This document shows positions 1-64,000 of a stretch of 64,000 nucleotides of DNA, piece after piece (within the stretch, counting starts at the first letter, position 1; each line of letters starts with the position of its first letter). Origin of the DNA: Terriglobia bacterium (GTDB lineage Bacteria > Acidobacteriota > Terriglobia > JAIQFV01); the NCBI GenBank assembly GCA_028716525.1, contig JAQUPQ010000007.1, positions 64,196-128,195 of the forward strand, written 5' to 3'. The translations under genes and the position numbers were made by a program. A model generated the notes under the pieces. The model was given only the letters and a program-made list of their open reading frames with translations, was not told the DNA's origin and searched no databases.

Positions 1-583
1 TTTCGAAGCTTCCCCCCCATAAATCAGTCCGCCCGATCGAAGAAAGAAATAAAGTGTCTCCCGTAAAAAGAACCTGCCGTGGCGCCGCCAGGACTTTGCG
101 TTCGTCCGGCGAGGGTGGAATTTCGAATAGAGGATTATTCGGTGACGTGATGATTTCCATTTTCGACTCCAACGTCAAACTTCCCGGGGTGTGACCCGGG
201 GTGTGCAAGACCCCCAGCTGGATCTCACCGCATCGAATGGAGTCGCCGGTGGTCACAAAGGAATCGGCTTTCGATGAAGGTGGCGCCGACACGCCGATCA
301 GCAAAGCCTGCATCTTCAGATGCTCCAACAGAAACTGGTCGGCCTTATGAATCAGCACCTCGGCGCCGGTTTCCTGACGCAGCGGTTCGTTGGCACCGAC
401 ATGGTCGATGTGCGTGTGCGTATTGACGATGGTCTTGAGTTTAAGATTGTGACGTTTCAGAACTTCAAGAATCCGGGCCACCTCGTCGCCCGGATCGATG
501 ACCAGGGCTTCACGCGTGTTCTCGTCTCCAAGAACCGCGCAGTTGCATTGCAGCATTCCCACGGGAAAGGTTTCAAAAATCAT
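1..583 (-). CDS. MBL-fold metallo-hydrolase (hydroxyacylglutathione-hydrolase-like), 3' partial at window edge
   Basis: Minus-strand translation from ATG at 583 reads MIFETFPVGMLQCNCAVLGD...NTHTHIDHVGAN. The HxHxDH metallo-beta-lactamase motif is present. The ORF runs off the window start. Confidence 0.7.
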   Translation of the reverse strand, partial: MIFETFPVGMLQCNCAVLGDENTREALVIDPGDEVARILEVLKRHNLKLKTIVNTHTHIDHVGANEPLRQETGAEVLIHKADQFLLEHLKMQALLIGVSAPPSSKADSFVTTGDSIRCGEIQLGVLHTPGHTPGSLTLESKMEIITSPNNPLFEIPPSPDERKVLAAPRQVLFTGDTLFLSSIGRTDLWGGSFE

Positions 584-741
584 TCCGATGTTCCCTCATT
601 GAAAAACGAATGGTAAGCCTGCAATAATGAATTTGGCCACAGATATTTGGAGTGAGGTTCGGTTGCACCTGTCTTTCGAGAGGCGCCACCTTTCCTGCGC
701 GGTCGAGGCTTCCATCAAGAATCAACGGCAAAACATTTGAT

Positions 742-1314
742 ATGAAGATAACCCAATCTTTTTATGCCCCAGACCGGGCCGCCTGGCGTGCCTGGCTCAA
801 GAGAAATCACAGGAAGGCAAAGGAAATCTGGCTCGTCTACTATAAAAAAGATTCAGGTCGGCCGCGGGTGCCCTATATCGACGCTGTGGAGGAAGCTTTG
901 TGTTTTGGATGGATTGACAGCATTGTCCAACGGATCAACAAAGATTGTTATGCACAGAAATTCACCCCTCGAAAACCGGGTAGTACCTGGTCGGCTTTAA
1001 ACCGGAGACGCGTCCAGAAGATGATCCGGGAAGGAAAAATGACCCCGGCTGGCCGCGATGTCGTTCCTTCCGCCTTCCCAAAAGCAGATAGAAAACCTAA
1101 ACACCGGCGTCTGAATTTGTCACCCCCACGCCAATTCCTGGAGGCGTTGAAAACTCATCCCACCGCGCAGGCCTTCTTCAGACAGATGGCCCCCTCCTAT
1201 CAGCGGCAGTACCTACTCTGGATAAACATGGCCCAGAAGGAAGTGACTCGCGCTCGCCGTGTGAAAGAATCTGTGGCGCTACTTGCGAAAGGCAGAAAGC
1301 TCGGCCTGAAGTGA
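742..1314 (+). CDS. YdeI/OmpD-associated family protein (DUF1801-like)
   Basis: 191-aa product MKITQSFYAPDRAAWRAWLKRNH...LLWINMAQKEVTRARRVKESVALLAKG resembles the YdeI-type bacteriocin-protection family. Start is taken at the internal ATG at 742. Confidence 0.5.
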   Translation: MKITQSFYAPDRAAWRAWLKRNHRKAKEIWLVYYKKDSGRPRVPYIDAVEEALCFGWIDSIVQRINKDCYAQKFTPRKPGSTWSALNRRRVQKMIREGKMTPAGRDVVPSAFPKADRKPKHRRLNLSPPRQFLEALKTHPTAQAFFRQMAPSYQRQYLLWINMAQKEVTRARRVKESVALLAKGRKLGLK

Positions 1315-1591
1315 GCGGATTAGCACTCTGATGGGTTCAGCTCTTTTCGCATTTCGAAAAGCGATCCACTTTTTATTTTGCGAGAAATCCCAGGGACCGT
1401 TTAACCGCAAAGTGCGTAAAGCAGTGGAAGAAGGCGCTGAAAGTGCGACCTCATACCTTGGCTCTCAATGGTCCTTCTTGCAGCTCTTGGCGTTTGAATC
1501 CGGAAGGAGTCACTAGAGCCATACGGTAGAACCTTGTGAAAAAACAAAACCTAACCTTGACGTAACTTGTAACATAAAGAAAACTCGACAC

Positions 1592-1619
1592 TTGACACGC
1601 CTCTACGACAAGGTAAAAT
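1592..1619 (+). promoter_or_regulatory. sigma70-like core promoter (TTGACAcgc-N-aaggTAAAAT) upstream of the radical SAM gene, followed by a ~220-nt GC-rich leader
   Basis: TTGACA at 1592-1597, 16-nt spacer, TAAAAT at 1614-1619. The same core architecture (TGACACGC-N9-AAGG(G)TAtAA) recurs in the seven-copy module further downstream. Confidence 0.4.
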
Positions 1620-1847
1620 TCAGGTTCTCCGCAGCCTTGAGTATTTGGGGCCGCGGGGCCAGGGGTTAGCTGACCCCGCCGAACCATCTCTGAACTGAAC
1701 CTTTGCCTCTTTTCACTCCGGCCTAAACGGCCACCCGCGAAACGCTTCGACTTTCTCTCGTTGCTCAATGGGAGAACTACCGCGGGCCGGGTAAAGGTCA
1801 AACAGAGGCCCGTCGGGTCGGCGATTCCGATACTTCGAGGAGGCCGA

Positions 1848-3506
1848 GTGAGCACCCAATCTGTTTCTGCTCCACCCCAATCGATCAACCCAACGGCAGA
1901 ATCTGTACCCAAGCACCTGCGCAACTACCAAGTGCTTCAGCCGCAAACCACCCACAGCGGCTCCGAGATCGAGCCCATCAAGCAGGGACTGCCACGGACG
2001 ACCCAGTCACTCTGCCCCGAATGCTTAAAGGTCATCGACGCCACGTTATACGAGGAAGACGGCAAGGTGATCATGCAGAAAACTTGCAGCGAGCATGGGG
2101 AGGTCAAAGACGTCGCCTACTCCGACGCCCGAATGTATCTCAAAATGGAGCAGTGGTCCTTTGGTGACAATCGCGGACTTTCAAACCCCGCCATCCCGAA
2201 GGCCACGCGCTGTCCGGAACAATGCGGCATATGTTCCATGCACACCTCACACACGGGTTTGGCCAATGTCGATCTCACGAACCGCTGTAATCTGACGTGT
2301 CCGGTCTGCTTTGCAAATTCCAATGTTGCCGGCTACCTCTACGAACCGAGCATCGACCAAACCCGCAAGATGCTCCAGGCGCTTCGAGACGAACGGCCGG
2401 TGCCCTGCCGCGTGGTCCAATTTTCGGGCGGCGAGCCCACGCTCCACCCCCGTTTCCTCGACATTTTGAGCATGGCTTCCGAAATGGGTTTTACACATAT
2501 CCAAGCCGCCACCAACGGCATCAAATTCCTGGATCTGGACTTTGCGAAAGCCGCCAAAGAAGCCGGCCTGCACACGTTGTATCTGCAGTTTGACGGCGTG
2601 TGTGACGACATCTACAAACGCACCCGCGGGGCCTCCCTGTGGGACATGAAAATGAAGTGCATTGAAAACGTCCGGCGCGCCGGCCTCAAGATTGTTTTTG
2701 TTCCCACCATCGTCAAAACGGTCAACGATCATCAGATTGGCGACATCGTGCGGGTCGCCGTTGAAAACGTCGATTGCGTCAGCGGCATCAGCTTTCAACC
2801 GGTCTCCTTCACCGGCCGCATTGCGCGGCGCGAGCGCGAGCAAAAGCGTTTCACCATGACCGACGTAGCCCGTTGCTTGGAGGAGCAAACCGGTCTGGCC
2901 AATCGCTATGAAGACTGGTTCCCGCTGTCCTGTGTGACACCGTTCTCCAAATTGTTGAGCGCCATTCGCGGGGAGGAAATCACACAGCTCAGCAGCAATC
3001 CCCATTGCTCCATTGGAACTTACTTCTTTGTGAGCGGAGATCGAAAAGAGGCGGTTCCCATTACACAATTCATCGACGTGGGATCCATGCTGAAGGAAAT
3101 TGATTTGATGTCCCGTTCCGTGTCGGCATCGTCATTCAAATTTTTCACCAAGGTGCGTGTCTGGCAATCGCTGCAACGTTATTTCAAGCCTGATAAAGCC
3201 CCTAAAGGGCTGACCTTTACGAAGTTTTTACAGACCCTTCAAGGCATGACGGACAAGAAATATGGCCGCGGTGAAGCCGACGGCACGTTCACCTACAAAA
3301 CACTCATGGTGGCGGGCATGCATTTCATGGATGCCTACAATTACGATGTCGAACGCGTCAAGCGATGCATCATTCACTATGCCGCACCGAACGGTTTGAT
3401 TTATCCGTTCTGCGCCTATAACTCCGGTCCCACTTATCGGGATAAGATTGAAAAAAAGTACTCCGTGCCTTTGCCGCCACGGGCGGGAAAAGAAGTGGAG
3501 GCCTGA
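1848..3506 (+). CDS. radical SAM protein with N-terminal Cys-rich (rubredoxin/zinc-ribbon-like) region; candidate Tes/GDGT-MAS-like lipid-modifying enzyme
   Basis: CNLTCPVCFAN (CxxxCxxC radical SAM motif). Upstream Cys clusters CPECLKV...CSEH and CPEQCGICSMH. GTG start at 1848 preceded by GAGGAGG. About 550 aa. Confidence 0.8.
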   Translation: MSTQSVSAPPQSINPTAESVPKHLRNYQVLQPQTTHSGSEIEPIKQGLPRTTQSLCPECLKVIDATLYEEDGKVIMQKTCSEHGEVKDVAYSDARMYLKMEQWSFGDNRGLSNPAIPKATRCPEQCGICSMHTSHTGLANVDLTNRCNLTCPVCFANSNVAGYLYEPSIDQTRKMLQALRDERPVPCRVVQFSGGEPTLHPRFLDILSMASEMGFTHIQAATNGIKFLDLDFAKAAKEAGLHTLYLQFDGVCDDIYKRTRGASLWDMKMKCIENVRRAGLKIVFVPTIVKTVNDHQIGDIVRVAVENVDCVSGISFQPVSFTGRIARREREQKRFTMTDVARCLEEQTGLANRYEDWFPLSCVTPFSKLLSAIRGEEITQLSSNPHCSIGTYFFVSGDRKEAVPITQFIDVGSMLKEIDLMSRSVSASSFKFFTKVRVWQSLQRYFKPDKAPKGLTFTKFLQTLQGMTDKKYGRGEADGTFTYKTLMVAGMHFMDAYNYDVERVKRCIIHYAAPNGLIYPFCAYNSGPTYRDKIEKKYSVPLPPRAGKEVEA

Positions 3507-3618
3507 GAGAACAGGCGCCGATTCCTGCGCCTTTCTTTGAAAAAACCGCTTCTCATTAAGACAATTCGACGGGAAATCTCACTGCGCATCTCGAAGTCTG
3601 GAAGTATTATTTCGAACC

Positions 3619-5178
3619 ATGTACATTTCGAACGAAACCCGCACCCGAACCGCCCAACGCCCCAACATCGTCAAACTCACTCAGCCATTGGATTTGGAAC
3701 GTCATCCCTTTGAAGACTACCTGAGCTCTCCTCTCACCCGAAAATTTCTCTTATGGGCGACCCGCCTCTCCAACGGGAGAACACGGCTGGAGAGGATTTT
3801 CACCTCGTATCGAAATCCCGAGGCGCCATGGTCCGACAAAATCAAATTTTTCCCGCTGCATAAGGTCATCGATTTCTTTGTGGCCAAAACCAAGGTCTCG
3901 CCGGAGCGGGCGGTGGAAAAGGTATTCCATCACATGCCGACCGTGCGGACGTTGGTTAATACGGCCCGCTCCGTTGGAACATTTGGACTGGTGGCCCCTC
4001 AACGTTTTATCGCTCCGCTGCTGGTGGTATGGAACATTACCAATCGCTGCAACCTCTCCTGCAAGCATTGTTATCAGGATGCCGTTCGCAGGCGCGGCCC
4101 CGAAGAACTGAACCGCAAAGAGAAAATAGATGTGGTGGACCAACTGGCGGACAACCTGGTCCCCATGATCGCTTTGGCCGGGGGCGAACCCTTGATCGAC
4201 CCCGATTTATGGTCGGTGCTGGAACGCGCTCAACAGCGCGGGATCTATGTCAGTCTGGCCACCAACGGAACGATGCTCACAAAGCAGATTTGCGAACGCC
4301 TCAAAAAGCTGGGCGTCAAGTACATGGAGATCTCGCTGGATTCGCTGGACGCCGGTGTCCATGACGATTTTCGCCAAATGCCCGGGGCCTGGGAGCTGTC
4401 GGTTCAAGGCATCAAAAATGTTCAGGCCTACGGAATGCGCGCCGGCATCGCGACCTGCTTCACGCGCGACACGGTCGATCAAGCGCCCCGCATGATCGGT
4501 TTTGCCAAATCTCTGAAGGTGAGCACCTTCGTTCATTTCAATTTCATTCCCGTGGGCCGAGGCGCCGACATGGCGCATGAAGACCTCACACCGGAGCAGC
4601 GCGAACGCCTGCTGCATCTGTTATACGAAACCCTGGAGGAGGGTGGCCTTGGGGTGATGTCGACGGCTCCTCAGTTCGGCCGCGCCTGCATGGCTTTCGG
4701 GGACCTCGACGGCATGATGGCCATGGGTCACGGCGGCTCGGGCAAGGGACGTCAGGCTCGCGTGGTGTCGAAGTACATCGGCGGCTGCGGAGCTCACCGC
4801 TGCTACTGCTCCATTCAGCCCAACGGAAAAGTGAATCCCTGCGTCTACATGCCCACGCGGACCATCGGCGACTTGAGGAAAACACCCTTTGCCGAAATCT
4901 GGAATCAACCGCTCGAAGCCATTCTCAGCGACCGCGAAGATCGGGGCGATCATTGCGGTGTGTGCGACTATCGCTCCTTCTGTGGGGGCTGCCGCGCCCG
5001 CGCCGAAAGCTACACCGGCGATGTTCAAGCGGGAGATCCCGGCTGCATCTATAATTCCCATATGTGGAACGAAATTGAACGTCGAGAGAAGGAGCACTTG
5101 AGCGTTCTGAATGAAGGCACCGCCCTGAAGATTGGCGTCGGCGGGCACACCGAGAGCTCTTCCAGCAGTCCGCAGTGA
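3619..5178 (+). CDS. radical SAM/SPASM-domain protein
   Basis: CNLSCKHCYQD radical SAM motif. C-terminal Cys-rich SPASM/twitch-like segment (GGCGAHRCYCSIQPNGKVNPCVYM, CGVCDYRSFCGGCRAR). Tandem with the previous rSAM gene. Confidence 0.8.
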   Translation: MYISNETRTRTAQRPNIVKLTQPLDLERHPFEDYLSSPLTRKFLLWATRLSNGRTRLERIFTSYRNPEAPWSDKIKFFPLHKVIDFFVAKTKVSPERAVEKVFHHMPTVRTLVNTARSVGTFGLVAPQRFIAPLLVVWNITNRCNLSCKHCYQDAVRRRGPEELNRKEKIDVVDQLADNLVPMIALAGGEPLIDPDLWSVLERAQQRGIYVSLATNGTMLTKQICERLKKLGVKYMEISLDSLDAGVHDDFRQMPGAWELSVQGIKNVQAYGMRAGIATCFTRDTVDQAPRMIGFAKSLKVSTFVHFNFIPVGRGADMAHEDLTPEQRERLLHLLYETLEEGGLGVMSTAPQFGRACMAFGDLDGMMAMGHGGSGKGRQARVVSKYIGGCGAHRCYCSIQPNGKVNPCVYMPTRTIGDLRKTPFAEIWNQPLEAILSDREDRGDHCGVCDYRSFCGGCRARAESYTGDVQAGDPGCIYNSHMWNEIERREKEHLSVLNEGTALKIGVGGHTESSSSSPQ

Positions 5179-5296
5179 TCATCACGCGCCCCCTTCTTTT
5201 TATTTCATTCCCCCGAATATCGGTTAGAATGAATCGGTAATTAGTCTCTGGCATGTTCCTGAATTCAATGCGCCACAAATCCTTCCTGAAGACAGA

Positions 5297-6388
5297 ATGA
5301 TTGCTCCCAAAAAGATTCTGATCTGCCGTTGGGCACGTTTGGGCGATGTGATTCTTAGTGAACCTGCCACACGCCAAGCTCGAGCCTTCTTCCCCGACGC
5401 CTCCATCAGCTTCCTGGTCGACCAGCGATACGACGCCATCGCGCAGATGATGCCCAGTGTGGATGAAGTTATTCCGGTTGACCGGATCGCCTGGCGGGAT
5501 AGGAACCACCTCACTTCTGTTGTTGAAATTATTCGGTCAACCAATGCTCTACGTCGGAAACAATTCGACTTATTTGTGGATCTCCAGAGTTTTCACGAAT
5601 CACAGTTGCTGGCTTTATGGAGCCGGGCTCGCTGGCGACTGGCGTTCAAGCACCCGGACAGAAATCATTGGGGATTTTGCTTCAACCTCCCCGACGTGAC
5701 TGAAGATAAGTCTTTGCCGTTAGGAGAAATGTTTCGCCAGGTCGTGGGAAGCTTGTCTTCTTCGCCCCTTCGCCCTGTCATAAAAGATCTTCCTGAGGAT
5801 TCGAGTCGAGGAGCAGACTTCCATGAGGAGATGAGTCCCCGCAGCGTTCCGGTCTTGTGCGTCCCCGCTTCAGAGGACGCCGCGGCATCCGAGCTTTGGT
5901 CCGCTTCGGGTTTGAAGAAGGTCAGCAGGGTTTTTGGAATGCAGATTTCAGCCCCCGCATTAGCACGAATGTGGCCGCTCGCGAATTATCTGGATTTTGC
6001 AAAGCGGCTCATCGATGTTGCTTCCCGGAAAGGCCAATCGGCCGGCATCGCCTGCTTTGCAGATGCCAAGGAATCGAGTTGGTGCGAGCAACTGCGAACC
6101 CTGGCTCGATCCAAAGGCATTCCTCTTTTGATCTCGTTCACCGGATCTCTTTTTTCCTGGGCAGCGTTGATGAAGCGCTGTACGGCGCTCGTGAGCAATG
6201 ATACGGGGCCCTTGCATTTGAGTGCAGCCGTGGGGACTCCGACATTGGGTTTGTACGGCGCAGACTATCTTGATCATTACCGGCCCCATGGACAGAATTG
6301 CAGGTTTTTACGGAAAAATGCTCTTTCGGATTTGGCCCCCCAGGAAGTTCTCGAAACCTTTTTGAAGATGATGGACCCTGCCCGCTAG
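5297..6388 (+). CDS. glycosyltransferase family 9 (heptosyltransferase-like)
   Basis: MIAPKKILICRWARLGDVILSEPA... N-terminus and C-terminal LVSNDTGPLHLSAAVGTPTLGLYG are typical of GT9 ADP-heptose transferases. Confidence 0.7.
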   Translation: MIAPKKILICRWARLGDVILSEPATRQARAFFPDASISFLVDQRYDAIAQMMPSVDEVIPVDRIAWRDRNHLTSVVEIIRSTNALRRKQFDLFVDLQSFHESQLLALWSRARWRLAFKHPDRNHWGFCFNLPDVTEDKSLPLGEMFRQVVGSLSSSPLRPVIKDLPEDSSRGADFHEEMSPRSVPVLCVPASEDAAASELWSASGLKKVSRVFGMQISAPALARMWPLANYLDFAKRLIDVASRKGQSAGIACFADAKESSWCEQLRTLARSKGIPLLISFTGSLFSWAALMKRCTALVSNDTGPLHLSAAVGTPTLGLYGADYLDHYRPHGQNCRFLRKNALSDLAPQEVLETFLKMMDPAR

Positions 6389-6586
6389 CATCGCTTAAGC
6401 TCCCTTCATCTGTGATATAATTTTTTCTTTACGTGGAGACAATTTTCAGAGGAACGCCTCTGTCTCTAGGTACATTTTGCGGCGACAAAACCGGTCCGCC
6501 GGAGAGGGTCATCACGAGGCTTTCATCGCTTCGAAAGCACGGCCGACGCCCGGATTGCAGGAATGGTCGACGCCCTGGCGGATTGA

Positions 6587-8476
<1,890 letters not shown>

Positions 8477-8539
8477 GACCCATGCGCTTCAACATCAATT
8501 TGCACCAAAGAAATTGACGCCCGGATCTGAAGCCAAGCC

Positions 8540-8869
8540 CTACTCGACTTTCTTCGTAATTCTCTTCAAGTAAACATCCACCTCTCGAACCATCTGCCCG
8601 TCGCCGTGATTTGCCGCGAGGTCGCGGGCTTTCTCGAATGCGGTTTGTGCTTCTCCAGAACGCCCGGCCTTGTCCAGAGCTTTTCCTAATTCCCGGTGTC
8701 CAGCGGCGTATTCCGGTTTTAATTCCACAACCCGCAGGAACGATGCCGCAGCTTCCTCAAACCGACCCGCTTTAAAATATTCGGTTCCCAGCCCATAGTG
8801 AGCCATTTCATCATCGGGTGTCAGTTCAACCACTTCGCGAAATTGATCAATCAGAGATTGCGAATCCAT
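8540..8869 (-). CDS. tetratricopeptide-repeat protein
   Basis: MDSQSLIDQFREVVELTPDDEMAHYGLGTEYFKAGRFEEAAASFLRVVELKPEYAAGHRELGKAL shows TPR-like repeats. Start chosen at the internal ATG at 8869 to avoid overlap with the divergent gene. Confidence 0.55.
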   Translation of the reverse strand: MDSQSLIDQFREVVELTPDDEMAHYGLGTEYFKAGRFEEAAASFLRVVELKPEYAAGHRELGKALDKAGRSGEAQTAFEKARDLAANHGDGQMVREVDVYLKRITKKVE

Positions 8870-8996
8870 ACGTTGATTATACAGCGGGCATTGCAGGGAA
8901 TGTTTTTTCGCCCGGCAAGCCCGATGGGATTGTGGAAGTGCAGCCAGGTCCGAGGGAAAGGGGGGCTTGATCGTTCTACCATAATTCACATACACT

Positions 8997-9494
8997 TTGA
9001 CCATGCGAAAACTCAACCGGATTATTCTCGTGGTTATCCTGGTCATCGTCGCGATTCAATTCTATCGGCCGGCGCGGACAAATCCGCCGGTCGATCCTCA
9101 AAATACCATCCAATCGCAAACTCACATTCCTCTGGAGGTGAGCCGGGTTCTTTACCGCTCCTGCGGCGATTGCCATTCCAATCAAACCCTGTGGCCTTGG
9201 TACAGTGAGGTCGCGCCGGTTTCCTGGTTGGTCGTGAGCGATGTGGACGAAGGTCGCGGGAAAGTAAATCTTTCCGACTGGACTCCGCAAGGCGGAAACC
9301 AGTCTGAAAAAGCCAACCGCCTGCTGGGAAAGATTTGCGAGGAAGTTAAGAGCGGTGACATGCCGGAATGGTATTACACGCCACTCCATCCCAATGCACG
9401 ATTATCCCCGGCCGAGATTCAGCTCATTTGCAACTGGACGCAGTCGGAACAACAAGGCTCCGGGACAGCGCCCAAGAAAGACAGTGACAAGTGA
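8997..9494 (+). CDS. heme-binding domain-containing protein (single CxxCH)
   Basis: N-terminal TM/signal segment, CGDCH heme-c motif, and ...SDWT...ICNWT architecture of the haem-binding domain family. Confidence 0.6.
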   Translation: MTMRKLNRIILVVILVIVAIQFYRPARTNPPVDPQNTIQSQTHIPLEVSRVLYRSCGDCHSNQTLWPWYSEVAPVSWLVVSDVDEGRGKVNLSDWTPQGGNQSEKANRLLGKICEEVKSGDMPEWYYTPLHPNARLSPAEIQLICNWTQSEQQGSGTAPKKDSDK

Positions 9495-9535
9495 GGAGTG
9501 GCAACTAATTCTGTGGGCCGATGTCGGCCCGCCGT

Positions 9536-10777
9536 TCACTTCCTCCCGCCCGCAATTTGAATTGCTTCAGGGCGATGTCTCAACCTGATCATGGAGTAGA
9601 TGCCGAAAAGAGGGCCGAGCGCCAAGAGTGCAAACGCCCATCGCCATGACAGGAGTTGTTCCGCATGGGGAATAAGTTCGATCGTCGCGGTAGTCAGAAG
9701 AAATCCCACGGAGGTTTGCATCGTGAGCGCCGTGCCCATGTATTCCGGCTGACACAGTTCAGTGATGCAGGCTGAAAACTGTGCAGAATCGGCGACCACA
9801 GAGAACCCCCAAACAAGCATCAGCGGCGCCAAAACAATCAATGAAGAACCAAAAAACAAGCCGGCCGAGAGCGAGCAGGCCCCGCTGATGGCCAAGGCAA
9901 CGATGGTGGTTCGCGTGCGTCCCCAGCGATCCGCCAACCAACCCGCCAAGACGCAGCCCAAGAATCCCGCACCAATGACACCAAACGAAACCGCTTCCGC
10001 AACGGCATGGTGGCTCAAGCCGGCCGCACCATCCATTCCGCGCCGCAATCGCCATTCCACAACGGATTCACGGATGAAAACCGGCGTCCAGGTCCACATG
10101 GCATACAGCTCCCACATATGGCCCAGATATCCGAAATTCGCCAGTCGCAACGCCGGCTCGCGAAACACCTTCCACATGTAATGAAAATTGAACTGGCTGG
10201 CGGGAAGATGAAAGGGACCATCGTTGACAAATCCCATAACCACAAAAGCGCCCACCACGGCCAGACCTGAAGCGCTGAGCATGGCCTCTTTCCATCGTTC
10301 CAGAGTGAAGAAGTAATTGATGAGATACGGAGTGGCCTTGCCCAGCGTCAATGCGCCAATCAGCATGCCAATGGCAAATCCGCGCTGCTCCCGAAACCAG
10401 GTTGCAATGATTTTCATGCCGGGCGGGTAGACGCCGGCGAGAAACATTCCCGTGAGAAACCGGAGCACTATGCCGAAATGTGCGGAATGGCACCACAGTG
10501 CGAACGAGGCGTTCGCCATGGCGCCCAAAAGGCAGGATGCGCCAAACACGTACCGAGGATTGATTACATCGGAAAGATTCAGCGCGGCGCTCAGCAGTGT
10601 GCCTGCGACAAAACCCAATTGCACGGCCAATGTCAACCAGGTGGCCTGAGAGGAACTAATCCCCCACTCTCGCGTCAATGCGGGAAGAACCGCGGAGCCG
10701 CTGAACCACAACGTCATTCCGCCAAGTTCCGCCAGCGAAACTAAAAGGAGGGCTCGAAATGGAGATTGGAGTCTCAC
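9536..10777 (-). CDS. MFS transporter
   Basis: About 12 predicted hydrophobic helices and MFS-like loops. Start is uncertain (GTG at 10777 proposed; the ORF extends to 10888). Stop abuts the start of the upstream gene. Confidence 0.7.
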   Translation of the reverse strand: MRLQSPFRALLLVSLAELGGMTLWFSGSAVLPALTREWGISSSQATWLTLAVQLGFVAGTLLSAALNLSDVINPRYVFGASCLLGAMANASFALWCHSAHFGIVLRFLTGMFLAGVYPPGMKIIATWFREQRGFAIGMLIGALTLGKATPYLINYFFTLERWKEAMLSASGLAVVGAFVVMGFVNDGPFHLPASQFNFHYMWKVFREPALRLANFGYLGHMWELYAMWTWTPVFIRESVVEWRLRRGMDGAAGLSHHAVAEAVSFGVIGAGFLGCVLAGWLADRWGRTRTTIVALAISGACSLSAGLFFGSSLIVLAPLMLVWGFSVVADSAQFSACITELCQPEYMGTALTMQTSVGFLLTTATIELIPHAEQLLSWRWAFALLALGPLFGIYSMIRLRHRPEAIQIAGGRK

Positions 10778-10888
10778 AGCGTGTCGCGCGAGTTTAGCGA
10801 CCAAGAGGGGGCCCGTCAAGGAATGCCCACCGCAGCCTGTTTGGGAAGTGGGCGCCCGAAATGCCCGACCGGTGATTACAAAACCCAT

Positions 10889-11734
10889 TCACGATATGGC
10901 CGGCGTCAGTAACTGCGTCATGGAGGAGTGTGTGATTGGACTTTCAAGACTCAGATACGTTCCTTCTTTCAGCAACTCCTTAGCGACCCGTTGGTAATGG
11001 CCCATAGCAGCGCAAAAAGGTTTGGATCCGACGCTCACACGGGCCACCCCGAGTCGGGCAAGCTCAGCGATTGAAGGGGCCCCCGGTCCGGCCAGAATAT
11101 TGACAGGGCCGTGTATGGCCTTCGTCAATCGGCCGATGGTTTCGCCGTCGATCACTCCAGGTACAAATAAACAATCGGCTCCTGCGGCACGATAAGCATT
11201 GGAGCGCCGCACGGCTTCATCGAGGCGGGATTCAGGTGCTCCAATCTGATCCAGAAAGACATCGGTGCGGGCGTTAATAACCAGTGGAACCCCCTCCTTT
11301 TCACTCAGACTTCGAATCGCCTTGATCTTCTCAACCTGAACGGTCAGGTCTTCCAACCGACGAACCTCTTCATGCATTCCGTCCTCAAAATTGATGCCGA
11401 CAGCGCCCGCTTGAATGACGGTTCTCACGTTTTCTGTGACCGCTGAAACCGTTCGACCATATCCCGATTCGAAATCGGCCGTCACAGGCACATGAACGGC
11501 CCGGGCGATTCGCCCAATCCAGTCGACCATTTCCCGGCATGGAATTCGTTCACCGTCCCGATAACCCAGCGAAAAGGCAACGCCGGCACTGCTGGTGGCG
11601 ATGGCCGGCGCCCCGGCTTCCTCGGCAATCCGTGCGCTCGCAACATCCCAAACATTCGGCAAAACCAAGATTTGATCACTTTCATGAAGACTCTTGAATT
11701 CCTTCGCGAGCGCAGCTTGAACTTGAATGTCCAT
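10889..11734 (-). CDS. isocitrate lyase/PEP mutase family protein (2-methylisocitrate lyase-like)
   Basis: MDIQVQAALAKEFKSLHESDQILVLPNVWDVASARIAEEAGAPAIATSSAGVA... is typical of the ICL/PEPM superfamily. Confidence 0.75.
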   Translation of the reverse strand: MDIQVQAALAKEFKSLHESDQILVLPNVWDVASARIAEEAGAPAIATSSAGVAFSLGYRDGERIPCREMVDWIGRIARAVHVPVTADFESGYGRTVSAVTENVRTVIQAGAVGINFEDGMHEEVRRLEDLTVQVEKIKAIRSLSEKEGVPLVINARTDVFLDQIGAPESRLDEAVRRSNAYRAAGADCLFVPGVIDGETIGRLTKAIHGPVNILAGPGAPSIAELARLGVARVSVGSKPFCAAMGHYQRVAKELLKEGTYLSLESPITHSSMTQLLTPAIS

Positions 11735-11929
11735 GTGTTCAATCTCCTGACATCAATTTTTATCAAAGAGTGGCGAAACGCCCAACTCTGTAATGGCTAT
11801 TAAAATCATTGTGAAAAATTCCACGGTACAGAAAAAGTTTTGGCCGTGCAAGACATTCCCGGTTTATGCTGTTATAGGATGCTGATGAAGCTCCGGATAT
11901 CTCAGACTGACGACAACCGGGAGGTGCAC

Positions 11930-12508
11930 ATGCCAAAGCGGCTCCGAACGAAAGCGCGGGTTCTTGCCAGCTTAGTCCTCCTCATGAGTCTGGCGCTATT
12001 CATCCTTTCCGCCCCGCAGGAGGCAAAGGAAGCTGGGCAAAAGGCCGGTTCTCCGCCCACGGGTTCCATCATCAAGTTTTCATGCCCGCGTGCGTGGGCC
12101 GCAACTTCAGGGCAACCTACGCCGGAAGGCTTGGAATGGATCGCCAAGCAAGGATACCGGGCTGTCATCAACTTCCGGACTGACCAGGAGGGAGTGGACA
12201 TCGCGGCTGAAGCGAACCACGCGCGCCAGTTGGGAATGAATTACATTCACATCCCGGCTCCGTTTCCTGAACTCCCCGACGAAGCGGTCGACAAATTCCT
12301 GGCGGCCGTCGCCGATCCCAAAAACCGGCCGGTCTATATTCATTGCACCACGGCCAACCGAGTAGGCGCATTTTGGATGATCTACTTGGTTACGAAGGAA
12401 GGTCTTTCCGTCGAGAAAGCCCAGGAGGAAGCTGCCGGCGTTGGTCTGAAAAATCAAAAGCTGATCGATGCGGCACGGAATTATCTTTCCCGCCATGCCC
12501 GGCCATAA
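11930..12508 (+). CDS. protein-tyrosine/dual-specificity phosphatase-like protein (CX5R P-loop), secreted or membrane-anchored
   Basis: Signal/TM segment RVLASLVLLMSLALFIL. Catalytic loop IHCTTANRVG. Confidence 0.6.
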   Translation: MPKRLRTKARVLASLVLLMSLALFILSAPQEAKEAGQKAGSPPTGSIIKFSCPRAWAATSGQPTPEGLEWIAKQGYRAVINFRTDQEGVDIAAEANHARQLGMNYIHIPAPFPELPDEAVDKFLAAVADPKNRPVYIHCTTANRVGAFWMIYLVTKEGLSVEKAQEEAAGVGLKNQKLIDAARNYLSRHARP

Positions 12509-12543
12509 ATTAAAGTGGGATTCAATTGAAAATTTCTGAAGAC

Positions 12544-12888
12544 TTACTTCGCTTTTCTTGTCGGGCGCTCTTGCCTGGGTCCATAGGATGAAACAAGGTA
12601 GTCCACGATAATTTTGACCTCGCGCTCCTTGACGGGCGCGCCAAAGACCCGGATCATCTTATCGACCTCGGTGGACCATTGCTTGGCATCTCTCCGAGGC
12701 TGCGTCACGATATAGTCGGTCGAATGGCAGACCCCACAACGATCTTCCACAACTTCCACTCCAGCGCCGCTTTTCAATTTCCCAAAGGGATGATCGGGAG
12801 GAAGCTGAATGGTTTTCTCCGCTGCAGACAAGAGCGCTGTCATTACAATGGCCAAGAGCACGATAGAAGCCCATCGAGTGAGTATCAA
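12544..12888 (-). CDS. mono-heme cytochrome c, probable SorB-type electron acceptor of the adjacent sulfite oxidase-family enzyme
   Basis: CGVCH motif. Signal-like MILTRWASIVLLAIVMTALLSA with a proposed TTG start at 12888. Lies immediately downstream of SorA on the same strand. Confidence 0.5.
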   Translation of the reverse strand: MILTRWASIVLLAIVMTALLSAAEKTIQLPPDHPFGKLKSGAGVEVVEDRCGVCHSTDYIVTQPRRDAKQWSTEVDKMIRVFGAPVKEREVKIIVDYLVSSYGPRQERPTRKAK

Positions 12889-12958
12889 GTGCCACTCGGG
12901 GCCCCGAATTCCAGGCTTATTTCTTGAATTCAATCGACAGCTCCCAAGAAACTCTTCT

Positions 12959-14176
12959 TTACACAACAACGACTTCAATATGTTCGACCACATTGCGTTG
13001 ATAGCCCGAGGGATTCCATCGCGGAATTTCGCTTTGGGATTCACCGAGGCGATTGAACGCCCGAACCAGGATGCGATATTCTCCGGCGACCTCAGGGCTC
13101 CATGCGAACGACCATTCGCGAAAGGAAAAAGGCCCTCGATCCACTCCCAATTTTGCCCTCCGCCAATTCATTCCCCGATCCAAGGAGAGTTGCACATCTT
13201 CAATCCCGAAGCCGCCGTCAAAAGCGATGCCCTTCAATAACACCCGGTTCCCGCGTGGCAGCCGTGCATGGTTTTCCGGAAAAGCAATAAAGGATCGAAC
13301 TTTCAATCGGCTGATGGGGACGGTGTGTTGAGGCGTCGTTCCCGGTTCAACGCAGCCGCAAGGCGTGTCGGGAATTCGATAAGCTGTTTTTGTCCAGAAG
13401 TTTTCGTCCGGATGGTCCAACACCAGGATCTCTTCGAGGTTTTTGATCCAATAGTCCGCAAACCAGCCCGGGACGACAACGCGCGCCGGGAAACCATTCA
13501 GCAGGGGGAGAGGCTGGCCATTCATTTCATAAGCAATAAGAACGTTTGGATCATTCAAAATGCGAGACACATCAAGGCTCTTGATGAGATCCGGAACGGA
13601 AGAAAATGCCGGGGTGTCCAACCCGTTGAACGTCACCTGCAAAGCCCCCTCCTTGACGCCGGCCTTTTGGAGAACATCGCGAAGGCGGGCGCCCGACCAT
13701 TCGGCACAACCCATTGCCCCGTCGCCCCACTGTCCTCCCAGGACACGAGGGGAAAACCGGCTGCGACTATTTCCGGAACATTGGGCCACCGCAGTCACCG
13801 AGACTTTATCGAACTGCGTTTTCAAATCGTTCATCGACAGCCGAAGGTCGTGCTCCACATGTCCACCGATGTGCAATCGCCAGGTATCCGCATCGACTCG
13901 CGTGGGAATGGGTGTGATGTGATATCGAACAAAAAATGCCTCGTTAGGGGTTATGGCCCGGTCGAAATACTTCATGGGTGTCTCGAGCTGCGGTGGACGC
14001 GAAGTCAGGAGAATCAAATCTGTCTTCTCCGGATATCGCACCATCGGGCGGGAAACCGAGTCATCCGATGGCGCGCCCCAAAGAAAGCCGGCGGGATGAA
14101 ACCGGCGGCCGGCGAAAGAACTTAATCCTGCGCCTCCCAGCATCTTGAGAAACACACGGCGCGACGGAGCTTGCAT
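12959..14176 (-). CDS. molybdopterin-dependent sulfite oxidase family protein (SorA-like), Tat-secreted
   Basis: Tat motif SRRVFLKMLGGAG. Moco-binding and dimerisation-domain-like sequence (VVPGWFADYWIKNLEEI). Confidence 0.75.
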   Translation of the reverse strand: MQAPSRRVFLKMLGGAGLSSFAGRRFHPAGFLWGAPSDDSVSRPMVRYPEKTDLILLTSRPPQLETPMKYFDRAITPNEAFFVRYHITPIPTRVDADTWRLHIGGHVEHDLRLSMNDLKTQFDKVSVTAVAQCSGNSRSRFSPRVLGGQWGDGAMGCAEWSGARLRDVLQKAGVKEGALQVTFNGLDTPAFSSVPDLIKSLDVSRILNDPNVLIAYEMNGQPLPLLNGFPARVVVPGWFADYWIKNLEEILVLDHPDENFWTKTAYRIPDTPCGCVEPGTTPQHTVPISRLKVRSFIAFPENHARLPRGNRVLLKGIAFDGGFGIEDVQLSLDRGMNWRRAKLGVDRGPFSFREWSFAWSPEVAGEYRILVRAFNRLGESQSEIPRWNPSGYQRNVVEHIEVVVV

Positions 14177-14318
14177 AATCTCCTTCTTCGGCGGTCTCAG
14201 ATCGCGAAACCGCTCTCACTTGGACTCAAGGATAATCCATCATCCAAAACCCGGGAGGGTCTGTCAAGAGGGGTGAAGCAACTCGGCCAAAAGCCCAGCG
14301 GACAATGACACGGGAAAA

Positions 14319-16823
14319 TCATTCCTTCTCTCGCGGCCTCACCCATACGGCGCGCACGGGTGGCGGCATTTCGGAGTCGGCGCCTTTGACCGATTTCCAA
14401 ATAATCTCGTTCAGCTCGATGTCGGGCGCGGAATCTTCCTTGGAGAAATTCATGGCCTGGCTGCGTCGAGCACCGGGCCCCCGCTCAGGATTCTTTTCGT
14501 CCAGCGACCAACCCGCGGGCAAAGCCTTGAAAGGCGTCAAATCCGCTTTGTGGGTGAATGCATTCCACATGGGCGTGGCCGCGGAATCGTACTGACTCAT
14601 GGGTGGAAGGCCGAGAATCAGCTCGATGGTCCGCAAGATGGATGAGGTCGAATACATGGTGGAATCAACGAAGTTTCGCTTGGTGTAGGCGCTGATGACC
14701 AACGCCTCGGTGCGATGAGCGTCCACGTGATCGGGGCCGTTCTGGGCATCGTCTTCCACTGAAAAAATGGCGGTGTCTTTCCAATACTTACTGTGGGACA
14801 CGGCTTCAACCAGCCGCCCCAAAGCCAGATCGTTATCCGCTACAAAAGCTCGCGGCGTAGGACGACCCGGCGTGGTGCCTTCGGTGTGGTCGTTGGGAAG
14901 GCGCATGATGATCAACTGCGGCAGATTTCCCTTCTTCTCGAACTCGCGAAACTCTTTCAGAAATTCATCGATCCGCTTTTGATCGGAGTAGGTCAGATCC
15001 CAAGGCCGGTACATGGGATCATAATGACCTTCCAGGCTCTTCTCCCGGGCGCGGGAAGGCGCTTCGTGAGTTTTCGAAGCTTCCACGAATTCTCCGTAGC
15101 TGCGGTAGCTCACTCCAGCTCGATGTGCGTAGTCCCACAAATATCCCTGTGTGGGCGAGGCCACCGGATAGCCCCCTTCAAATTCGTATTCTCGCCCGCG
15201 CTTCGAATAATTCGCGGGCCAGGTCTTCTCGACGTAGTCCGTGGTATAGGCGGCCGTGGACCAATTATGTCCGTCGGCACTGACCTCCGCGTCAGCGTAC
15301 AGATTATCGAGCAACACAAACTGACGGGCCAGGGCGTGAAGATTGGGCGTTTCCTTCTCTCCAAAGAGCACCAAATGAGGATCGCCGTTCCCTTCTTTAA
15401 TGTCGCCGAACACCTGATCGTACGTACGATTTTCTTTGATGATGTAAATGACATGCTTGATCGGCGAGACTTCTCCCCTCCGACCCGGGATGGCAGTTGC
15501 ACCAGTAGAGGTTAGTGGTGTTCCTTTGAAGGGTGTGTTGGCGTATACCTGGGTTGTCATTCGTTTCAACGTGGCCGCGTCGGGATTTGGAATGACGCTG
15601 ACCTCACCGATGAACAACGTCCCGATATACTGTTCATCCTTAGCCCGCTTCACGTATGGGTTTGGGCCCTGAGGATTCGCCATTGAAGACAAGCCCTTCC
15701 CGGCCGCCACATACAGCGTTTTGTCATCAGGACTGAGGGCCAGCGCCGTGGGATACCATCCCACCGGAATGAATCCCTCCACGACGCTCGGGGCCTTCCC
15801 GTGTCCCAAACGGACCACCGCCACGGCATTGTTGTCGGCGTTGGCCGCAAACAATCGCTTGCCGTCTTTCGTCACCGCGACCGCATTGGTGGTCGAACCG
15901 ATGGGCGAATGGGGATGAAGCGCCACGGAAATGGTTTCAACCGCCTTGTGCGCCGTCACATCAATGATCGATACGGAATTGGAATTGGCATTGGCTACAA
16001 ATAACCGGTGGCCATCAGGCGACAAAACCAGGTCATTGGAATGATCGCCCACCGAAATCTTGCGAACCTCACGAAATCCCCGAACATCCACTTCAGAAAC
16101 CGAGCGTCCTCCCCAATTGCTGACAAAGATTTCGTTGCCGTCTTTGGACACAACGCAGGTGTAAGGATGGTCGCCCACCGCAATTGTTTTAGCAACCGAG
16201 AAGCTTTTGAGATCGATGACCGCGACTTCATTGCTCAAATTCAACGCGGCATAGAGGCGCTTCCCTGCCGAGTCGATGCAAAGCCCGGCGGGAAAAATAT
16301 GCGCCTTCTTATCGCCCAGAGCCAGCTCGCCGGACTTCTCCTGAATTCCCTGATCGAAATGGAATCGAAAAATCTTGTTGTCTCCCCCTCCGGAGGCATA
16401 CAACTGTTTTCCATCGGGAGAAAATTGGAGGCCCAACCATGCGGATTCCATGGGAATCGTGTTGACTTTCGTTTGCCGATCGAGATCGAGGATGTTGAGG
16501 CCGTTGCCGCCGTCTCCGTTGTTCGTCACCGCCAGGAATTTTCCATCGGGATGGATGACTATTCTCAAGGGCAGGTCGCCGGCAGGAATGTGAGTGCCGG
16601 CAGGCGTCAGCTTCCAGCCGTTGGGCAACAAGTAACCCGAGGCATAATCCGGGCTCATCGGAAGCGGGGACGGAATAATCCGTCGCGCCGGTTTTTTTTC
16701 GCTCTCCGGAGTTTTCTTGCCTTGACTGGAAATGACCACAGGACTGAGCAACAGCGTGGAAAGAAAGGCAATAAGAGCGTAACGAAGAACAGCATGATTA
16801 TTCAGTTTTGTTTCAGACGGCAT
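14319..16823 (-). CDS. bifunctional YVTN-type beta-propeller / phosphoesterase (phospholipase C-acid phosphatase family) protein
   Basis: Seven lactonase-type blades (…PDGKFLAVTNNGDG…, …SPDGKQLYASGGGDN…, …KDGKRLFAANADNNAVAVV…). C-terminal HVIYIIKENRTYDQVFGD… matches the phosphoesterase family. Signal peptide present. Start at 16823 preceded by GGAGGA. Confidence 0.7.
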   Translation of the reverse strand: MPSETKLNNHAVLRYALIAFLSTLLLSPVVISSQGKKTPESEKKPARRIIPSPLPMSPDYASGYLLPNGWKLTPAGTHIPAGDLPLRIVIHPDGKFLAVTNNGDGGNGLNILDLDRQTKVNTIPMESAWLGLQFSPDGKQLYASGGGDNKIFRFHFDQGIQEKSGELALGDKKAHIFPAGLCIDSAGKRLYAALNLSNEVAVIDLKSFSVAKTIAVGDHPYTCVVSKDGNEIFVSNWGGRSVSEVDVRGFREVRKISVGDHSNDLVLSPDGHRLFVANANSNSVSIIDVTAHKAVETISVALHPHSPIGSTTNAVAVTKDGKRLFAANADNNAVAVVRLGHGKAPSVVEGFIPVGWYPTALALSPDDKTLYVAAGKGLSSMANPQGPNPYVKRAKDEQYIGTLFIGEVSVIPNPDAATLKRMTTQVYANTPFKGTPLTSTGATAIPGRRGEVSPIKHVIYIIKENRTYDQVFGDIKEGNGDPHLVLFGEKETPNLHALARQFVLLDNLYADAEVSADGHNWSTAAYTTDYVEKTWPANYSKRGREYEFEGGYPVASPTQGYLWDYAHRAGVSYRSYGEFVEASKTHEAPSRAREKSLEGHYDPMYRPWDLTYSDQKRIDEFLKEFREFEKKGNLPQLIIMRLPNDHTEGTTPGRPTPRAFVADNDLALGRLVEAVSHSKYWKDTAIFSVEDDAQNGPDHVDAHRTEALVISAYTKRNFVDSTMYSTSSILRTIELILGLPPMSQYDSAATPMWNAFTHKADLTPFKALPAGWSLDEKNPERGPGARRSQAMNFSKEDSAPDIELNEIIWKSVKGADSEMPPPVRAVWVRPREKE

Positions 16824-16983
16824 GTTTCCTCCATGGAGGGGTTTGCTTTCAAGAAGAGAAAAGCAAGGAGGTACAAGGGCCACATCTTACCACAGGCAAG
16901 TGAACTGCAAACTTCGTGAAGAGATCTCAAACCGCCTCGCGGAGGGAACTCGACACGTGGCCGGGGTGAGAGAACATTTCGAA

Positions 16984-17132
16984 TAAATTCCAAACTCCAA
17001 AATCCAAATAGATTCCAATTCCCAAATTACAAACAAAAGCGAACTTCCAATGAGCTTCCTTCTGGGATCTGTTTCGAATTTTGGAATTTGATCATTGGAG
17101 CTTATTTGGAATTTGGAGTTTGGAATTTGGAC
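16984..17132. repeat. long AT-rich imperfect inverted repeat built from TTGGAATTTGGA-like units (arms ~45 bp)
   Basis: Arm 16987-17030 (AAATTCCAAACTCCAAAATCCAAATAGATTCCAAT...) is the reverse complement of 17074-17132 (…ATTGGAGCTTATTTGGAATTTGGAGTTTGGAATTTGGA). Lies in the intergenic region between two minus-strand genes. Confidence 0.6.
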
Positions 17133-17175
17133 TTTCTTCACCAAGTGGAAGCTCCCCAACTCGACACATCCGCTC

Positions 17176-18414
17176 TCATTTCGCCCAATTCTCCATAAAC
17201 TTGCTGTCCTTGTGCTCCTGTTTGTCGATCAAAGCCTGAAACAATGCGCGCATTTGAGCGTAGGGAAACGTTCCAATAACCATGCGGTCGTTGATGATGA
17301 GGGTGGGCGTGGATCGAATCCCATGAGCATACTTGTCGGAGGTTTTATCGAACTCCGCGCCGGTGTTGATGATCTTCTGGACTAAACCCTGAACCGCCGG
17401 ATCCCGGGAGGACTTTTCAACACCGTATCGTTTCGCCAATTCCTGCCGCCACACAGGGTCCTTTGCCTTCTCAAAATTCCCGAAGATCTCCTCGTTCAGC
17501 GCCTGGAATTTGGAGGCATCAGCGGCCGCCATGTAGGCCAACTCACACGCTCCCGGATGACGATTTTTCTCGACCACTTGATTGCATTTGGCCTCCAGCG
17601 GGAAGAATTGAAAGGCGACGTTGATCTTTCCCGGGAACTCCTTTCGGAGCTGCAGCAGTTGTTTATGAAGGAACAGGCAGTCGGGACACAAGAAGTCACC
17701 GTATTCCACAATGTGAACAGGGGCCTCTTCAAATCTCTCGGTGGACTTCACACTCCAATAAGTTGAAATGACACTGGGTGGTTTCACGGTGGGTAACGCA
17801 AAGTATTGCTCCACCACCTGCGTGGTTCCACCGCCCGACATGGCATCTCTTCGGGCAAAATGATACTGCCGCATCCCGTAAGCGCCTGCCAACATCAGCA
17901 ACACCCAGACGGCGAAAAGTTTGAGACTGGGTCGCAGGAACCTGGACCGAAACCCGGCCTGATCGGAATCGATTCCATATTTCCAGAACAGAAAGAAATT
18001 GAAGAATGAAAAGAGGTAATAAATCGTGCACAGGGGGCAAAGCGTCTTGAGCCAGAGAACGGAATAGAGCAACAGCGCCAGGACGCCCACGAGGTTCAGC
18101 AGCGACAAGGTTTTATTGGTGCGTTCCAATTCGGCGGAGTTGAACACCATTCCCGATACCACCAACCCACCCACAAAAAGGCCAAACAGGCCGATCGGCA
18201 CACCCAGGATTTGAGCAATCGGCGACGAGACCGCACTGCCGCAATTAAAGAACGCGCTGATGTCGCAAAAGGAGCCCTGATAAATTGAAATGGGATAGTT
18301 GACTTCGAAAAAATGTCGAAGGGTCAGGATGGAAGCCACCATCATTCCCGCTCCGGCTACCAGACTCAACATGCGAGGCCACGTCACGCCTCGGAGCGTC
18401 AGGGACGATTGCAT
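17176..18414 (-). CDS. vitamin K epoxide reductase (VKOR)-DsbA-like thioredoxin fusion protein
   Basis: Multi-TM N-domain with loop Cys pair and CPLC active site. C-terminal thioredoxin-fold domain with CPDC. Start ATG 18414 preceded by GGGAGG. Confidence 0.75.
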   Translation of the reverse strand: MQSSLTLRGVTWPRMLSLVAGAGMMVASILTLRHFFEVNYPISIYQGSFCDISAFFNCGSAVSSPIAQILGVPIGLFGLFVGGLVVSGMVFNSAELERTNKTLSLLNLVGVLALLLYSVLWLKTLCPLCTIYYLFSFFNFFLFWKYGIDSDQAGFRSRFLRPSLKLFAVWVLLMLAGAYGMRQYHFARRDAMSGGGTTQVVEQYFALPTVKPPSVISTYWSVKSTERFEEAPVHIVEYGDFLCPDCLFLHKQLLQLRKEFPGKINVAFQFFPLEAKCNQVVEKNRHPGACELAYMAAADASKFQALNEEIFGNFEKAKDPVWRQELAKRYGVEKSSRDPAVQGLVQKIINTGAEFDKTSDKYAHGIRSTPTLIINDRMVIGTFPYAQMRALFQALIDKQEHKDSKFMENWAK

Positions 18415-18731
18415 AAAGTCCTCCCGGAAAACATATGAATTCCTGCCAAGCCCGCAAGAACCGGTGGGATGAAAAAGCGCGGGCCGGCGCCTCCTGTGGC
18501 GACACATTGTATCAAAACCAATCTTCGACTGTACTCCTTGATTTGAATACACCCCGGCCTGCTCCTCCTAAAGCACAGCCGTCCGTTCCCCCAGGATCGG
18601 CTTGGAGTATGGCCGGTCAATGCCCTAAAATATATTCTTGTTAACCTCAATATTTGGCGGCTGAATCTTTTGCCGATTCCGAAGTGTGAACGTCGTCCGA
18701 CCGAGCCGTTTTTCGCCCGGAGATTTGAATC

Positions 18732-20744
18732 ATGATTCATTTCGGTAGAGATGTTTGTTCAAACCTTGCCCTGGCTACACAGCGCGAATGGCTCGAAACG
18801 AATGGCTTGGGTGGATATGCCTCCTCGACGTTGATCGGATTGAACACTCGTCGATACCACGGACTACTGGTGGCGGCTCTTGAACCCCCCGTTCGAAGAT
18901 TCCTTCTGCTGTCCAAGCTGGAAGAAACCTTGGTGATCGACGGAACTCGAATCGACCTGAGTTCCAATCAATATCCTGGAACGATTTACCCTCAGGGCCA
19001 TCAGTTCCTGGTGGAGTTTGAAAAACAGTTTTTTCCTGCGGCCACATTTCAATCGCGGGAATGGAACATTCGAAAAACCGTTTTCATGCCTTACCTAAAA
19101 AATTCCGTCGGGGTTGAATATTCTTTCCACGGACCGTCAAACACTCTTGGCGGTTTTGAGATTCGACCCCTCATCGCTTTTCGCGATCATCATGCCCTGA
19201 CATTCGAAAACGACGTTTTGCATCGCGACGTTGAAGTCATGCCGCAATTTCTTCAGCTTTCGCCCTACTCCGGATTGCCGGCGCTCGCCATTCATCACAA
19301 CTCCGAAACTTTTGTGCGTGACGGATATTGGTACAAATCATTTGAATACCTGCGAGAGAAGGAGCGGGGCCAGGACTTTCGGGAAGATCTATTCAGCCCG
19401 GGTTATTTTCAAGCGCCCATTCGAAACGGAACGTGCTTATGGTTTTTGGCCGAGGTCGATGGCGCGGCTTCACACCGCAGCCCATTGAATCCAGAAGCCT
19501 TTGAGACCCTAAAGCAAACCGAGCTTCGTCGACGGCGGGCCCTGGTCCAGGGTATTTCGCGCCAAGATACAGCCCGGTTTTATATGCGCCTGGCGGCGGA
19601 TCAATTTTTGGTTCGCCGCGCTGAAGACCGACGGTCAATTCTTGCCGGCTATCCCTGGTTCACCGATTGGGGCCGTGACACCATGATTTCCATCCCGGGG
19701 CTTCTGCTCGTGACGAACCACTACGCCGCCGCCCGGGAGGTAGTCCTGACCTTCGTGAAGTCCATGCAAAAGGGGCTCGTCCCCAACCGCTTCATCGATC
19801 GGCCCGAAAGCGACCACGTTGCCGACTACAACACGGTCGATGCCACGTTGTGGCTGTTTCAGTTGGTGTATTCACTTGCTCAACGCAGCGGAGATTTGAA
19901 TTTCGTCAAACAGAATCTTTACGAACCTTTGCTGGAGAGCTTCGAATGGCATCGCAAGGGAACGCTCTTCGACATCCACATGGACGATGATGCCTTGATC
20001 ACGGCGGGAAATTCAAATCTCCAATTGACTTGGATGGATGCCAAAGCCGGAGATCGGGTCATCACACCGCGCCACGGCAAGGCGGTTGAGATTTGTGCCC
20101 TCTGGTATAACGCGATACAAGTCCTGGGATTTCTTGCCAGGAAATTTCGCGACAAGGTGCGACAAGAAGAACTTGCGGCGCTTGAAAGTAGAGCGAAAGA
20201 AAGTTTCCGCCGAGTCTTCTGGAATCCGGCAAATCAACATTTAAATGACGTGGTGAATTCGGAAGGCATTGACGCCTCCTTGCGTCCTAATCAACTTCTT
20301 GCTGTTTCACTTGCATTCTCGCCGTTGTCGAAGGATCAGAAAAAAGCCGTAGTGAACGCGGTGACGAAAGCGCTCGTCACGCCCTATGGGTTGCGAACGC
20401 TGGCGCCTGACGATCCTCATTATTGCGGGACATACCAAGGGAATTCGGCCGAACGCGCTGCGGCTTATCATCAGGGAACCGTTTGGCCCTGGCTGCTGGG
20501 TCCCTATGCCACAGCTTATCTCAATGCCCACACGCGCACAGCAAAGAACAAACGTTATGTCCGCGGGCTGCTGCAACCGTTGTTGAATTATTTATTGAAT
20601 GAGGGTGTGGGTCAGATTCCGGAGGTGTTTGATGGAGATGCGGCGAAAACTTCCTCGAAGGATGCCGCTCCGCCCGGCAAAGGCTGCATCGCTCAAGCCT
20701 GGAGCGTGGCGGAAATTCACCGCGTTTTAGTCGGGGAAATGTGA
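18732..20744 (+). CDS. glycogen debranching enzyme (amylo-alpha-1,6-glucosidase family)
   Basis: N-terminal REWLETNGLGGYASSTLIGLNTRRYHGLLVAAL... and C-terminal (alpha/alpha)6-barrel region typical of the GDE_N/GDE_C architecture. Confidence 0.75.
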   Translation: MIHFGRDVCSNLALATQREWLETNGLGGYASSTLIGLNTRRYHGLLVAALEPPVRRFLLLSKLEETLVIDGTRIDLSSNQYPGTIYPQGHQFLVEFEKQFFPAATFQSREWNIRKTVFMPYLKNSVGVEYSFHGPSNTLGGFEIRPLIAFRDHHALTFENDVLHRDVEVMPQFLQLSPYSGLPALAIHHNSETFVRDGYWYKSFEYLREKERGQDFREDLFSPGYFQAPIRNGTCLWFLAEVDGAASHRSPLNPEAFETLKQTELRRRRALVQGISRQDTARFYMRLAADQFLVRRAEDRRSILAGYPWFTDWGRDTMISIPGLLLVTNHYAAAREVVLTFVKSMQKGLVPNRFIDRPESDHVADYNTVDATLWLFQLVYSLAQRSGDLNFVKQNLYEPLLESFEWHRKGTLFDIHMDDDALITAGNSNLQLTWMDAKAGDRVITPRHGKAVEICALWYNAIQVLGFLARKFRDKVRQEELAALESRAKESFRRVFWNPANQHLNDVVNSEGIDASLRPNQLLAVSLAFSPLSKDQKKAVVNAVTKALVTPYGLRTLAPDDPHYCGTYQGNSAERAAAYHQGTVWPWLLGPYATAYLNAHTRTAKNKRYVRGLLQPLLNYLLNEGVGQIPEVFDGDAAKTSSKDAAPPGKGCIAQAWSVAEIHRVLVGEM

Positions 20745-21166
20745 ACTGGGGATTGAAGGAAGGTGAAAGGAAATTAATCCGGGCGCTGTCGAACTTCTTA
20801 TCACGAAGAGGTGCAGGGCGCACCTTCGGTCGAACTACACGGGCTTTGTTATCACGAAAGCAAACCGACCTCTCGATCTTTTCTAAGAGCCTCCGCGCCA
20901 TGCTGCCCAAAAGGTAGCACGAATTATAAGTCGCATCCGGGGGCGGTTCAGCTTGAGGGCTCGGAGTCGTTGGAGGCGGGCTCAATTGGTTCGGGGGTCA
21001 CAGACCCCTCACGCTTGGCCAGCTTTCTTTGCGCGCGCCGCTCCGCCTTCGCTTGTTGTTTTTCCCTTCTTTTCAGTTCCTTCTGCCGTTTTTGGAATGT
21101 GGTCGGCATGGGGTCTCCTTCAAATGGCCGCCGGTGGTGACACGGCCGCGATAAATGGTCCTGAAA

Positions 21167-21514
21167 CTACCAGCGGGGTTCGCGCGGCTTGCGTGCGGCT
21201 TCGCTATAATCCTCGTTCGAGAATCCACCCCGTCGGCCCTGCGGACGGCTGCTGGGGGCGACCCGGCTTTCCTTGGGACGCGCTTCGTTCACCTTAAGGG
21301 CGCGCCCGGCCAGTTCTTTTCCGTTCATCGCCGCAATCGCTTTGGCTGCCTCTTCGTCGTTGGCCATTTCCACAAAGGCAAAACCGCGGGGACGGCCCGT
21401 TTCCCGGTCCATGACCATTTGGACGCGCGTCACTTGTCCGAACGGCTGGAACAGGGCACTCAATTCGATTTCAGTGGTTTGAAAACTCAGGTTTCCCACA
21501 AATAAACTCTTCAT
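21167..21514 (-). CDS. RNA-binding protein (RRM domain) with Arg/Gly-rich tail
   Basis: MKSLFVGNLSFQTTEIELSALFQPFGQVTRVQMVMDRETGRPRGFAFVEM shows RNP-2 and RNP-1 motifs. Confidence 0.8.
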   Translation of the reverse strand: MKSLFVGNLSFQTTEIELSALFQPFGQVTRVQMVMDRETGRPRGFAFVEMANDEEAAKAIAAMNGKELAGRALKVNEARPKESRVAPSSRPQGRRGGFSNEDYSEAARKPREPRW

Positions 21515-21602
21515 GTTCCCTCTCCTTAACGTTCTGAACGGACCACCGCTCGAAAACGCAATTTATTCGCGCGCCGGCCTGCACATTCGTTGAGATCCCC
21601 CT

Positions 21603-23300
21603 TCAGAAACCCTTCTCGAGAAATACGCGAAACTGGCCCGAGCGTGACGGATGACGCAGCTTTCTGAGTGCGATGGCTTCGATTTGCCGGATCCGTTCAC
21701 GAGTTACGGCAAAAACCTGGCCGACTTCCTCGAGGGTATGCTCACTGCCGTCATCCAAGCCAAAGCGCATGCGGATAATTTTCTCCTCACGCGGCGTAAG
21801 CATCCCCAGCAGGGACGCCATGTGCTCTTTGAAGTTATTTTTGATGGCAGCATCCAAAGGAGAGACCACCCGCTTATCCTCGACGAAGTCGCCCAAATGC
21901 GTTTCCTCGCCTTCCCCGATGGGCGTTTCGAAGGACACGGGGTATTGGGCGATCTTTTTGGTCTTGCGCACCGAGTCCACTGGAATATTCAGGCGCTTGG
22001 CAATCTCCTCTGAAGTCGGCTCGTAGCCGAGCTCCTGAGCCAATTGCCGCCGGGTCCGGAACTGCTGATTGATCGTCTCGATCATGTGGACGGGAACACG
22101 GATCGTGCGCGCTTGGTCGGCGATGGCGCGTGTAATGGCCTGACGAATCCACCACGTGGCATAGGTGGCGAACTTATAGCCGCGGCGCCACTCAAATTTG
22201 TCGGCGCCTCTCATAAGGCCGAGATTGCCTTCCTGGATCAAATCGAGAAAGTGCAACCCGCGGTGAGTGTATTTCTTGGCGATGGAGACGACGAGGCGCA
22301 GGTTGGCCTCGGTGAGTTCTTTCTTTGCCTGTTCGGATTCCATTTGGCCGCGCCGGATGCGACTGAGATCATGCCTCAAGCCGCTCTCGCCCGAATCGCG
22401 AACCGCCTTCAACTGCGAGCGAGCCGACCGCAAAGCCCGGCGCGCCTCGACGGCGCTCTCACCGCGAGCCGAGCGGGCGCGACGTTCCAGCCGCCCGATC
22501 TCGCGCTCCAAACTCAGGACATGCTCGGCCCTGTGCCGAACCAGGTCAATCAGGCGATTTCTTTCGCGCTCCTTGAACTCGATGGAGCGGACAAGTAGCG
22601 ACATGGCCACACGGTTACGCGCCAATCGGCCCCGGGCCCGCCGATGGGCTCGATGATTCGAACTTGCGATTTTTTCCAGCCGGGCCGCCTGCCTCAGACC
22701 CGCCTCGTTGAGTTGCCCGATTTTTTCGATGGTGTTGAACGTCTGGCGGATCTTGCTTTCAACCTGTTTCGGGGTCAGATCTTCCCCGTCGAACCGAATT
22801 ACTTCTCTCATCAACTTGGCGCCCTCGCGAAGCTGCGCACCGACGGCCAGGAGTTCCTTGATCAAGATCGGGGAGCGGGAGACGGTTTTGAACACAAGAC
22901 GATGCCCGCGCTCCATCCGCTTGGCGATGACCACTTCGCTCTCGCGTGTCAACAGAGGCGCCACACCCATCTGTCGAAGATAGGTACGCACCGCGTCGTC
23001 GGACTTTTCCCCCAGGGCTGACGTCTGCTCGCGGACGGGTCTTCCACCGAGGGCAGCCTCATCTTGATCGATTCCGGCCGATTCGGCGACTTCGAGAGGC
23101 GAGTAGGCGGCAACCGCAACATCTTCAAAGACACCTCCGCCATCCCGCTCGAAAGCTCCCAAGAGCGTATCGGCCTGGTCTGTTGCAAGCTCCTCAGTCG
23201 GGATGATGTCGTTCACCTCGGCATGGAGCAGATCGTCGGGTTGCTTGCCCCGATCGATCAGATGATAAATGGGGTCGTATCTTTCCTGTTCCGTTGACAA
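21603..23300 (-). CDS. rpoD: RNA polymerase sigma factor RpoD (primary sigma-70)
   Basis: 565 aa. Regions 1.1-4.2 are recognisable (…[66 protein letters not shown]…). Confidence 0.9.
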
Positions 23301-23447
23301 CGCAGGTTCACCTCTTAATCATTATCGCAATTAGCCGGCCCTTCTAAAAAACCGCGCCCCCGCAAGCACTCTTGTTCTGCGGAAAGGGACGACGCAGCTT
23401 TCCAGCCGGTGAACTCGATCCAGTCCCAATCCAGAGGAAAGGTAACG

Positions 23448-24674
23448 TTACCCTTCCATGAGCACTTGCAGAATCTCTCCTGGAAGTTGGGCCATTCGCG
23501 GCCGGGCTGATGAGGGGCGACGTGTCATGTCACCACGTGCCGATTCACTCTTTTCCGGGAAACCGGCGTCCACCCCCATCCTTTCCATGCGAATACCCAG
23601 CGTACGCTCCAGTTCAAATAAATCCGACCGCTGCTCTCTCACGAAGAGAGTGGACGCCAGGCCTTGTTTGCCGGCGCGTCCGGTACGACCCACGCGGTGA
23701 ATGAAGTTTTCCGCCCACTCCGGCAGATCATAGTTGATGACGTGAGCGATGTCCTGAACGTGAATTCCGCGGGAAGCCAGGTCCGTTGCCACCAGCACGC
23801 GGAAACGTCCTTGTTGAAATCCCTCCAGGGCGGCCGTGCGCTGCGATTGCGAACGGTCACCATGGATCATGGCCGCTTGGATGCCCTGGCGATTCAAATT
23901 TTTGGCAATTCGCTCAGTGCCGCGCTTGGTGCGCGAAAACACCAGACACCGACCGCTCTCTTTGTTGAGCAGGTGGTGCAGCATTCCCTGTTTACCATCC
24001 ACTTCTACTTCAAATGCCTGCAGTCGCACATTCTCCGACGGCTTCAGTGTGGATCCGAAGGCGAGGCGCACCGGGTTCCGGGTGTAGTCCTTCACCAGGC
24101 GCTCCATGTCTCCTTCCATGGTTGCAGAAAAACACATCGTCTGACGGTCTTTGGGAAGCTTTGCGGCTATCCGGCGAACCGCGGGAAGAAAACCCATGTC
24201 CAGCATGCGGTCTGCTTCATCGAGCACGAGGATTTCCACTTCGCGTAATTGAATCAGTTTGCGATCGAGAAGGTCTTCCAGGCGTCCCGGCGTAGCCACG
24301 ACCAGCCCGGCTCCTTTGCGGATGGTCTTCAGTTGTTCGGTTTCGGAAAGCCCGCCGACGACCAGGGCTGCGGGACCGAGTTGTTTGCCCCGCAAAACGT
24401 TGTACATATCGACCACCTGCATGGCCAGTTCGCGCGTGGGTACGAGCACGAGCGCTGCGACTCCTGGTGTTTTTCGCCGGAGAAGCATTTCCGCTACCGG
24501 GACCAAAAACGCCAGGGTCTTGCCGGTTCCGGTCGGGGCGGTGGCCAGAACATCTTGGCCTTCCAAGGCCGGCGGAATAGCCGCTGCCTGGACCGGGGTG
24601 GGGATAGAGAAATGAGCAGCCAACAGCCGCTCTTTTACAAAGGGTGAAATTGGAAGTTCTGAAAAATTTTGCAT
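23448..24674 (-). CDS. DEAD-box ATP-dependent RNA helicase
   Basis: Q-motif FSELPISPFV…, Walker A APTGTGKT, VLDEAD box, HRVGRTGRAG. C-terminal Arg-rich tail. Start at 24674. Confidence 0.85.
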   Translation of the reverse strand: MQNFSELPISPFVKERLLAAHFSIPTPVQAAAIPPALEGQDVLATAPTGTGKTLAFLVPVAEMLLRRKTPGVAALVLVPTRELAMQVVDMYNVLRGKQLGPAALVVGGLSETEQLKTIRKGAGLVVATPGRLEDLLDRKLIQLREVEILVLDEADRMLDMGFLPAVRRIAAKLPKDRQTMCFSATMEGDMERLVKDYTRNPVRLAFGSTLKPSENVRLQAFEVEVDGKQGMLHHLLNKESGRCLVFSRTKRGTERIAKNLNRQGIQAAMIHGDRSQSQRTAALEGFQQGRFRVLVATDLASRGIHVQDIAHVINYDLPEWAENFIHRVGRTGRAGKQGLASTLFVREQRSDLFELERTLGIRMERMGVDAGFPEKSESARGDMTRRPSSARPRMAQLPGEILQVLMEG

Positions 24675-25148
24675 TCTACTTTCTTGCTGGCGCAATCGCG
24701 GCGCACACGGTCTTCCCGGCGAGCAGAACGGCTTGCATTGCCAGTCTTCTGTTAGATTACGCTGAAAACATCGGAGGAGACTGAAGGCGGGTGTTCTCAG
24801 ATTGCTTATTGAACCGGAGGAACCGCACAACACAACCGCGGCATTAAGCGCAACAGCAGTATACCACACATCGATGAAGAGCGCCCTTCAAAAGGGGTGT
24901 CGCCGCTGGAAAGAACCGGGCAGGAAAACAAAACGAAGAAGGCGCGTCACGATTAACAGTGAGAAACTTGGGGGATGTGTCATCCATCTGGCGGAGAGGG
25001 AGGTGCGCGGGTCGGTGTTTCTGGATTTGGAGACAGGGCCATCTCAAACACGGGTCTCTTTTCAAAAGAGGCGCCGCGCCCATGTTGGTGAGCCCCAGGA
25101 CGCTGTGTTATAGTCCGGTCCAAGCTCTTCCACATTCCCGGAGGTCCG

Positions 25149-27323
25149 ATGATCCCGGCCAAACAGGCGACGAAAGTGGTCGTCGTTACGTCGGTGATGC
25201 TCTCGTTCATTTCCTTCTGGCGCGCTGCCGCCATTGTCCTCAACGATCTCGGCTCGTCGGCTTACTACGTCGGCGGCATTGCCGAGCAAGCGGTCGGACG
25301 TGCCGCCCCCTGGTTTATCTTGGGCGTCATGCTCTTCTCTTATGCCGTGCGAGCCGTCTATATCGAATCGTGCGGCATGTTTACGCGCGGCGGAGTCTAC
25401 CGTGTCGTCAAAGAAGCGATGGGTGGCACCCTGGCCAAACTTTCGGTCTCGGCCCTGATGTTCGACTACATTCTGACGGGGCCGATCTCGGGTGTTTCCG
25501 CGGGGCAGTATATCGTTGGCCTCGTGGCACAAACGGCCACGCATTTGGGATATGCCTGGACCCCTTCGAAAGCGAAGATCAACCTGTTGGCCGCCGGCCT
25601 CGCCGTCCTGGTGACTCTTTACTTCTGGTGGCGCAACACGAAGGGCATCCACGAATCATCGGACGATGCGCTGAAGATCATGTATGTAACGACGGTCATG
25701 GTGGTGGTGCTGATTGGGTGGTGCGGATTGACGATCTGGACGCACCCCGCCATGAAGCGTCTGCCGCCGGCGCCGCTTCCGAACCACCTGGCGTTCAATC
25801 ACGATGCCGTCGGATGGTTACCCCAAATCATGCCCGGGGCCCTGCGGCAACTGCCCCTGGTCGCGTCTCCCGCCACGACGCCCGCACCCGAGAAAGCAGC
25901 GCCCGAACCGCTCTATGGTCTCGTGCCCAATGCAGGTGTTCTTCTCGGGCTGATCGGCATCCTGATGGCGTTCGGACACTCGTTTCTGGCGATGTCCGGG
26001 GAAGAATCCCTGGCGCAGGTCAATCGCGAGTTGGAGTACCCCAAGCACCGGAACCTGGTGCGCGCCGGATTTGTCATCTTCGTTTACTCACTGCTGTTCA
26101 CCTCGCTGGTTTCGTTTTTTGCCTATGCCATCATCCCCGACCTGGTCCGGCCACAGTATTTTGACAACCTGATCAGCGGCATTGCGTTATACCTGGTCGG
26201 CCCGATGTCGCTCAAACTCCTTTTCCAGGCATTCATCGTCATCGTTGGCTTTCTGATGCTATCGGGGGCTGTGAATACGGCCATCATCGGGTCCAACGGC
26301 GTCCTCAACAGAGTTTCGGAAGACGGCGTGATGACCGATTGGTTCCGCGAACCCCACAAGAAATACGGCACCAGCCACCGCATGATCAACCTGATCGTGA
26401 TCCTGCAGCTTGCGACGATCATTGGCTCCCGAGGTAACGTCTACATTCTGGGCGAGGCTTACGCGTTCGGCGTCATTTGGTCATTTGCCTTCAAGGGATT
26501 GGCCATGGTTGTCCTTCGCTTCAGAGATAAGTCGCCGCGCGAGTGGAAGGTTCCCTTCAATATCAATCTGAGCCGCAATGAGATTCCGATCGGGCTGGGG
26601 GTGATCGCAACGCTGCTGTTCTCGGTCGCCGGAATAAACTTGATCACCAAAGAGGTGGCGACGATCAGTGGCGTGGCCTTCACGCTGGTCTTTTTCCTTA
26701 TTTTTGAGATCTCGGAGCGCATCAACGAACGGAAAGAGGGGAAGGCCGCCCACGTCGAAATGGATCAATTCCAGACACACCCGCAAGAGAGCGTGTCCAA
26801 CGAGAGCCTCGGCGTTCGCCCCGGAAACACGCTCTGTTTCGTTCGTGACTACCACACACTCGATCACGTTCGCAAGGCTCTGGAGTTGACGCACACGGGC
26901 AAAAAAGACTTGGTGGTGATGACCGTGAAGGTTCTAAAAGGACCCGACACCGGTTACAAGGGCATTCATGAACACCATCTTTTCACAAACTTCAAGCAGT
27001 TGCTGTTCACGCATGTGGTCGCGCTTGCGGAAAAGGAAGGTAAGCCCGTGTATCTGCTCGTCGTACCCTCCTCCAACATTCTCGAGGCCATCGTCCTCAC
27101 GGCCGCGCAACTTCATTCGACGGAAGTCATCGTCGGACCCTCGGCGGTGCTGCCGCCCGCGGGACAGGCGGAGCATTTCCGAAAAGCCTGGGAGAAGCTG
27201 CGAGATCAAACCAAATCTCCGGTTCTCTTTCGTATCATCGACCCGGATGGAACCTTGCACGATTTTCCTGTGGGAACGCCTTCGGCGAGATCTGCAGGGA
27301 AGACAGCGCCCAGACATAAATGA
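25149..27323 (+). CDS. APC-family amino acid permease fused to a C-terminal universal-stress-protein-like domain
   Basis: About 12 TM helices with APC-like N-terminus. C-terminal ~200 aa (…VYLLVVPSSNILEAIVLTAAQLHSTEVIVG…) is Usp-like. Confidence 0.7.
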   Translation: MIPAKQATKVVVVTSVMLSFISFWRAAAIVLNDLGSSAYYVGGIAEQAVGRAAPWFILGVMLFSYAVRAVYIESCGMFTRGGVYRVVKEAMGGTLAKLSVSALMFDYILTGPISGVSAGQYIVGLVAQTATHLGYAWTPSKAKINLLAAGLAVLVTLYFWWRNTKGIHESSDDALKIMYVTTVMVVVLIGWCGLTIWTHPAMKRLPPAPLPNHLAFNHDAVGWLPQIMPGALRQLPLVASPATTPAPEKAAPEPLYGLVPNAGVLLGLIGILMAFGHSFLAMSGEESLAQVNRELEYPKHRNLVRAGFVIFVYSLLFTSLVSFFAYAIIPDLVRPQYFDNLISGIALYLVGPMSLKLLFQAFIVIVGFLMLSGAVNTAIIGSNGVLNRVSEDGVMTDWFREPHKKYGTSHRMINLIVILQLATIIGSRGNVYILGEAYAFGVIWSFAFKGLAMVVLRFRDKSPREWKVPFNINLSRNEIPIGLGVIATLLFSVAGINLITKEVATISGVAFTLVFFLIFEISERINERKEGKAAHVEMDQFQTHPQESVSNESLGVRPGNTLCFVRDYHTLDHVRKALELTHTGKKDLVVMTVKVLKGPDTGYKGIHEHHLFTNFKQLLFTHVVALAEKEGKPVYLLVVPSSNILEAIVLTAAQLHSTEVIVGPSAVLPPAGQAEHFRKAWEKLRDQTKSPVLFRIIDPDGTLHDFPVGTPSARSAGKTAPRHK

Positions 27324-27851
27324 ACAGATGACGCGCACAGCTCACGCCCTCTTTCAGCCCGAACCTGGGCCAGCGCATCGCGCTACCGGTGGTTCCTTTA
27401 TATACAGGACTCCAATCCCAAAAAGTGTCCAGCGCATCTTGATCCATCCTCACAAGAAATGTGAACTTGGTTTGTGTGTGTTTCATCGACCCCCTTGCGA
27501 GCTCCATTAGAAACGCCTGCGCATTAAAAAAATGAGCGGTCACAGCAGATGTGATGGTGGTGAAGGATCACCCGGCTTCGATCCTCCAACTCTTTTTCCG
27601 CGATAAACAATCCAACTCCATTCGGGCTGCACCCTTTTTCGGAACAGACATCGCGTTGCTTGCAATGTCTGTGTATGAGGGGTGAGCAGCCAATGGCTCC
27701 ACGAGGCGAAGGTCTTTCACTGAATGCGCATCCGATGGATCCCAGTGGGCCACCCGACCTGAATCCCTGTGCGGGCTGAGGGTGGTCAATTCTGAACAGA
27801 CATTAGAAGCGTTCTAAGGCAATCTTGGTGTTGATCGGTAGGAGTAAGCCA

Positions 27852-28262
27852 ATGTCGCGTTTGCAACCGCGTCTCTTAGTGGTCGATGACGAGCCCGCCA
27901 TGAGGGAAGTCGTATCCGATGTTTTGGCGTCGGAGGGTTACGAGGTTTTTACGGCGCAGGATGGCTTGGATGCATTAGATCGGTTGGTGCAACCCCTGCC
28001 TGACGTGATCATATCGGATTTGATAATGCCCCGGATGTCGGGGTTTGAGTTTTTGGCCGTCGTCCGCGAACGCTTTCCAAGTGTTCCCGTGATTGCCATA
28101 AGCGGGGAGTTCATGGGGAACCAGTTGCCGCCCGGGGTACTTGCAGACGCCTTTCTACCGAAAGGGGGTTTTACAACCGATCAGTTGTGCGGAAAGATTA
28201 ATGAACTGATGTCGGCGCCTCCCGTGAGACCGTCATCAGGTTCAATCGGCGTTGCGCACTGA
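27852..28262 (+). CDS. stand-alone response-regulator receiver domain protein (CheY-like)
   Basis: LLVVDDEPAMREV…DVIISDLIMPRMSGFEFL…VPVIAISG carries the conserved D/D/K receiver residues. No output domain. Confidence 0.75.
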   Translation: MSRLQPRLLVVDDEPAMREVVSDVLASEGYEVFTAQDGLDALDRLVQPLPDVIISDLIMPRMSGFEFLAVVRERFPSVPVIAISGEFMGNQLPPGVLADAFLPKGGFTTDQLCGKINELMSAPPVRPSSGSIGVAH

Positions 28263-28325
28263 TCGATCGAACGTGCCGATAGACAGGATCAGTCGGATCA
28301 GCAGTTCAGGCACATCACGACTAAC

Positions 28326-29114
28326 ATGGAAATGAAAAATTCGATGCAGTTCCGTCTTGCTTCTTTAACATGGATGCTCCTAATCTTTGTGGGGCTACGA
28401 CAGTCTGCATTTGCGCAACAAGCGGATTCCAAACCCCTTGCCGCTCCGGCTCCACTGAACGTCGAGCAGGTGGTACAAAACTTGGTTCGGATGGACCTCG
28501 AACGCGCTCAAGCGCTGCGTGCTTATCAGGGAACCCGAATCTATCGGCTTGAATATCGCGGTCTTCCAGGCGCCCGGAGCGCGGAGATGGTTGTGGATGT
28601 CAAGTACCATTCACCCGAAACCAAAGAATTCATCATCCTGTCTGCAACCGGATCCAAGCTGATTATCGAGAAAGTATTTAAGAAGCTCTTGCAGAGCGAA
28701 AAAGAAGCGCTGGAGACGGAAAACCAAAAGCGCACGGCCCTCAACAGCGATAACTATACCTTCACGCTGAACGGATACGAAAGCACGCCGGCCGGTTCAA
28801 CCTACCTGCTTTCGGTGGAGCCCAGAACAAAAAACAAGTTCCTCTACCACGGACGGATTTGGGTGGATGCGGAAGACTTTGCTGTGATGAGGATGGAAGT
28901 AGAGCCGGCGAAGAATCCCTCCTTCTGGACAAAAAATACCGAAGTTGAACAGGCCTACATTAAAGTGAGTGGTTTCTGGCTCCCCGCACAACATCATAGC
29001 CTAACCTCAATTCGCCTCGGGGGCCGAGCTGAGCTCACCATTGAATACAAGGATTATCAGATCACGGGCGCGAATTCGCCGAGTAATGTCAGCATTGCAA
29101 CCAACTCTCGCTAG
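28326..29114 (+). CDS. secreted LolA/outer-membrane-lipoprotein-sorting-like protein
   Basis: Signal peptide. About 230-aa mature domain with LolA-like beta-rich pattern. Assignment is tentative. Confidence 0.4.
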   Translation: MEMKNSMQFRLASLTWMLLIFVGLRQSAFAQQADSKPLAAPAPLNVEQVVQNLVRMDLERAQALRAYQGTRIYRLEYRGLPGARSAEMVVDVKYHSPETKEFIILSATGSKLIIEKVFKKLLQSEKEALETENQKRTALNSDNYTFTLNGYESTPAGSTYLLSVEPRTKNKFLYHGRIWVDAEDFAVMRMEVEPAKNPSFWTKNTEVEQAYIKVSGFWLPAQHHSLTSIRLGGRAELTIEYKDYQITGANSPSNVSIATNSR

Positions 29115-29422
29115 CAGCTTCATGATCGATATATTTCGACGCAAACAACCCACAGAGAGATGACACACATCATTTTCTCCGGCATTCCCGCGTTGATGCT
29201 GCACGGAAGTACTCTCCATAAACTGGGATAAGCAATTCTGACCCGATACGTGAGCCCCACTGGGCTGACCCGTCACCCGAGGGGTCGATAATGATGGCAG
29301 TCGCCATCGTGAACTGGCCGCTTTAATCACCACGCACTTGGCGAACCATCAGACCTCTTCCAAGGTCGAACCCGAGCTGAACTTCATCTGTCCCACCCTG
29401 TATCTTCTCCGCGCCAACTCCA

Positions 29423-29497
29423 GTGAGCACTTTTGATCAAGCTGGTGAGCAGTACTGGGCTGACACGCAAATTCCCCTGGGGTATAAGAACTGTACC
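29423..29497 (+). promoter_or_regulatory. copy 1 of the conserved ~75-bp promoter module (boxes TGAGCAcTTTTGATCAA / GTGAGCAGTACTGGGC, -35 TGACACGC, -10 GGGTATAAGA)
   Basis: GTGAGCACTTTTGATCAAGCTGGTGAGCAGTACTGGGCTGACACGCAAATTCCCCTGGGGTATAAGAACTGTACC. Lies ~140 nt upstream of the Gln-rich repeat protein gene. Confidence 0.7.
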
Positions 29498-29639
29498 CCG
29501 AGATGCAGCCAGGACCCGGTGGGAGTCGGATGGCAAAAGACAAAGTGCTTATCTTTTCCATTCTCTCTACTGGGATCGTCGTGGCCTCTCTTTTGGGGTT
29601 ACATCCCATGGAACGACCGCATATCTAAGGAGGTGTGCA

Positions 29640-31217
29640 GTGAATCTCAATATCTTGAACCGAATGGTGGTGGCTGTCGTAATCAGCACGGTGTCGTTGG
29701 TGGGATGGACCATACCGACCAACGCCCAGCAACCACCGCAGGAAGAGCAACAACCGCAGAAAGACCAGAAACAGCAGAAAGACAAAAATAAGGAGCAACC
29801 GCCGGCGCAGCAACAACCGCGCGGCCAACAGCAGCCCCAGCAAGATCAAAGCAAACAACCACACCAACAACCTGCTGAACGGCAACAGCAACCGGACCAG
29901 AACAAACAGCAGCAAGAGCAAGATAAACAGCAGCAAAAGGCCCGGCAGCAGGATCAGCAGAATAAACAGCAGGAACAACGGATTCAGCAGCAACAACAGC
30001 GGGTCCAACAGCAGCAACAGCAGGATCAGCAGAACAAACAGCAACAGCAGCAACAACAACAGCAACAGCGCGTTCAGCAGCAGGATCAGCAGAACAAACA
30101 GCAGGAACAACGGATTCAGCAGCAGCAACAGCGGGTGCAACAGCAGCAACAACAACAGCGCGTTCAGCAGCAGGATCAGCAGAACAAACAGCAGGAACAA
30201 CGGATTCAGCAGCAGCAACAGCGGGTGCAACAGCAGCAACAACAACAGCAACAGCAAAAGGACCAGCAGAATAGAGAGCAGCAACAACGCGTTCAGCAGC
30301 AACAGGATCAGCAGAATAGACAGCAACAGCAGCGCGTCCAGCAGCAACAACAACAGCAGCAGCAAAAGGACCAGCAGAATAGAGAGCAGCAACAGCGCGT
30401 CCAGCAGCAACAGGATCAGCAGAATAAACAGCAACAGCAGCGCGTCCAACAGCAACAACAACAGCAGCAGCAAAAGGACCAGCAGAATAGAGAGCAGCAA
30501 CAACGCGTTCAGCAGCAACAGCAGCAGCAGGCTAAGCAACAACAATGGCAGCGGGACCAAAATTGGCAACAGCGCGTACAGCAACAACAACAGCAAGACC
30601 AGAATCAGCAGCAAGCACGCCTCTCGCAACAGCGTCAACAGCAGCTTATTACGGAGCAACAGCAGCGTCTCACTCAGTACCGGCAAAATTTAGATCAGCA
30701 GCAGAGTGTCTGGCAGCGGCAAACATCAAATCTTCAGCGACAAGGGCGCACGGCTCAATACCGTTTTCAGCAGCAATATTGGGACAACGTACGCCAGCAG
30801 CGATTTCGTCTCAATGATCGCCACGATTACGACAATGATCCATACTTCTATACGGCTTGGAACTATCGTTACAAGCGGGGCAACCGCTACTACGAGACGA
30901 ATCAATACGGGGCCAATTTGCTTCGGGAGGCCGTGAGCTACGGTTATGAGCAAGGCTTCCTGGCCGGACAGGCAGACCGGCAGGATCGCTGGCGTTATAA
31001 CTACCAGGCCTCCTATGCCTATCAAGACGCGAACTACGGCTATGACGGTTTTTATGTAGCCCAGGATGAATACAACTATTACTTTCGGCAGGGTTTCCGT
31101 CGCGGCTATGAAGATGGCTACTACAGCCGCTATCGATACGGCAGCTATTCGAGCGGGAAGTACACAATCCTTGGCGCCATTGTGGGGTCAATCCTCGATA
31201 TGCAAGCGCTTCGCTAA
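29640..31217 (+). CDS. secreted Gln-rich tandem-repeat protein with Tyr/Arg/Asp-rich C-terminal domain
   Basis: GTG start after TAAGGAGG. Signal peptide MVVAVVISTVSLVGWTIPTNAQQ. About 380 aa of QQDQQNKQQEQRIQQQQQRVQQQQQQ-type repeats. C-terminal …YGYEQGFLAGQADRQDRWRYNYQASYAYQDANYGYDGFY… ends in hydrophobic TILGAIVGSIL. Confidence 0.7.
   Translation: MNLNILNRMVVAVVISTVSLVGWTIPTNAQQPPQEEQQPQKDQKQQKDKNKEQPPAQQQPRGQQQPQQDQSKQPHQQPAERQQQPDQNKQQQEQDKQQQKARQQDQQNKQQEQRIQQQQQRVQQQQQQDQQNKQQQQQQQQQQRVQQQDQQNKQQEQRIQQQQQRVQQQQQQQRVQQQDQQNKQQEQRIQQQQQRVQQQQQQQQQQKDQQNREQQQRVQQQQDQQNRQQQQRVQQQQQQQQQKDQQNREQQQRVQQQQDQQNKQQQQRVQQQQQQQQQKDQQNREQQQRVQQQQQQQAKQQQWQRDQNWQQRVQQQQQQDQNQQQARLSQQRQQQLITEQQQRLTQYRQNLDQQQSVWQRQTSNLQRQGRTAQYRFQQQYWDNVRQQRFRLNDRHDYDNDPYFYTAWNYRYKRGNRYYETNQYGANLLREAVSYGYEQGFLAGQADRQDRWRYNYQASYAYQDANYGYDGFYVAQDEYNYYFRQGFRRGYEDGYYSRYRYGSYSSGKYTILGAIVGSILDMQALR
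29945..30540 (+). repeat. near-perfect tandem DNA repeats (about three 90-nt units followed by about three 108-nt units) inside the Gln-rich gene
   Basis: Identical blocks occur at 30071 and 30161 (cgttcagcagcaggatcagcagaacaaacagcaggaacaacggattcagcagcagcaacagcgggtgcaacag…). Further blocks sit at 30254, 30362 and 30470 (agcaaaaggaccagcagaatagagagcagcaaca…). Confidence 0.8.
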
Positions 31218-31434
31218 GGACTGCAACGGCGGTATCTGAAACAAGCGCCCGGCTCCATCGACCGAGAAGAGCCAGTGGAGTCGGGCGTACCCCCTTGCGA
31301 GAGGGGGGCAGCCGGAAACATCCATGAAAAACAGACGGACTTCCATTCTGAATTCCAGGGGAGCGTGTGACCCGACCGATTTCTTGGTCCAGCGGGAGAG
31401 CCACCAACACTGAGCAGCACCCTCACAGATTGGG

Positions 31435-31507
31435 CTGAGCAACTTTGACCAACTTAGTGAGCCGTACGGAACCGACACGCGCTTCGCCTTCGGATATACA
31501 CATGATG
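31435..31507 (+). promoter_or_regulatory. copy 4 of the conserved promoter module (variant -10 GGATATACA)
   Basis: CTGAGCAACTTTGACCAACTTAGTGAGCCGTACGGAACCGACACGCGCTTCGCCTTCGGATATACACATGATG. An extra TGAGCAG lies ~25 nt further upstream. It precedes the RcnB-like gene. Confidence 0.65.
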
Positions 31508-31588
31508 TAACGTTGATTCGCTGAGATGTACGCCTACATGAACTCAGGATTTCAAAACGGAAAACTCAATATGACTTGGAGAAAACTT

Positions 31589-32020
31589 ATGAAGACACGA
31601 TGGTGGATGACTGCTTGTGCGACGGCGCTGCTGGCATTGATGTGCAGCGCAGCTGTAGCACAAGACCGGAATGACCATGACAATGACCGGAATCGCGGCC
31701 AGAGTAAGAAGGCGTATCGCCAGTTCAACGAGAATCAACGCCAATACGCGCGCACGTATTACGAGCAGCACCATGACCAGGGCCTCTTTCGACAGGACAA
31801 CCGATGGAACGACGACTACGAAAGCCGGATTCATCCGGGCTACGTGCTCGATAGAGATATGCGCAGGCTGAGTCGGCCGGCACCCTATGATTTGACGCGA
31901 GGTTTGGGCCGTCCTCCTCGCGGCTACCGTTACGTCGTCATCGGCGGACATGTGGTTCTGGTTGACAATGCGTATCGCGTTCATGACGCAATTCACTTTG
32001 AGATTAACGTTGGACATTGA
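31589..32020 (+). CDS. secreted RcnB-like protein
   Basis: Signal MKTRWWMTACATALLALMCSAAVAQD. C-terminal …LSRPAPYDLTRGLGRPPRGYRYVVIGGHVVLVDNAYRVHDAI resembles the RcnB/YohN family signature. Confidence 0.5.
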   Translation: MKTRWWMTACATALLALMCSAAVAQDRNDHDNDRNRGQSKKAYRQFNENQRQYARTYYEQHHDQGLFRQDNRWNDDYESRIHPGYVLDRDMRRLSRPAPYDLTRGLGRPPRGYRYVVIGGHVVLVDNAYRVHDAIHFEINVGH

Positions 32021-32163
32021 CGTAGAAGAGATCCGCTTCCTCACGATGGCTGGCGGCGCGGAATTTACCCAGTACAGAAAGCTGAGATTCTGCGAGCCAA
32101 GTCGTTGTCGTCGCCTCTACGTCACTTGGTAAATATTTCGACAGGGCATTACAAGGAGCAACC

Positions 32164-32346
32164 GTGATGAAGCCAAGCACCAAAAATAAGGCTGAAGGCA
32201 AGTTTCACGAAATGAAGGGCAAGGTCAAGGTGAAAGCAGGACAACTGACGCATAACCCCGATTTGGAAGCCGAGGGCTCAGTTGAAAAGGTGGCCGGGAA
32301 GATTCAAGGAATCATCGGCCGGGTGGAGAAAGCAATCCAACAATAA
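32164..32346 (+). CDS. CsbD-family general stress protein
   Basis: MMKPSTKNKAEGKFHEMKGKVKVKAGQLTHNPDLEAEGSVEKVAGKIQGIIGRVEKAIQQ matches the CsbD KxxGKxKExxGxxT…LEAEG pattern. Confidence 0.75.
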   Translation: MMKPSTKNKAEGKFHEMKGKVKVKAGQLTHNPDLEAEGSVEKVAGKIQGIIGRVEKAIQQ

Positions 32347-32433
32347 CAACACCGGCTCGTAGTCCTAAATAGTTCGTCAAGGGAACTGCGGACACGCCGG
32401 TCAGTGAGTGTAAGTACAAAAAAGGAGCTTAAA

Positions 32434-33123
32434 ATGAAAAGACTTAGTCTGATTTTTCTGTTGTTGACTTTCTGTACAACGTTATTTGCCGGTGAAAGCC
32501 AACTTCAAAAGGCAACCAACGTTGTGAACGAGATCATGGGGACTCCCGACAAAGGTATTCCTGATGAGTTGCTGGAAAGGGCTGTGTGTGTCGGCATCGT
32601 TCCTTCGCAGGTGAAGTTCGCCTTTGGAGTTGGTGGCACTTATGGACGCGGTGTGCTGGTGTGCCGCAAGGGAGGAAACGGGGCGTGGAATGCCCCGTCC
32701 ATGTTCACCCTGGGCGCCGCGAGTGTGGGATTTCAGATCGGCGGTAAGGCAACCGACGTCGTCTTCCTCGTGATGAATCCTGAAGGTATGAAGAAACTGG
32801 TTCAGGACAGCGTCAAACTGGGCGCCGAATTATCCGTAGCGGCCGGCCCGGTGGGTCGTTCCGCCGAAGGCGCCACTGACGCCCAACTCCATGCTGAGAT
32901 TCTCAGCTACTCCCGGACCCGGGGATTGTTTGCCGGGGCCTCGCTCGATGGGGCCGTGGTCAAGCAAGATAGGGAAGACAACGAGAAGCTCTATGGACGC
33001 AAGGTGACCGCGAAAGAAATTCTGATCGACGGCACGGTGCGCGCTCCTCGGGCTGCTCGGGGCTTGAACAGCACACTGACCAAGCACTCCCCCAAGGGTG
33101 GACAAACGTTCGCCCGATTGTAA
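32434..33123 (+). CDS. SYLF (Ysc84-like) lipid-binding domain protein, secreted
   Basis: Signal peptide MKRLSLIFLLLTFCTTLFAG. Core …GIVPSQVKFAFGVGGTYGRGVLVCRKGGNGAWNAPSMFTLGAASVGFQIGG… is typical of the SYLF/DUF500 domain. Confidence 0.65.
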   Translation: MKRLSLIFLLLTFCTTLFAGESQLQKATNVVNEIMGTPDKGIPDELLERAVCVGIVPSQVKFAFGVGGTYGRGVLVCRKGGNGAWNAPSMFTLGAASVGFQIGGKATDVVFLVMNPEGMKKLVQDSVKLGAELSVAAGPVGRSAEGATDAQLHAEILSYSRTRGLFAGASLDGAVVKQDREDNEKLYGRKVTAKEILIDGTVRAPRAARGLNSTLTKHSPKGGQTFARL

Positions 33124-33560
33124 GGACTAACCAGGGCAGCAGGGCGATCGTCGACATCATCGACCTCGCCCTCTGACCTGGGCACGTTCGCGGCCTGCGG
33201 CCTTTCATCAAGTTGAGCACGGCCAATGACATGATCAGGTACCTCCCCCGCCCCCAAACGGTTCTTCCTCCGCTCGGGTGGGATCAGAGGTGCGGGAGGG
33301 CTGGAAATGAGAACCTCCAAAAAGGCGCACTTGAGAGGCATTATCTTCGGCCGTGTGTGAAAGTCCTGCCGATTTTGGCGGCCCTGCGCGAAAAGCAGGG
33401 GGATTGGTACATCGTCAGCCCTAAGAGTTGACTACACGGAATTCCCGGGGAATTCTTTGTTTGCATTGAACTCGCTCTGGGGAAGAAGTCGGCGTCAAGC
33501 ACTCCGGCTGATTGAAATCGCCGTCTGAATGGCGGCCAGTAAGAATAAGGAGAATGGATT

Positions 33561-35108
33561 ATGAGGGCTCAATGGATTTCCAGAATTCGTCGCGGCATGG
33601 GTGCGGCTTGTGTCACTTTTGTCTTTGCCGCCGTTGGAATGGCTTCTGATCGCGTGGCAGTGCCAGAGGGCACTGTAATCGAATTGCAGACGACTTCATC
33701 GCTCGATTCCAAGACTGCCCAGCAGGGCGATACCTTCTCGACAACCGTTGTGCGCTCGATCTATGTCGATGGCATTCTGGCTATCCCGCAGGCAAGCTCG
33801 GTCGATGGACGGGTGACGAACGCGAGGCCGGCTGTTCGAGATTCTCAGTCGGGTGTGATCGGCGTGGAGTTTTTTCGTTTGAGGCTTCCCGATGGAACCT
33901 CTTATGACCTTTCCGGCGGATTGACCAGCCTGAAGCCGGGTGAGCGTGGAGATAATTCGGGCCGCAATAACGTCTTCATCGGAGGAAGCGGGAAAACGGT
34001 CATTGGCGCGCTGGCCGGTGGTTTATTCGGTACGGGTTCCGGAATGCTCAACTCGTTGTTGTCGGCCGGGTCGGAGGCGCAACTGCCCGCAGGATCCAAC
34101 ATCGCGATGCAACTCGTGAACGCGATTACGATTACGCCGACCGATCCGCAAACTCAGGATCCAGACGAAACAAATCGTCGTACCGTCTATACCTCCACGA
34201 GGATGGTGCGGAGTGCCCAAACGGCGCTGCACGACCGGGATTTCTACAACGGATCCATTAATGGTCAACTGGACCGCCAGACTCGCCAAGCCCTCGCTGA
34301 TTTCCAAAGCCAAAACGGACAGCCGGTGACCGGCGATCTGGACCAGCAGACCGCTGCCCAGCTTGGATTGATCGGGAGCAACCAGGGTTCTGAATGGACC
34401 GATCGTCAGCTTGCCGCCTCGATTTACCGAAAGGCGCAATCGCTTCAGAAGAATTATGAGTCAAGCTTGGGAATTCAGGTCAACGACATCCGTGCGGGGT
34501 TGACCTCCGATCGACTACTGACCGAAGGGGATCTGGACCTCCTGCTCCAGGCCAATAGTTTCTCAAATGCCGCCGCTTGGTATCAGCAAGCTACTGCGAA
34601 TGCCCCCAATGTTGAAGGTCCCAGGATCGCCGCCCACATCCTCGAGAGCAGTGCCCAGCGAGTGGAAGCAGGTTTGCTGAGGACGCAACAAAATTCTCAG
34701 TTCAGGCAACAATGGGCAGGAATCCAGTCAGACTTAAATCGCGTGGGTGTCAACAACTCGGAGGACAACAACTCCGGGTCGGTTCCGGACTACAATTCCG
34801 GTCAGGCTTCGAGCACCGGTCATTTTCAATGGCAAGGATTGGTCGACGGAAGCGATAACATCCGATTGCATGGCTCTCGCGTGGACATGGCCCATTTGAC
34901 CGCGGGGCAAGTTCAGCAGGCCACCTATCAACTCTCATCAGCACTTCCGCTCAGTCCTGTCCAGGTCACCTTGCGCAAGGTCCGTGGAAGAGGCCAGATT
35001 CTTCTGTTGGAACAGCCGACCGCTTCCAATAACTACACCGCGGTGGTTCAAGTGAACGATCAGGACGCTTGGGGAAGTGCGTGGTATGAATTTACGCTTG
35101 ATTGGTAA
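33561..35108 (+). CDS. secreted protein with glycine-zipper segment and putative peptidoglycan-binding (PG_binding_1-like) domain
   Basis: Signal peptide. Gly-zipper VIGALAGGLFGTGSGM. ALHDRDFYNGSINGQLDRQTRQALADFQSQNGQPVTGDLDQQTAAQLGL resembles PG_binding_1. Confidence 0.5.
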   Translation: MRAQWISRIRRGMGAACVTFVFAAVGMASDRVAVPEGTVIELQTTSSLDSKTAQQGDTFSTTVVRSIYVDGILAIPQASSVDGRVTNARPAVRDSQSGVIGVEFFRLRLPDGTSYDLSGGLTSLKPGERGDNSGRNNVFIGGSGKTVIGALAGGLFGTGSGMLNSLLSAGSEAQLPAGSNIAMQLVNAITITPTDPQTQDPDETNRRTVYTSTRMVRSAQTALHDRDFYNGSINGQLDRQTRQALADFQSQNGQPVTGDLDQQTAAQLGLIGSNQGSEWTDRQLAASIYRKAQSLQKNYESSLGIQVNDIRAGLTSDRLLTEGDLDLLLQANSFSNAAAWYQQATANAPNVEGPRIAAHILESSAQRVEAGLLRTQQNSQFRQQWAGIQSDLNRVGVNNSEDNNSGSVPDYNSGQASSTGHFQWQGLVDGSDNIRLHGSRVDMAHLTAGQVQQATYQLSSALPLSPVQVTLRKVRGRGQILLLEQPTASNNYTAVVQVNDQDAWGSAWYEFTLDW

Positions 35109-35181
35109 GTTGAAACTTAATGCGCACGACCGCCGAGACCACGCCTGGGGCGTTTGACAGTGAGGGGAAAGGAAGACACAC

Positions 35182-35406
35182 ATGAACAAGTTTACTGTGG
35201 GGCTCGTCCTGTTGATTATCGGAGTGGCTCTGCTCCTGGTCGGCGGGATTTCCTATACAACTCAGGAAAAAACCCAGATAGGTCCGATCGCCATCGAGCA
35301 TCCGGAAGAGCATCACATTCCCTTCTCGCCCTTAGCGGGAGCGCTTCTGAGTTTGTCGGGTGGGGCTTTAATGCTTACCGGGCGCGGCAAAAGCCATCAA
35401 GAGTAA
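35182..35406 (+). CDS. small two-TM membrane protein
   Basis: MNKFTVGLVLLIIGVALLLVGGISYTTQ…LAGALLSLSGGALMLTGRGK. RBS-like GGGGAAAGGAAG upstream. Confidence 0.45.
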   Translation: MNKFTVGLVLLIIGVALLLVGGISYTTQEKTQIGPIAIEHPEEHHIPFSPLAGALLSLSGGALMLTGRGKSHQE

Positions 35407-35425
35407 CTTCACGCAAGAGAGAACG

Positions 35426-36340
35426 ATGGGCAAGACGATGAGGGGTTTCCTTCTTGTGCTGCTTTTCCTGTTCAGTGGCAGTTCCGTTCTTAAAGCGCAG
35501 ATGGACCCCTATTTCACTGCTATCAATTATCCTGTTCCGCAGGACACGTTGATGGTGATGCTGCTGTCGGACTTCCAGTCCGCGCGATCCAGCAACGATT
35601 TCTTCACCGGCATGGGTATGGTGCAGTATGGGCTCACACCCCGCTGGACGGTGGGGTTTATGGCGGAGGGGCAGAAAATCTTCGGTTTGCCTGCCACCTA
35701 CGGGGGGCTGCGGATCAATAGTTACTTTCGCGTTTTTCCAAACGACCACCTACTGAACTTCACCCTGTATGGCGAGTACGAAGGCCTAAATGGGGCGGCG
35801 TTGTACAAAATGGAGGTTGCCGGATTCGGCGGCGAAGACTTGAATGAGCCGCTGGCGCTGGCACGGCGTACGCCCGTCCGCACTTTCGAGCAACGAGCCA
35901 TCATGTATCATGATTGGGGTCGGGTTAACCTCACCTTCAATTTCATCAATGAGACTGGGCTGGAAAGCGGCGAGAACGACTTCGGCTATGCTTGGGGAGT
36001 GTTTCGGCAGGCTGCATCTATGGCCATGGAGACAGACAAAGACATGGCCGGAATGGGGGGAATGCCGGAAAAGAAAGCGCCTCCGGTGTTTTCATTTCAA
36101 CGGCTGGGCTATGGGCTCGAGATGATAGGGGCGCTCGGCAACACGGATCAATTCGGCTTCGACTGGCAACGTCAGCAGCACTATGTGGGTCCTGTCTTCA
36201 GCTATTCCGTATCGAAACACTGGACCGTTCGCGTCGAGCCGGCATTCGGACTCTCCAGCGTAAGCGATCCGTTTGCGCTGCGAATGGGGGTCGGATATTC
36301 GATCGATCACCTTCTGCATCGCCGATCACCGGCTCCGTGA
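35426..36340 (+). CDS. putative outer-membrane beta-barrel protein (hypothetical)
   Basis: Signal peptide MRGFLLVLLFLFSGSSVLKAQ. Alternating beta-strand-like pattern with aromatic-rich C-terminus. No family recognised. Confidence 0.4.
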   Translation: MGKTMRGFLLVLLFLFSGSSVLKAQMDPYFTAINYPVPQDTLMVMLLSDFQSARSSNDFFTGMGMVQYGLTPRWTVGFMAEGQKIFGLPATYGGLRINSYFRVFPNDHLLNFTLYGEYEGLNGAALYKMEVAGFGGEDLNEPLALARRTPVRTFEQRAIMYHDWGRVNLTFNFINETGLESGENDFGYAWGVFRQAASMAMETDKDMAGMGGMPEKKAPPVFSFQRLGYGLEMIGALGNTDQFGFDWQRQQHYVGPVFSYSVSKHWTVRVEPAFGLSSVSDPFALRMGVGYSIDHLLHRRSPAP

Positions 36341-36477
36341 AAGACGATGCGGGTTTGGGCTCTGTCCCGGCGGAGTTGAAACGAGCCGTGGTTGTCACAC
36401 TAGCACTGGTCCGGTTTTTATCAGCCATCAATGGGAGAACACCTGGGAGATGAAACAACAACAAAGGAGATGAGGCC

Positions 36478-36912
36478 ATGACAACGACAAAACTGCTGTT
36501 CATATCGATTTTCGCATTATTGCTAACGAGCTTTTACGGTGCGCCACTGCAAGCCCAAAACGCCATGCAAAGTTCCGGCATGGACATGAAGAACATGAAA
36601 TCAGAGATGGAGCAGATGCGTGCGCAGATGGAACAGATACAGACCCTGATGAAGGACACCATGGCCAAAATGGCGGCCGCCGATGCCGCCATGAAGAGCC
36701 ACATGGAAACGGAACAGGCCAGCATGAAGAGTCAGATGGAACTGCAGCAGGCCATGATTAACCATCTACAAACTATGACGGATCACATGCAGACTCACAT
36801 GCAGATGATGACTGACCGCATGGCCATGAAGCCGGATCCCATGGATGTTCACAAGAAAAGCGGGGCGACGAAGCAGAAAGATAAAAAGATGATGGATGAT
36901 CAGAAGAAATGA
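36478..36912 (+). CDS. secreted methionine-rich coiled-coil-like protein (MrpX-like candidate oxidant sink or metal binder)
   Basis: Signal peptide. About 25 Met in 144 aa with 3/4-residue spacing (MDMKNMKSEMEQMRAQMEQIQTLMKDTMAKM…HMQTHMQMMTDRMAM). Lys-rich tail. Confidence 0.6.
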   Translation: MTTTKLLFISIFALLLTSFYGAPLQAQNAMQSSGMDMKNMKSEMEQMRAQMEQIQTLMKDTMAKMAAADAAMKSHMETEQASMKSQMELQQAMINHLQTMTDHMQTHMQMMTDRMAMKPDPMDVHKKSGATKQKDKKMMDDQKK

Positions 36913-37041
36913 GTCTGACAGAGTCCCGTATTCTTCAAGCACACTTTTGCGGGTCGCAAACAGAGCAGAAGACGACAGGGCTGTGCCACCCGACGGGGAT
37001 TTTGCCGGCCCCCCCGATAAGTTCAGCTCTCATCAATTGGC

Positions 37042-37117
37042 CTGAGCAGTTTTGACCGAACCGGCGAGCCGTATTGGACTGACACGCGAATTGGCCAAGG
37101 GTATAAGAGGTGTAGCC
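37042..37117 (+). promoter_or_regulatory. copy 2 of the conserved promoter module
   Basis: CTGAGCAGTTTTGACCGAACCGGCGAGCCGTATTGGACTGACACGCGAATTGGCCAAGGGTATAAGAGGTGTAGCC. Lies 57 nt upstream of the DUF3309 gene. Confidence 0.7.
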
Positions 37118-37173
37118 CGCGATGGCGGCGGGGATCCGCGTGAAGCCGGTAGCACGGGGAGGAGAGAATCGAC

Positions 37174-37329
37174 ATGCTCGCAACTGTTTTGATCGTGGTG
37201 GTACTTTTGATGTTGGTGGGCGCACTGCCCAGATGGTCGCACAGCCGAAGCTGGGGTTATGGGCCCAGTGGAGGGCTGGGCCTGATTGTTGTGATTCTGA
37301 TGGTCCTGCTGCTCTTGGGGCGGCTTTAA
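37174..37329 (+). CDS. DUF3309 family small membrane protein
   Basis: MLATVLIVVVLLMLVGALPRWSHSRSWGYGPSGGLGLIVVILMVLLLLGRL (51 aa). RBS GGGGAGGAGAG. Absent from the ORF track because it is under 60 aa. Confidence 0.7.
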   Translation: MLATVLIVVVLLMLVGALPRWSHSRSWGYGPSGGLGLIVVILMVLLLLGRL

Positions 37330-37484
37330 AGGCCGGAATCTGGTCGGGCGCCTGCGAGTCCCGCTCACTTTAGGGGCTGCGCCGTTGCAGCTCTGACCGA
37401 GAAGCCGCAGGCGATACTCAACAGTGTATGACGGGGAGCGGATGCACAGGCGCCTCCCTCCAAAAACAAGGAGGTCAACAAGTC

Positions 37485-37676
37485 ATGCCTTTACTTCAAA
37501 TATTCTTGGTTCTGATCGTAGTAGGTGTTCTGCTCGGGCTGGTAAATCACTTCGTGCCCATGGCAGGGTCCATTAAGTCGATCTTGAATGCCCTTGTGGT
37601 CATTCTCGTGGTGGTGTGGCTCCTAAATATTTTTGGACTTTTCCATTCCATCTCCAGGATGCACCTGAGGTTGTGA
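37485..37676 (+). CDS. Thivi_2564-like small membrane protein
   Basis: MPLLQIFLVLIVVGVLLGLVNHFVPMAGSIKSILNALVVILVVVWLLNIFGLF. RBS AGGAGG upstream. Confidence 0.5.
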   Translation: MPLLQIFLVLIVVGVLLGLVNHFVPMAGSIKSILNALVVILVVVWLLNIFGLFHSISRMHLRL

Positions 37677-37838
37677 AAAAACATCAGCCGGCGACGGACG
37701 GAACAGCCCGTATGTTCGTCGGAAGCCTTTACAAGATTCACCGATGTTGCTTCGCTTGGACTTCTTCAATCACGGAGTATGCCTGTGTCGCTCATCGTGA
37801 AATTGAACTCTAAGCTCATTAGCGTCGAGGCAACCATG

Positions 37839-38450
37839 AGAATCATACTTAGATCGGCGGTATTCCCGGCTGCCTTGTTCCTGATGCTGGCCGGTTGCAG
37901 CGGAAAACCATCCGACGAGAGTTCGAAGAGTGAAAGCGCCAAGCCTCAGGCCACGCAGGCGGAAACCCAATCGACATCTCAGGGCACCTCGCCCGCCGCG
38001 AAAAAGGCGCCCGAGGAGTCCAAAGCGGTGACTCCTGAGCCGCTCCAGGGCCGCCCTTCGAAGGCTCTCCCGGTGCCGTCCGAAGAGAAATCCAAGACGG
38101 TGTCTGCCGAGCCGAAGAAGTTGCCTACTCAGGACGTCTTCATGTTGAGAGATTCACCACTCGGCGTAGTGAGGTTCGAGCACAAGCTTCACCAGGAACG
38201 GGCAGCACAGAAGTGCGAGACGTGCCATCATGCGTCCCGGGCGGAAAAGCCTGCCAAGGCGGCCCAGCAAAACTGCTTTGACTGCCACACGAAACCCCCT
38301 CAGCCGGGGATGAAAACGGGACGGCAGGCAGCGTTCCACAATCCCACGGCCCAGGCCGGCACCTGCATCGAATGCCACAGGATGCAAAACGCCCAGGGCA
38401 AAAAGGCGCCGACGAAGTGCATGGAATGCCACAAGAAGGAGAACACCTAG
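37839..38450 (+). CDS. tetraheme cytochrome c3-like lipoprotein
   Basis: Lipobox LAGC after MRIILRSAVFPAALFLM. Low-complexity S/E/K/A/P linker. Four CxxCH motifs (CETCH, CFDCH, CIECH, CMECH) within ~80 aa. Confidence 0.7.
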   Translation, partial: RIILRSAVFPAALFLMLAGCSGKPSDESSKSESAKPQATQAETQSTSQGTSPAAKKAPEESKAVTPEPLQGRPSKALPVPSEEKSKTVSAEPKKLPTQDVFMLRDSPLGVVRFEHKLHQERAAQKCETCHHASRAEKPAKAAQQNCFDCHTKPPQPGMKTGRQAAFHNPTAQAGTCIECHRMQNAQGKKAPTKCMECHKKENT

Positions 38451-38579
38451 TTCTATGTTTGATTGCTGTACCCTCGTCCGGAAAGATGTGGCTTTTCTGA
38501 GGGAGGCGTTGGGAAGTTGTCAAAACCAGATTACTCTTGCGATGACCGGTCGGTTTTGTGCAAGCATACGGAGGTTGTT

Positions 38580-39239
38580 ATGGCCCATCAGAAAAGTCAG
38601 CCGGCCGATTGGTCAGTCTTCTTGGCTGGGTTCCCCAGCGAGAAAACCGCTATCCAGTACGGCGCGAACCGCACGATCTTCTCGGAAGGAGAACCCGCGA
38701 ATTCCGTCTTTTACCTTCGAAAAGGCAAGGTGGATCTCGGCGTGACATCGAAGCATGGAAAAGCAGCGATCCTCGCCCATGTGGGCCCCGGTGAGTTCTT
38801 CGGCGAAGGATGTCTCGCCGGCCAGCGATTGCGCATCGCCACGGCTACCACGATGACCCATTGCAAGCTGGTCAGGATTGCCAAGCCGCTGATGGCGCGC
38901 CTGCTCCACGAACAACACGGTTTCTCGGAATTGTTCCTCACGCATCTGCTTTCACGCAACATCCGATCCAAAGTGGATCTCGTCGATCAGCTCTTCAACT
39001 CCACCCAGAAGCGTCTGGCTCGGACTCTCTTGCTGCTGGCTCATTTTGGCAAGGAGAGCCGGGCCGAAAGTGTACATCCCAGAATCAATCAGGAAGACCT
39101 GGCGCGAATGGTCGGCATATCTCGGTTGCGGATCAGTAATTTCATGAAGAAGTTCAAGAAGCTGGGCTATGTCGATTACACCGGCAGCGGTGGGTTGACG
39201 GTTCGTAGTGGCCTTTTGAGCGTGATCCTGCACGACTAG
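38580..39239 (+). CDS. Crp/Fnr family transcriptional regulator (paralog A)
   Basis: cNMP-binding-like beta-roll (…FYLRKGKVDLGVTSKHGKAAILAHVGPGEFFGEGCLAG…). C-terminal HTH EDLARMVGISRLRISNFMKKFKKLGYVDY. No N-terminal Cys cluster. Confidence 0.8.
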   Translation: MAHQKSQPADWSVFLAGFPSEKTAIQYGANRTIFSEGEPANSVFYLRKGKVDLGVTSKHGKAAILAHVGPGEFFGEGCLAGQRLRIATATTMTHCKLVRIAKPLMARLLHEQHGFSELFLTHLLSRNIRSKVDLVDQLFNSTQKRLARTLLLLAHFGKESRAESVHPRINQEDLARMVGISRLRISNFMKKFKKLGYVDYTGSGGLTVRSGLLSVILHD

Positions 39240-39668
39240 CCTCGATGTCGATCCCTCCGTAATCCCTGCCAGCCCCGCCCGACACACCGAAGAAAAAGGG
39301 ATTTGCGGGACCAAAGAAATTATCTAGCCGGGCCGTCTAGAAGTTCGGCGACCCGTCCGGACGCGTGATGTTCTAAGTGATTTGGCTGGCGTGGTCCTGC
39401 GCCTCGGGCGCCCGCTCCAAAAACTCCTTTGCGACGCACTGGGAGTGAATAACCGTGGCCATGTCGTGATGGCTCTTGTAACGCAGGAGGCAAACCAGTT
39501 CGGTGGCGAGCGCTACCTGTGCCAACAAAAGTATCCCCAGCCCCCACCACTAAGCAGAAACATCACCACAATAACGATCATTGGAGTCCCCACGTGACAT
39601 CTCACGGATCAAAGTGAAAGCATTGACGCCTGATAGAATCGCGAGATCAAAGCACCTTTCCTGGACTG

Positions 39669-40247
39669 CTATCTTCCTTCATCACTTGTAGCCGTGTGAG
39701 CGAGCGGCCTATCACCCCTGACGTAGTCGGCGCCGCCCTCTCCGGTTACCGAGATATCCTGTGCTCCGGTCCGCTCCAAGATGTCCTTGGCGCGCTTCGT
39801 CCACTTCGCATTGTCCGAATGCACGGACAGGAGGATTCCGCCCTCTTTGACCCGCACCTCGTAGCGCAGGGCCTTGTGTTTGGGGATTCCCATCCCAATC
39901 AGCGCGCCAGCGATTCCGCCCACGGCGCCACCTGCGCCAATCCCGGCAAGGACCGCCATGATGGGACCGGCGGCGATAAACGGACCTAAACCTGGTATCG
40001 CCAGGGCGCCGATTCCCACGAGCCATCCCAGTGTGCCACCCACCACCGCGCCGGTTCCGGCGCCTGCCGCAGCGCCCTGTGGCGCCTTGGTGCCTTTCTT
40101 GAGGGCAAAGTCCTTGGAGACTGCTTTTTCCGGAAACAGCACGGAAATATCCGTGTTTCGAAATCCGACCTCCTTCAAGACGTCGACGCCGTTCTCCACG
40201 GCGGCGTAGTTCGGGTAAATACCCAACACCGCTATTTTTGCTGCCAT
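39669..40247 (-). CDS. general stress protein 17M (YflT)-like protein with glycine-zipper membrane segment
   Basis: N-domain IAVLGIYPNYAAVENGVDVLKEVGFRNTDISVLF. Long Gly-zipper GTGAVVGGTLGWLVGIGALAIPGLGPFIAAGPIMAVLAGIGAGGAVGG. Repeated C-domain …GGILLSVHSDNAKWTKRAKDILERTGAQDISV. Confidence 0.55.
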   Translation of the reverse strand: MAAKIAVLGIYPNYAAVENGVDVLKEVGFRNTDISVLFPEKAVSKDFALKKGTKAPQGAAAGAGTGAVVGGTLGWLVGIGALAIPGLGPFIAAGPIMAVLAGIGAGGAVGGIAGALIGMGIPKHKALRYEVRVKEGGILLSVHSDNAKWTKRAKDILERTGAQDISVTGEGGADYVRGDRPLAHTATSDEGR

Positions 40248-40311
40248 GTTCGACTCTCCTTCTGGCGTTCGCCGGGCGACCAAGGGCGCCCCCGGCAACA
40301 TCCGCCTGTGT

Positions 40312-40386
40312 CTAAATTCGGGGCACTTCTTTTATAACCCCGGATAAATTGGATGTCAGTCCAGTAGCGCTCACACGTTTGGTCAG
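40312..40386 (-). promoter_or_regulatory. copy 5 of the conserved promoter module (minus strand)
   Basis: Reverse complement reads ATGAGCATTTCTGACCAAACGTGTGAGCGCTACTGGACTGACATCCAATTTATCCGGGGTTATAAAAGAAGTGCC. Lies ~65 nt upstream of the YflT-like gene start at 40247. Confidence 0.65.
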
Positions 40387-40688
40387 AAATGCTCATCGCC
40401 TTTAATCGGCGCAAATACGCGGCGGCTTCCCGTGCCGAGGCTGGTTGACAGAACCTGCGACAGCAGTTCCCAAGCACCCCACCGGACTCACCAACCTGCT
40501 CCATGGAAAGAAAAATCGGTGTGAGGAATCAATCGAGTGTTTCGATGATAATTTGCAGAGGCTTTGAGGAACAAAAGAGAACCAAAACACTTTTTGGCGG
40601 CTGGAGGTCTCTTGAAGGTGGCGTTGTTCACCGATGGTCTTTCTCGGGATCAGGCAGGCGGCGGAGCCGGTAAAAAATTCACAAACCG

Positions 40689-41132
40689 CTAGAAAGTTTC
40701 CGGCTCCGCCTCAGAGAGGGAGGGCTGGTGTTGCAGACTCGTGTTGGATTGACTTCCTAAAATATTCACCAAACTCAAAATTGAATGGCTGCCACAGGAG
40801 AGGCAGTGATCATTCCTGGCCCGGCTGATCATCTGACAGTCTTCGCACAGCACCGCATGGTCGAGCGGTATGAGGTCGACCGGCTCAGACGTCTTCGCGC
40901 GGCGGCGATGGCGCTCCGCGCTCCGCGCCTGGTCGATGACCTTGCGTCCGGCATCTCCCGCGATCAGCGCCATTGTTCTGGGCCATCGCGCCAGCATCTT
41001 GTCTGTCATGTCCTTCTCCTTCGTTCCCGTCTCGTGTACTGGATTGTTCGTCCAAAGATTTCGCTTTTTCCCGACACTTATACCGTTTGTGATTGGGTGT
41101 GTCAGTTCCACATTGACCACGTATCTGGTCAT
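40689..41132 (-). CDS. hypothetical small protein with C-terminal CxxC…CxxC zinc-ribbon
   Basis: …DHAVLCEDCQMISRARNDHCLSCGSHSIL…. True start uncertain (internal ATGs at 41009 and 40997). Confidence 0.3.
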   Translation of the reverse strand: MTRYVVNVELTHPITNGISVGKKRNLWTNNPVHETGTKEKDMTDKMLARWPRTMALIAGDAGRKVIDQARSAERHRRRAKTSEPVDLIPLDHAVLCEDCQMISRARNDHCLSCGSHSILSLVNILGSQSNTSLQHQPSLSEAEPETF

Positions 41133-41556
41133 AAATGTTCATCCCCTTTACGGAAGGCAAACACCCGGATGGGGTCCGCGGAAATTACGAAGGGCTCAAC
41201 AGGGAACAGGCGCGAGGGCAATCTGTGGGTAGCCGAAGAAGGCTTAATTTGGCGCTATTCACCCGTTGAAGGCAATGGGAGCGGAATTCGGATTTCTCAA
41301 AGCCGCTTCAGATTAGCAACTGCCATCATTGGATTCGGAAACGCGGTAGCGCGTGGCCCTAACAAGTTTCAGTAGTTACTCATTTTGAAAATTTCTTTGC
41401 CGGGGTGAGGGTGCCGCAAATTTATTTCAAAATGAGTCACTACCCAAAGCTCTCATTACGAGGAGCGCAGAGCACCGAACCCATCACGGAATGGAGGCCG
41501 GGTTTGCGGAGGATAAGGGCCGCAAAAATACTCGCATTCCCTACTGCGGGGATGCT

Positions 41557-41859
41557 TTAGCTTTGCAGATTCTTGCGCGGCGCCCTGACGTTCCAGACAT
41601 ACAGGAAGTTGGTATCGCTGGCGGTCGCAACTGTCCGCCCGGCTTTGCGGGTTGCGCGGTTCAGGGCTGAACGTACCTTCTCTTTGCTTTCCACCAATTC
41701 CGCCAAGGGCACTTTGATGGCTGAACCATCCTTCAGCTTGTCGAGATCCTTGAGGATGGTGGAGACAATCTGCCGGTGCTTTCCTTTTCGCCCTTGTGGA
41801 ACGTTGGCCTGAGTTATCGTCCTAAAATGGGCTGGAGTTTTGTCAGCCTGTGGACTCAT
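41557..41859 (-). CDS. hypothetical protein
   Basis: 100-aa ORF with no recognised family. Basic and Lys-rich. Confidence 0.3.
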   Translation of the reverse strand: MSPQADKTPAHFRTITQANVPQGRKGKHRQIVSTILKDLDKLKDGSAIKVPLAELVESKEKVRSALNRATRKAGRTVATASDTNFLYVWNVRAPRKNLQS

Positions 41860-42076
41860 ACCACCTCCGCAAATTTTTGACGTTAAATTTCCGTGACGCT
41901 ATCGTATCTCGACATGACAATAAAGTGCAAGTAAAACTTCGAACCACTAAAGGTTCTAGCCGACGCCCCCCCCACGGTGCAGATCGCTAGCCTAGGAACG
42001 CCGTTATTTCGGCCGATGCGGCGCCCTAAAGGGCTAGAAAAGATTTCAAAAAGAGTTAACCCGTAGCGGCTGTGAC

Positions 42077-42090
42077 TTGATAGTCTTCAA
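42077..42090 (+). promoter_or_regulatory. FNR/CRP-like inverted repeat TTGATagtcTTCAA upstream of the second Crp/Fnr gene
   Basis: TTGAT-N4-TTCAA (one mismatch to TTGAT-N4-ATCAA) at 42077-42090. Lies ~20 nt upstream of a small ORF and ~190 nt upstream of Crp/Fnr paralog B. Confidence 0.25.
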
Positions 42091-42112
42091 GCGGAACAAG
42101 AGAGGAAATGCA

Positions 42113-42268
42113 ATGTCAAAAACGAAAAAACCGAAAACTCATTTTCAGCAGGTTCCGCTGGAGATAGTCAAAGTTATCGCTGAACAAGAAATTCCGGACG
42201 ATAAATTGATGGGAAACAACGTGACCGTGAAACCTCCTCAAAAGAGGAAGAGCAGAAGGCTGTCATGA
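42113..42268 (+). CDS. small basic hypothetical protein (possible leader ORF)
   Basis: MSKTKKPKTHFQQVPLEIVKVIAEQEIPDDKLMGNNVTVKPPQKRKSRRLS. Its stop overlaps the start of the Crp/Fnr gene. Confidence 0.25.
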   Translation: MSKTKKPKTHFQQVPLEIVKVIAEQEIPDDKLMGNNVTVKPPQKRKSRRLS

Positions 42269-43026
42269 TGAGCAAACGAATTTCTATCGGAAGATCCTCC
42301 TTCAGCAAGCAGGGGGATGCTGTTACGGCGCGCAACAAAAAAAGGAAACCCGAGGTTATCACGGCAAATCAGAAGAACCAGTCTGTCGATTGGGAAGCCC
42401 TCCTTGCTGGAATCAACGGAGGGAAAACCGTGCTTGAATACACCGCAAACCGCATCATCTACCGGCAGGGAGATCCTGCGGATTCCGTTTTTTATCTCCG
42501 ACGAGGCAAGGTGAAGCTGACGGTGACATCCCAGGAGGGCAAGGAAGCGATCGTCGCCATTCTGGGCGCCGGTGAGTTCTTCGGCGAGGGATGTCTTGCA
42601 GGCCAACTGTTGCGCGTTTCAACGGTTGTCGCGATGAGCGATTGCTCTTTTGCCCGGATTGAAAAGCCGCGGATGGCGCGCATGCTCCACGAGCAGCACG
42701 ACATTTCGGAATTGTTCGTCACGCACCTGCTTTCACGCAACATCCGCTATGAAGAGGATCTGGTCGACCAGCTTTTCAACTCCAGCGAGAAACGCCTGGC
42801 CCGGATTCTTTTGCTGCTGGCTCATTTTGGCAAGGAAGGCCGATCCGAAGCTGTCGTTCCCAGAATCAATCAGGAAAACTTGGCACAAATGGTGGGCACC
42901 ACGCGTTCGCGGGTCAGTCATTTCATGAACAAGTTCCGAAAGCTTGGCTTTGTCGATTACGACGGCCCTACCGGCGGCGGGTTGATGGTCCATAGTGGTC
43001 TCCTCAGCGTGATCTTGCAAGACTAG
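42265..43026 (+). CDS. Crp/Fnr family transcriptional regulator (paralog B, with Lys/Arg-rich N-terminal extension)
   Basis: Alignable along its whole length with the 38580 gene (shared runs GEFFGEGCLAGQ, SELF(L/V)THLLSRNIR, LLLLAHFGKE, HTH …RSRVSHFMNKFRKLGFVDY). Carries a ~35-aa basic N-extension. Confidence 0.8.
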   Translation: MMSKRISIGRSSFSKQGDAVTARNKKRKPEVITANQKNQSVDWEALLAGINGGKTVLEYTANRIIYRQGDPADSVFYLRRGKVKLTVTSQEGKEAIVAILGAGEFFGEGCLAGQLLRVSTVVAMSDCSFARIEKPRMARMLHEQHDISELFVTHLLSRNIRYEEDLVDQLFNSSEKRLARILLLLAHFGKEGRSEAVVPRINQENLAQMVGTTRSRVSHFMNKFRKLGFVDYDGPTGGGLMVHSGLLSVILQD

Positions 43027-43262
43027 CCTTGGGTAGCTGCAATAGGTGTTGTAGACACGCCCAACTTGCCATGCTGAACGGTGTATCGGGGAGCGAAGCA
43101 TCCCGTCGGAAGGCGTGCTATCAAAAGCAGGGCCTTCGCTCCGGCTCAGTAAGTCCGCTACCGCATGGTGCTGTTTTCTTGCGTAAAGAAACACCCGTAT
43201 CCATGTCAAACCCTCGATAATTCCCACCGGCCCCAGACCGCAGTTCCCTCTCATTAACTGAC

Positions 43263-43337
43263 ATGAGCAATTTTGACCAAACGTATGAGCAGGACTGAAC
43301 TGACCCCGAACGGCTTCCAGGGTATAAGAAATGCACC
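43263..43337 (+). promoter_or_regulatory. copy 3 of the conserved promoter module
   Basis: ATGAGCAATTTTGACCAAACGTATGAGCAGGACTGAACTGACCCCGAACGGCTTCCAGGGTATAAGAAATGCACC. Followed by a ~360-nt leader before the PLC-like gene. Confidence 0.65.
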
Positions 43338-43697
43338 GCTAACTGCCGGTCAGAACTGAAAGTAAGACAGAATGACAAACTGAGGGGGCGAATCAATGAA
43401 GGTATTCCGGACCCGCTTCTTGGCTCCGGTGTGGGGCGTCGTTTCGTTCCTGATCTCGTGCCGGCGGTTGGGGGTTCAGGTGCTCTCGGGTCATCTCGGT
43501 CGGCCCACGCCGGCTGCGCCGTTCTCTATTTTAAGTTTTTTGGGCCTACTTTTCTTCAGTGCGCGCCGCGATTTTCCCAACTTTCTCAGGCCAAGAAAAG
43601 CGCCGGGGATTGCGCTGTGTGCCGGATGATCCATGCGGAAAAAAACAGTGACAACAGAATGGCGGATGCTCCTATGGACATGATTCACGAAACCAAA

Positions 43698-44987
43698 ATG
43701 CGGCCTTCAACCTGGCGCGGTCTTCGATACTTCATTCCATGCCTGTTGACCCTGATCTTCCTGTGCAGCATCCGCGGGGTGTGTCCAGCCTACTCCGTGC
43801 TGACGCATGAACAGGTCGTTGATCTGCTTTGGAAAGACCAACTCCAACCCCTGCTGCTGAAGAAGTTTCCGGATACAACCACAGAGCAACTGCGCGTGGC
43901 CCACGGCTACGCCTATGGGGGGTGTCTGATACAGGACATGGGTTACTACCCCTTCGGCAACCGGTTTTTCAGCGATTTGGTTCACTACGTTCGAAGCGGC
44001 GATTTTGTTGATGCCCTGCTCCTCGAAGCGACCGACGTCAACGAGTATGCATTTGCATTGGGGGCGCTGGCGCACTACACCTCCGACATCGCCGGCCATC
44101 CCTTCGTGAATGCCGCTGTCGCACAAAATTTCCCCAAACTGAGGGCCAAGTATGGGAGCGAGATTACGTTTGCTCAGAATCCCAAAGCCCATGTCCAGAC
44201 GGAGTTCGGTTTTGATGTCGTGCAGGTTGCCAAGCAACGCTATACCTCCGATTCGTACCATGACTTTATCGGATTTCAAGTGTCGAAACCGGTGCTGGAG
44301 CGGGCCTTTCTCAAAACCTACGGAATTGAGCTGAAGGATGTGTTTAGCAGTGTTGATTTGTCCATTGGCAGCTTTCGCCGATCCATTAGCAGCATCATCC
44401 CAGAAATGACCCGTGTCGCACTCCTCCTCAAGAAAGACGAGTTGGTGAAAGAAAACCCCACCTTTACCAAGCGGAAGTTTCTCTTCCACATGAAACGCAG
44501 TGATTACGAGAAGGAATGGGGGAAGGGCTACCAAAAGCCGGGGGTGGGCGCCAGGATATTGGCGGTCTTGTTTAAGCTCATTCCCAAAGTGGGTCCCTTC
44601 AAGGCGCTGAACTTCAAAATGCCAAGTCCGGCAACGGAGACCCTGTATATGAAAAGTGTCAACAACACGGTGGACCAATATGGATCGGATCTCCGGGAAT
44701 GGAGAGCTGGAAAGCTCCTGCTGCAAAACATAGATTTCGACACCGGCAAAATGACAAGAGCCGGCGAGTATACGCTGACCGATGAAGCGTACGCGAAGCT
44801 GCTGGAAAAGCTGTCAGACCGCAAATTCGCAGACATGAACCCGGCCCTTCGGGAAAACATATTGGGTTTTTATCAAGACTTGAAAACTCCCGAATTTGCG
44901 AAGAAGCAACCCGAGAAATGGAATCAGGTGCTCCTTAACCTGGAACAGCTCAAATCGGTGGGGGCGGCAGGAGCCGCACCTCGATAG
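43698..44987 (+). CDS. secreted zinc-dependent phospholipase C family protein
   Basis: Signal-like MRPSTWRGLRYFIPCLLTLIFLCSIRGVCPAYS (alternative start at 43659). HGYAYGGCLIQDMGYYPFGN…ALAHYTSDIAGHPFVN matches the Zn-dependent PLC domain pattern. Confidence 0.6.
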   Translation: MRPSTWRGLRYFIPCLLTLIFLCSIRGVCPAYSVLTHEQVVDLLWKDQLQPLLLKKFPDTTTEQLRVAHGYAYGGCLIQDMGYYPFGNRFFSDLVHYVRSGDFVDALLLEATDVNEYAFALGALAHYTSDIAGHPFVNAAVAQNFPKLRAKYGSEITFAQNPKAHVQTEFGFDVVQVAKQRYTSDSYHDFIGFQVSKPVLERAFLKTYGIELKDVFSSVDLSIGSFRRSISSIIPEMTRVALLLKKDELVKENPTFTKRKFLFHMKRSDYEKEWGKGYQKPGVGARILAVLFKLIPKVGPFKALNFKMPSPATETLYMKSVNNTVDQYGSDLREWRAGKLLLQNIDFDTGKMTRAGEYTLTDEAYAKLLEKLSDRKFADMNPALRENILGFYQDLKTPEFAKKQPEKWNQVLLNLEQLKSVGAAGAAPR

Positions 44988-45116
44988 GCCAACCAGAGCG
45001 AACCGCCGCCGAGGAAGGCCCGGACCTGCATCCTTTTCATTTCAAAGGTGGAATGATTGAACAAGCTCAATAGTCCTTAAAGTAGTGAGGATCCCATCCT
45101 CGGAAAGGGAAAAACC

Positions 45117-47771
45117 ATGTCACTTCGGCTCGCAATAAAAATCGGTTGTGCATTGTTTGTTCTTCTACTCGGGAGCGCAACGCCACTCTTGGCCCAGGGA
45201 TCGGTTTATTATTTCCCCCAGTTTGTAGATGGACGATGTTGTGGCGGCTTTTTCAGTTCGGCGCTTTCGTTCAGCAATGTGGGTTCCAACACAAACACCG
45301 TGACGATTCAGTTTTTCAAGTCGGATGGGACAGCTTGGGCTGTGGACTTTCGAGGTCTTGATCGACCGGATGCGGCAGGACGGGTGTCCACGACCACCTT
45401 CACGCTTACTCCGGGTGAATCGGCGCAATTTTTCACGGGAGGATTTGATCCATTGACCGTGGGATGGGCGAAGATCCAGACAGCCTTTCCACTCGGGGTC
45501 TCCGAAACAATCACCTTCGGGCACACCACCGGTTCCGTGGTCTTTACCAATTGGGCGGCCGGCGTTCTGGCCGGACCGACGGCCACACAATTCTCTTTCT
45601 TTGCGGATGTCAGCAGCACTTCCTATCTTTCAGCCGACATCAACATGGGGTTTGCCCTTGCCAATCCCAGCGGCGCGACCGCAACCGTTACCGCGACACT
45701 CCTGAATCGCAGCGGAGCTCCGGTCAGGAAACGATTGGGATCGGACATCATCATTGCGCCCAAGACGATCACGCTTTTGCCAAACCAGCAGACCTCTATG
45801 TTCGTCAATCAACTGTTCAATGATTTCACCTTTCCTTCAACTTTCCACGGCATGGTGCGGCTTTCAAGCAATGTGAATGTTGCCGTCGTAGTGCTGCAGG
45901 ATGTTTTGAGCCCCGGGGGTGACATCTTCTCCACGGTAGCGGTCAATCCGGATTCCACCCTCGGGACCAATATCTTCTACGATCGTGAGCCGAATGATAC
46001 CCTCGGGACGGCGCAAGCGATTACCTTGCCGGCACGAATCATCGGAACGATGAATTCGCCCACCGACACCGCCGACACAGATTGCTTCTCATTCACGCTG
46101 CAGGCTGGACAGACCGTTTCAATTTTGACTGCGGCCAGCCTGATTGGATCTCCGCTCGACGATGTGATTCTTCTGTTCAATTCTTTCGGCACACAGGTCG
46201 CGATGAACGACAACTTTTCACCTCCATTGCTCGACCCGTTTGTAAGTTACCAGGCGCCGTCCATGGGAACTTATACGGCGTGTCATCAAGGCACGAATGG
46301 AACGAGTTCACGCAACTCGTATTATGAATTGTTGATCAATACGGAGCCGCCCACAATCGTGCCGCCCCCTCGTTTTGCGGTGATTTCCACAGTCCCCACC
46401 AATGGCGCCGCAGGCGTGCCTATCAGTCAGCAAATCACGGCAACTTTCAATCAAGCGCTGAACTGTTCAACGGTCACCACATCCACCTTTACCGTGAGTG
46501 GACCCGTCGGGGCTCCTGTGACAGGAACCATCCTCTGCGCCGGCACGAGCGCGACCTTTACGCCGACAAGCAGTCTCGCAACCAACACCACATTCAATGC
46601 CACGATTGCAACCGGGGCAATTAGTGCGACGGGCGCAATACTGGCGGGCAACTATGTATGGACCTTTACAACAGGTTCGACTTTAGACACCACCCCACCC
46701 ACCGTAACTTCCACGGACCCTGCTAATGGCGCCACTGGTGTGTGTACTAACAGGACCGTCAACGCCACCTTCAGTAAGGCGATGGACCCCTCGACGATCA
46801 GTACCACAACCTTTATGCTGGCAGGACCTGGCAGCGCGCCTGTAACAGGATCGGTCTCCTACAATGTAAGCAGCAACGTTGCAACCTTTACGCCGGCGAG
46901 CAGTCTCGCAACCAATACGACCTACACTGCTACGATCACGCCCGGGGCCACCGATCTGGCAGGCAACGCACTGACAAGCAACTTTGTATGGATGTTTACC
47001 ACAAGCCCGACGACATGTCAGACGCCGGTTGGCCTTGGAGCGGCCGCCTCGTTCGGGAGTTTCGGAGGTGGCGCGGGGATGACCAATCAGGGGACTCGTT
47101 CGGTGGTGAATGGGGATATTGGGACCACAGGTGCTTCGACTACGGTAACGGGATTCCACGATGCGGGGCCGGGATGTATATACACTGAGACCCCGCTTAA
47201 TGTTGGATCAGTCACTGGGAAAATATACACCGCTCCCCCGCCTCCTACGATTGCGTGTCCTTCTGAAGGAACTGCTGCCACCTTCGCGATCGCAACCCAG
47301 GCCGCATCCGATGCGCTGAATGCGTATAACGCCCTCGCTGCCCGACCGGGAGGTCCAGATCCCGGCTCCGGCCAGCTCGGCGGGCTCGTCCTCGCTCCTG
47401 GAATCTATACAGCCGCCTCGGGCAGTTTCCTGATAACGGGATCGGATCTCACGCTTGACGCCATGGGCGACTCAAATGCTGTCTGGGTCTTTCAGATGGC
47501 AACTTCACTGACGGTGGGCGCTGCGGGGGCCCCTCGCAGCGTGATCTTGGTCAACGGCGCCCAAGCTAAGAACGTCTATTGGCAGGTCGGCAGCGCCGCG
47601 ACGATCAATGGAGCTGGGGGCGGGACCATGGTGGGAACCATCATCGCTAGAGCAGGAGTTACGTTCTCGACTGCCGGCAACGTGACGATTACGACGCTGA
47701 ACGGCAGAGCGTTGGGACTGAACGCATCAGTGACAATAGTGAACACGGTTATTAACGTACCTGCTCCGTAA
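45117..47771 (+). CDS. large secreted multidomain protein: N-terminal domain, PPC (pre-peptidase C-terminal)-like domain, two Ig-like domains, and C-terminal DUF3494 ice-binding-like beta-helix domain
   Basis: Signal peptide. [39 protein letters not shown]… is PPC-like. Two repeated [14 protein letters not shown]…[17 protein letters not shown] Ig-like units. C-terminus …[56 protein letters not shown]… is typical of DUF3494. Confidence 0.65.
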
Positions 47772-47784
47772 GGCGCGAAGCATC

Positions 47785-48108
47785 ATGAACATCATGCTGG
47801 TGTCGGTCACAGGGCGGACGCGCGAGATCGGCGTTCGCCTGGCGCTCGGGGCGCGCGGCTCGGACGTGCTGACGCAGTTCCTCGTCGAGAGCATCGTGAT
47901 GGGCGTTCTCGGCGGCCTGGGCGGTCTCGTCTTCGGCATCACGAGCGCGAAGGTGCTCGCGCACTTCACGGGATGGGAGACGGTCATTTCGCCGTACGTG
48001 ATGATCCTTGCCGTCGGCTTTTCCGGCGCAGTCGGCGTCTTCTTTGGCTTCTACCCGGCGCAGAAAGCGGCAGCGCTGAATCCGATCGAGGCTTTGAGAT
48101 ACGAGTGA
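47785..48108 (+). pseudogene. C-terminal fragment (last ~107 aa) of an FtsX/MacB-type ABC transporter permease; truncated gene remnant
   Basis: …[43 protein letters not shown]…[19 protein letters not shown] is the conserved permease C-terminus. The expected ~300 upstream residues are missing. Local GC is visibly higher than in flanking DNA. Confidence 0.6.
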
Positions 48109-48363
48109 GCGCGGTTGGGTCGACATCCCGTTTCACAACCGATACAATGCATTCGGCGGAAGACACGCCGATCGTTTTACATCAATGCCTGCGGCCCGCT
48201 CCATATCGGACTATGCCGCGCCGGTCATTCCGCGCGACGACGGCGTTGGGGTTCTCCCGCAAACCGCTCGATTTCTTTGGCAGCCCGGTAATTTGAAGTC
48301 ACGGATGCTTCTCGTAAACCTCACCTAATGGCCGAATCGATACAGCACAACACAGAGGCATGA

Positions 48364-50997
48364 GTGGAGATTTCAAAGAAGACCATGGACTCATCCGGAC
48401 ACCCCGCTAACCATCTCCGCAAAAACGGAACGCAGGTTTCCGTTCAACTGATCGAGAAGGCGCGAGCTGATACCCAGACTGTATTGGAGGAGCTTGGATC
48501 ACAACCGAGCGGCCTGAGCCAGGAGGAAGCCGATTCTCGCTTGAAGCAAGTTGGGACCAACGAGATCGCCCGAGAGAAGCGCCAGTCCGGCCTGATGCGC
48601 CTCTTGAGCAACATCAAAAATCCGCTGGTGCTCCTGCTCCTGGCGCTGGGCGTGCTTTCTTATTTAACCGGTGACCTGCGGGCGATGGTGGTCATTTTCG
48701 TGATGGTGGTTCTGGGCGTGGTGTTGCGCTTCTTCCAGGAGATGCGCGCCGATAACGCCGCCGAGAAGCTCAAAGCGATGGTCAGCAACACGGCGACATT
48801 GGTCCGGGACGGCCAGGAGAAAGAAGTATCGCTCAAGATGCTGGTGCCTGGCGATATCATCCGGCTGGCAGCCGGCGACATGGTGCCGGCGGATGTTCGG
48901 GTGCTCTCCACCAAAGACCTGTTCCTGAATCAGGCGGCTCTCACTGGCGAAGCCCTGCCGGTCGAGAAGAAAGCCGCCCCCGCCCCGGCAGACGCGCAAA
49001 ATCCGCTTGACCTGCCCAACATCTGCTTCCTCGGCTCCAACGTGGAGAGTGGATCCGCGACGGCCGTGGTTATCCATACTGGGAACCAAACCTACTTTGG
49101 ATCCCTGGCGGTCAGCATTGTCCGACAGCGCCAACTCACCAGCTTCGACAAGGGCATCAACAAATTCACCTGGATGATGATCTGCTTTATCGCCGTCATG
49201 GTTCCGGCGGTTTTTCTCATCAACGGACTGAGCAAGCACAACTGGCTGGAAGCTTTCCTGTTTGCCATGGCCGTGGCCGTCGGGCTGACCCCCGAGATGC
49301 TGCCCATGATCGTGACCGTGAACCTGGCCAAGGGCGCCCTCGCAATGTCGCGCAAGAAAGTGATCGTCAAACGCCTGAACGCCATCCAGAATTTCGGGGC
49401 GATGGACGTGCTGTGTACCGACAAAACCGGCACCCTGACCCAAGGCAAGATCGTGCTTGAAAAATACCTGGACGCGCGCGGCGATCCAAGCCAGAGGGTG
49501 CTCAACTACGGCTATCTGAATAGCTACCATCATACCGGGCTGAAGAACCTGCTCGACGAGGCGATCCTCGACCATGAGGAATTGGAAGAACGCCTGAAAG
49601 CGAACGAGAAGTACCACAAGATCGACGAAATCCCTTTCGACTTTGTGCGGCGCCGAATGTCGGTGGTGGTGGAAGATGAAACCGGATTAAACACGCTGAT
49701 CTGCAAAGGCGCCGTGGATGAAGTGATGAGCCTGTGCACCCGTGTGGAACTCCCCGGGGATGTGGTTGCGGTTCAGCCCGAACATGACACTAAACGCCGG
49801 AAGATGGTGGACGACCTGAATGCTCAGGGCTTCCGGGTGATCGCCCTGGCGTATAAGGAAATGCCGAATGCCCCGGATGAACCCGTTTACTCCATCCAAG
49901 ATGAATCGGACCTGATCCTGCTGGGTTTCCTGGCCTTCCTCGACCCGCCCAAGGACACCGCGACAGAGGCATTGAAGCAGCTTCGCGGCCTAAACGTGGA
50001 TGTGAAGGTTCTGACCGGCGACAATGAAATCATTACCGCCTATATCTGCAAGGAAGTGGGCATCTCGGTGGAGCATCTTTTGCTCGGCTCGCAAATCGAG
50101 ATGATGAGCGAGGCGGCATTGGCCGAAGCCGTCGGCGCAACGAGCGTCTTTGCCCGTCTGGCCCCGGCTCACAAGGAACACATTATCCATGCGCTCCAAA
50201 GGAAGGGTCACGTGGTGGGATTTATGGGCGACGGAATCAACGACGCCCCGGCCTTGAAAGCCGCCGATGTGGGCATCTCCGTGGACGGCGCGGTGGACAT
50301 CGCCAAGGAGTCCTCCGATATCATCCTGCTGGAAAACAGTCTGCTGGTGCTGGAGCAGGGCGTGCTGGAAGGCCGGCGGGTGTTCGGCAACATTATCAAG
50401 TACATCAAGATGGCGGCCAGCTCGAACTTCGGCAACATGTTCAGCGTCGTGGGGGCGAGCGCCTTCCTTCCCTTCCTGCCCATGCTGCCGATCCAGGTGC
50501 TGACCAACAACCTCCTGTACGACTTTTCGCAGACCACCATCCCCACCGACCAGGTGGATGCGGACTGGCTGATCCGGCCGCGCCAGTGGACGATCGGCAA
50601 GATCATGCACTTCATCCTGTTCATCGGGCCGATCAGCTCGATCTTCGATTACGTGACGTTTTTCATGATGCTCTATGTTTTCAACTGCTGGAATAATCCG
50701 GCCCTGTTTCACACCGGCTGGTTCGTGGAGTCGATCTTCACCCAGACGTTAATCATCCATGTCATTCGCACCAACAAGATTCCCTTTATCGAAAGCCGCG
50801 CGAGTCGCCCGCTGATCCTCACTTCAATTCTCATCGTCGGGGTGGGCGCCTGGCTGACGATTTCGCCACTGGCAAAAACGCTCGGGTTTGTTCCGCTCCC
50901 ACCACTGTACTGGCTGTTTCTCGCCATCATGCTGCTGGGTTATGCGATGCTGACACAGGTGGTAAAGACCTGGTTCATTCGCAGGTTTGGGGAGTGA
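48364..50997 (+). CDS. mgtA: magnesium-translocating P-type ATPase MgtA
   Basis: 877 aa. DKTGTLT phosphorylation motif, TGDN, GDGINDAPAL, 10-TM topology. N-terminal region typical of MgtA/MgtB. Confidence 0.85.
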   Translation: MEISKKTMDSSGHPANHLRKNGTQVSVQLIEKARADTQTVLEELGSQPSGLSQEEADSRLKQVGTNEIAREKRQSGLMRLLSNIKNPLVLLLLALGVLSYLTGDLRAMVVIFVMVVLGVVLRFFQEMRADNAAEKLKAMVSNTATLVRDGQEKEVSLKMLVPGDIIRLAAGDMVPADVRVLSTKDLFLNQAALTGEALPVEKKAAPAPADAQNPLDLPNICFLGSNVESGSATAVVIHTGNQTYFGSLAVSIVRQRQLTSFDKGINKFTWMMICFIAVMVPAVFLINGLSKHNWLEAFLFAMAVAVGLTPEMLPMIVTVNLAKGALAMSRKKVIVKRLNAIQNFGAMDVLCTDKTGTLTQGKIVLEKYLDARGDPSQRVLNYGYLNSYHHTGLKNLLDEAILDHEELEERLKANEKYHKIDEIPFDFVRRRMSVVVEDETGLNTLICKGAVDEVMSLCTRVELPGDVVAVQPEHDTKRRKMVDDLNAQGFRVIALAYKEMPNAPDEPVYSIQDESDLILLGFLAFLDPPKDTATEALKQLRGLNVDVKVLTGDNEIITAYICKEVGISVEHLLLGSQIEMMSEAALAEAVGATSVFARLAPAHKEHIIHALQRKGHVVGFMGDGINDAPALKAADVGISVDGAVDIAKESSDIILLENSLLVLEQGVLEGRRVFGNIIKYIKMAASSNFGNMFSVVGASAFLPFLPMLPIQVLTNNLLYDFSQTTIPTDQVDADWLIRPRQWTIGKIMHFILFIGPISSIFDYVTFFMMLYVFNCWNNPALFHTGWFVESIFTQTLIIHVIRTNKIPFIESRASRPLILTSILIVGVGAWLTISPLAKTLGFVPLPPLYWLFLAIMLLGYAMLTQVVKTWFIRRFGE

Positions 50998-51002
50998 TGC
51001 AG

Positions 51003-51068
51003 AGACAGGCACCTTTCGTTCTTGAATTTCGAAAACTTTTCTGGACCTGGTGTCTGTCCCTTTTCTTG
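51003..51068 (+). terminator. probable rho-independent terminator of mgtA (stem AGACAGGCACC / GGTGTCTGTC with large loop, followed by TTTTCTT)
   Basis: Inverted repeat at 51003-51013 and 51048-51057 immediately after the mgtA stop, followed by a T-run. Confidence 0.45.
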
Positions 51069-51121
51069 ATTCTCGTATAATTTATCATTCTCACTGAATA
51101 AAAAATCACAACGACGGTGAC

Positions 51122-52600
51122 ATGATGACAAATCCAAACGACAGGCAGCACCGCTCCATCCTGCAACGAATTGCCCATCGGGCGATGCTTGAAAGAGGAC
51201 TGGCCCCAGATTTTCCGCCCCAGGCGCTCGCCGAGCTCGACGCAATCCACGGGCCGGCGACGCGAGTTGATGGATCGACGCGTGATCTCCGAAACCTGCT
51301 CTGGTGCTCCATCGACAACGATGATTCGCGTGATCTGGACCAGTTGACCGTCGCCGAAGCCCGCCAAGAGGGGGCCGTGAAGGTTCTTGTCGCCGTTGCG
51401 GATGTCGACGCTGTCGTCAAAAAGCAATCGGCCCTTGACGATCATGCGCGGCAAAACACCACTTCGGTCTACACGGCGGCTGAGACGTTTCCGATGCTGC
51501 CTGAGAAACTCTCCACGGATTTGACCTCTCTCAACCTGGAGTCGGACCGCCTGGCCATCGTCATCGAAATGGTTCTCGCCGGAGATGGATCGCTTCAGAG
51601 TTCGGACGTTTATGGAGCAACGGTGCGCAGTCGTGCCAAGCTGGCTTACAACAGCGTTGCCGGCTGGCTGGAAGGAAACGGGCCGATTCCACAAGGAATT
51701 AGCGCGGTCGGGGGTCTCGACGAGAATCTTCGACTCCAGGATCGTGCGGCCCAGAAGCTGAAAGCGCTCCGGCACCTCAACGGGGCGCTGGATCTCGAAA
51801 CCATCGAAGCACGTCCGGTCTTTGACGGAGAGGAGCTCAAGGACTTGGAAGTCGATAAAAGAAACAGGGCGAAAGACATTATTGAGGACTTCATGATCGC
51901 GGCCAACGGCGTAACCGCACGATACCTCGCGGCGAAAAAATTTCCGTCGCTCCGGCGCGTCGTCCGCGTTCCCAAACGCTGGGACCGGATCATCGAGCTT
52001 GCCGCGGAACACGGCACAACGTTGCCCCAGGAACCCGACTCCAAAGCCCTGGATCAATTCCTGGTATCGGCAAAAGCTGCGGATCCGCTCCGCTTCCCCG
52101 ATCTCTCTCTCAGTGTCATCAAGCTTCTGGGCGCCGGTGAATACGTCGTCGAAATTCCGGGAGCGACTGTCGCCGGGCACTTCGGTCTGGCGGTCAAAGA
52201 CTATGCTCACTCCACTGCCCCGAACCGCCGATACCCCGATCTGATTACTCAGCGTTTGCTGAAAGCGGCCATGGCAGGAGGTTCCCTTCCCTACGAAAAC
52301 GACGAATTGGATGCGCTCGCCAAGCACTGCACCGAAGAGGAAGACGCCGCGAAGAAGGTTGAACGGCAGGTCACAAAATCCGCCGCCGCGATGCTGCTGG
52401 AATCGAGGATCGGCGAGCAGTTCGATGCCATCGTCACCGGCGCCTCGGACAAAGGGACGTGGGTCCGTCTTTTGCATCCGCCCATTGAAGGAAGACTGGT
52501 GAGCGGTCTTGAAGGCATGGACGTCGGCCACCGGCTCCGCGTGCAATTGGTTCGGACGGATGTGGAGCGCGGATATATCGATTTTAAGAGAGTGGCGTAA
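51122..52600 (+). CDS. RNB-domain exoribonuclease (RNase II/R family) with C-terminal S1 domain
   Basis: …LLWCSIDNDDSRDLDQLTVAE… catalytic-region pattern. C-terminal S1-like segment …GTWVRLLHPPIEGRLV…. Confidence 0.75.
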   Translation: MMTNPNDRQHRSILQRIAHRAMLERGLAPDFPPQALAELDAIHGPATRVDGSTRDLRNLLWCSIDNDDSRDLDQLTVAEARQEGAVKVLVAVADVDAVVKKQSALDDHARQNTTSVYTAAETFPMLPEKLSTDLTSLNLESDRLAIVIEMVLAGDGSLQSSDVYGATVRSRAKLAYNSVAGWLEGNGPIPQGISAVGGLDENLRLQDRAAQKLKALRHLNGALDLETIEARPVFDGEELKDLEVDKRNRAKDIIEDFMIAANGVTARYLAAKKFPSLRRVVRVPKRWDRIIELAAEHGTTLPQEPDSKALDQFLVSAKAADPLRFPDLSLSVIKLLGAGEYVVEIPGATVAGHFGLAVKDYAHSTAPNRRYPDLITQRLLKAAMAGGSLPYENDELDALAKHCTEEEDAAKKVERQVTKSAAAMLLESRIGEQFDAIVTGASDKGTWVRLLHPPIEGRLVSGLEGMDVGHRLRVQLVRTDVERGYIDFKRVA

Positions 52601-52755
52601 GCAGTGGTGGATTGAAGGTGGGCCAACATTGCGCCATCTGGTGCATGCGAGAGGGTGATCCGCATTGAACGGGCGGCAGAAATCGGTTCGCCGAGGCACT
52701 CCCTCCCGTTCGATTGTCTCGTGCAAGCCAGTGGCTCAAGGTTTTCGGCACTTAC

Positions 52756-53337
52756 TCATTGCTGCCTCCTGACCCCCAAAAGTTGCGCCGGGTAGACGCC
52801 GAAGTTTTCGATTTCGATCACGTTCTGTTTGTTAAAATGAATCTTCGCTGCCGCAAAAAGCGTCCCGCCCATTCCCTTGGCCTCTTCTACAAACAGTTCA
52901 ATGTACGTGAATGGATAATCTTTGGAGCGTGTCCCGTAGCGCGCCTCGAAAAAACTGAGCCAGCGTTCGAAGACGATAGTGTACGTTCGCCCGTTCGGGT
53001 TCTGGTGGACGCGCACGGTGTTGATATCATGGCTGATTTGGCCATCGAGCGCGAATGTGCCCTTCTTTTCCTTGGCGATGGCCTTGAGCAAGGCATCCTC
53101 ACCCTGTGACTTTAGAATGCGCGCGAATTTTCGTGCGTCCTCGTCCGACGTGTATCCTTCAATCGTGAGGGTGAATCCTCGCGAGACCAAGTTTCCTCCC
53201 GGTCCGATGCCGGCGACCGTGCCTGTAAACACTTCCTTGGACGGCCGGGCTTGAGCGTTGCAGGTCCGCGGAAAAATGCTGACCATCCCAAGACCGCAGA
53301 ACATCAGGATCACAACAACGAATAGTTTTGCTCTCAT
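52756..53337 (-). CDS. secreted hypothetical protein
   Basis: Signal/TM segment MRAKLFVVVILMFCGLGMVSI. No family recognised. Confidence 0.4.
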   Translation of the reverse strand: MRAKLFVVVILMFCGLGMVSIFPRTCNAQARPSKEVFTGTVAGIGPGGNLVSRGFTLTIEGYTSDEDARKFARILKSQGEDALLKAIAKEKKGTFALDGQISHDINTVRVHQNPNGRTYTIVFERWLSFFEARYGTRSKDYPFTYIELFVEEAKGMGGTLFAAAKIHFNKQNVIEIENFGVYPAQLLGVRRQQ

Positions 53338-53511
53338 CTTGCCTCCAATCCCTGAAATCGGTCATTCACGACAAGGAACCACCCCTCCGGATCTTCGGCA
53401 CGATCGAAGCCGGGTCGCGAGTTTAGCTTTCGATAGTCGTGGGTGACGAAGCTATCGAAACACACTCGCCCCTGCCTCTCTGGCGGATTGGGGAGGAGGG
53501 CTCGGCGACTT

Positions 53512-53715
53512 TCAAGGCTGCGCTTTGTGAAAGGCGTACAAGAAGACCACAACACTCAGGCCGGCGAAGGCATAGATGAAAGATGTCAACACTCTCGCGG
53601 CAGGAATCAAACCTCGCACAACGCCTAACACATCACCGATCAGACCCGCGATCAACAGGATCGTCACCAGAACCATGCCCACAAGCGCCAGAAATGAACT
53701 TTTCTTCAGTGTCAT
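53512..53715 (-). CDS. small two-TM membrane protein (hypothetical)
   Basis: MTLKKSSFLALVGMVLVTILLIAGLIGDVLGVVRGLIPAARVLTSFIYAFAGLSVVVFLYAF. Confidence 0.3.
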   Translation of the reverse strand: MTLKKSSFLALVGMVLVTILLIAGLIGDVLGVVRGLIPAARVLTSFIYAFAGLSVVVFLYAFHKAQP

Positions 53716-53788
53716 AATCAAAGTATGAACTCGTCAATTCCCCTAGTAATGCTACGTGCTGTTCAGACGCCTGATACAGACAGAGCGC

Positions 53789-54598
53789 CTACTTCTTGTG
53801 GCGCTTTGGTTTTAGGAACACAGCGGCTGCGCGTTCCAGGACGCGGAAGGCGAACGACTCGGTCAGGTAGAGGTAGACCTTATGTTTGTCGTGACCCTCG
53901 TATCCGATCGACAGATCCTGTCCCACGCTGAGCTGAAAGTCGCCCCCGCGATGCGAGAGCAGCACGGCGCCATCGACCTTTGGCGCCAGAACCATCGGCC
54001 CGTCAAGGAAGTGCTCGACGCGCTCACGGATCGGGTAGCCATCCTGCGCGGCCTGGGCCAAACCCGCATAACAGTTCGGTCCAAGCGCCAAGGCATAGGG
54101 TCCATTGATGCCCGCGCGCCGCAGCGTCTCGACGGCGTCCACCACGACGGACGGATAGTCCGCATAATCGTCCGGGATGGCAATGGCCGGATGCAAGGTC
54201 GTAGGGATGATACCCTCAATGCCTCCGGCTTTGAAGCCGTTGAAGATGGCGTTGTCCTCGGCATGCGCTGTCTTCTCCGCGGCACTTACCACCGCTGGAA
54301 GGTCCAGCACAGCGCCGCGCGATGCGTTGTCGAGTTCCATGATTGACAGCTCGAACGGCACTCGCACCTCGATCAAAGGCGCCACCTCGCGCACGCCCCA
54401 CGGCACGCCAAGGTCGCCGTCGGTTCGGATGGTCAGGTGGCCCGTGTTGACCGAGGCATACCTCCACCCGTGCGGGCCGTCGAAATCAACCAGCTTGCGT
54501 CCCGCCAGGTTGAGCTGGAGCACCCGCTTGGCTTCGTCGTCGATTTGCTTCCAGGCTTCGGGCGTAATCGGCGCATGATCGCGCTTCAATAGATCCAT
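53789..54598 (-). CDS. family 1 encapsulin nanocompartment shell protein (Linocin M18-like)
   Basis: MDLLKRDHAPITPEAWKQIDDEAKRVLQLNLAGRKLVDFDGPHGWRYASVNTGHL… is typical of the HK97-fold encapsulin N-terminus. 269 aa. Confidence 0.85.
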   Translation of the reverse strand: MDLLKRDHAPITPEAWKQIDDEAKRVLQLNLAGRKLVDFDGPHGWRYASVNTGHLTIRTDGDLGVPWGVREVAPLIEVRVPFELSIMELDNASRGAVLDLPAVVSAAEKTAHAEDNAIFNGFKAGGIEGIIPTTLHPAIAIPDDYADYPSVVVDAVETLRRAGINGPYALALGPNCYAGLAQAAQDGYPIRERVEHFLDGPMVLAPKVDGAVLLSHRGGDFQLSVGQDLSIGYEGHDKHKVYLYLTESFAFRVLERAAAVFLKPKRHKK

Positions 54599-54601
54599 GT
54601 C

Positions 54602-54964
54602 TCACTTTCCTTTCATGCTGGCGATGCCGAGTGTCTCGGTGGCCACGGGGGCAGGGCCGTCGGTTCCTGCGCCCTTCTCAATTCCAGCGATCGGCTGCTC
54701 GGTGAACAGGTACTTGTGCATCATCTCGTTGAAGTGGTCGCTGTGACGGCGGATCCACTCCATAAGCATCGTGGCGTGCTCAATCTCTTCGTTCTTGTTG
54801 TGCAGCAGCACGTCCTTCAACTGCGGATCGGAACACGCGTCGGCGCGTTGCTGATACCAGTCGATCGCCTCCAGCTCCTCCATCAGGCTGACGATCGCGC
54901 GGTGCATATTGCGCGTGTCCTCGGGCAGGAGATCGAGCGATTCGTGGTACGCGGTACTTGCCAT
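54602..54964 (-). CDS. encapsulated ferritin-like cargo protein (EncFtn) with C-terminal encapsulin targeting peptide
   Basis: Ferritin-like EExxH motifs (…MEELEAIDWYQQRA…NKNEEIEHATMLMEWI…). C-terminal …TETLGIASMKGK matches the SLGIGSLKG-type cargo-loading peptide. It lies 3 nt upstream of the shell gene. Confidence 0.8.
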   Translation of the reverse strand: MASTAYHESLDLLPEDTRNMHRAIVSLMEELEAIDWYQQRADACSDPQLKDVLLHNKNEEIEHATMLMEWIRRHSDHFNEMMHKYLFTEQPIAGIEKGAGTDGPAPVATETLGIASMKGK

Positions 54965-55141
54965 ATGATTATTCCTCTTACGCTTGCCGACGCACCGGGA
55001 CCGGTGCATCGAAGCTATGAATCTCGACCGGTTAGACCGCCTCCAGCGCGAGGTCTTTCTCAAGGCTCTATTCGCTTGGAGGAACGCGTTGCTCATCCCC
55101 CGACACGCGCCTCGCACCAGATCCTCGCGGAGAGCTCGTAA

Positions 55142-55213
55142 GACACTTCTTATACCTTGGGGATAGTGCGCGTCAGTTCAAAACTGTTCACGTGCATGAT
55201 CAAGATTGCTCAT
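55142..55213 (-). promoter_or_regulatory. copy 6 of the conserved promoter module (minus strand), upstream of the EncFtn-encapsulin operon
   Basis: Reverse complement reads ATGAGCAATCTTGATCATGCACGTGAACAGTTTTGAACTGACGCGCACTATCCCCAAGGTATAAGAAGTGTC. Lies ~180 nt upstream of the EncFtn start. Confidence 0.65.
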
Positions 55214-55324
55214 TCCGCCGCCAAGGTCTCGCAGGGCATGATCGGTTCGTTCTGCCCCCGGGGATGCAGGCCGCTGCAGCAACCTGTTACGCGACGAGCT
55301 CCGTTGTTCTTAATGGGCCCGCCA

Positions 55325-55966
55325 CTAGCTGGCGTTCTGTAGGGCGAATTCCCAGTTGATCAGCTTGTCAAGCACGGCATTAACATAGTCGGCACGACGA
55401 TTCTGATAATCCAGGTAGTAAGCATGCTCCCACACGTCAATGGTAAGCAGTGGCTTCATGCCCGTTGTCAAAGGGACATCGGCATTGGCGGTCTTGACCA
55501 CCTTGAGGCTACCTCCCTCGAGGACAAGCCAAGCCCAACCGCTCCCGAACTGTGAAACGGAGGCGCCGGCAAACTCCTTCTTGAAGGCGTCGACGCTGCT
55601 GAAGGATTCCTCGATTCTCTGCTTGAGTGCAGCAGGCGGTTCGCCTCCGCCCTTCGGTTTCATGCTTTTCCAATAAAACGTGTGGTTCCAAGTTTGCGCC
55701 GCGTTGTTGAAGATCGCGATTCTTTCCGGCCGTCCGGCGGTACTGGTAATAATCTTTTCCAATGACAGGTCGGCATATTCTGTTCCTGCAACGAGTTTGT
55801 TCAGGTTGTCCACATAGCCTCTGTGATGTTTCCCATAGTGAAAACTAATCGTCTTGGCCGTTATGATTGGTTCAAGTGCGTTTTCGGCATATGGAAGAGG
55901 GGGTAAGACGTGATGCGGCGCTGCTCCATGCACGGTCGAGGAATAGCCCGTGTCTTTCTTGGTCAT
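55325..55966 (-). CDS. Fe/Mn-family superoxide dismutase
   Basis: …[32 protein letters not shown]…[14 protein letters not shown]…[15 protein letters not shown]… Start ATG 55966 preceded by AAGGAG. Confidence 0.85.
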
Positions 55967-56052
55967 ATCGATCTCCTTAGGGTTGGTGGGTGACACATAA
56001 CGCATGGCATCAGGGCTTGCCGCGGTTAGCGGCAATATTCTGCATGTTGTTG

Positions 56053-56454
56053 TTAGCCGCCCTTTTTCTTTTCTTCGTTGTCTTTCTTGCTTTTTCTGTA
56101 TTCCTCCAGAATCTGTTTCAACCACTCGCCACTGCGCAATTCTTTTCCTTCCTTTGTCCTGATCATGTAGGGTTCGCCCGAGAGAATGCTCTTGGTGGCA
56201 GCAAGGCGGATGAAATCTTCCGGTGTCTTGATCCTGTTTTTGAAATACGAATACTTGCTTCTCAAGTGATCCGACGCTCGTTGACCGGTGTAGGATTGGC
56301 CGTTCCGAATAAAGGTACAATCGGATTGGGCAACGAAAGCCAACAGATAAGCAACCGTGTCATCGGTGTCTTTCTGAGGTCTTGTATCTTGAGCAACGGC
56401 CATAGTCGCAGCAAGAACAGTTGTGATGGCTACAATGATTAAGTTTCTGTGCAT
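56053..56454 (-). CDS. DUF5329 family secreted protein
   Basis: Signal [23 protein letters not shown]. …[55 protein letters not shown]… matches the DUF5329 pattern. It lies directly upstream of SOD on the same strand. Confidence 0.55.
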
Positions 56455-56674
56455 CTTCTCTGCTCGGCTAACTTCTAAGCCCATGGTCTCGAGATGAACC
56501 CATCATCCGGTTTTCCGCCCCGATAACACTGCGATCGAAAACTTGACCCATCCCTCTTTCGTCAACTGATGGGGGTATTTCTGTTTTTATCATGCGCTTA
56601 TAAGGTTTCCATCTAACACGCTTGCGATCGGACTCAAAGAATGCCTACCAGGCTACATACGCCTCAGCGAATTA

Positions 56675-56752
56675 GCGTGCATGTCCTTTATATCCACGGG
56701 CGAAGCGCGTGTCGGTTCAGTACTGCTCACACACCTGGTCAACATTGCTCAG
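56675..56752 (-). promoter_or_regulatory. copy 7 of the conserved promoter module (minus strand; variant closest to copy 4), upstream of the DUF5329-SOD operon
   Basis: Reverse complement reads CTGAGCAATGTTGACCAGGTGTGTGAGCAGTACTGAACCGACACGCGCTTCGCCCGTGGATATAAAGGACATGCACGC. It shares the 16-mer CGACACGCGCTTCGCC and downstream ATTCGCTGAG with copy 4. Confidence 0.65.
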
Positions 56753-56969
56753 ACAGGCAAAATGCCCCGATGGTATTGTGCGTCTGGGAGCCCCTAGGAG
56801 AACTGGAAGGCGTCGCGCCTCAGCGCCACGGAGGATGCCGCGACGATGGACGTGCTCTGGCGAAACCCATCGCGAGTTCATGCCCGAGTTCGGTGCGCCG
56901 TCCGGATATCCGCACTCGTTGGCAGCGTTCCTGGCGCTCTACCTGCAGGGCCCTCGTATTTAATAATGC

Positions 56970-57962
56970 TTGTTTGCCATGGTGAACGGCGAAAGTAAGA
57001 CCGATAGGAAAAAGAAGGCCCGAGCACGCTGGATCTCCTGGCTCTTCGGGTTGGCGATCCTGCTGGCCGTCGCCTTGTTCGCAGCCCATCGGAGCGAGGG
57101 GCAGGAGTTTGCGCGGCTCGTGACTCACGCTCGGCCTGTTTGGTTGCTCGTCGCCCTTTTGCTCCAGATGGGAACCTACGTGACGGACGCCCGGATCTGG
57201 CAGCGAGTCCTTGACCGCGCGAATATATCGAGACCGCTCCGCTCCTATGTGGGTTTGGCGCTGGCGAAGCTCTTCATGGACCAGGCCATTCCAAGCGTTG
57301 GCCTGAGCGGCACGTTGCTCGTCATCCGTGCACTGGACCGTCGCGGCGTGCCGCGCCGTGCCAGCATGGCCTTGGTCGTCATCGATCTCGTGAGCTACTA
57401 CGCCGCTTACATTGTGGCTCTGGGCATCGCTCTCGGCATCGTCTGGGCACGCGGAGACCTCACCCCGTTGATGGCCGTGCCAGCGGTCATCTTCGCGCCC
57501 ATGGCTGCAGCCGTTCCCGTGGCCCTCCTGTGGGTAAGCCGCGGCCGGAAGCTGCCCCGTTGGCTCAAGCGGCTACCCTTCATCAAGCCAGCAGTTCGAG
57601 CACTTGGTAAGGCCACGCCAGCCATTGCTCACGATGCCTGGCTCATCACGCGGTGCACGGGCCTCCAGTTCGCGATCCTCGCGTTCGATGCGGGGACACT
57701 CTGGATCATGCTGTGGGCCCTCGGTCTTGCGGTCAATCCAGCACCAGTGTTTGCGAGCTTCATGCTCTCCACGCTGGCGCGGACGCTAGGAGTGATTCCT
57801 GGAGGGCTTGGGGTTTTCGAGGCCGTCTCCGTGGCCACGCTCAAGCTCATCGGAGTGCCGGTCGCTGCCGGTCTCGCGGCGACACTCCTCTTCCGCTTCT
57901 TCACCTTCTGGCTGCCCATGGCGCCCGGGCTGATCCTCGCGCGGCGTGAGGTAAGGGCCTGA
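56970..57962 (+). CDS. flippase-like (lysylphosphatidylglycerol-synthase TM region / UPF0104) membrane protein
   Basis: 8 predicted TM helices. …LFMDQAIPSVGLSGTLLVIRALDRRGV… pattern of the LPG_synthase_TM family. Confidence 0.6.
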   Translation: MFAMVNGESKTDRKKKARARWISWLFGLAILLAVALFAAHRSEGQEFARLVTHARPVWLLVALLLQMGTYVTDARIWQRVLDRANISRPLRSYVGLALAKLFMDQAIPSVGLSGTLLVIRALDRRGVPRRASMALVVIDLVSYYAAYIVALGIALGIVWARGDLTPLMAVPAVIFAPMAAAVPVALLWVSRGRKLPRWLKRLPFIKPAVRALGKATPAIAHDAWLITRCTGLQFAILAFDAGTLWIMLWALGLAVNPAPVFASFMLSTLARTLGVIPGGLGVFEAVSVATLKLIGVPVAAGLAATLLFRFFTFWLPMAPGLILARREVRA

Positions 57963-58136
57963 TGGGGACTGCACCTTATTGGGGCCTGCTCTTGCCTGCG
58001 CGGAGAGAAGATGCTGGGCCGTGCACGACCCAAGAAGGTGTCATCGGCATGTTAGGCCGGGAAGGTGTCATCACTTTCACGCGTACGCTCAAGGAATTGG
58101 GAAGGTAACCGACATAACAACGGAAACTCGAGGATC

Positions 58137-58571
58137 ATGATAAAACGATCAACGGAGATTACGACGCTGTTTCTGGATATCGGTGGTGTCCTGCTCACCA
58201 ACGGGTGGGATCATCATGCCCGCAAACGGACGGCGGCGAACTTCAAACTGGAATTGACCGAGATGGAGGATCGGCGCCACCTGACCTTCGACACCTACGA
58301 GGAGGGCAAGCTCACGCTGGAAGAATATTTGAGTCGGGTAGTCTTCTACCAAGTTCGCAAGCCCGACGCGGACATCTTTCGCCTTGCGCTGGACATCACC
58401 CCGGCGCCACCCAGGCAGGTAGTCTGTAACGAAAACACTCCGATGTTCGTTCAAATCGCGCCAGGCTTGGGGATTCGAAGCATTCTTTACACGGATTACA
58501 AGTCCACGCGCGCGAAACTGGCTTCGTTCGGATTGTCGAATGGCGAAGGAGTCATCCATGAAACCGGCTAA
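58137..58571 (+). CDS. HAD-superfamily hydrolase-like ORF, probably degenerate (internal deletion, catalytic DD replaced)
   Basis: Motif I FLDIGGVLLTNGW is present. The C-terminal region aligns to HAD-IA KPDPxIYRLAL…FIDD but reads VRKPDADIFRLALDITPAPPRQVVCNENTP. About 60 residues of the expected cap/motif II-III region are missing. The 3' end overlaps the ackA start by 14 nt. Confidence 0.45.
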   Translation: MIKRSTEITTLFLDIGGVLLTNGWDHHARKRTAANFKLELTEMEDRRHLTFDTYEEGKLTLEEYLSRVVFYQVRKPDADIFRLALDITPAPPRQVVCNENTPMFVQIAPGLGIRSILYTDYKSTRAKLASFGLSNGEGVIHETG

Positions 58572-59751
58572 ACCACGCATCCTGGCAATCAATGGCGGCT
58601 CGTCGAGCATCAAGTTCGCGTTGTTCGAGGCCGGTGACCCGCTCCGACGGATTCTGGAGGGCGGGATTGAGCGGATTGGACTGCCGGAGGCCACCTTGCG
58701 GGTGAAAGGCGTCAACCAGGCGGACAACTTTTCGCGGCCGGTGACGGCGCCGGATCACACAGTGGCCGTGGGCGCTCTGATGGATTGGATCGAGGAACGC
58801 AGCGGGCGTGAGGCATTGGCCGCGGTGGGACATCGCGTCGTGCATGGCGGGCCGAAGTACAGCGAACCTAGGCGAATCACAACGGAAATGGTTGAAGATC
58901 TGCGCCAACTCAGTCCATTCGATCCCGAGCATCTGCCGGAGGAGATTTTGTTGACCGAGGCGTTTCATCGCCGGTTTCCCGACCTCCCCCAAGTGGCGTG
59001 TTTCGACACGGCTTTTCACCATGACCTGCCGCGCGTGGCGCGGCTGTTGCCTATCCCGCGCCGCTACGAAGAGCAGGGAGTGCGGCGATACGGCTTTCAC
59101 GGCTTGTCATACTCGTTTCTGATGGGGGAACTGGCCCGCCTGGCTGGAGCGGAAGCGGCACACGGCCGGGTCATCCTCGCCCACCTCGGCAATGGGGCGA
59201 GCCTGGCGGCGGTGCGTGACGGCAAATCGGTGGACACCAGCATGTGTTTAACCCCGACGGCCGGGCTACCGATGAGCACCCGCTCCGGGGACCTTGATCC
59301 CGGGCTGGTTGGGTATCTGGCCCGCACTGAAAAGATGAGCGCGAAGCAATTCAACGAGATGGTCAATTTCCAGTCCGGGCTGCTCGGGATATCCGAAACG
59401 AGTTCTGACATGCGCGACTTGCTGGAGTGCGAAGCGCAAGACGTGCGGGCGGCCGAGGCGGTCGCATTGTTTTGTTACCAGGTGAAAAAATGGGTCGGTG
59501 CGTTGGCTGCGGCCCTAGGTGGAGTGGACACGCTGGTGTTCACGGGTGGCATCGGAGAGAATGCGCCCACGGTCCGCGGGCGGATTTGCGATGGGCTAGA
59601 ATTCCTTGGAATCGGGCTCGAAGAAAGGCGCAACGCGGCGAATGAGGACGTGATTTCAGCGTCAGCCAGCCGGGTTACGGTCCGCGTCATTCGCACCGAC
59701 GAAGAACTGATGATCGCGCGTTCCGTGTGCCGCGTACTCGGACTGGGCTGA
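58558..59751 (+). CDS. ackA: acetate kinase
   Basis: ILAINGGSSSIKFALFE…, …VGHRVVHGG…, …FDTAFHHDLP…, RRYGFHGLSY… are hallmark acetate/propionate kinase motifs. Confidence 0.85.
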   Translation: MKPAKPRILAINGGSSSIKFALFEAGDPLRRILEGGIERIGLPEATLRVKGVNQADNFSRPVTAPDHTVAVGALMDWIEERSGREALAAVGHRVVHGGPKYSEPRRITTEMVEDLRQLSPFDPEHLPEEILLTEAFHRRFPDLPQVACFDTAFHHDLPRVARLLPIPRRYEEQGVRRYGFHGLSYSFLMGELARLAGAEAAHGRVILAHLGNGASLAAVRDGKSVDTSMCLTPTAGLPMSTRSGDLDPGLVGYLARTEKMSAKQFNEMVNFQSGLLGISETSSDMRDLLECEAQDVRAAEAVALFCYQVKKWVGALAAALGGVDTLVFTGGIGENAPTVRGRICDGLEFLGIGLEERRNAANEDVISASASRVTVRVIRTDEELMIARSVCRVLGLG

Positions 59752-59766
59752 AAGAAGAATTGAACC

Positions 59767-62136
59767 ATGAAGACAAAAACTCTTTCCCCGGAGATGCTCC
59801 ACAAGATGGATGCCTATTGGCGCGCCGCCAATTATCTTTCCGTCGGCCAAATCTATCTGTACGACAATCCGCTGCTCAAACGCCCGCTGGCGTTCGCCGA
59901 TGTGAAGCACATGCTGCTGGGGCACTGGGGCACGACACCCGGGCAGAACTTCATCTACGTACACCTGAACCGGGTCATCAAGAAATACGACCTCGACATG
60001 ATCTACGTCTCCGGCCCCGGGCACGGCGGCCCGGCCGTCGTGGGCAATACTTATCTCGAGGGCACTTACAGTGAGATCTATCCCAACATCAGCCAGGATG
60101 AGGCCGGGCTGCGGAAACTCTTTATTCAGTTTTCCTTTCCCGGAGGAATTCCCAGCCACGCATCGCCGGAATGTCCGGGCTCGATCCACGAGGGCGGCGA
60201 GCTGGGCTACTCGCTCAGCCATTCGTTCGGGGCGGTGTTTGACAATCCCGACCTCGTCGTCGCCTGCGTCGTCGGCGATGGCGAGGCGGAAACCGGACCG
60301 CTGGCCACGGCGTGGCATTCCAATAAGTTCCTCAATCCGGCCACCGACGGCGCAGTGCTGCCGATCCTGCACCTCAATGGTTACAAGATCAGCAACCCGA
60401 CCGTCCTCGCCCGCATCACTCGCGAGGAATTGGAACAGTTGCTCCGCGGCTACGGGTGGACGCCCTACTTCGTCGAGGGTCACGAGCCCAAGCTGATGCA
60501 TGAGGCCATGGCCGCGACACTTGATACGGCGGTGGAGCAGATCAAAAAAATCCAGCAGGACGCCCGCATCCACGGCAACATCGCGCGTCCCCGCTGGCCG
60601 ATGATCGTTCTCAATTCACCCAAGGGCTGGACAGGACCGAAAGTCGTCGATGGTCTGCAGATTGAAGGCACGTTCCGTTCGCACCAGGTGCCCCTCTCCG
60701 TTGACGCCTCGCATCCCGAACACCTCAGGCTGTTGGAAGACTGGCTGAGGAGCTACCGGCCGGAGCAGCTCTTCGATGAGCAGGGCCGCCTGAAACTGGA
60801 GCTGGCCGAACTTGCGCCTAAGGGCGAACGGCGCATGGGCGCGAATCCACACGCCAACGGCGGCATACTGCTCCGCGATTTGCATATGCCGGATTTCCGC
60901 GACTATGCGGTCGACGTGTCCTCGCCGGGGGGGCGCGGCATCGGCGACACGCATGTGCTCGGGCGCTTCTTGCGCGACGCGGCGAAGCTGAACAGCGAGC
61001 AGCGGAATTTCCGGATCTTCGGTCCCGATGAGACGCTCTCGAACGGCCTGGAGGCTCTCTTTGAATCGACCAACCGCCAATGGGACGCCACGACCGGGCC
61101 GAACGACGAGTTTCTCGCGCCCACCGGGCGCGTGATGGAAATGCTCAGCGAGCACCAATGCGAAGGCTGGCTCGAGGGCTATCTCCTTACCGGACGGCAT
61201 GGACTCTTCAACTGTTACGAGGCGTTTATCCACATTGTCGATTCGATGTTCAACCAGCACGCCAAGTGGTTGAAGGTCACGTCGCACCTGCCGTGGCGAC
61301 GGAAGATCGCCTCGTTAAACTACCTGCTGGCCTCGCATGTGTGGCGCCAGGATCACAACGGCTTTACGCACCAGGATCCCGGTTTTCTCGATGTCGTCGT
61401 GAATAAGAAGGCCGAGATCGTGCGGGTTTACCTTCCGCCGGATGCCAACTGCCTGCTGTCTGTGATGGACCATTGCTTGCGCAGCCGGCACTACGTCAAC
61501 GTGGTGATCGCGGGCAAACACCCGGCGCCGCAGTGGCTGACGATGGACGCCGCCGTCAAGCACTGCACCGAGGGCATCGGCATCTGGCAGTGGGCCAGCA
61601 ACGACCAGGGCGTTGCACCCGACGTGGTCATGGCCTGCTGCGGCGACGTGCCGACGCTCGAGACGCTCGCCGCCGTCTCCATCCTGCGCGAGCATCTGCC
61701 CGACCTCAGGATCCGGGTGGTCAACGTCGTCGACCTCATGAAGCTGCAACCACAAACCGAGCACCCGCATGGATTGAGTGATGTGGATTTCGATGAGCTC
61801 TTTACCAAAGATAAGCCCGTCATCTTTGCCTTCCATGCCTACCCGTGGTTGATCCACCGGCTGACCTATCGCCGCACCAATCACGACAACATCCACGTCC
61901 GCGGCTACAAGGAGGAAGGCACCATCACCACGCCCTTCGACATGACAGTACTGAACGATCTGGACCGCTTCCACCTGGTGATGGACACCATCGACCGCCT
62001 GCCGCAAACCGGCGACAAGGGCATCTACCTGAAGCAGCAGCTCAAGGACAAACTGATCGAGCACAAGCAATACATCGACAAATACGGCGAAGACCTCCCG
62101 GAAATTCGGAATTGGAAGTGGAGCAACCCCCAATGA
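59767..62136 (+). CDS. xfp: xylulose-5-phosphate/fructose-6-phosphate phosphoketolase
   Basis: 789 aa. N-terminal …[22 protein letters not shown]…[18 protein letters not shown]… and TPP-binding [22 protein letters not shown] motifs. Confidence 0.9.
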
Positions 62137-62223
62137 ATGCGCAAGACCTTATAGACACCGCGAGAACGCTGGTCGACGATGACAAAGGTTTGCTCGCGAT
62201 GGATGAAAGTAAAGAGACATAAT

Positions 62224-63213
62224 ATGAATCAAATATCCCTGTATCCCCTGCGATTCGAACCCATCTACCAGTATCGGCTCTGGGGCGGCCGGCGTTTGGC
62301 CGACGTGCTCTCCGCGCCTTTGCCGGGCGACAGCCCCATCGGCGAAGCGTGGGTACTGAGTGATCGCGATGACCATGCGAGCCACGTCGCCAATGGACCG
62401 CTCAAAGGACGGACCATCGGGCAATTGCTTGAGCTGTGGCCGGAGGAGTTGATGGGCAGACTGGCCGGGCGCTTTCGCCGGTTCCCACTGCTCTTGAAGT
62501 TCCTCGATGCGCGCGACATGCTCTCCGTCCAGGTGCATCCTTCCGATCGGCAAACGAACTTTCTGCCGCCGGGCGAGACCGGGAAGACCGAAGCCTGGGT
62601 CGTGCTGGAAGCGGGAACAGAAAGCCGCATCTATGCGGGCCTGAAGCCAGGCGCCACGGCAGACGTTCTGCGGCGAGCGATCGCGGATCAGACTGTGGCG
62701 GATCACCTGGCATCCTTCACTCCGAAGCCCGGGGACGGCGTCTTCTTACCGGCTGGGACGGTTCACTCTCTGGGCGACGTCGTGGTGTTCGAGGTTCAGC
62801 AGAACAGCGATGTGACGTTTCGCCTGTACGACTGGGACCACGTGGATGCCAAGACCGGCCAGCGTCGCGCTCTGCAAGTTGAGCAAGCGATGGCCTGCAT
62901 TGATTTGGCTCAAGGTCCGGTCGGTCCGGTGGCGCCTGCGGTGGAGGCGACGACGCCGGTGGAGCGCGAGAGGCTTTTTCAATGTGAGCATTTCCGGTTG
63001 TGGCGCCTGCGCGGTGAGTCGCCGTTCCCCGTTGGCGCCACGGGTGTGCCCCGCGTGCTGATATGCATCGAGGGCACGGGGCAGGTCGAGCACAATGGCG
63101 CCAATTATGCCATCGGCAAAGGCGATGTGTTGCTCTTGCCGGGGGCGATCGGAGCATGTACTTTTCGGCCGCGCAGCACAGTGAGCTTGTTGGAAATTGC
63201 GATACCGGAATAG
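62224..63213 (+). CDS. manA: type I phosphomannose isomerase (mannose-6-phosphate isomerase)
   Basis: …YPLRFEPIYQYRLWGGRRL…, zinc-ligand region …VQVHPSD…, …GDGVFLPAGTVHSLG…. Confidence 0.75.
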   Translation: MNQISLYPLRFEPIYQYRLWGGRRLADVLSAPLPGDSPIGEAWVLSDRDDHASHVANGPLKGRTIGQLLELWPEELMGRLAGRFRRFPLLLKFLDARDMLSVQVHPSDRQTNFLPPGETGKTEAWVVLEAGTESRIYAGLKPGATADVLRRAIADQTVADHLASFTPKPGDGVFLPAGTVHSLGDVVVFEVQQNSDVTFRLYDWDHVDAKTGQRRALQVEQAMACIDLAQGPVGPVAPAVEATTPVERERLFQCEHFRLWRLRGESPFPVGATGVPRVLICIEGTGQVEHNGANYAIGKGDVLLLPGAIGACTFRPRSTVSLLEIAIPE

Positions 63214-63294
63214 TCCGCAACCAGCCAACAGCGGGATGCTTGGCGGGGCCGGAAACTCTATTGGAGATCGCAAGAATTCAGAGGCGGAAGAAAA

Positions 63295-64000
63295 ATGAAA
63301 AAGCTGATTGTTTATGATTTGGACGGCACACTTGCCGAGAGCAAATCGTCTCTTGACGCAGAAATGTCGACGCGGCTGCATGACCTTCTCGGTGTCGTCA
63401 AGGTGGCCGTGATTTCCGGAGGCGATTGGCCCCAGTTTGAAAAACAAGTGCTCTCCCATCTTCCTCATGACGAACGCTTGGTGAACCTCTCCCTGCTTCC
63501 TACCTGTGGAACAAAGTTCTTTCAATACGCCGGGGATTGGAAAAAGATCTATTCAGAAGATTTCACCGCGGATGAAAAAGAGAAAATCGTTAGTTCTTTC
63601 AAGAAGGCGCTCGGAGCAGCGGGCTACAAGGTCGAAAAGGTCTGGGGAGAGGTCATTGAAGACCGGGGAAGCCAGATAACATTTTCCGCCTTGGGTCAGC
63701 AGGCCCCCTTGGAAGAAAAGAACAAATGGGACCCTGATTTCAGCAAGCGGAAGAAGATAAAAGCGCTCCTCGATAAGCTTATCCCGGAGTTTTCCGTGCG
63801 CCTGGGTGGTACGACATCCGTTGACGTCACCAAGCCTGGCATCGACAAAGCCTACGGAATCAGAAAACTCCGAGACACTCTTGGCATTGCAATTCATGAG
63901 ATGATTTTTATCGGGGATGCCTTGTTCCCGGGTGGAAACGACTATCCGGCCGAACAAGCAGGTGTTGTTTCCATCCCTGTGCGAGGTCCCCAGGAGACTA
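63295..64000 (+). CDS. HAD-IIB family hydrolase, eukaryotic-type phosphomannomutase-like (5' partial view; runs off window end)
   Basis: MKKLIVYDLDGTLAESKSSL… (DxDGT motif I), …VAVISGGDWPQF…, …IFIGDALFPGGNDYP…. No stop before position 64000. Confidence 0.55.
   Translation, partial: MKKLIVYDLDGTLAESKSSLDAEMSTRLHDLLGVVKVAVISGGDWPQFEKQVLSHLPHDERLVNLSLLPTCGTKFFQYAGDWKKIYSEDFTADEKEKIVSSFKKALGAAGYKVEKVWGEVIEDRGSQITFSALGQQAPLEEKNKWDPDFSKRKKIKALLDKLIPEFSVRLGGTTSVDVTKPGIDKAYGIRKLRDTLGIAIHEMIFIGDALFPGGNDYPAEQAGVVSIPVRGPQET

Follow-up and report, generated by a model that had tools for sequence, protein, structure and literature searches.

A promoter-like module heads both an EncFtn-encapsulin gene pair and an adjoining DUF5329-superoxide dismutase gene pair in a Terriglobia genome

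Overview

Two adjacent gene pairs, one encoding an encapsulated ferritin (EncFtn) and its encapsulin shell and the other a DUF5329 protein and a Fe/Mn-family superoxide dismutase (SOD), occupy the minus strand of a 64-kb stretch of DNA (hereafter, the window) from a soil bacterium of the Terriglobia (Acidobacteriota), and each pair is preceded on the gene strand by a ~70-nt sequence module (55212-55149 and 56751-56687, respectively). The reading favoured here, with somewhat better than even confidence, is that these are two adjacent module-headed units under Crp/Fnr stress control, by which iron storage would be paired with superoxide removal. Judged from the sequence, shared regulation of the two gene pairs is plausible, and the cassette is probably part of a stress regulon of the CRP/FNR type that has not yet been described.

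The EncFtn-Encapsulin System

The shell gene (53789-54598, minus strand) encodes a family-1 encapsulin of 269 aa, recognised by PF04454 in a Pfam profile search (E 1.5e-87) and by NCBIfam encap_f1 (NF041155; 294.9 bits vs. a cut-off of 100). Solved family-1 shells matching it at E < 1e-50 number 23, the best relative being that of H. ochraceum (7ODW; E 3.4e-85, 55% identity), and at this level of identity a 60-subunit T=1 shell is expected. The cargo gene (54602-54964, minus strand, start at 54964) encodes an EncFtn (Flp cargo) of 120 aa, matched by PF22277 (E 2.8e-39, 133.2 bits vs. a cut-off of 27) as well as TIGR04535 (139.3 bits vs. a cut-off of 125), and 3 nt separate its stop codon from the encapsulin ATG (...AAG TGA gac ATG). 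This protein and H. ochraceum EncFtn (7OE2/5N5F) are 62% identical, and their motifs align; EELEAIDWY and NEEIEH match the EncFtn of H. ochraceum and R. rubrum residue for residue in the alignment, and the ferroxidase-centre residues (Glu, the Glu and His of the ExxH motif, and Tyr) are present.

At the C-terminus, a Gly/Ala/Pro-rich linker precedes the targeting peptide TETLGIASMKGK (54605-54640, minus strand), delimited by alignment to solved cargo and homologues. Its TLGIASMKGK segment can be aligned with ...SLGIGSLKG, the tail of an encapsulated ferritin-like protein of solved structure, and the core TLGI(G/A)SMKGK is kept in ~20 homologues, the window copy bearing a G-to-A replacement relative to TLGIGSMKGK. 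The cargo gene adjoins the shell gene and carries a short C-terminal targeting peptide, as expected of a family-1 system. The initial annotation had described a canonical two-gene system of this kind, and the description is borne out by the family HMMs (both proteins score above curated cut-offs), the 3-nt gap and the targeting peptide, with its alignment to a solved cargo tail and its conservation.

Among known systems, the encapsulin and EncFtn of H. ochraceum (7ODW, 7OE2, 5N5F) are the closest, sharing the gene order (EncFtn, then shell) and identical ferroxidase motifs (EELEAxDWY and EExEH). In this and other family-1 Flp systems, a disordered linker and a C-terminal LGIxS(L/M)K peptide follow as they do here (PMC8346489), whereas the window peptide has Ala where Gly is usual and Met in place of Leu. 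The window system further differs in its Terriglobia host and in having a dedicated module promoter and a SOD gene upstream; the survey of family-1 systems makes no mention of SOD, the word "superoxide" occurring 0 times in it (PMC8346489). The iron-storage encapsulin EncA-EncBCD of Myxococcus xanthus, linked to oxidative stress in the work of McHugh (2014) as cited in that survey, is comparable in its ferritin-like cargo and its proposed protective role against oxidative stress. Nevertheless, its shell is of the larger EncA type (the window encapsulin matches EncA entries only at E ~1e-9), its cargo genes are in part scattered, and it is not known to have a shared promoter cassette.

Alignment of raw upstream sequences delimits a conserved part of the EncFtn leader, GACCTCGCGCTG...ATG (54965-55055, minus strand), which is common to the EncFtn loci of other metagenome-assembled genomes (MAGs) and, in two of these loci (L004 and L006), begins within a SOD gene lying upstream, in its 3' end. 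Both the MFE and the centroid folds place in it a 10-bp GC-rich hairpin/palindrome, CGAUGCACCG-GUCC-CGGUGCGUCG (54988-55011, minus strand), 24-47 nt before the ATG. The hairpin is kept in L002, L003, L004 and L006, the last with a single compensatory substitution of G-C for A-U, and a comparison with Rfam gave no match for it.

The DUF5329 and SOD Genes

The DUF5329 gene (56053-56454, minus strand) encodes a 133-aa protein matched by PF17263 (E 3.8e-29, 101.2 bits vs. a cut-off of 27), whose homologues, likewise of 133 aa, share 80-92% identity with it. Its translation most likely starts at the second ATG (56454), as the N-terminus read from there is signal-peptide-like and the upstream ATG (56484), which is probably unused, is absent in the closest relative (L155). 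After a gap of 86 nt follows the SOD gene (55325-55966, minus strand, start at 55966), with an AAGGAG ribosome-binding site 7 nt before it. The 213-aa product matches both SOD domains (PF00081 and PF02777), contains the motifs HYGKHH, WNHTFYW and DVWEHAYY, and is 100% identical to a protein annotated in a Terriglobia/Acidobacteriia MAG. By NCBIfam score it is of the Fe type (Fe-SOD 237.5 bits vs. Mn-SOD 168.7 bits), an assignment that is tentative, both scores being below the equivalog cut-offs. The translation has neither a signal peptide nor a targeting peptide, and a role of SOD as co-cargo of the encapsulin is, given the short tail LDL(A/G)L, much less likely than a functional partnership. 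All four genes score above curated HMM cut-offs, and they lie on the minus strand where the initial annotation had placed them, with DUF5329 and SOD adjacent on the same strand.

Module Copies and Promoter Architecture

A 45-nt degenerate pattern was found at 0 mismatches in both upstream regions (chance expectation 0.00), in keeping with the earlier claim that one copy of the same cis-module stands before each gene pair. The earlier numbering of seven copies in the window was, however, incomplete: a position weight matrix (PWM) scan gives nine (31-87 bits, against none above -5 bits in the shuffled window), the copies at 40395(-) and, weakly, 29229(+) having been missed.

Copy 7 (56687-56751, minus strand, 78.5 bits) comprises box A TGAGCAATGTTGACCA (56751-56736), box B TGAGCAGTACTGAACC (56729-56714), a -35-like CCGACA (56715-56710) and a -10 TATAAA (56692-56687), all on the minus strand; its predicted transcription start lies near 56680, ~226 nt before the DUF5329 ATG, and an orthologous copy occupies the same place in L155 (71 bits). 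Copy 6 (55149-55212, minus strand, 50.3 bits) has, on the same strand, box A TGAGCAATCTTGATCA (55212-55197), box B TGAACAGTTTTGAACT (55190-55175), a -35-like CTGACG (55176-55171) and a -10 TATAAG (55154-55149). At 50 bits and with TGAACA in box B, it is among the weakest copies. Its transcription start is predicted near 55142, ~178 nt before the EncFtn ATG, and its -10 box ends ~185 nt before that codon, close to the ~180 nt first given.

A metagenome scan gave at least 120 further stretches beyond the window, and a sequence logo was built from 143 distinct module instances. Positions left free in the search pattern (7, 9, 15, 21-22, 25, 28-30, 32, 35, 40-44 and 57-63) are conserved in it and the module's spacer positions are not, while conservation ends about 7-8 nt after the TATAA(G) box. 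Since conservation stops ~7 nt beyond TATAAG, a promoter function of the module is supported. The core is of the sigma-70 type, with a -10 TATAAG and a -35-like CTGACA 16-17 nt away; in most copies it is near consensus (CTGACA, 17 nt, TATAAG) and might work without an activator. Upstream of it lie two tandem 16-bp boxes, TGAGCA-N4-TGAMC, with midpoints at ~-41.5 and ~-63.5 relative to the predicted start (calculated with the -10 box at module positions 59-64 and the start 7 nt after TATAAG). With the start so predicted, the spacing would be that of a CRP/FNR activator, as a site at -41.5 with a tandem upstream site constitutes the class II or tandem activating geometry. Box A is dyad-symmetric at four of its six outer positions, and box B has a palindromic centre, CAGTACTG, with asymmetric ends; together they read mainly as direct repeats with partial dyad symmetry, which is atypical for CRP/FNR homodimers.

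The same architecture could be read as a strong sigma-70 promoter whose boxes are occupied by a repressor, be it the Crp/Fnr paralogues or some other protein, until its release under stress. The near-consensus hexamers (five of six positions each, at 17 nt), the abutment of box B on the -35 element with a 2-bp overlap and the extension of conservation into the spacer (ACGCGAAT) would all suit such operators. Nevertheless, a site at -41.5 with a second ~22 bp upstream is the classic activating arrangement, most members of the CRP/FNR family are activators, and the operators of repressors are more commonly found over the -10 box or the start, where conservation of the module is lowest; repression is therefore regarded as unlikely. 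Activation remains the preferred reading, and the class II and tandem CRP/FNR promoters of E. coli provide its nearest model, with a 16-bp site, in the module at a predicted ~-41.5, abutting the -35 element, a second site two helical turns upstream and, in the case of the module, Crp/Fnr-family genes tightly linked to the sites. The module departs from this model in its weakly palindromic half-sites (TGAGC / GAMC(A/T), as opposed to TGTGA/TCACA or TTGAT/ATCAA) and in its good -35 element, which is poor in class II promoters.

Ferritin-type systems are often iron-regulated, and on that ground the encapsulin operon could be mainly under Fur or an equivalent regulator, serving basal iron homeostasis with the module incidental to it. 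However, neither upstream region matches the 19-bp Fur box at more than 10/19 positions, a value equal to the window background, although the Acidobacteriota Fur consensus may differ, and this possibility appears very remote. The initial annotation had tied the encapsulin to stress "rather than" to basal iron homeostasis; the sole ground for that exclusion, the absence of a Fur-box-like site, lends it weak support.

Candidate Regulators

Two Crp/Fnr-family paralogues with 71% DNA identity (repeat family D4), each matched by PF00027 and PF13545, are encoded on the plus strand of the window (38463-39239 and 42265-43026). The first is the last gene of a same-strand run that begins at the module copy 37043(+), so that positive autoregulation would be possible, while the copy at 43264(+) begins 238 nt past the stop codon of the second. 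Homologues of the paralogues occur in 35 of 120 module-selected metagenome contigs; in 534 kb of such DNA there are 38 Crp-like genes, 32 of which are followed by a same-strand module at 67-71 or 220-276 nt, a linkage measured on contigs picked for having the module, many of which may be orthologous loci. Paralogue 2, with its distance of 238 nt, fits this pattern, and the genomic linkage makes the paralogues the likely regulators of the module. Their recognition helix, TRSRVSH, has no equivalents of E181 and R185 of CRP, and among solved structures they come closest to mycobacterial and corynebacterial CRP/GlxR (E ~1e-17).

SdrP of Thermus thermophilus and DdrI of Deinococcus radiodurans are stress-responsive, effector-independent CRP/FNR regulators (PMC12040651). 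The likeness lies in the family and in the control of stationary-phase and oxidative-stress genes, for the window paralogues as a candidate role only; control may likewise act via regulator abundance, one paralogue ending a module-driven run. In contrast, no close sequence relationship to SdrP or DdrI was found for the paralogues, and the DNA motif differs.

Extent of the Transcription Units

Both DUF5329-SOD and EncFtn-encapsulin have the features of an operon: same strand, gaps of 86 nt and 3 nt, respectively, no predicted internal terminator, and a conserved order. The encapsulin unit may extend further. A small two-helix membrane protein without a Pfam or NCBIfam family (hyp69; 53512-53715, minus strand) is encoded 70 nt after the encapsulin gene, which it also follows in L001 and L002, with homologues in four module-selected contigs; this gene may belong to the downstream part of the unit. 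A secreted protein of 193 aa (hyp193; 52756-53337, minus strand), likewise without a match in Pfam and NCBIfam, may be a further member by synteny with L003, where it directly follows the encapsulin gene (52-nt gap, 83% identity).

Between 57100 and 53300, a scan of the minus strand predicts no intrinsic terminator, so that read-through from copy 7 into EncFtn-encapsulin and the two downstream genes is equally possible, although terminators without U-tracts would escape the scan. A single long transcript from copy 7, spanning DUF5329, SOD, EncFtn, encapsulin and perhaps the two downstream genes, with copy 6 as an internal booster or inactive, would also agree with the common strand of all the genes, the 113 nt between the SOD stop codon and box A of copy 6, and the low score of copy 6. 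Such a unit is nevertheless rather improbable, given that module-EncFtn-encapsulin is kept in two related MAGs (L002 and L003), where homology begins at the module and the DNA upstream is unrelated (in L003, a divergent xylose isomerase gene). As the cassette stands alone in these two loci, copy 6 would be a self-sufficient 5' boundary there, which favours two separately headed units.

Conservation and Regulon Content

The EncFtn-encapsulin order is kept in more than 20 loci, and module-DUF5329-SOD in one MAG (L155). The other genes behind the module are of typical stress kinds, encoding CsbD, DUF3309, YflT-like and Ysc84 proteins; this upholds the earlier claim of a promoter-like module with stress-type genes behind it, the "stress" character of the regulon being deduced solely from gene content. 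The 120 module-selected metagenome contigs contained no EncFtn, encapsulin or DUF5329 and two SOD matches, neither of them downstream of the module; membership of SOD and encapsulin in the regulon is therefore, on this sample, lineage-specific and not core. The module is likewise missing at SOD orthologues of 84-88% identity (L146-L154) and at DUF5329 homologues of 80-83% identity (L156-L159).

The SOD-ferritin link recurs beyond this genome. The order SOD-EncFtn-encapsulin occurs in four other MAGs (L004, L006, L007 and L011), the SOD there being a different one from that of the window, and a relic of the 3' end of such a SOD gene precedes EncFtn in the window as well as in L002, L003 and L022. 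In L148 and L151-L153 a half-ferritin gene stands before the SOD orthologue, and in L154 the end of this gene can be seen upstream of SOD. In total, SOD adjoins EncFtn or half-ferritin in at least eight independent loci.

These distributions bear on whether the module is simply a generic strong promoter of the lineage, with the adjacency of SOD and encapsulin devoid of functional meaning. The many contexts in which SOD orthologues and DUF5329 homologues occur without the module, and the absence of encapsulin and SOD from the sampled metagenome regulon, would be expected in that case. The strong bias of module-headed genes towards small stress-type proteins, with none housekeeping, would not, nor would the repeated SOD-ferritin adjacency and the SOD relics before EncFtn, and coincidence is accordingly given little credence.

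Proposed Mechanism

Under the preferred reading, the minus-strand units DUF5329-SOD and EncFtn-encapsulin, the latter possibly extending into the small membrane protein and the secreted protein, would each be headed by one lineage-wide promoter cassette. Dimers of the linked Crp/Fnr regulators would bind both boxes and activate transcription, the trigger being, by analogy with SdrP and DdrI, a stationary-phase or general-stress signal that would also switch on CsbD, DUF3309, YflT-like, Ysc84 and other stress genes. By homology, EncFtn decamers would be loaded through the C-terminal peptide into the 60-subunit shell, where they would oxidise Fe2+ and lay down ferric mineral, thereby withdrawing Fenton-active iron, while a cytoplasmic, putatively Fe-type SOD would remove superoxide.

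A broader proposal, for which our confidence falls just short of even, joins two elements. The module would be the signature promoter of an undescribed Terriglobia general-stress regulon, run by a dedicated Crp/Fnr subfamily (with an unusual recognition helix and the asymmetric box TGAGCA-N4-TGAMC), into which the encapsulated ferritin was recruited. Small ferritins, whether EncFtn or a half-ferritin of 100 aa, would form a recurrent cross-phylum partnership with SOD, including SOD-EncFtn-encapsulin operons ancestral to the window cassette. If true, SOD would be a functional partner of Flp encapsulins.

Significance

The structural and biochemical side of this system is ordinary and adds no new principle. 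Encapsulated ferritins are structurally well described, but almost nothing is known on when cells express them. A multi-copy promoter cassette with a candidate regulator thus provides a testable handle on the regulation of Flp encapsulins in Acidobacteriota, a soil phylum that is abundant and little studied. Furthermore, that SOD repeatedly adjoins EncFtn or half-ferritin supports the view of the nanocage as serving oxidative-stress defence beside superoxide removal, beyond iron storage.

Encapsulin system and adjacent genes

The encapsulin region of the window comprises four minus-strand genes, encoding a DUF5329 protein (56454-56053; PF17263, E 3.8e-29), a Fe/Mn-family superoxide dismutase (SOD; 55966-55325; PF00081 and PF02777), an EncFtn-type encapsulated ferritin (54964-54602; PF22277, E 2.8e-39) and a family-1 encapsulin shell protein (54598-53789; PF04454, E 1.5e-87). 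The shell and its cargo both score above the curated NCBIfam cut-offs (294.9 bits against 100 for encap_f1 and 139.3 bits against 125 for ferrit_encaps, respectively). For the SOD, the Fe-SOD model gives a better score (237.5 bits) than the Mn-SOD model (168.7 bits), and a 100% identical protein, annotated in a Terriglobia/Acidobacteriia MAG, assigns the window to that group. The nearest solved structures are the shell and EncFtn of Haliangium ochraceum (7ODW, 7OE2, 5N5F), to which the shell and cargo of the window are 55% and 62% identical, and the ferroxidase motifs EELEAxDWY and EExEH of the two EncFtn proteins align exactly. The EncFtn C-terminus, TETLGIASMKGK, is preceded by a Gly/Ala/Pro-rich linker and can be aligned with the tail (...SLGIGSLKG) of a cargo whose structure is solved; the core of this targeting peptide (TLGIGSMKGK) is near-invariant in ~20 homologues from other MAGs, with Ala replacing Gly in the window copy. 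The HMM scores, the 3-nt gap between the EncFtn end and the shell ATG, and the targeting peptide thus bear out, at the sequence level, the proposal of a canonical two-gene family-1 system, and the encapsulin itself is a further example of a well-known system type.

Two small genes lacking any family follow the encapsulin, namely hyp69 (53715-53512(-); a 67-aa two-helix membrane protein), which occupies this place here and in two relatives (L001, L002), and hyp193 (53337-52756(-); a 193-aa secreted protein), which does so here and in L003. A hyp69-type small protein is also present in four of the contigs selected for the promoter module described below.

A shared promoter module

Both gene pairs are preceded, on the gene (minus) strand, by a copy of the same conserved, promoter-like module: copy 6 (55212-55149; predicted leader ~178 nt) upstream of EncFtn-encapsulin and copy 7 (56751-56687; predicted leader ~226 nt) upstream of DUF5329-SOD. 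A 45-nt degenerate pattern, built from the two upstream regions themselves, matches both with 0 mismatches (chance expectation 0.00). The earlier count of seven copies in the window rises to nine by weight-matrix scan (31-87 bits, all within 29.2-56.8 kb), while no copies were found in the shuffled window. Those overlooked are a weak copy at 29229-29310(+) (31.6 bits; 195 nt upstream of copy 29424) and a good one at 40395-40325(-) (81 bits; 1-nt insertion before the -10 box), which lies upstream of a YflT-like gene (40301-39669).

A scan of metagenome contigs with a 19-base-specified pattern retrieved at least 120 stretches from peat, wetland, soil and sediment samples, and a logo was built from 143 distinct full-length instances (metagenome stretches and window). 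Several positions left free by the pattern are strongly conserved in it (7, 9, 15, 21-22, 25, 28-30, 32, 35, 40-44 and 57-63), the spacers between conserved positions are not conserved, and conservation ends 7-8 nt past the TATAA(G) box. Discrete conserved positions, free spacers and an end of conservation at the predicted start are characteristic of a promoter carrying protein-binding sites, not of a repeat spread by descent, and the reading of the module as a relic of a mobile element or a dispersed repeat was therefore rejected. In the consensus module, box A (TGAGCAaTtTTGACCA) is separated by a 6-nt spacer from box B (TGAGCmgTAcTGaACT), which overlaps by 2 bp a -35-like CTGACA, followed by a 17-nt spacer and TATAAg. 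Assuming a predicted start 7 nt past the -10 box, arithmetic on the logo places the centre of box B at -41.5 and that of box A at -63.5. Readings of the module as an ECF-type (GAAC...CGT) or sigma-54 (GG-N10-GC) promoter were rejected, as neither had a matching -10/-12 element at the required spacing. The module promoters were not flagged by a consensus promoter scan, because it demands T at the last -10 position.

The leaders were rejected as known riboswitches or sRNAs by an Rfam scan of 52500-57500 (E <= 1, 0 families), and their folding is of unremarkable stability (z = -1.16 for EncFtn and +1.05 for DUF5329). The sole local standout is a 10-bp GC-rich hairpin/palindrome in the EncFtn leader (55011-54988(-)), which is without an Rfam match and recurs in L002, L003, L004 and L006, all EncFtn/encapsulin loci of other MAGs; in L004 and L006 it lies in the spacer between a SOD gene and EncFtn, with one compensatory A-U to G-C change in L006. 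Fur-box matches in the upstream regions were at background level only.

Candidate regulator

The module cluster includes two paralogous Crp/Fnr-family genes (38463-39239(+) and 42265-43026(+)) that are 71% identical at the DNA level. Among the 120 contigs listed, all selected solely for module presence and many of them possibly orthologous, 35 carry homologues with 43-83% identity, which amounts to 38 genes in 534 kb. A same-strand module follows 32 of these 38 genes at 67-71 nt or 220-276 nt in the contigs listed, and the second paralogue of the window fits this pattern, with 238 nt to module copy 43264. On the strength of this linkage and of the -41.5/-63.5 geometry, the best candidate for the protein that would read the module is an activator of the Crp/Fnr type. 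The boxes are partly dyad-symmetric and no more, and the recognition helices of CRP and FNR differ from the TRSRVSH of the window proteins. Since the core promoter of the module is near consensus, repression through the same boxes is a live alternative to the activation suggested by linkage and geometry. A literature search found no description of an acidobacterial Crp/Fnr stress motif, and the cassette, a multi-copy promoter for which a Crp/Fnr protein is a strong candidate regulator, has apparently not been described before.

Between module copy 41141(-) and the second paralogue lies a 24-nt inverted repeat (41367-41448; TTTCAGTAGTTACTCATTTTGAAA / TTTCAAAATGAGTCACTACCCAAA, 88% complementary, 34 nt apart), which may be an operator or terminator. 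Another, AT-rich inverted repeat (16985-17128; 49-nt arms, 84% complementary, 46 nt apart) is made of AAATTCCAAA-like units and differs from the remainder of the window.

Proposed recruitment of the two units

Two related MAGs (L002, Terriglobia; L003, Acidobacteriota) retain the module-EncFtn-encapsulin arrangement; in both, homology to the window starts at the module, with unrelated DNA beyond it on the upstream side. The module-DUF5329-SOD arrangement is kept, along with the same divergent LPG-synthase neighbour, in L155, the locus of the closest DUF5329 relative (92% identity). Comparative support for putative module control of both units is positive and narrow. SOD orthologues (84-88% identity) and DUF5329 homologues (80-83% identity) in other contexts are without the module, and EncFtn, encapsulin and DUF5329 are found in 0 of the 120 module-selected contigs among the matches listed, which suggests that all four genes are lineage-specific recruits to the regulon and not its core. 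As to the extent of the predicted operons, a transcript from copy 7 may read through into EncFtn-encapsulin, as the minus strand has no predicted intrinsic terminator between 57100 and 53300, and EncFtn-encapsulin transcription may extend into hyp69 and hyp193, which relatives also keep in synteny with the encapsulin.

Association of superoxide dismutase with ferritin-like genes

EncFtn-encapsulin cassettes with 75-95% shell identity to that of the window (L002-L022) occur in MAGs labelled Acidobacteriota, Binatia, ‘delta proteobacterium’, Anaerolineae, Vicinamibacteria, Myxococcota and others, a spread suggesting either that the cassette was transferred horizontally or that MAGs were mis-binned or mislabelled. 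Four of these MAGs carry, directly upstream of EncFtn-encapsulin, another Fe/Mn SOD with 35-37% identity to the window SOD (L004, 4948-5496; L006, 1081-1629; L007, 2242-2811; L011, 4907-5473). Its sequence closes with an additional ...VR(T/K)LDL(A/G)L tail, which the window SOD lacks; that the L004-type tail (…VRTLDLAL) serves as an encapsulin targeting peptide is of low probability, because it has no linker and the resemblance is loose. The last ~90 nt of the EncFtn leader (55055-54965), which contain the GC-rich hairpin, are homologous to a region starting inside the SOD 3' end in L004 and L006, and L022 has lost the SOD and kept a longer relic of it. On both counts, the window cassette probably descends from a SOD-EncFtn-encapsulin operon, whose SOD would have been lost in the window lineage, with the module promoter joined upstream.

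Orthologues of the window SOD are themselves preceded, in four further loci, by a 100-aa two-helix ferritin-like protein (L148, 4584-4886; L151, 898-1200; L152, 345-647; L153, 1288-1590), and in L154 the final part of this gene (~100-150) can be seen ahead of the SOD. This protein (PF02915, with a weak PF22277 match) lies ~30-115 nt upstream of the SOD, has an N-terminal MPAFGSPFSGL motif and is without a C-terminal targeting peptide. The occurrence of SOD beside EncFtn or ferritin-like genes elsewhere lends comparative support to the ‘anti-Fenton pairing’ proposed in the initial annotation; the linkage recurs in other loci, although the adjacency in this window could be coincidental. Superoxide dismutase is absent from the text of a large survey of family-1 encapsulins (PMC8346489), and no paper on an encapsulin-SOD gene link was found in the literature.

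Putative regulon content and implications

Other genes preceded by the module in the window encode a Q-rich secreted protein, an RcnB-like protein followed by CsbD and Ysc84, DUF3309 with a small membrane protein, a YflT/GSP17M-like protein and a Zn-phospholipase C; in the metagenome contigs, too, members of these families are found behind modules (matches listed). General-stress or stationary-phase regulons typically have such a gene content and, since SdrP and DdrI are stress-responsive, effector-independent CRP/FNR regulators elsewhere (PMC12040651), ‘stress module’ is reasonable as a label drawn solely from gene content. The gene identities, targeting peptide and shared module of the initial interpretation stand, whereas its operon extents, promoter use and stress signal are inferences.

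The Q-rich product (29640-31217(+); 525 aa, directly behind module copy 29424) consists mostly of Gln-rich 7-residue (21-nt) repeats of CAG/CAA families in 32 copies; it is without a Pfam family, and homologues sit behind modules in two metagenome contigs (L062, L095). Adjoining the module cluster, without a module in front, an 884-aa secreted protein (45117-47771(+)) combines Big_5 Ig-like domains with a C-terminal ice-binding-like domain (PF11999, E 1.4e-53).

A link between stress and a ferritin encapsulin would be unsurprising to a specialist. The value added lies in the regulator-linked promoter cassette, the recruitment of an encapsulated ferritin and the recurrent linkage of SOD with small ferritins, and the regulon offers a direct experimental handle.
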